From positions 1 to 12,990 of the forward strand of contig LRSL01000094.1 of assembly GCA_001563335.1 (NCBI GenBank): a stretch of 12,990 nt of DNA, written 5' to 3'. The stretch is from Candidatus Thorarchaeota archaeon SMTZ1-45 (GTDB taxonomy: Archaea; Asgardarchaeota; Thorarchaeia; Thorarchaeales; Thorarchaeaceae). Under the pieces are notes generated by a model. The model was not told where the DNA came from. It saw only the letters and a program-made list of their open reading frames with translations, and searched no databases. The position numbers and the translations under genes are program-made. Of the stretch, positions 1 through 12,990 are shown piece by piece. Numbering within the stretch: the stretch's first letter is position 1; each line of letters starts with the position of its first letter.

Positions 1-58
1 TACGAGCAAGAAGTGCAATCGAAACTCCAACCATCAGATGAGTGAACACATCAGGCAT
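1..58 (-). CDS. Membrane-bound metal-dependent hydrolase (YdjM-like), N-terminus only; runs off the window edge
   Basis: Not in the ORF track. Manual translation from ATG at 58 gives MPDVFTHLMVGVSIALLAR, matching the MPDxxTHxxxG start plus hydrophobic helix of YdjM-type hydrolases. The start overlaps the upstream stop (ATGCCTGA, 58..51). Confidence 0.7.
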   Translation of the reverse strand, partial: MPDVFTHLMVGVSIALLAR

Positions 59-539
59 CGCGTTTCCTCCTTTGCACGAATGCAAGATGTTTGGGGTCTA
101 TTGTGAAGATACTGAAGAACATAACACAAAATAAAACAATACCTGGAATCGAACGCATTATTGAACTGCTGTAGTCTAAGACATAGAACGCATTAACTGA
201 TACGGTTTGATTTCGAAATGTGCCCCGAAAGTAGATACTATCTCCCTCTGTAATGCCTACTGGCGTAATCACAGTTTCATGTATTTGCAGATCCACATTT
301 TCAGTGGTCGTCAGAATAAAATAGGGATCCGAGTATAGTATAGTTACAACTGTCGCCTTGGATGAAATCTTTTGTTCATAGAAGAGATTGGGATTCTCTC
401 TCACAATATCAAGATCTAGAAACATATATTCTGACTGAGAGATTGGAAATGGTAAGAGAATGCCTGTTGCAACAATCAATGCAAGAAATAAACCAAGAAC
501 ACCAAATCCCTTGAGGAGTTCAGGACGGATTCTTCGCAT
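51..539 (-). CDS. Hypothetical two-TM membrane protein with a probable extracytoplasmic OB-fold-like domain
   Basis: 162 aa. N-terminal TM (FGVLGLFLALIVATGILL) and C-terminal TM (IPGIVLFCVMFFSIF). The beta-rich middle contains EGDSIYFRG, resembling the GDxVxVxG pattern of OB folds. It starts 5 bp after the upstream stop. Confidence 0.7.
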   Translation of the reverse strand: MRRIRPELLKGFGVLGLFLALIVATGILLPFPISQSEYMFLDLDIVRENPNLFYEQKISSKATVVTILYSDPYFILTTTENVDLQIHETVITPVGITEGDSIYFRGTFRNQTVSVNAFYVLDYSSSIMRSIPGIVLFCVMFFSIFTIDPKHLAFVQRRKRDA

Positions 540-544
540 GATGC

Positions 545-1399
545 CTATCCTCTATGCAGAGCTGTTCTGGCTTGCTCAATCCCCTTGAGATCATTGATTG
601 GAATCCAAGCGTCAGAGGGAATATTGATCGCGTACATTCGAGCCTCGCTAGCTATTACTGGACACACTACTTGTTCAAATGAGGACTCAACCTCCAAGGA
701 AACTATTCTTCTAAAGTAATCATACACTTCTGGGTCAAGCAGGGTGATGCCAGTATGAGCAGGGATGGCTATAGGGGGGTATTTTGTGATATCGAGAACT
801 TTACCTTTCTTTATGATCATCCCAGAGTATTGGAACGGAGTTTCAGGAACCACAACAAATGTACCAATGCAACCGTTCTTTCGACCCTTGATATGACCTT
901 CCAGAAACACCTCTCCATACGGTCGCTTCACTCCCACAATGACATCATCAGGATTGTGAATTATTGACATCAGTGAGTCATCCAGTGTCCCGTTGTTCAA
1001 TGAATGAAGGATTGCCCCTGCATTACCCACCTTTCTCCCATCAGGGTCTCGAGAGTACTTGATCTCAACATCCCATCTGGACCCGTCACCAAGATGTTCC
1101 TCAACCTTTTCAGCGAGAAAACCAGTAAGCACAACGAATTTGTCAATCCCGCAATCTGCATAATCCTGAACTGCCTTCTCAATCATGCTCCTCTTGCCAT
1201 CAATGTTAATCATGACTTTGTTGATTGCTTCACTATGGGTTTCGGAACGAATACGAGTACCCTTCCCTCCAGCAGGCATCACTACAACGGTCTTGGCTTT
1301 CTGTTCCTCAATCTCATCCTTGCTCACAGTGGTGGTCGTGTCTTCAGTGTTGATCCTCTCGCGCAGTTCAGCCATGATTGATTCCAAGGTGTCGGACAT
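545..1399 (-). CDS. Sugar-phosphate nucleotidyltransferase family protein (NTP_transferase, GT-A fold), substrate unknown
   Basis: VVVMPAGGKGTR signature followed by a Lys (NKVM), then GIDKFVVLTG, HLGDGSRWDVEIKY and GNAGAI. There is no C-terminal left-handed beta-helix. Confidence 0.88.
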   Translation of the reverse strand: MSDTLESIMAELRERINTEDTTTTVSKDEIEEQKAKTVVVMPAGGKGTRIRSETHSEAINKVMINIDGKRSMIEKAVQDYADCGIDKFVVLTGFLAEKVEEHLGDGSRWDVEIKYSRDPDGRKVGNAGAILHSLNNGTLDDSLMSIIHNPDDVIVGVKRPYGEVFLEGHIKGRKNGCIGTFVVVPETPFQYSGMIIKKGKVLDITKYPPIAIPAHTGITLLDPEVYDYFRRIVSLEVESSFEQVVCPVIASEARMYAINIPSDAWIPINDLKGIEQARTALHRG

Positions 1400-1462
1400 T
1401 TGTATTCATTCTTGGAATGTCACGCCTCTTCAAAAGCATTGTCAGGACATAGAATTCATTCC

Positions 1463-2071
1463 TTAGAGCCCTGTGGCCAGTGATGCATCATCCTGTTCCA
1501 TCCTTGGATTTTCCCTTACGTCGCTCTTAATGTACGCAATAGCATAACCAATGACTAGAGATGTAATAGCCACCACCAACCATATGTTGTACGGATAGAC
1601 AAGACCCGTCAGGGAGTTTTCTACGGAAATGGAATACGTGTGGGGGTTAATCATAATGATTGACCAGTTGCCTGCTGATGGGATTGATATGTAGTTGTTG
1701 AAATAGCGTGTTTCCTCAGCAAGCAAAAAATCTGAGAATGCTTCCAAGGAAAATCCGTTCGTGAAATTTGCGATCAAGTTTTCAATCACAGCGCTGGGGC
1801 CAAAATAGACCGAGAATGTGTCGTTCTCAGTCACGCCCTTCCACCGAGGGCGCCGGAGGTCTAGAGAGTGACTATCGGGTAGAAACCAATGCTGGTACTC
1901 CTCGGGATTGACCACAATCGTTCCACCAAGGTTATAGTTATACTCGAAAAATTGTATGAAGCCATAGACCCCAAGTCCAATAATAATGAGAACACCAACG
2001 ACTACGATGTATCTTTTCCTCGACTTCGCTTTTGAACCAGATAACACTGGCTTTTCAGAGTTCCTTTGCAT
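1463..2071 (-). CDS. Hypothetical membrane protein (two TM helices flanking an extracellular beta-rich domain)
   Basis: 202 aa. Basic N-terminus, TM1 YIVVVGVLIIIGLGVYGFI, TM2 IWLVVAITSLVIGYAIAYI, and three N-x-S/T sequons (NDT, NFT, NWS) between them. Confidence 0.72.
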   Translation of the reverse strand: MQRNSEKPVLSGSKAKSRKRYIVVVGVLIIIGLGVYGFIQFFEYNYNLGGTIVVNPEEYQHWFLPDSHSLDLRRPRWKGVTENDTFSVYFGPSAVIENLIANFTNGFSLEAFSDFLLAEETRYFNNYISIPSAGNWSIIMINPHTYSISVENSLTGLVYPYNIWLVVAITSLVIGYAIAYIKSDVRENPRMEQDDASLATGL

Positions 2072-2200
2072 AACATCTCATTCATTATTTCACCAGTTGA
2101 TTAGTTTTCTCATCACATGGTTTCCAAGGTACAATCTGCCCCAAGACCATTTTCCTGCGTAGATATCCGAGTGATTGAGCAATCGAAGGGTTCTGGTACT

Positions 2201-2458
2201 CTAGTCAAAGCCTTGTGTCTTTTCCTCGTCATCCATCTCAGTAACCATCTGAGCCATCTCTTCAAAAAGAGCCAGTGTCTTCTTAGCCTCCTCTGGGTTC
2301 AATCTCTCGATGGCATAGCCTGTGTGAATGATGACATACTCCCCGACCTTGAGGTCTGGCAGGAGCGACACACAGACCCGCTTACTTGCACCCCCAAAGT
2401 CCACCTGAGCATAGTCACCATCAATGGATTGAACGAGGGCAGGAACAGCTAGACACAT
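2201..2458 (-). CDS. hypC: [NiFe]-hydrogenase maturation chaperone HypC/HybG/HupF
   Basis: Diagnostic MCLAVPA N-terminus (Cys2), VDFGG, and VGEYVIIHTGYAI (His45); 85 aa. Confidence 0.96.
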   Translation of the reverse strand: MCLAVPALVQSIDGDYAQVDFGGASKRVCVSLLPDLKVGEYVIIHTGYAIERLNPEEAKKTLALFEEMAQMVTEMDDEEKTQGFD

Positions 2459-2516
2459 GATGTTGCACAGACAGACCTTTGAACATCATCTTTAGAATCT
2501 TGTGAAGTGGTCAACC

Positions 2517-3620
2517 CTAACTCACTGGTCTCCAGTAGATTCCAAGTTCATCGGCGGTGTTGAAGGCCAGATCCATCTCTTGAGAGTTCACAGGACGGGC
2601 AATATCAGAGAAGCGCTCCTTCTCAGAACGCACACGGTGCTCGGGGCGATACTGTCCCATTATGTTCACCATGCAGTTGGGCATGTTCTCTGAAACCCAC
2701 TTGAGAATTGGGATAGTACAACATTCCAAATGGTTGGGCATGACAAGGTGGCGGATTATGACCTCCCCGGAATTGTAGGCAATCAAGTGGTTCCGTGAAA
2801 CCACATCAAAATACTCCTTGATGCCAGAGAGCCTCTCAGCACACTTGTTGTTTCCATACTTGAAATCAGGAAGCCAGACATCGATTACATCGAAGAGAAG
2901 TTGCATTGTTTCCTCAGAACAGTAAAGATTCGAGTTCCAGAGTTGCGTTACACTTGAGGTCTGATAGACTTGAGAAGCGAGGATAGTGTGAGTGTTTGGA
3001 ATGGGGTCTCCTCCAACATAGTTGATGTTTAGAGCACCTTCTCTGAATAGTGCCTCAGCAATTGTGGCCAACCCCTCCGGTGCTATTGCTCTTCCAGAGT
3101 TTGGATTTGTAGAGATGTCATTGTTCTGGCAAAAGACACAGCCAAAGCAACAAGATGAAAAGAAGATGGTGCCACTGGGAACAAGGGGAGCCTCTTCACC
3201 TGTATGGAGAAATGCTGAAGATACTCTAGAGGCAGACTCAAGTTTGCACCATCCCTTCTCACCACGAGTTCTGTCTGCACCGCATTTCCGTTCACAGAAA
3301 TGACAGTCAGCGAGTATCCTGTGTGCAAGCTCAATCTTCAGGTTCAGAAAGTTTCGCTCAGTAGACGATGTAGGACTAGGAGCTGCATCATTTGAATCAA
3401 CCTTCTTTACAAGCTCTGTGAACTTCTTAGAGTCCTCCTTATGCACTCTCCAGAGCTCCTCCGTTGAGGAGTCCAGAGGTGCATCACACACCTGGGTCTT
3501 TGTCAATAGATACTTTGCAGTTCGCTCTTGGTCGATAATCTTCCGATATCTATAGAGACGGCGAACTACCTCAGGGTCATTCCATGAGCGCTTTGCATCA
3601 GGTCGAATTAATCTCCACAT
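2517..3620 (-). CDS. Radical SAM protein, PflX/COG1313 family (archaeal long form)
   Basis: CxxxCxxC motif (CCFGCVFCQN) preceded by GEEAPLVPSGTIFF. Second Cys cluster CHFCERKC...GWC. Also NINYVGGDP, WNSN, PDFKYGNNKCA, IIRHLVMPNH and NIMGQYRP. Confidence 0.9.
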   Translation of the reverse strand: MWRLIRPDAKRSWNDPEVVRRLYRYRKIIDQERTAKYLLTKTQVCDAPLDSSTEELWRVHKEDSKKFTELVKKVDSNDAAPSPTSSTERNFLNLKIELAHRILADCHFCERKCGADRTRGEKGWCKLESASRVSSAFLHTGEEAPLVPSGTIFFSSCCFGCVFCQNNDISTNPNSGRAIAPEGLATIAEALFREGALNINYVGGDPIPNTHTILASQVYQTSSVTQLWNSNLYCSEETMQLLFDVIDVWLPDFKYGNNKCAERLSGIKEYFDVVSRNHLIAYNSGEVIIRHLVMPNHLECCTIPILKWVSENMPNCMVNIMGQYRPEHRVRSEKERFSDIARPVNSQEMDLAFNTADELGIYWRPVS

Positions 3621-3646
3621 ATCACTAACACAACAGCTAACTCAGG

Positions 3647-3652
3647 ATAAAA
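3647..3652 (-). promoter_or_regulatory. Putative archaeal TATA box (TTTTAT) for the radical SAM gene, probably a leaderless transcript
   Basis: TTTTAT lies 27-32 nt upstream of the ATG at 3620, and there is no Shine-Dalgarno motif in between. Confidence 0.5.
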
Positions 3653-3668
3653 GGGCTGTGAGAGAGCA

Positions 3669-4643
3669 TCATATCATTGATAATGTCGAACTTTCCAGAA
3701 GGTGAGCAATTGTGGCAGCCAGAACGATGACACGATGCTTGAGCCAGAAATGTGTGATGTTTTGGTCACTCTCTAAGAGTTTCTTGGATGCAAGGAGGCC
3801 AGACTGAGAAGGAGGAGCTGTGGAAAAAACGCATCGCTCAGATATTATGTCCTCATTGACAAACCAGTCCTTGTACTCTTTCGCATGGTTCGGATTTCTC
3901 TCAGGATGATTGAAGTCGTCAAGCCGAAACCAGTTCAGTGCAAAGACAGCATCAGCATCTTGCAGAGCTCCCTCGAACTTGTTTTCGTCCTCAAACAATA
4001 CATTAGAACACATCGACGTGTCCCGAGCGACCCTTCGTACTCTATTGAGGAACGAGAACTCAGGAGGAGAAATGAGCCGTACATTAGCACCAAAAGCTAG
4101 TGCTGCAATCAATAGACTGTGTGCTGGTGCAGGATTGACAAATGAGTTACCAAAAGCCCATGTCACCACAATTTGCTTTCCTGAAATACTTCCCAGATGA
4201 ACTTCAAGACCTAAGAGAACAGTCAATGCATCCTGCCAAGCATAGACATCATCATGGAGACTTACAAGTGGGACTCCGGATGCTTGAGCAAACTGATTCG
4301 TGAGAACCCTTCCTTCTCCAAAAGTATCACTACTAGAGAATGCTGTTAGCAGAAGGTCCACCGCCTTACTTGACATCCTCACGGAATCAAGCATCGCATC
4401 TGTTGACATAGTTGCGACATTTGGCCATCCCAAGTCGATAATCTTATGATCAAGACGAGCCGCAGCAATATCAGTGACCTGAGCTTCGAGTGGCGATGCT
4501 CCATGAAAGATACGACCGATGACTTTGACTTTTTTGAGAGTTTCATGAATCACTGAAAACCCAGACGCCTCTATACTCTTAGCTACCTGAATGATGCTTT
4601 GAAGCATTGGTCTGCTGGGAAGTACATCGTTTGTCGGAGTCAT
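3669..4643 (-). CDS. Aspartate/ornithine carbamoyltransferase-fold protein (YgeW/OTC-like) with degenerate catalytic motifs
   Basis: Family scaffold is recognisable along the full length (VPLVSLHDDVY, GKQIVVTWAF, FGANVRLISPPEF, ALQDADAVF..NW, YKDW, C-terminal HR helix), but STRT, HPxQ and HxLP are absent. ATG 4643 (324 aa) is preferred over GTG 4670, which abuts the TATA-like box. Confidence 0.8.
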   Translation of the reverse strand: MTPTNDVLPSRPMLQSIIQVAKSIEASGFSVIHETLKKVKVIGRIFHGASPLEAQVTDIAAARLDHKIIDLGWPNVATMSTDAMLDSVRMSSKAVDLLLTAFSSSDTFGEGRVLTNQFAQASGVPLVSLHDDVYAWQDALTVLLGLEVHLGSISGKQIVVTWAFGNSFVNPAPAHSLLIAALAFGANVRLISPPEFSFLNRVRRVARDTSMCSNVLFEDENKFEGALQDADAVFALNWFRLDDFNHPERNPNHAKEYKDWFVNEDIISERCVFSTAPPSQSGLLASKKLLESDQNITHFWLKHRVIVLAATIAHLLESSTLSMI

Positions 4644-4672
4644 CGCTATTCCACAGCGTATAACAGTCACTG

Positions 4673-4687
4673 ATAATATATTTCCTA
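4673..4687 (-). promoter_or_regulatory. Putative BRE + TATA box (TAGGAAA-TATATTAT) in the divergent transcarbamylase-like/purB spacer
   Basis: A purine-rich run is followed by TATATTAT 30-37 nt upstream of ATG 4643. The same AT tract reads TAATATAT on the plus strand upstream of purB. Confidence 0.5.
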
Positions 4688-4714
4688 CAGCACCATTTCT
4701 GGGTAAATCATATC

Positions 4715-4750
4715 AGGAGAGTTGAATTCAGACAAATAGGAGTGTTGAAT
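4715..4750 (+). repeat. Imperfect 13-bp direct repeat AGGAG(A/T)GTTGAAT, period 23 bp
   Basis: AGGAGAGTTGAAT at 4715-4727 and AGGAGTGTTGAAT at 4738-4750 (12/13 identical), immediately upstream of the purB ATG. Confidence 0.7.
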
Positions 4751-4753
4751 ATC

Positions 4754-6112
4754 ATGCCAGTAAGTCCAATCGATTTTGGAAGATATGGCCATCCAGAGAT
4801 GATCTCAATCTTTGAGGAGGAGTACAGACACTCACTCTGGCTGAAGGTCGAAGTCGCAGTCGCTGAGGCTCAGGCAGAGCTTGGTTTGATACCAAAAGAG
4901 GCTGCCAAAGATATCCAGAGTACTGCCAAACCAAACATTGTCACATTGGACCGAACAATGGAGATAGAAAGGAAAACCAAACATGATGTTGTTGCACTTG
5001 TCGAGGCAATCGCTGAGCTGTGCAAGGGCCCTGGTGCAAGGTGGGTCCACTTTGGTCTGACGAGTAATGACATCAAGGACACGACTCTTGGACTCCAATT
5101 GAAAAGGGCATTTGAGATTCTCATGCCTCAACTCGATACTCTCTGTGAAACTCTCAGTAAGAGGGCAAAGGAAACTGAGAATCTCCTGGCAGTAGGTCGG
5201 TCGCATGGTCAGCATGCAGTACCCATAACCTATGGTCTTAGGTTCGCAGTGTGGTTGGATGAGATAAGACGTCATAAAGTGAGATTGCAGGCGGTAAGGA
5301 CTCGTTCAGTTGTTGGAAAAATCGCGGGAGCCACAGGCAGTCATGCGGCGTTTGGAGTAAAAGGGATTGAACTACAAAAGCATGTATTAAACAGCCTAGG
5401 ATTAGGGGTCCCGGTAGCCACAACACAAATAATTCAGCGGGATCGCTTGGCAGAAACCATCACATCTCTGGCTAACCTCGCATCCAGCATTGACAAGATC
5501 TCGACAGACCTAAGGAATCTCCAACGCACAGAGATTGGAGAAACCTACGAACCATTCGCAAAGGAAAAACAGGTAGGATCATCTGCAATGCCCCATAAAC
5601 GGAATCCAGTGACCTGCGAGAAGATCTCTGGAATCGCAAGGATTGTCAGGTCGCTCGTACCTCCAACCCTCGAGAATATTGTCAGCTGGGAGGAGCGTGA
5701 CATATCACACTCTTCAACTGAGAGGTTTGTAGTTCCACAGACCTTCATCCTGACGGATTACATTGTGAGAGAGATTACGCGAATCTTAGATGGACTGACC
5801 ATTGATGAGCATGCAGTGAGAAGAAACCTCAATCTTACCAAAGACGCTATCCTGAGCGAGCTTATTGTGAGTACTCTCATACAAGCAGGATTTGAACGCC
5901 CTAAAGCTCATGAAAAACTCAGGGCTCACAGTCAAGCAGCTTTACAGAGTGGGAAGGGGCTCATTGATGTTGTGAGAAGTGATCTAGACCTTAGAGACCT
6001 TCTGAAGGAAGGTGCGTTCGATGTTGAGAGGTATTACGAGAGCATAAGAGATGTTTCAAGAAAAATTGTTGATGAAGCTGTTTCTGAGTATAAGAAGACA
6101 TTTCCTAAGTAG
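4754..6112 (+). CDS. purB: Adenylosuccinate lyase
   Basis: Fumarate-lyase signature GSSAMPHKRNPVTCE, plus HDV, VHFGLTSND, GRSHGQHA, TQIIQRD and ERDISHSS. ATG 4754 (MPVSPID) is preferred over GTG 4742 because AGGAG lies at 4738-4742. Confidence 0.95.
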   Translation: MPVSPIDFGRYGHPEMISIFEEEYRHSLWLKVEVAVAEAQAELGLIPKEAAKDIQSTAKPNIVTLDRTMEIERKTKHDVVALVEAIAELCKGPGARWVHFGLTSNDIKDTTLGLQLKRAFEILMPQLDTLCETLSKRAKETENLLAVGRSHGQHAVPITYGLRFAVWLDEIRRHKVRLQAVRTRSVVGKIAGATGSHAAFGVKGIELQKHVLNSLGLGVPVATTQIIQRDRLAETITSLANLASSIDKISTDLRNLQRTEIGETYEPFAKEKQVGSSAMPHKRNPVTCEKISGIARIVRSLVPPTLENIVSWEERDISHSSTERFVVPQTFILTDYIVREITRILDGLTIDEHAVRRNLNLTKDAILSELIVSTLIQAGFERPKAHEKLRAHSQAALQSGKGLIDVVRSDLDLRDLLKEGAFDVERYYESIRDVSRKIVDEAVSEYKKTFPK

Positions 6113-6158
6113 ACAAGATGATATGAACGAATGATACAATGAGGAGTAGTGAATCACT

Positions 6159-6926
6159 GTGAAGAAACTTTTAGTCACATTGACTCCATCGGAGAGCAAG
6201 AGATTGATTGCAAAGGGGTTACTTGCCCTTGATCTCGTTCAGGAAGCCCTAGAGATTGGCTACCTCTGCATAACTTTGGGAACAACGTCAGGATATCTCG
6301 TTGAAGAGATTCTTGGCGAGTACGATAAGACTCGCCACATAGCTGGGATTATTGTTCCAAAAGGACTCTCAGTCACTGATAGAGAGACCAGAGCATTTGA
6401 TGCCATATTCCATAGGGGAGAATATCTTGAGAACAAGAAGGTTATCGATGTTTTGGACAAGATGGGACCTGATGATGTCATCATAAAGAGTGCAAATGCC
6501 CTTGATGAGAACTATTTGCCTATAGTTCTACTTGCTAGTGACACCGGTGGCACTGTTGGATCGTTCATTGGCACTGCAGCTGCAAAGAACATCAAGGTGA
6601 TTGTACCAGTGGGACTTGAGAAGTCAATACCAGTGGCTTATGAGGAGTTTTGTGGACAGTTTGGAATGGATGATTGGGATTACGCCATTGGAACACCAGT
6701 GGGAGCGATTGCTCTCACCGAGGGTATTGTCTTTTCTGAGATTGAAGCAATAGAGGTGCTCTTTGATGCTGGGGCCATACCTATTTCTGCGGGTGGAGTC
6801 AATGGCGCAGAAGGTTCAATAAGCCTATTCATTGAAGGTGATGATGACGAGATTGCACAGGCTTACGAGTTCTTCAAAGACCTCAAAGGAGAGCCACCAT
6901 TCCCAAAGGTTGATCGAGTCAAATAA
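6159..6926 (+). CDS. Conserved-looking hypothetical soluble alpha/beta protein
   Basis: 255 aa, GTG start with GAGGAG at 6141-6146. Gly-rich motif-like blocks LTPSESKRLIAKG, GTT, KSANALD, GGTVG, PVGLEK and AGGVNGAEGS. Confidence 0.8.
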   Translation: MKKLLVTLTPSESKRLIAKGLLALDLVQEALEIGYLCITLGTTSGYLVEEILGEYDKTRHIAGIIVPKGLSVTDRETRAFDAIFHRGEYLENKKVIDVLDKMGPDDVIIKSANALDENYLPIVLLASDTGGTVGSFIGTAAAKNIKVIVPVGLEKSIPVAYEEFCGQFGMDDWDYAIGTPVGAIALTEGIVFSEIEAIEVLFDAGAIPISAGGVNGAEGSISLFIEGDDDEIAQAYEFFKDLKGEPPFPKVDRVK

Positions 6927-6943
6927 TAAGAGAGAACCTGACC

Positions 6944-7720
6944 ATGCAGAGTGACATTGTCATATCAACTGAAGGGCTTACAAAGATTTTCGAGAGAGGA
7001 AAGAAGAGAGAAGTGGTCGCCCTCGACAGCGTCGACCTAGAGATAAGACGCGGAGAGGTCTTTGGACTCCTGGGACCCAATGGCGCTGGAAAGACAACTC
7101 TCATCCGCATCTTAGTTGGACTACTCACGCCTACTGAAGGTTCAGCCAAGGTCCTTGGGAGAGATGTGGTCGAGGAGATTGATGAGATTAGGGAGAAGGT
7201 TGCACTCTTGCCTCAGGAGGCGGGCGTTTACGACAGGCTCACAGCACGTGAAAACTTAGTCTACTACGGAGGTCTCTATGGTATTTCAGAGGAGGCTTTG
7301 AACAAACGTGCAGATGACCTGCTAGACTTGGTAGGATTGCGTGATCGAGAGGACTATCAGGTCAAAGGTTTCAGTGGGGGAATGAAACGGAAGGTCCTTG
7401 TCGCTCGAGCGTTAATCATCGAACCAGAGATAGTCTTCATGGATGAACCGACCACGGGTGTGGACACACTTGGGGCACGGGTTGTTCGGAATGTTCTGAG
7501 GAGGCTCAGCTCTGAGGAGAAGCGGACAATAATTCTTACTACTCACGATCTCAATGAGGTTTCTGAGCTATGTGATAGAGTGGGGATTCTAAACGAGGGC
7601 AAGCTGGTGGCAGTAGGAAAACCCAGTGAGCTTGAGGAGAAGTTCAAGGCTGCAAATCTAGAGGAAGTTTTCACCGGTCTTGTAACTGGTGAGGGTGTCT
7701 ATGGAGGTGTTGATAGATGA
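6944..7720 (+). CDS. ABC transporter ATP-binding protein (ABC-2/DrrA/NatA-like exporter)
   Basis: Walker A GPNGAGKTT, Q-loop LPQE, signature FSGGM, Walker B IVFMDEP, H-loop LTTH. Confidence 0.96.
   Translation: MQSDIVISTEGLTKIFERGKKREVVALDSVDLEIRRGEVFGLLGPNGAGKTTLIRILVGLLTPTEGSAKVLGRDVVEEIDEIREKVALLPQEAGVYDRLTARENLVYYGGLYGISEEALNKRADDLLDLVGLRDREDYQVKGFSGGMKRKVLVARALIIEPEIVFMDEPTTGVDTLGARVVRNVLRRLSSEEKRTIILTTHDLNEVSELCDRVGILNEGKLVAVGKPSELEEKFKAANLEEVFTGLVTGEGVYGGVDR
7703..7709 (+). promoter_or_regulatory. Shine-Dalgarno site for the ABC permease
   Basis: GGAGGTG 7 nt before ATG 7717; ATGA start/stop overlap with the ATPase gene. Confidence 0.7.
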
Positions 7721-8919
7721 AGATACCCGCCCTTAATGTGAAGACAGTCTGGATGCTCAAGAAGGAGATTAAGGAGGTCCTACGTTCACGCTGGCTCATC
7801 CTCGGATTCATCATTAGCCCAATGTTTGCCTGGTTCTTCCAGGGAGCGTTCCTGTCGTTCATTGTTGCTCAGACCTCTGAGGAGCCAGAGATGGTCTATA
7901 TCACGATTGAGGATGATGGGGTATGGGGAAGAACACTCTATGAACAAATATACGCAAACAGGGCAATATTACTCATTGACCCACTTGTAAATGTTACAAG
8001 AGCAGAGGGAGAAGCATTAGTTGCAGAAAAGACGGTATCAGTGTGGGTTTGGGTACCTGAAAACTTCACAGTCGAGTTAAATACTACAACCACCAGTACC
8101 ATGGTCATTTGGGTGAATTCAGGTAACTTCAGAGCCCAGGCGGCAGCAGCTCGACTTGACAGATTTTCCAGGGATGTGATAGATTCTTTCATTGTGATTC
8201 GGGATTTAAATGTAAATTGGTATACAATATCACCAGAGGCTAATTATGGACACTCGTTAGCGATATTTCTTGTCATGCTCACATCAGTACTCGCACCAGC
8301 ACCATATGTAGGAAGGTCCTTTGCTGGGGAGCGGGAGAAACATACTCTAGAGGCACTTCTGGTCGTGCCAATGAGTCGGCTCAAAATACTTGGCTCAAAG
8401 CTTGCAGCAGGACTTATCCTTCTCTTGATCTATTCATTATTCACTGCAGTTGGCATCCTTACCTACAACCTCTCGATTATACTGAGGGTTGCTAACTATC
8501 CCCCAGATATAAGAGACCTCAATATCAACATCTATACAGTGAATGTACAAACAATACCCCTCATTATATTCTGCCAGTTGCTTGTCCTCCTGTGCGCTAT
8601 AGGGATTGGAATCGTCATTTCATGCCTGGCAAAAGACCAGGCAACAGCTGAGTCTGTCAACAATATGGTCATGTTGGTTCCTACCTTTGTGATTGGAATT
8701 CTAGGCTTTACTGGGAGTATCCTACAGTATAGTGGTGCTTTTGGATTCTTTATCCTGGCAATCCCATTCACTCACGCGATCCTGTTCCTTAATGCGGTTC
8801 TGAGTGGAGTTGGTACTCCAATTGGACTTCTTGGGAATGTGGCATATTTGATAGGATTCACAGTGGTATTCCTGATAATTGGTGCAAAGCTCTTTGAGCG
8901 GGAGGCGATCATCAACTAG
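7717..8919 (+). CDS. ABC-2 type transporter permease (NatB-like)
   Basis: KKEIKEVLR followed by TM1, a large extracellular loop with sequons (NVT, NFT, NTT), the motif FAGEREKHTLEALLVVPMSR..ILGSK, and about 5 further TM helices. Coupled to the ATPase gene. Confidence 0.92.
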   Translation: MKIPALNVKTVWMLKKEIKEVLRSRWLILGFIISPMFAWFFQGAFLSFIVAQTSEEPEMVYITIEDDGVWGRTLYEQIYANRAILLIDPLVNVTRAEGEALVAEKTVSVWVWVPENFTVELNTTTTSTMVIWVNSGNFRAQAAAARLDRFSRDVIDSFIVIRDLNVNWYTISPEANYGHSLAIFLVMLTSVLAPAPYVGRSFAGEREKHTLEALLVVPMSRLKILGSKLAAGLILLLIYSLFTAVGILTYNLSIILRVANYPPDIRDLNINIYTVNVQTIPLIIFCQLLVLLCAIGIGIVISCLAKDQATAESVNNMVMLVPTFVIGILGFTGSILQYSGAFGFFILAIPFTHAILFLNAVLSGVGTPIGLLGNVAYLIGFTVVFLIIGAKLFEREAIIN

Positions 8920-10310
8920 CGAACAAGCCATTTTGGCTTGTTTTCTATACCTGCTCGCTCCATCAAGGCAACACTATGTTCCCTAGCATTCTCCATGACG
9001 GTCTGTTCATCAAGAGTCAGAAGATGTTTGTCTTGCATGAGGATTCTACCATTCACAATCACTGTATCGACATACTCACCATTACCGGAATAGACCAGAT
9101 TTGAGACAGGATTAGTATGTGGCGTCAGACCCAACTCGTGTAAGTTGATGAGAATAATATCTGCAATCTTGCCTTTTTCTAGCGACCCAACCCTGTCATG
9201 AATTCCCATAGCAACTGCACCTCCAAGCGTAGCCATTTCAATTGCATCCTCAGCTGTAACAACTAAGGGGTCATTGACGTACGACTTGTGGATCAGTGCC
9301 GCAAGGCGCATTTCCCGAATCATGTCATATGTATTGTTTGAGGGACCGCCATCGCAACCTAGAGACACAGGCACTCCAGCCTGAAGCATCTGTGGGACCT
9401 TGGCGAAACCGGATGCCAGTTTCATGTTGCTGGCTGGACAATGGCTGATGTTTGACTTGCTATCAGCAAGGACCTTGAGTTCAGAGTCTTCGAAATGAAT
9501 ACCGTGGGCAAACACCATGTCTGGACCAAGAAGATCATGTTGACGAGCAAAAGTAGTAAGATTTGTGCCAAAGTTTTCCCTAACATATCGGACATCATCA
9601 ATAACCTCACCAAGGTGCATAGTCATTCTCGTCGGTTTCTCACGAGTTCTTCTTGCTACATCTTTGAACAGCTCTGGTGTTACAGCACCAAGTGAACGTA
9701 GTCCATACCATACTTGTATCCGACCATTGGCTTTTCCATGCCACTTCCTATACATCTCATCAGTTTCGTTCAAGCCAGCTTCAGCATCTTCGACCATGCC
9801 AGGATACATAATGTCAGCACTATCTGCATATCCTGTAGAATCCATAATAATCTTGGAGAGAGCTCCTCGCATCCCTACTCTTTCAACAGCCTTCGCAATC
9901 CCATCAAAGCCATATCTTGTGTGTATCATACATTCTATGAAGGAGGTTGTCCCAGTTCTAATCATCTCAGCCATACACAGCTCTGCAGAAACTCGACCAT
10001 CATCCTTTGTGAAATTGCCTTGAAGGACCCAGACATATTTCTTGAGCCAGTCAACCAAAGAAACATCATCAGCACAACCTCTGATGAGCGCTTGTGCAAG
10101 ATGTGTGTGAGTGTCAATAAGTCCGGGCATGACTATCTTGTTACTGGCGTCGATAACTAGGTCAGCTTTCTGACCTTTGAGCTCCTTAGTCTTTCCAATA
10201 TCTAAGATGGTATCGTTCTCAATATAGAGGGACCCTTTTTCGATAATCTCACGTTTTGAATTTAGAGTGAGAATGTAACCGTTCTTTATGAGAATTGATT
10301 TGGGTTGCAA
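8916..10310 (-). CDS. Amidohydrolase superfamily deaminase (cog0402; Atz/Trz/MtaD/GuaD-like)
   Basis: MPGLIDTHTH (HxH), GTTSF, MHLGE (HxxE), FAHG, SHCPASNMKLASG, LGCDG and GSLEKGKIADII. TTG start supported by GGAGG. Confidence 0.93.
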   Translation of the reverse strand: MQPKSILIKNGYILTLNSKREIIEKGSLYIENDTILDIGKTKELKGQKADLVIDASNKIVMPGLIDTHTHLAQALIRGCADDVSLVDWLKKYVWVLQGNFTKDDGRVSAELCMAEMIRTGTTSFIECMIHTRYGFDGIAKAVERVGMRGALSKIIMDSTGYADSADIMYPGMVEDAEAGLNETDEMYRKWHGKANGRIQVWYGLRSLGAVTPELFKDVARRTREKPTRMTMHLGEVIDDVRYVRENFGTNLTTFARQHDLLGPDMVFAHGIHFEDSELKVLADSKSNISHCPASNMKLASGFAKVPQMLQAGVPVSLGCDGGPSNNTYDMIREMRLAALIHKSYVNDPLVVTAEDAIEMATLGGAVAMGIHDRVGSLEKGKIADIILINLHELGLTPHTNPVSNLVYSGNGEYVDTVIVNGRILMQDKHLLTLDEQTVMENAREHSVALMERAGIENKPKWLVR

Positions 10311-10319
10311 GAGCTGTGG

Positions 10320-10324
10320 CCTCC
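10320..10324 (-). promoter_or_regulatory. Shine-Dalgarno site for the amidohydrolase
   Basis: GGAGG on the minus strand, 9 nt upstream of TTG 10310. Confidence 0.65.
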
Positions 10325-10377
10325 ATGCAGAAGAAGTATCCGCTCTCGCGTGTCATAACACTTACGGTATATTCAGA

Positions 10378-12177
10378 CTAATCAGCAATCTGGAATTTGA
10401 TCTCTATTTTCAGACCTTGGTCCGCCTTACCCTTTACTCTATCCTTCACTTCGGGTGAACATCCATACTTCTCAGCAAGTCTTCTGACAAGGTGAAGTCC
10501 AACTCCACCATATCGACGAGTGGGTTCAAAGAGCTCTGATTTTTTGTCATCACTCAATCCAGGACCATTGTCAGACACACTCAGCAAGAATGTCTTACCT
10601 GAGACCTTGCCTTTGACTTGTACTACTTTCTTGTCATCAGACATAGGATTGTGAACAACAGCATTCTCTAGCAGATTCCAGACCAGTTGGCTCAATGCTT
10701 GATCAGCAAGCACCATAGTCTTGGGAGGAAGTTTTCCAGTATCCACCCGCACACCTCGCTGTTTGAACAACAACTCAGACTCTGCACTAATCACGTAACT
10801 AATATCTACAGGACTGAGAGGTTCTGTCTTTGCTTCTTCTGCCTTACGAACCTTCTGAATAAGCTCGAGGCATCGAAGAGCACCATCCATAACATATCTT
10901 TTTGATCTCATAATCTGTTCAGGTGATGAGTCCTTCTCAAGAAAGTCACCACCAGCCAGAATCAGTTGCAGTTGATTCCCAATATCATGGAGTAGCAAGT
11001 CAAGAAGGAAGTATATCTCAACCTCCGCCTTTTTCATCTCAGAGATGTCAGTAAAAATTGCTATACTGCCCAAGAATTCACCGTCAGGACCAAGAAATGG
11101 TGATGCTGAAACCATAACTGGAATAGTCCCTCCAGATTTGTGCTTGAGCATAGCCTCATAATGCTCTATCTTCCCCTTTTTACGCTCCTCCATTTTTTCA
11201 TGCACTCTGTTCTCTGTCCATCCATGGAGTATTTCAGTGATAGGGATTCCGATTAGAGTCTGAGGGTCATCACAGCCCATCATTTTGCATAATGCATCAT
11301 TGGCGAGAACCATTACACCATCAGCATTGTCTACACCCAGTCCAGAGTCCATTGTTTCAATAAGTGACCGGTATCTATGCTCGCTCTCTCGCAGGGCATA
11401 TGCACTTCTTTTCTCATCAGTAATGTCAATAAGTTGAGCTACTGTCTTTATCTGACCATCACGGCTTCTTATTGTTCCAACATTCATTCGAATATCCACA
11501 ACTTCACCATCTTTACGGACCACTTTGAACTCATAGACAGAGGGAACACTCTCACCCTTTTGCCTTCTAACGTATCTCTCTGCTACCAAATCTAGACTAT
11601 CGGGATGTAAGAACTCTCTAAAGTCATGGCCGAGGAGTTCACTTCGACGACGACCAAGAATGTCACACATTTTATCGTTGACGTACTCAAACTTGTAATC
11701 ATTACCAACAATGATGATACCACTGAAGCTATAGTAGTCCACTAAAAACTCTAGAATTTCTTTCCGATCTAGTACTTTTTCTTCTGCAGCTACTCTTCGA
11801 CTTAAATCGATGATATATACAACAAACCCAACAACATTGCCATTTTGAACTACTCTATCAGTATATACCTGAGTAGGGACTCTCACCCTGTCACCACGAA
11901 CCACACGCAATGAGATTGAGGTCGGAGTTTCACCGTTGCTCAGTAGTTCGAGACCTTGATCTACCAAATCCTGCTGTTCTGGAGCAACAAGATCATGGAC
12001 TGTGACTCCCTTCTCGAGCGCACGGTCATCAAGTTTCAGTAGATCGAGGGCTGCACGATTTGCATAGTGGAGAATAAACTCCAAATCGAACTCGAGAACA
12101 GGAATATGCATGGAGTCAGCTACTTCTCTAAATGACTTCCTATCAGGGGACACCTTTCGCTCATAAGAATCTCTCAT
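10378..12177 (-). CDS. Cytoplasmic PAS-domain sensor histidine kinase (3 PAS + H-box + HATPase)
   Basis: Three PAS repeats (YANRAALDLL; YVNDKMCDILG..ELLG.DFREFLHPD; LANDALCKMMG). H-box LLLHDIGNQLQ, N-box NLLENAVVH, G1 DNGPG, F-box LFEP, G2 GGVGL. No TM helix. Confidence 0.93.
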   Translation of the reverse strand: MRDSYERKVSPDRKSFREVADSMHIPVLEFDLEFILHYANRAALDLLKLDDRALEKGVTVHDLVAPEQQDLVDQGLELLSNGETPTSISLRVVRGDRVRVPTQVYTDRVVQNGNVVGFVVYIIDLSRRVAAEEKVLDRKEILEFLVDYYSFSGIIIVGNDYKFEYVNDKMCDILGRRRSELLGHDFREFLHPDSLDLVAERYVRRQKGESVPSVYEFKVVRKDGEVVDIRMNVGTIRSRDGQIKTVAQLIDITDEKRSAYALRESEHRYRSLIETMDSGLGVDNADGVMVLANDALCKMMGCDDPQTLIGIPITEILHGWTENRVHEKMEERKKGKIEHYEAMLKHKSGGTIPVMVSASPFLGPDGEFLGSIAIFTDISEMKKAEVEIYFLLDLLLHDIGNQLQLILAGGDFLEKDSSPEQIMRSKRYVMDGALRCLELIQKVRKAEEAKTEPLSPVDISYVISAESELLFKQRGVRVDTGKLPPKTMVLADQALSQLVWNLLENAVVHNPMSDDKKVVQVKGKVSGKTFLLSVSDNGPGLSDDKKSELFEPTRRYGGVGLHLVRRLAEKYGCSPEVKDRVKGKADQGLKIEIKFQIAD

Positions 12178-12354
12178 AGTCCCACATCGATGTCCATTGC
12201 TAACTCCAAACCGCGCAGTTGGTAGTATTGGGCATCTGGTTCGACGAAAAGTGTGTTCATATATTTTAGTTAGATGTATTCGACCAAAGGCAACAACTTA
12301 AAGTGGCAAGTGATAAAATGAGCGGGTTGAAAATTCAATCGGAGAGACTGCCTA

Positions 12355-12846
12355 TTGAAGAGCTTCCTTGCAATTGACCTCCATAAATGCACTGGCTGTA
12401 GAAACTGTGAGTTGGCCTGTTCTGCTAAAAATGTCAAATCGTTCAATCCAAGAAGGTCGAGAATTCAGATTCTCAAGGACGAACCAAGAAACCTCATGGT
12501 CCCAATGGTTTGTCTTCAGTGTGAGGAGCCACTCTGTGAACAAGATTGTCCAACTGGTGCAATTTCCTATAATGAGAAAGGAACTTTGTTTGTCAATAGT
12601 GATGTGTGTATTGGTTGCATGAATTGCGTGACAGCATGTGTCTACGGAGGAATTGAGATTGATCCAAAGACATTGAAGGCTGTGAAGTGTGATTTGTGCT
12701 GGGGAGACCCTGCATGTATCAAAGCTTGTGATTATGGAGCGATTAGTCTTGTCGAAGCTGGAAAAGAGGGTTACAAAGCAAGAAGAGAGGGTATAGATCT
12801 TGCCTTTCAAACAATTGGGATGACAACTGGGGAGGTGGTTGAGTGA
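12355..12846 (+). CDS. Four-cluster [4Fe-4S] electron-transfer protein (DmsB/HydN/CooF-like), likely small subunit of the adjacent AOR
   Basis: 16 Cys in four groups: CTGCRNCELAC, CLQCEEPLCEQDC, CIGCMNCVTAC, CDLC..PACIKAC. TTG start with GGAG at 12341-12344. Confidence 0.93.
   Translation: MKSFLAIDLHKCTGCRNCELACSAKNVKSFNPRRSRIQILKDEPRNLMVPMVCLQCEEPLCEQDCPTGAISYNEKGTLFVNSDVCIGCMNCVTACVYGGIEIDPKTLKAVKCDLCWGDPACIKACDYGAISLVEAGKEGYKARREGIDLAFQTIGMTTGEVVE
12831..12836 (+). promoter_or_regulatory. Shine-Dalgarno site for the AOR gene
   Basis: GGAGGT 6 nt before GTG 12843. Confidence 0.7.
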
Positions 12847-12990
12847 CATTCCCATACAAAGGATACGCGGGATATTACCTAGACATAGACCTTACAAAAG
12901 GCAAGGTGCACAAGAAAGAGCTGGAAAAAGATTGGGCAAGACTCTACTTGGGTGGCAGTGGAGTTGCTGCAAAGATTTTATGGGAAAGGA
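12843..12990 (+). CDS. aor: Aldehyde:ferredoxin oxidoreductase (AOR/WOR) family protein, N-terminal 49 aa; runs off the window edge
   Basis: Not in the ORF track. Manual translation MTFPYKGYAGYYLDIDLTKGKVHKKELEKDWARLYLGGSGVAAKILWER matches the AOR N-terminus (GYxG..L.IDL......YLGG.G). GTGA overlap with the Fe-S gene stop. Confidence 0.9.
   Translation, partial: MTFPYKGYAGYYLDIDLTKGKVHKKELEKDWARLYLGGSGVAAKILWER

Follow-up and report, generated by a model that had tools for sequence, protein, structure and literature searches.

A transcarbamylase-like protein family of Thorarchaeota without the characteristic active-site motifs is a candidate pseudoenzyme

The window analysed here, a stretch of 12,990 nucleotides from Candidatus Thorarchaeota archaeon SMTZ1-45 (contig LRSL01000094.1), carries a gene for a transcarbamylase-like protein, which we refer to as TCL. 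The preliminary description of this DNA had placed the gene at positions 3669-4643; these coordinates are right and the strand is minus, the plus-strand translation being full of stops. On the minus strand a single open frame encodes 333 aa if read from GTG 4670 and 324 aa if read from ATG 4643, and all strings quoted earlier are present in its translation: FHGASPLEA (residues 46-54), LLLTA (97-101), AWQDALTV (135-142), TAPP (275-278) and KHR (302-304), as well as TWAF, PPEF, NW and YKDW. The proposal of a plausible BRE/TATA agrees with a GGAAA..TTAT element found 25-40 nt upstream of ATG 4643 and conserved in 9/9 aligned orthologous upstream regions, with an invariant AA..TTAT core. As GTG 4670 lies inside this conserved element, ATG 4643 is favoured as the start. 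In the JGI annotation, TCL proteins are named 'ornithine carbamoyltransferase'. The features discussed below are as follows.

2517..3620, minus strand: radical SAM protein (CxxxCxxC, PflA/NrdG-like; Pfam Radical_SAM and Fer4_12), 48 bp downstream of TCL and on the same strand
3669..4643, minus strand: TCL coding sequence, 324 aa, from ATG 4643 to TGA 3669-3671, defined by the open frame and full-length homology
3732..3734, minus strand: codon 304, Arg, equivalent of the ENR Arg (R322 of AOTCase) by alignment and the sole carbamoyl-phosphate contact left
3810..3821, minus strand: codons 275-278, former HxLP, now T-A-P-P (alignments)
3894..3935, minus strand: codons 237-250, family-specific conserved loop NWFRLDDFNHPERN replacing the 240's/SMG loop, invariant or nearly so in a 27-sequence alignment
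4230..4241, minus strand: codons 135-138, former HPxQ, now A-W-Q-D (gapless profile alignments)
4344..4346, minus strand: codon 100, now Thr, where the carbamoyl-phosphate Arg of strand beta4 once stood (R112 of Xanthomonas AOTCase; alignments)
4485..4496, minus strand: codons 50-53, former SxRT phosphate-binding loop, now S-P-L-E (alignments)
4670..4685, minus strand: BRE/TATA-like element GGAAATATATTATCAG, a predicted promoter centred ~34 nt upstream of ATG 4643

Profile-profile alignment revealed that the two-domain transcarbamylase fold signature is kept along the full length of TCL, with residues 2-322 aligning to 15 bona fide AOTCase-like proteins over 317 columns (hhalign 99.8%, E 4e-29). 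Pfam barely detected the C-terminal OTCace domain (PF00185; 31.8 bits vs a cut-off of 29.4), and hmmscan at E<=0.01 gave no match to OTCace_N (PF02729). The best match in both NCBIfam and the PDB was AOTCase (ArgF'; NF003384; PDB 3KZC/3KZK, from Xanthomonas campestris): NCBIfam bit scores were 67.3 for AOTCase, 41 for OTCase, 36 for YgeW and 22 for ATCase, and PDB searches returned AOTCase on top (profile 76 bits, phmmer E 2e-11). TCL nevertheless falls below the curated cut-offs of the AOTCase equivalog NF003384 (67.3 vs 288 bits) and of the YgeW models NF005538 / TIGR03316 (36.3 / 32.5 vs 453 / 500 bits). Enzyme families other than transcarbamylases gave no match in Pfam or NCBIfam, and placement in another fold, which the preliminary description had allowed for, was not borne out by NCBIfam, phmmer, hhalign or PDB profile searches, all of which keep TCL within the transcarbamylase fold. 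No fused or longer forms of TCL were found at E<=1e-10, which is weak evidence.

The same description had seen an affinity to the YgeW-like branch. This holds as kinship within the knotted group, but not for YgeW specifically, the AOTCase-like group as a whole being nearest (67 vs 36 bits); the nearest Atlas clusters were YgeW (top) and AOTCase, at 0.91. YgeW (PDB 3Q98, 2YFK; 64-66 bits by PDB profile) is ~390 aa long with extra helices, against 324 aa in TCL, and, according to a 2015 review (PMC4581275), it retains all carbamoyl-phosphate-binding residues, unlike TCL. With AOTCase, TCL shares the knotted-group Trp residues (W162, W238, W260) and the cis-Pro position of HxLP, whereas its 80's and 120's loops are shorter. 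Sequence signatures of the trefoil knot are a proline-rich loop and an extended 120's loop: in TCL the former can be aligned (W162...P171 invariant) but contains only 1-2 Pro, and the latter is present in a shorter form than in AOTCase. The genome also encodes two knotted, AOTCase-like paralogues on another contig (L002 and L003, contig C44), which have two local motifs in common with TCL, DD.Y ahead of HPxQ and (Y/F)G.G within the 120's loop; these paralogues keep SLRTR/SVRTR, HPCQ and HCLP/HCGP, all of which TCL lacks.

The motif equivalences that had been drawn by eye were reproduced by profile-profile alignment to the 15 AOTCase-like proteins and to the four canonical paralogues that the genome encodes. 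SxRT, the beta4 Arg, HPxQ and HxLP are, according to the 2015 review, characteristic of all known transcarbamylases (PMC4581275). At the aligned sites each of them was found in 0/133 members of the TCL family collected for this motif census. Measured against the AOTCase residues given in the same source (PMC4581275), TCL lacks S49/R51/T52, R112, H148, Q151 (in the gapless alignment), C294/L295, E144 and K252. Among 30 representatives the former SxRT site is variable, except that position 53 is E/D in 28/30; position 100 is T in 19, A in 6 and V in 3, with R in 0/133 members; and at the HxLP site H has become T/S in 23/30 and L has become P in 22/30, the final P being retained in 27/30. A pairwise phmmer alignment instead sets Y134-A-W-Q137 at the HPxQ site with a compensating gap, and the His is lost in both alignments. 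The Glu/Lys pair by which knotted transcarbamylases anchor the second substrate is likewise replaced: E144 corresponds to H130, a position with R, H or A across the family, and K252 corresponds to L236. The claim that the C-terminal Arg (ENR, here KHR) is the only retained residue was confirmed, R304 being found in 22/30 representatives and 123/133 members. Whether close relatives have intact motifs had been put forward as a test, and both close and distant relatives lack them (0/133): motif loss is a family trait and not the decay of a single copy.

What remains of the ancestral conservation lies elsewhere. Of fifty positions with 90% or higher conservation in active relatives, only 8 are retained by 80% or more of the 30 TCL representatives (D106, W175, S189, G198, P206, W251, W273 and P293); none of the 8 is a substrate contact in Table 1 of the review (PMC4581275). 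Six basic pocket residues are lost in TCL (R51, R53, R111, K249, R295 and R296 in P0178 numbering), and new residues are fixed at old active-site positions: T52 is replaced by E/D in 28/30, H93 by E/D in 24/30, N297 by D/E in 25/30 and H178 by G in 28/30. At several former active-site positions this pattern reads as directed replacement, often acidic, rather than drift. TCL proteins have a median pI of 5.2, compared to 6.2 in the comparison set, and a median net charge of -11 compared to -4.

Conservation across the family is high in the remodelled 240's loop, NW.RLDDFNHPERN, with N237, W238 and E248 at 90% or more of the 30 representatives, R249 at 87% and N250 at 80%; in the deepest members the same region is degenerate, e.g. 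FNDIEGN or SPIGDRLSLEK. The complete list of strictly invariant residues is G111, W162, P171, P193, F196, W238, A254 and W260, and no polar residue is strictly invariant among these 30 representatives of a single archaeal family. Near-invariant polar residues are D131, R201 and N237 (29/30 each) and E248 and D259 (27/30 each). Exceptions at conserved polar positions are spread over 22 different sequences and include R201T, N237P, E248A (twice), D131N and H175, which is replaced by N throughout one subclade.

Neutral evolution, the other outcome against which the gene was to be checked, is contradicted by pairwise Nei-Gojobori estimates: dN/dS was 0.06-0.22 in the ten closest TCL pairs. These were computed with our own script, and because dS was saturated in many pairs we relied on pairs with dS below ~1.5, which share lineages and are not independent. 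By domain, dN/dS was 0.05-0.18 for the C-terminal and 0.08-0.41 for the N-terminal domain, the latter being higher in 10/11 non-independent pairs; the former carbamoyl-phosphate domain is under looser constraint than the C-terminal one. All inspected copies have intact frames, including two flagged '1 TGA', in which the stops lie outside the coding sequence. TCL is at the same time the fastest-evolving gene of its neighbourhood (38-80% identity vs 63-92% for its neighbours), so constraint is only moderate. With motif loss family-wide, purifying selection acting and fold placement kept, the view of TCL as a repurposed protein and not a decaying pseudogene stands. In operational terms, as an enzyme-family homologue that has lost its catalytic or substrate-binding residues and is maintained by selection, TCL counts as a pseudoenzyme, presumably an inactive one.

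TCL was detected at >=205 bits in 65/85 other genomes of one GTDB family (Thorarchaeota, f1), in addition to the window's own genome, and in 0/314 other genomes of the phylum outside that family. The homologue search yielded 113 homologues; the family is monophyletic, with divergence down to 27-38% identity. In a quick ML tree TCL lies beside P0178-type AOTCases (SH-aLRT 80-100) on a stem of 1.67 substitutions per site, a length that makes long-branch artefacts likely in this sister-group placement. The tree was built from 82 sequences, namely half of the 30 TCL representatives (15), those proteins among P0155-P0262 that are 300-400 aa long (63) and the genome's 4 paralogues; it does not sample proteins outside this length range or the remaining 15 representatives. 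By profile-profile score, the L002/L003-type paralogues stand slightly above the P0178-type AOTCases (269 vs 247).

The radical SAM gene is co-oriented and directly downstream of TCL in 18/24 related loci that extend past TCL, and the two are probably co-transcribed in most lineages and possibly in the window, a link drawn from position. The sequencing runs listed for expression evidence were 5 of DNA type and none of RNA. The whole region is syntenic across the Thorarchaeota family, so adjacency carries little information. TCL was not found in 19/85 family genomes (a fragment in G382 being counted as present). Two fairly complete genomes, G319 (97% complete) and G324 (91%), have the radical SAM neighbour and no TCL, which indicates that TCL is dispensable in some lineages and that its link to the radical SAM gene is weak. 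Both genes are absent from 17 family genomes, and in 5/5 of those tested purB and unk255 were not found either; as these genes, one of them (purB) a housekeeping gene, belong to the same block, such absences are probably assembly or binning gaps. We accordingly rejected co-loss as support for a functional link between TCL and the radical SAM gene: the shared absence is best explained by a missing block, and the link is positional only. We also rejected the idea that AOTCase-like genes in other Asgard families are positional orthologues of TCL, the 8 loci all having canonical motifs and none having radical SAM, PurB or unk255 neighbours. In AOTCase-like genes from genus g28 a TAG seemed to lie in frame; in the one case checked (G033) it was the terminal stop, included in the match, and we assume the others to be alike.

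Since every side chain that holds carbamoyl phosphate is lost except one Arg, TCL most likely has a job other than carbamoyl transfer, and the lack of any strictly invariant polar residue tilts the evidence towards a non-catalytic role. The reading we favour, as an even call, is that TCL descends from a knotted AOTCase-like transcarbamylase, is catalytically dead and has been repurposed, being fixed in one Asgard family (Thorarchaeota) and acting by binding. Such a protein would no longer transfer carbamoyl groups and would act through the C-terminal-domain face of the old cleft, where the constrained surface would be made up of residues 131-140 (a strand and turn), what is left of the proline-rich loop (162-176) and the 240's loop in its remodelled form. 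The old cationic pocket would now be neutral to acidic, so that it would accommodate a cationic or neutral ligand, or else a protein partner. Against a binding scaffold, the near-invariant D131, R201, N237, E248 and D259 could, with the conserved loop, form a new catalytic site, and the scattered polar exceptions could be metagenomic sequencing errors; constraint is also only moderate, and TCL is absent from two fairly complete genomes. A remodelled cleft that catalyses another reaction without carbamoyl phosphate, with D131/D132, R201, N237, E248-R249-N250 and D259 binding or catalysing, is rather unlikely in our judgement but the most serious competitor. The fixation of new residues at old active-site positions and the high conservation of the 240's loop fit it, as do the C-terminal-domain dN/dS, which is as low as that of enzyme-coding neighbours, and the long stem branch, compatible with a burst of neofunctionalisation; yet no polar residue is strictly invariant among the 30 representatives, the loop degenerates in the deepest members, and only transcarbamylase families were matched in Pfam and NCBIfam.

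Transcarbamylase active sites lie at subunit interfaces and are shared between adjacent subunits (PMC4581275), and TCL could be a prozyme-like subunit that forms mixed trimers with an active knotted paralogue of the L002 or L003 type and tunes or regulates its activity. Both AOTCase-like paralogues of the genome have intact motifs, and the profile scores together with the DD.Y and (Y/F)G.G motifs tie TCL to this group. We nonetheless hold such a role to be improbable: the paralogues are only 19-21% identical to TCL and, being on another contig, have no chromosomal linkage to it, and the 80's-loop Trp, which in AOTCase reaches into the neighbouring site, is kept in only 12/30 representatives. 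Trimer contacts of transcarbamylases are made by the N-terminal domain, which is the least conserved part of TCL (positional entropy 2.50 vs 1.85 for the C-terminal domain). That TCL is still a carbamoyl-phosphate-dependent transcarbamylase with unconventional binding residues is very improbable; R304 and a Gln at or beside the HPxQ Gln position in 17/30 representatives are in its favour, set against the absence of all four features that the review gives as characteristic of all known transcarbamylases (PMC4581275), an acidic residue for the phosphate-binding Thr in 28/30 and the loss of six basic pocket residues. Least credible of all is a decaying or neutrally drifting remnant: the rapid evolution of TCL relative to its neighbours and its absence from 19 family genomes would agree with decay, but low dN/dS, intact frames in all copies inspected and a monophyletic family of such divergence argue against it, and the missing purB and unk255 suggest that absences are probably gaps in assembly or binning.

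A second lineage without SxRT and HPxQ is formed by the knotted-type homologues P0169, P0263 and P0264, whose relatives at 45-46% identity also lack both motifs. Its origin is independent of that of TCL: it branches elsewhere, beside motif-bearing proteins, and matches both Pfam domains. At least one member is bacterial, P0264 coming from a candidate division KSB1 bacterium. A precedent from the same area of metabolism for a dead homologue kept as a structural partner is provided by inactive DHOases that accompany bacterial ATCases and by the inactive DHOase-like domain found in fungal CAD-like proteins (PMC4581275), in which the dead member is the DHOase and not, as would be the case with TCL, the transcarbamylase. 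A characterised inactive member of the transcarbamylase family was not found in the portions of the literature searched.

A bolder proposal, which we hold tentatively and a little short of evenly balanced, is that TCL represents the transcarbamylase superfamily's first conserved clade of pseudoenzymes, an Asgard-archaeal dead AOTCase specific to Thorarchaeota. Its carbamoyl-phosphate pocket would be inverted in charge and its second-substrate domain converted into a binding module, which would serve as a sensor or as a regulatory partner, the PflA-like radical SAM enzyme encoded next to it being a possible target; the P0169 group would be a second case. If this is true, the occurrence of a second, independent motif-less bacterial lineage would make dead transcarbamylases a recurrent and overlooked theme, labelled 'ornithine carbamoyltransferase' by current pipelines. 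The TCL clade is narrow, being confined to one GTDB family, and as a selected, family-wide lineage without SxRT, HPxQ, HxLP and the beta4 Arg it extends the known range of a classic fold. TCL almost certainly does not carry out the ornithine carbamoyltransferase reaction, and through this label metabolic reconstructions of Thorarchaeota may wrongly count an enzyme of arginine or pyrimidine metabolism.

TCL, the transcarbamylase-like protein, is encoded on the minus strand: the plus strand is closed over 3669-4643, and the single minus-strand frame encodes 324 aa if read from ATG 4643 and 333 aa if read from GTG 4670. Most orthologues start at the Met matching ATG 4643, and a GGAAA..TTAT element, whose core is invariant in 9/9 aligned orthologous upstream regions, lies 25-40 nt upstream of this ATG and overlaps GTG 4670; we therefore took the gene as 3669-4643. 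The window is the entire contig C94 of a 3.54-Mb MAG (119 contigs, 87.7% complete) and contains the following features.

Features of the window
2517-3620, minus strand: radical SAM protein with canonical CxxxCxxC and an N-terminal Cys-rich stretch (CHFCERKC...C)
3669-4643, minus strand: TCL, open frame from ATG 4643, 324 aa
6159-6926, plus strand: unk255, a 255-aa protein
12352-12855, plus and minus strands: two opposite-strand ORFs, almost fully overlapping

Profile comparisons indicate that TCL is a very divergent transcarbamylase homologue. Pfam detected the C-terminal OTCace domain only (31.8 bits, cut-off 29.4) and not OTCace_N, whilst NCBIfam ranked N-acetylornithine transcarbamylase (AOTCase) first (67 bits, cut-off 288), ahead of OTCase (41), YgeW (36) and ATCase (22). 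A phmmer search of the PDB matched AOTCase 3KZC/3M4N (E 2e-11) and YgeW 3Q98 (5e-8), the family profile scored 76 bits for AOTCase, 75 for Pyrococcus OTCase and 64-66 for YgeW, and the nearest ESM Atlas clusters were the YgeW and AOTCase families (0.91). As active relatives we used 15 proteins whose scores exceed the AOTCase cut-off (the four scanned reached 335-398 bits). Profile-profile alignment of the TCL family with these gave 99.8% probability (E 4e-29, 317 columns) and spans residues 2-322; homology thus includes the N-terminal domain, and the transcarbamylase scaffold proposed in the preliminary description extends along the protein's length.

Motifs were defined by the features and Table 1 of a 2015 review (PMC4581275), whose account of defining features treats three motifs as universal in transcarbamylases. 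Sites were read from two alignments, one with the active relatives and one with four canonical paralogues from the same genome; these are ArgF, PyrB and two AOTCase-like proteins, and each of them keeps its motifs intact.

Transcarbamylase sites and the aligned residues of TCL
SxRT(R): S50-P-L-E-A
beta4 Arg: T100
HPxQ: A135-W-Q-D (Y-A-W-Q in the pairwise phmmer alignment)
HxLP: T275-A-P-P
ENR Arg: R304, retained
Second-substrate E144 / K252: H130 / L236

Across 133 collected full-length members, SxRT, beta4 Arg, HPxQ and HxLP were found at the aligned sites in none; the losses first noticed in the window's copy are thus real and family-wide, and the reported retention of the C-terminal Arg also holds (R304 in 123/133). 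Of 50 positions with at least 90% conservation among the active relatives, the window's TCL keeps 16, and only eight (D106, W175, S189, G198, P206, W251, W273 and P293) are kept in at least 80% of 30 TCL representatives, each drawn from a separate 50%-identity cluster; Table 1 of the review names no substrate contact among these eight. Six basic pocket residues are absent from the family. With its carbamoyl-phosphate and second-substrate residues completely lost apart from R304, TCL would, we infer, be unable to catalyse carbamoyl transfer, and residual transcarbamylase activity is very improbable.

A word-indexed search returned 113 homologues with identity down to 38%, and all named relatives come from Thorarchaeota or Promethearchaeota MAGs. 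In an exhaustive profile search, about 30 full-length cluster representatives scored at least 218 bits, the next matches, at 108 bits, being motif-bearing transcarbamylases. TCL is restricted to one clade: among 400 phylum genomes, matches of at least 205 bits were obtained for the window's genome, for 65 of the 85 others in GTDB family f1, and for 0/314 genomes outside that family (best score 127 bits). One further TCL, in G382, is a fragment at a contig end. Pairwise Nei-Gojobori dN/dS was 0.06-0.22 in the ten closest pairs (dS 0.34-1.36), far from neutral, and 0.03-0.13 for neighbouring genes in the same genome pairs; two stop-flagged copies, checked as possible pseudogenes, were both intact. 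These values indicate that TCL is a maintained gene family under purifying selection. Gene decay, already disfavoured in the preliminary description, has a negligible probability, and its view of a repurposed protein is preferred.

In a quick ML tree, 15 sampled members formed one clade (SH-aLRT 100, stem of 1.67 substitutions per site) nested within a larger clade of knotted AOTCase-like proteins. As sister group the tree favours AOTCases of the P0178 type, whereas profile scores (269 vs 247) and two common local motifs favour the type of L002 and L003, the genome's AOTCase-like paralogues. These lie about 12 kb apart on contig C44; one is exactly at the NF003384 cut-off (288.3 vs 288), and the other, at 252 bits, falls below it and reads HCGP where HCLP is expected. 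At eight loci from other Asgard families, the AOTCase-like genes carry canonical motifs and lie in a gene order unlike that around TCL.

We also met a second, independent motif-less lineage (P0169, P0263, P0264, P0271). P0169 (337 aa) lacks SxRT and HPxQ, as do P0263 and P0264, which are 45-46% identical to it; P0264 is a 'hypothetical protein' of a candidate division KSB1 bacterium. The next relatives of these proteins bear STRTR/HPLQ/HALP. Five single knotted AOTCase-like representatives (P0196, P0197, P0230, P0232, P0234) show partial loss of SxRT, beta4 Arg, HPxQ or HxLP; these may represent further degenerate lineages, pseudogenes or errors in sequencing.

TCL lies divergent from purB or, where purB is absent, from unk255 followed by an ABC transporter. 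The radical SAM gene is 3' of TCL on the same strand in 18 of 24 related loci reaching past TCL's 3' end (with a gap of 48 bp in the window and of about 55-340 bp at the other loci); of the remaining six, one carries an inverted fragment and five contain unrelated genes. This adjacency says little, because family-wide synteny covers the entire 13 kb. Both genes are absent from 17 family genomes, and since purB and unk255 were not found in 5/5 of those tested either, the block is probably simply missing from those MAGs. G339, G340, G346, G364 and G332 (family f1 MAGs, 91-93% complete) gave no match to TCL, to the radical SAM gene, to unk255 or to purB itself, and the block as a whole seems to escape assembly or binning there; in the window's genome it forms a 13-kb contig of its own. 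In two genomes (97% and 91% complete), the radical SAM and NTP-transferase genes are present but TCL is not.

The radical SAM protein (57-92% identity across the family) gave weak NrdG/PflA-type matches only and no PDB sequence relative at E<=0.01. Unk255 has no Pfam or NCBIfam match, is 64-88% identical across Thorarchaeota, always lies between purB or TCL and the ABC transporter, and neighbours unnamed 'hypothetical protein' clusters of archaea and bacteria in the Atlas (0.95). The plus-strand ORF at 12352-12855 (163 aa) is probably the real gene of its overlapping pair, because its translation has repeated CxxCxxCxxxC ferredoxin-type spacing.

Constraint on TCL is asymmetric. Mean column entropy is 2.50 in the former carbamoyl-phosphate domain, much the less conserved, vs 1.85 in the C-terminal domain, whereas active relatives show similar values for both domains (1.74 vs 1.57); in 10/11 pairs, which are non-independent, the N-terminal domain has the higher dN/dS. 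The best-conserved stretches are residues 91-110 (beta4 strand), 131-140 (old HPxQ turn region), 151-200 (proline-rich loop remnant with the next helix and strand) and 231-250 (old 240's loop, NW.RLDDFNHPERN in most members). Several old active-site positions have not drifted but are fixed to new residues: T52 to E/D (28/30), H93 to E/D (24/30), N297 to D/E (25/30), H178 to G (28/30) and H290 to T/S (23/30). TCL is also more acidic than active relatives (median pI 5.2 vs 6.2; median net charge -11 vs -4).

The strongly conserved loop and near-invariant D131, R201, N237, E248 and D259 speak for an enzyme with new chemistry, a serious alternative that we nevertheless consider doubtful. Eight residues are invariant in the 30 representatives: W162, P193, W238 and W260, which at the least are a legacy of the knotted group, and G111, P171, F196 and A254. 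Strict invariance extends to no polar residue, and exceptions at conserved polar sites are spread across 22 different sequences. Mainly because a single archaeal family lacks any strictly invariant polar residue, we lean towards a non-catalytic protein maintained for binding, a reading that strikes us as evenly poised. A prozyme-like subunit in mixed trimers is unlikely; in AOTCase the 80's-loop Trp enters the neighbouring subunit's site, whereas TCL keeps that Trp in only 12/30 representatives.

Full-text literature searches found no characterised inactive transcarbamylase family member and nothing on Thorarchaeota carbamoyltransferases. Taken together, this computational sequence analysis suggests that TCL is an offshoot of the knotted transcarbamylases that has lost the motifs and is maintained by selection. 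As a non-catalytic protein, it would persist since its C-terminal-domain face binds a protein partner or a small molecule that is cationic or neutral, and the remodelled, now neutral-to-acidic cleft perhaps shares in such binding.
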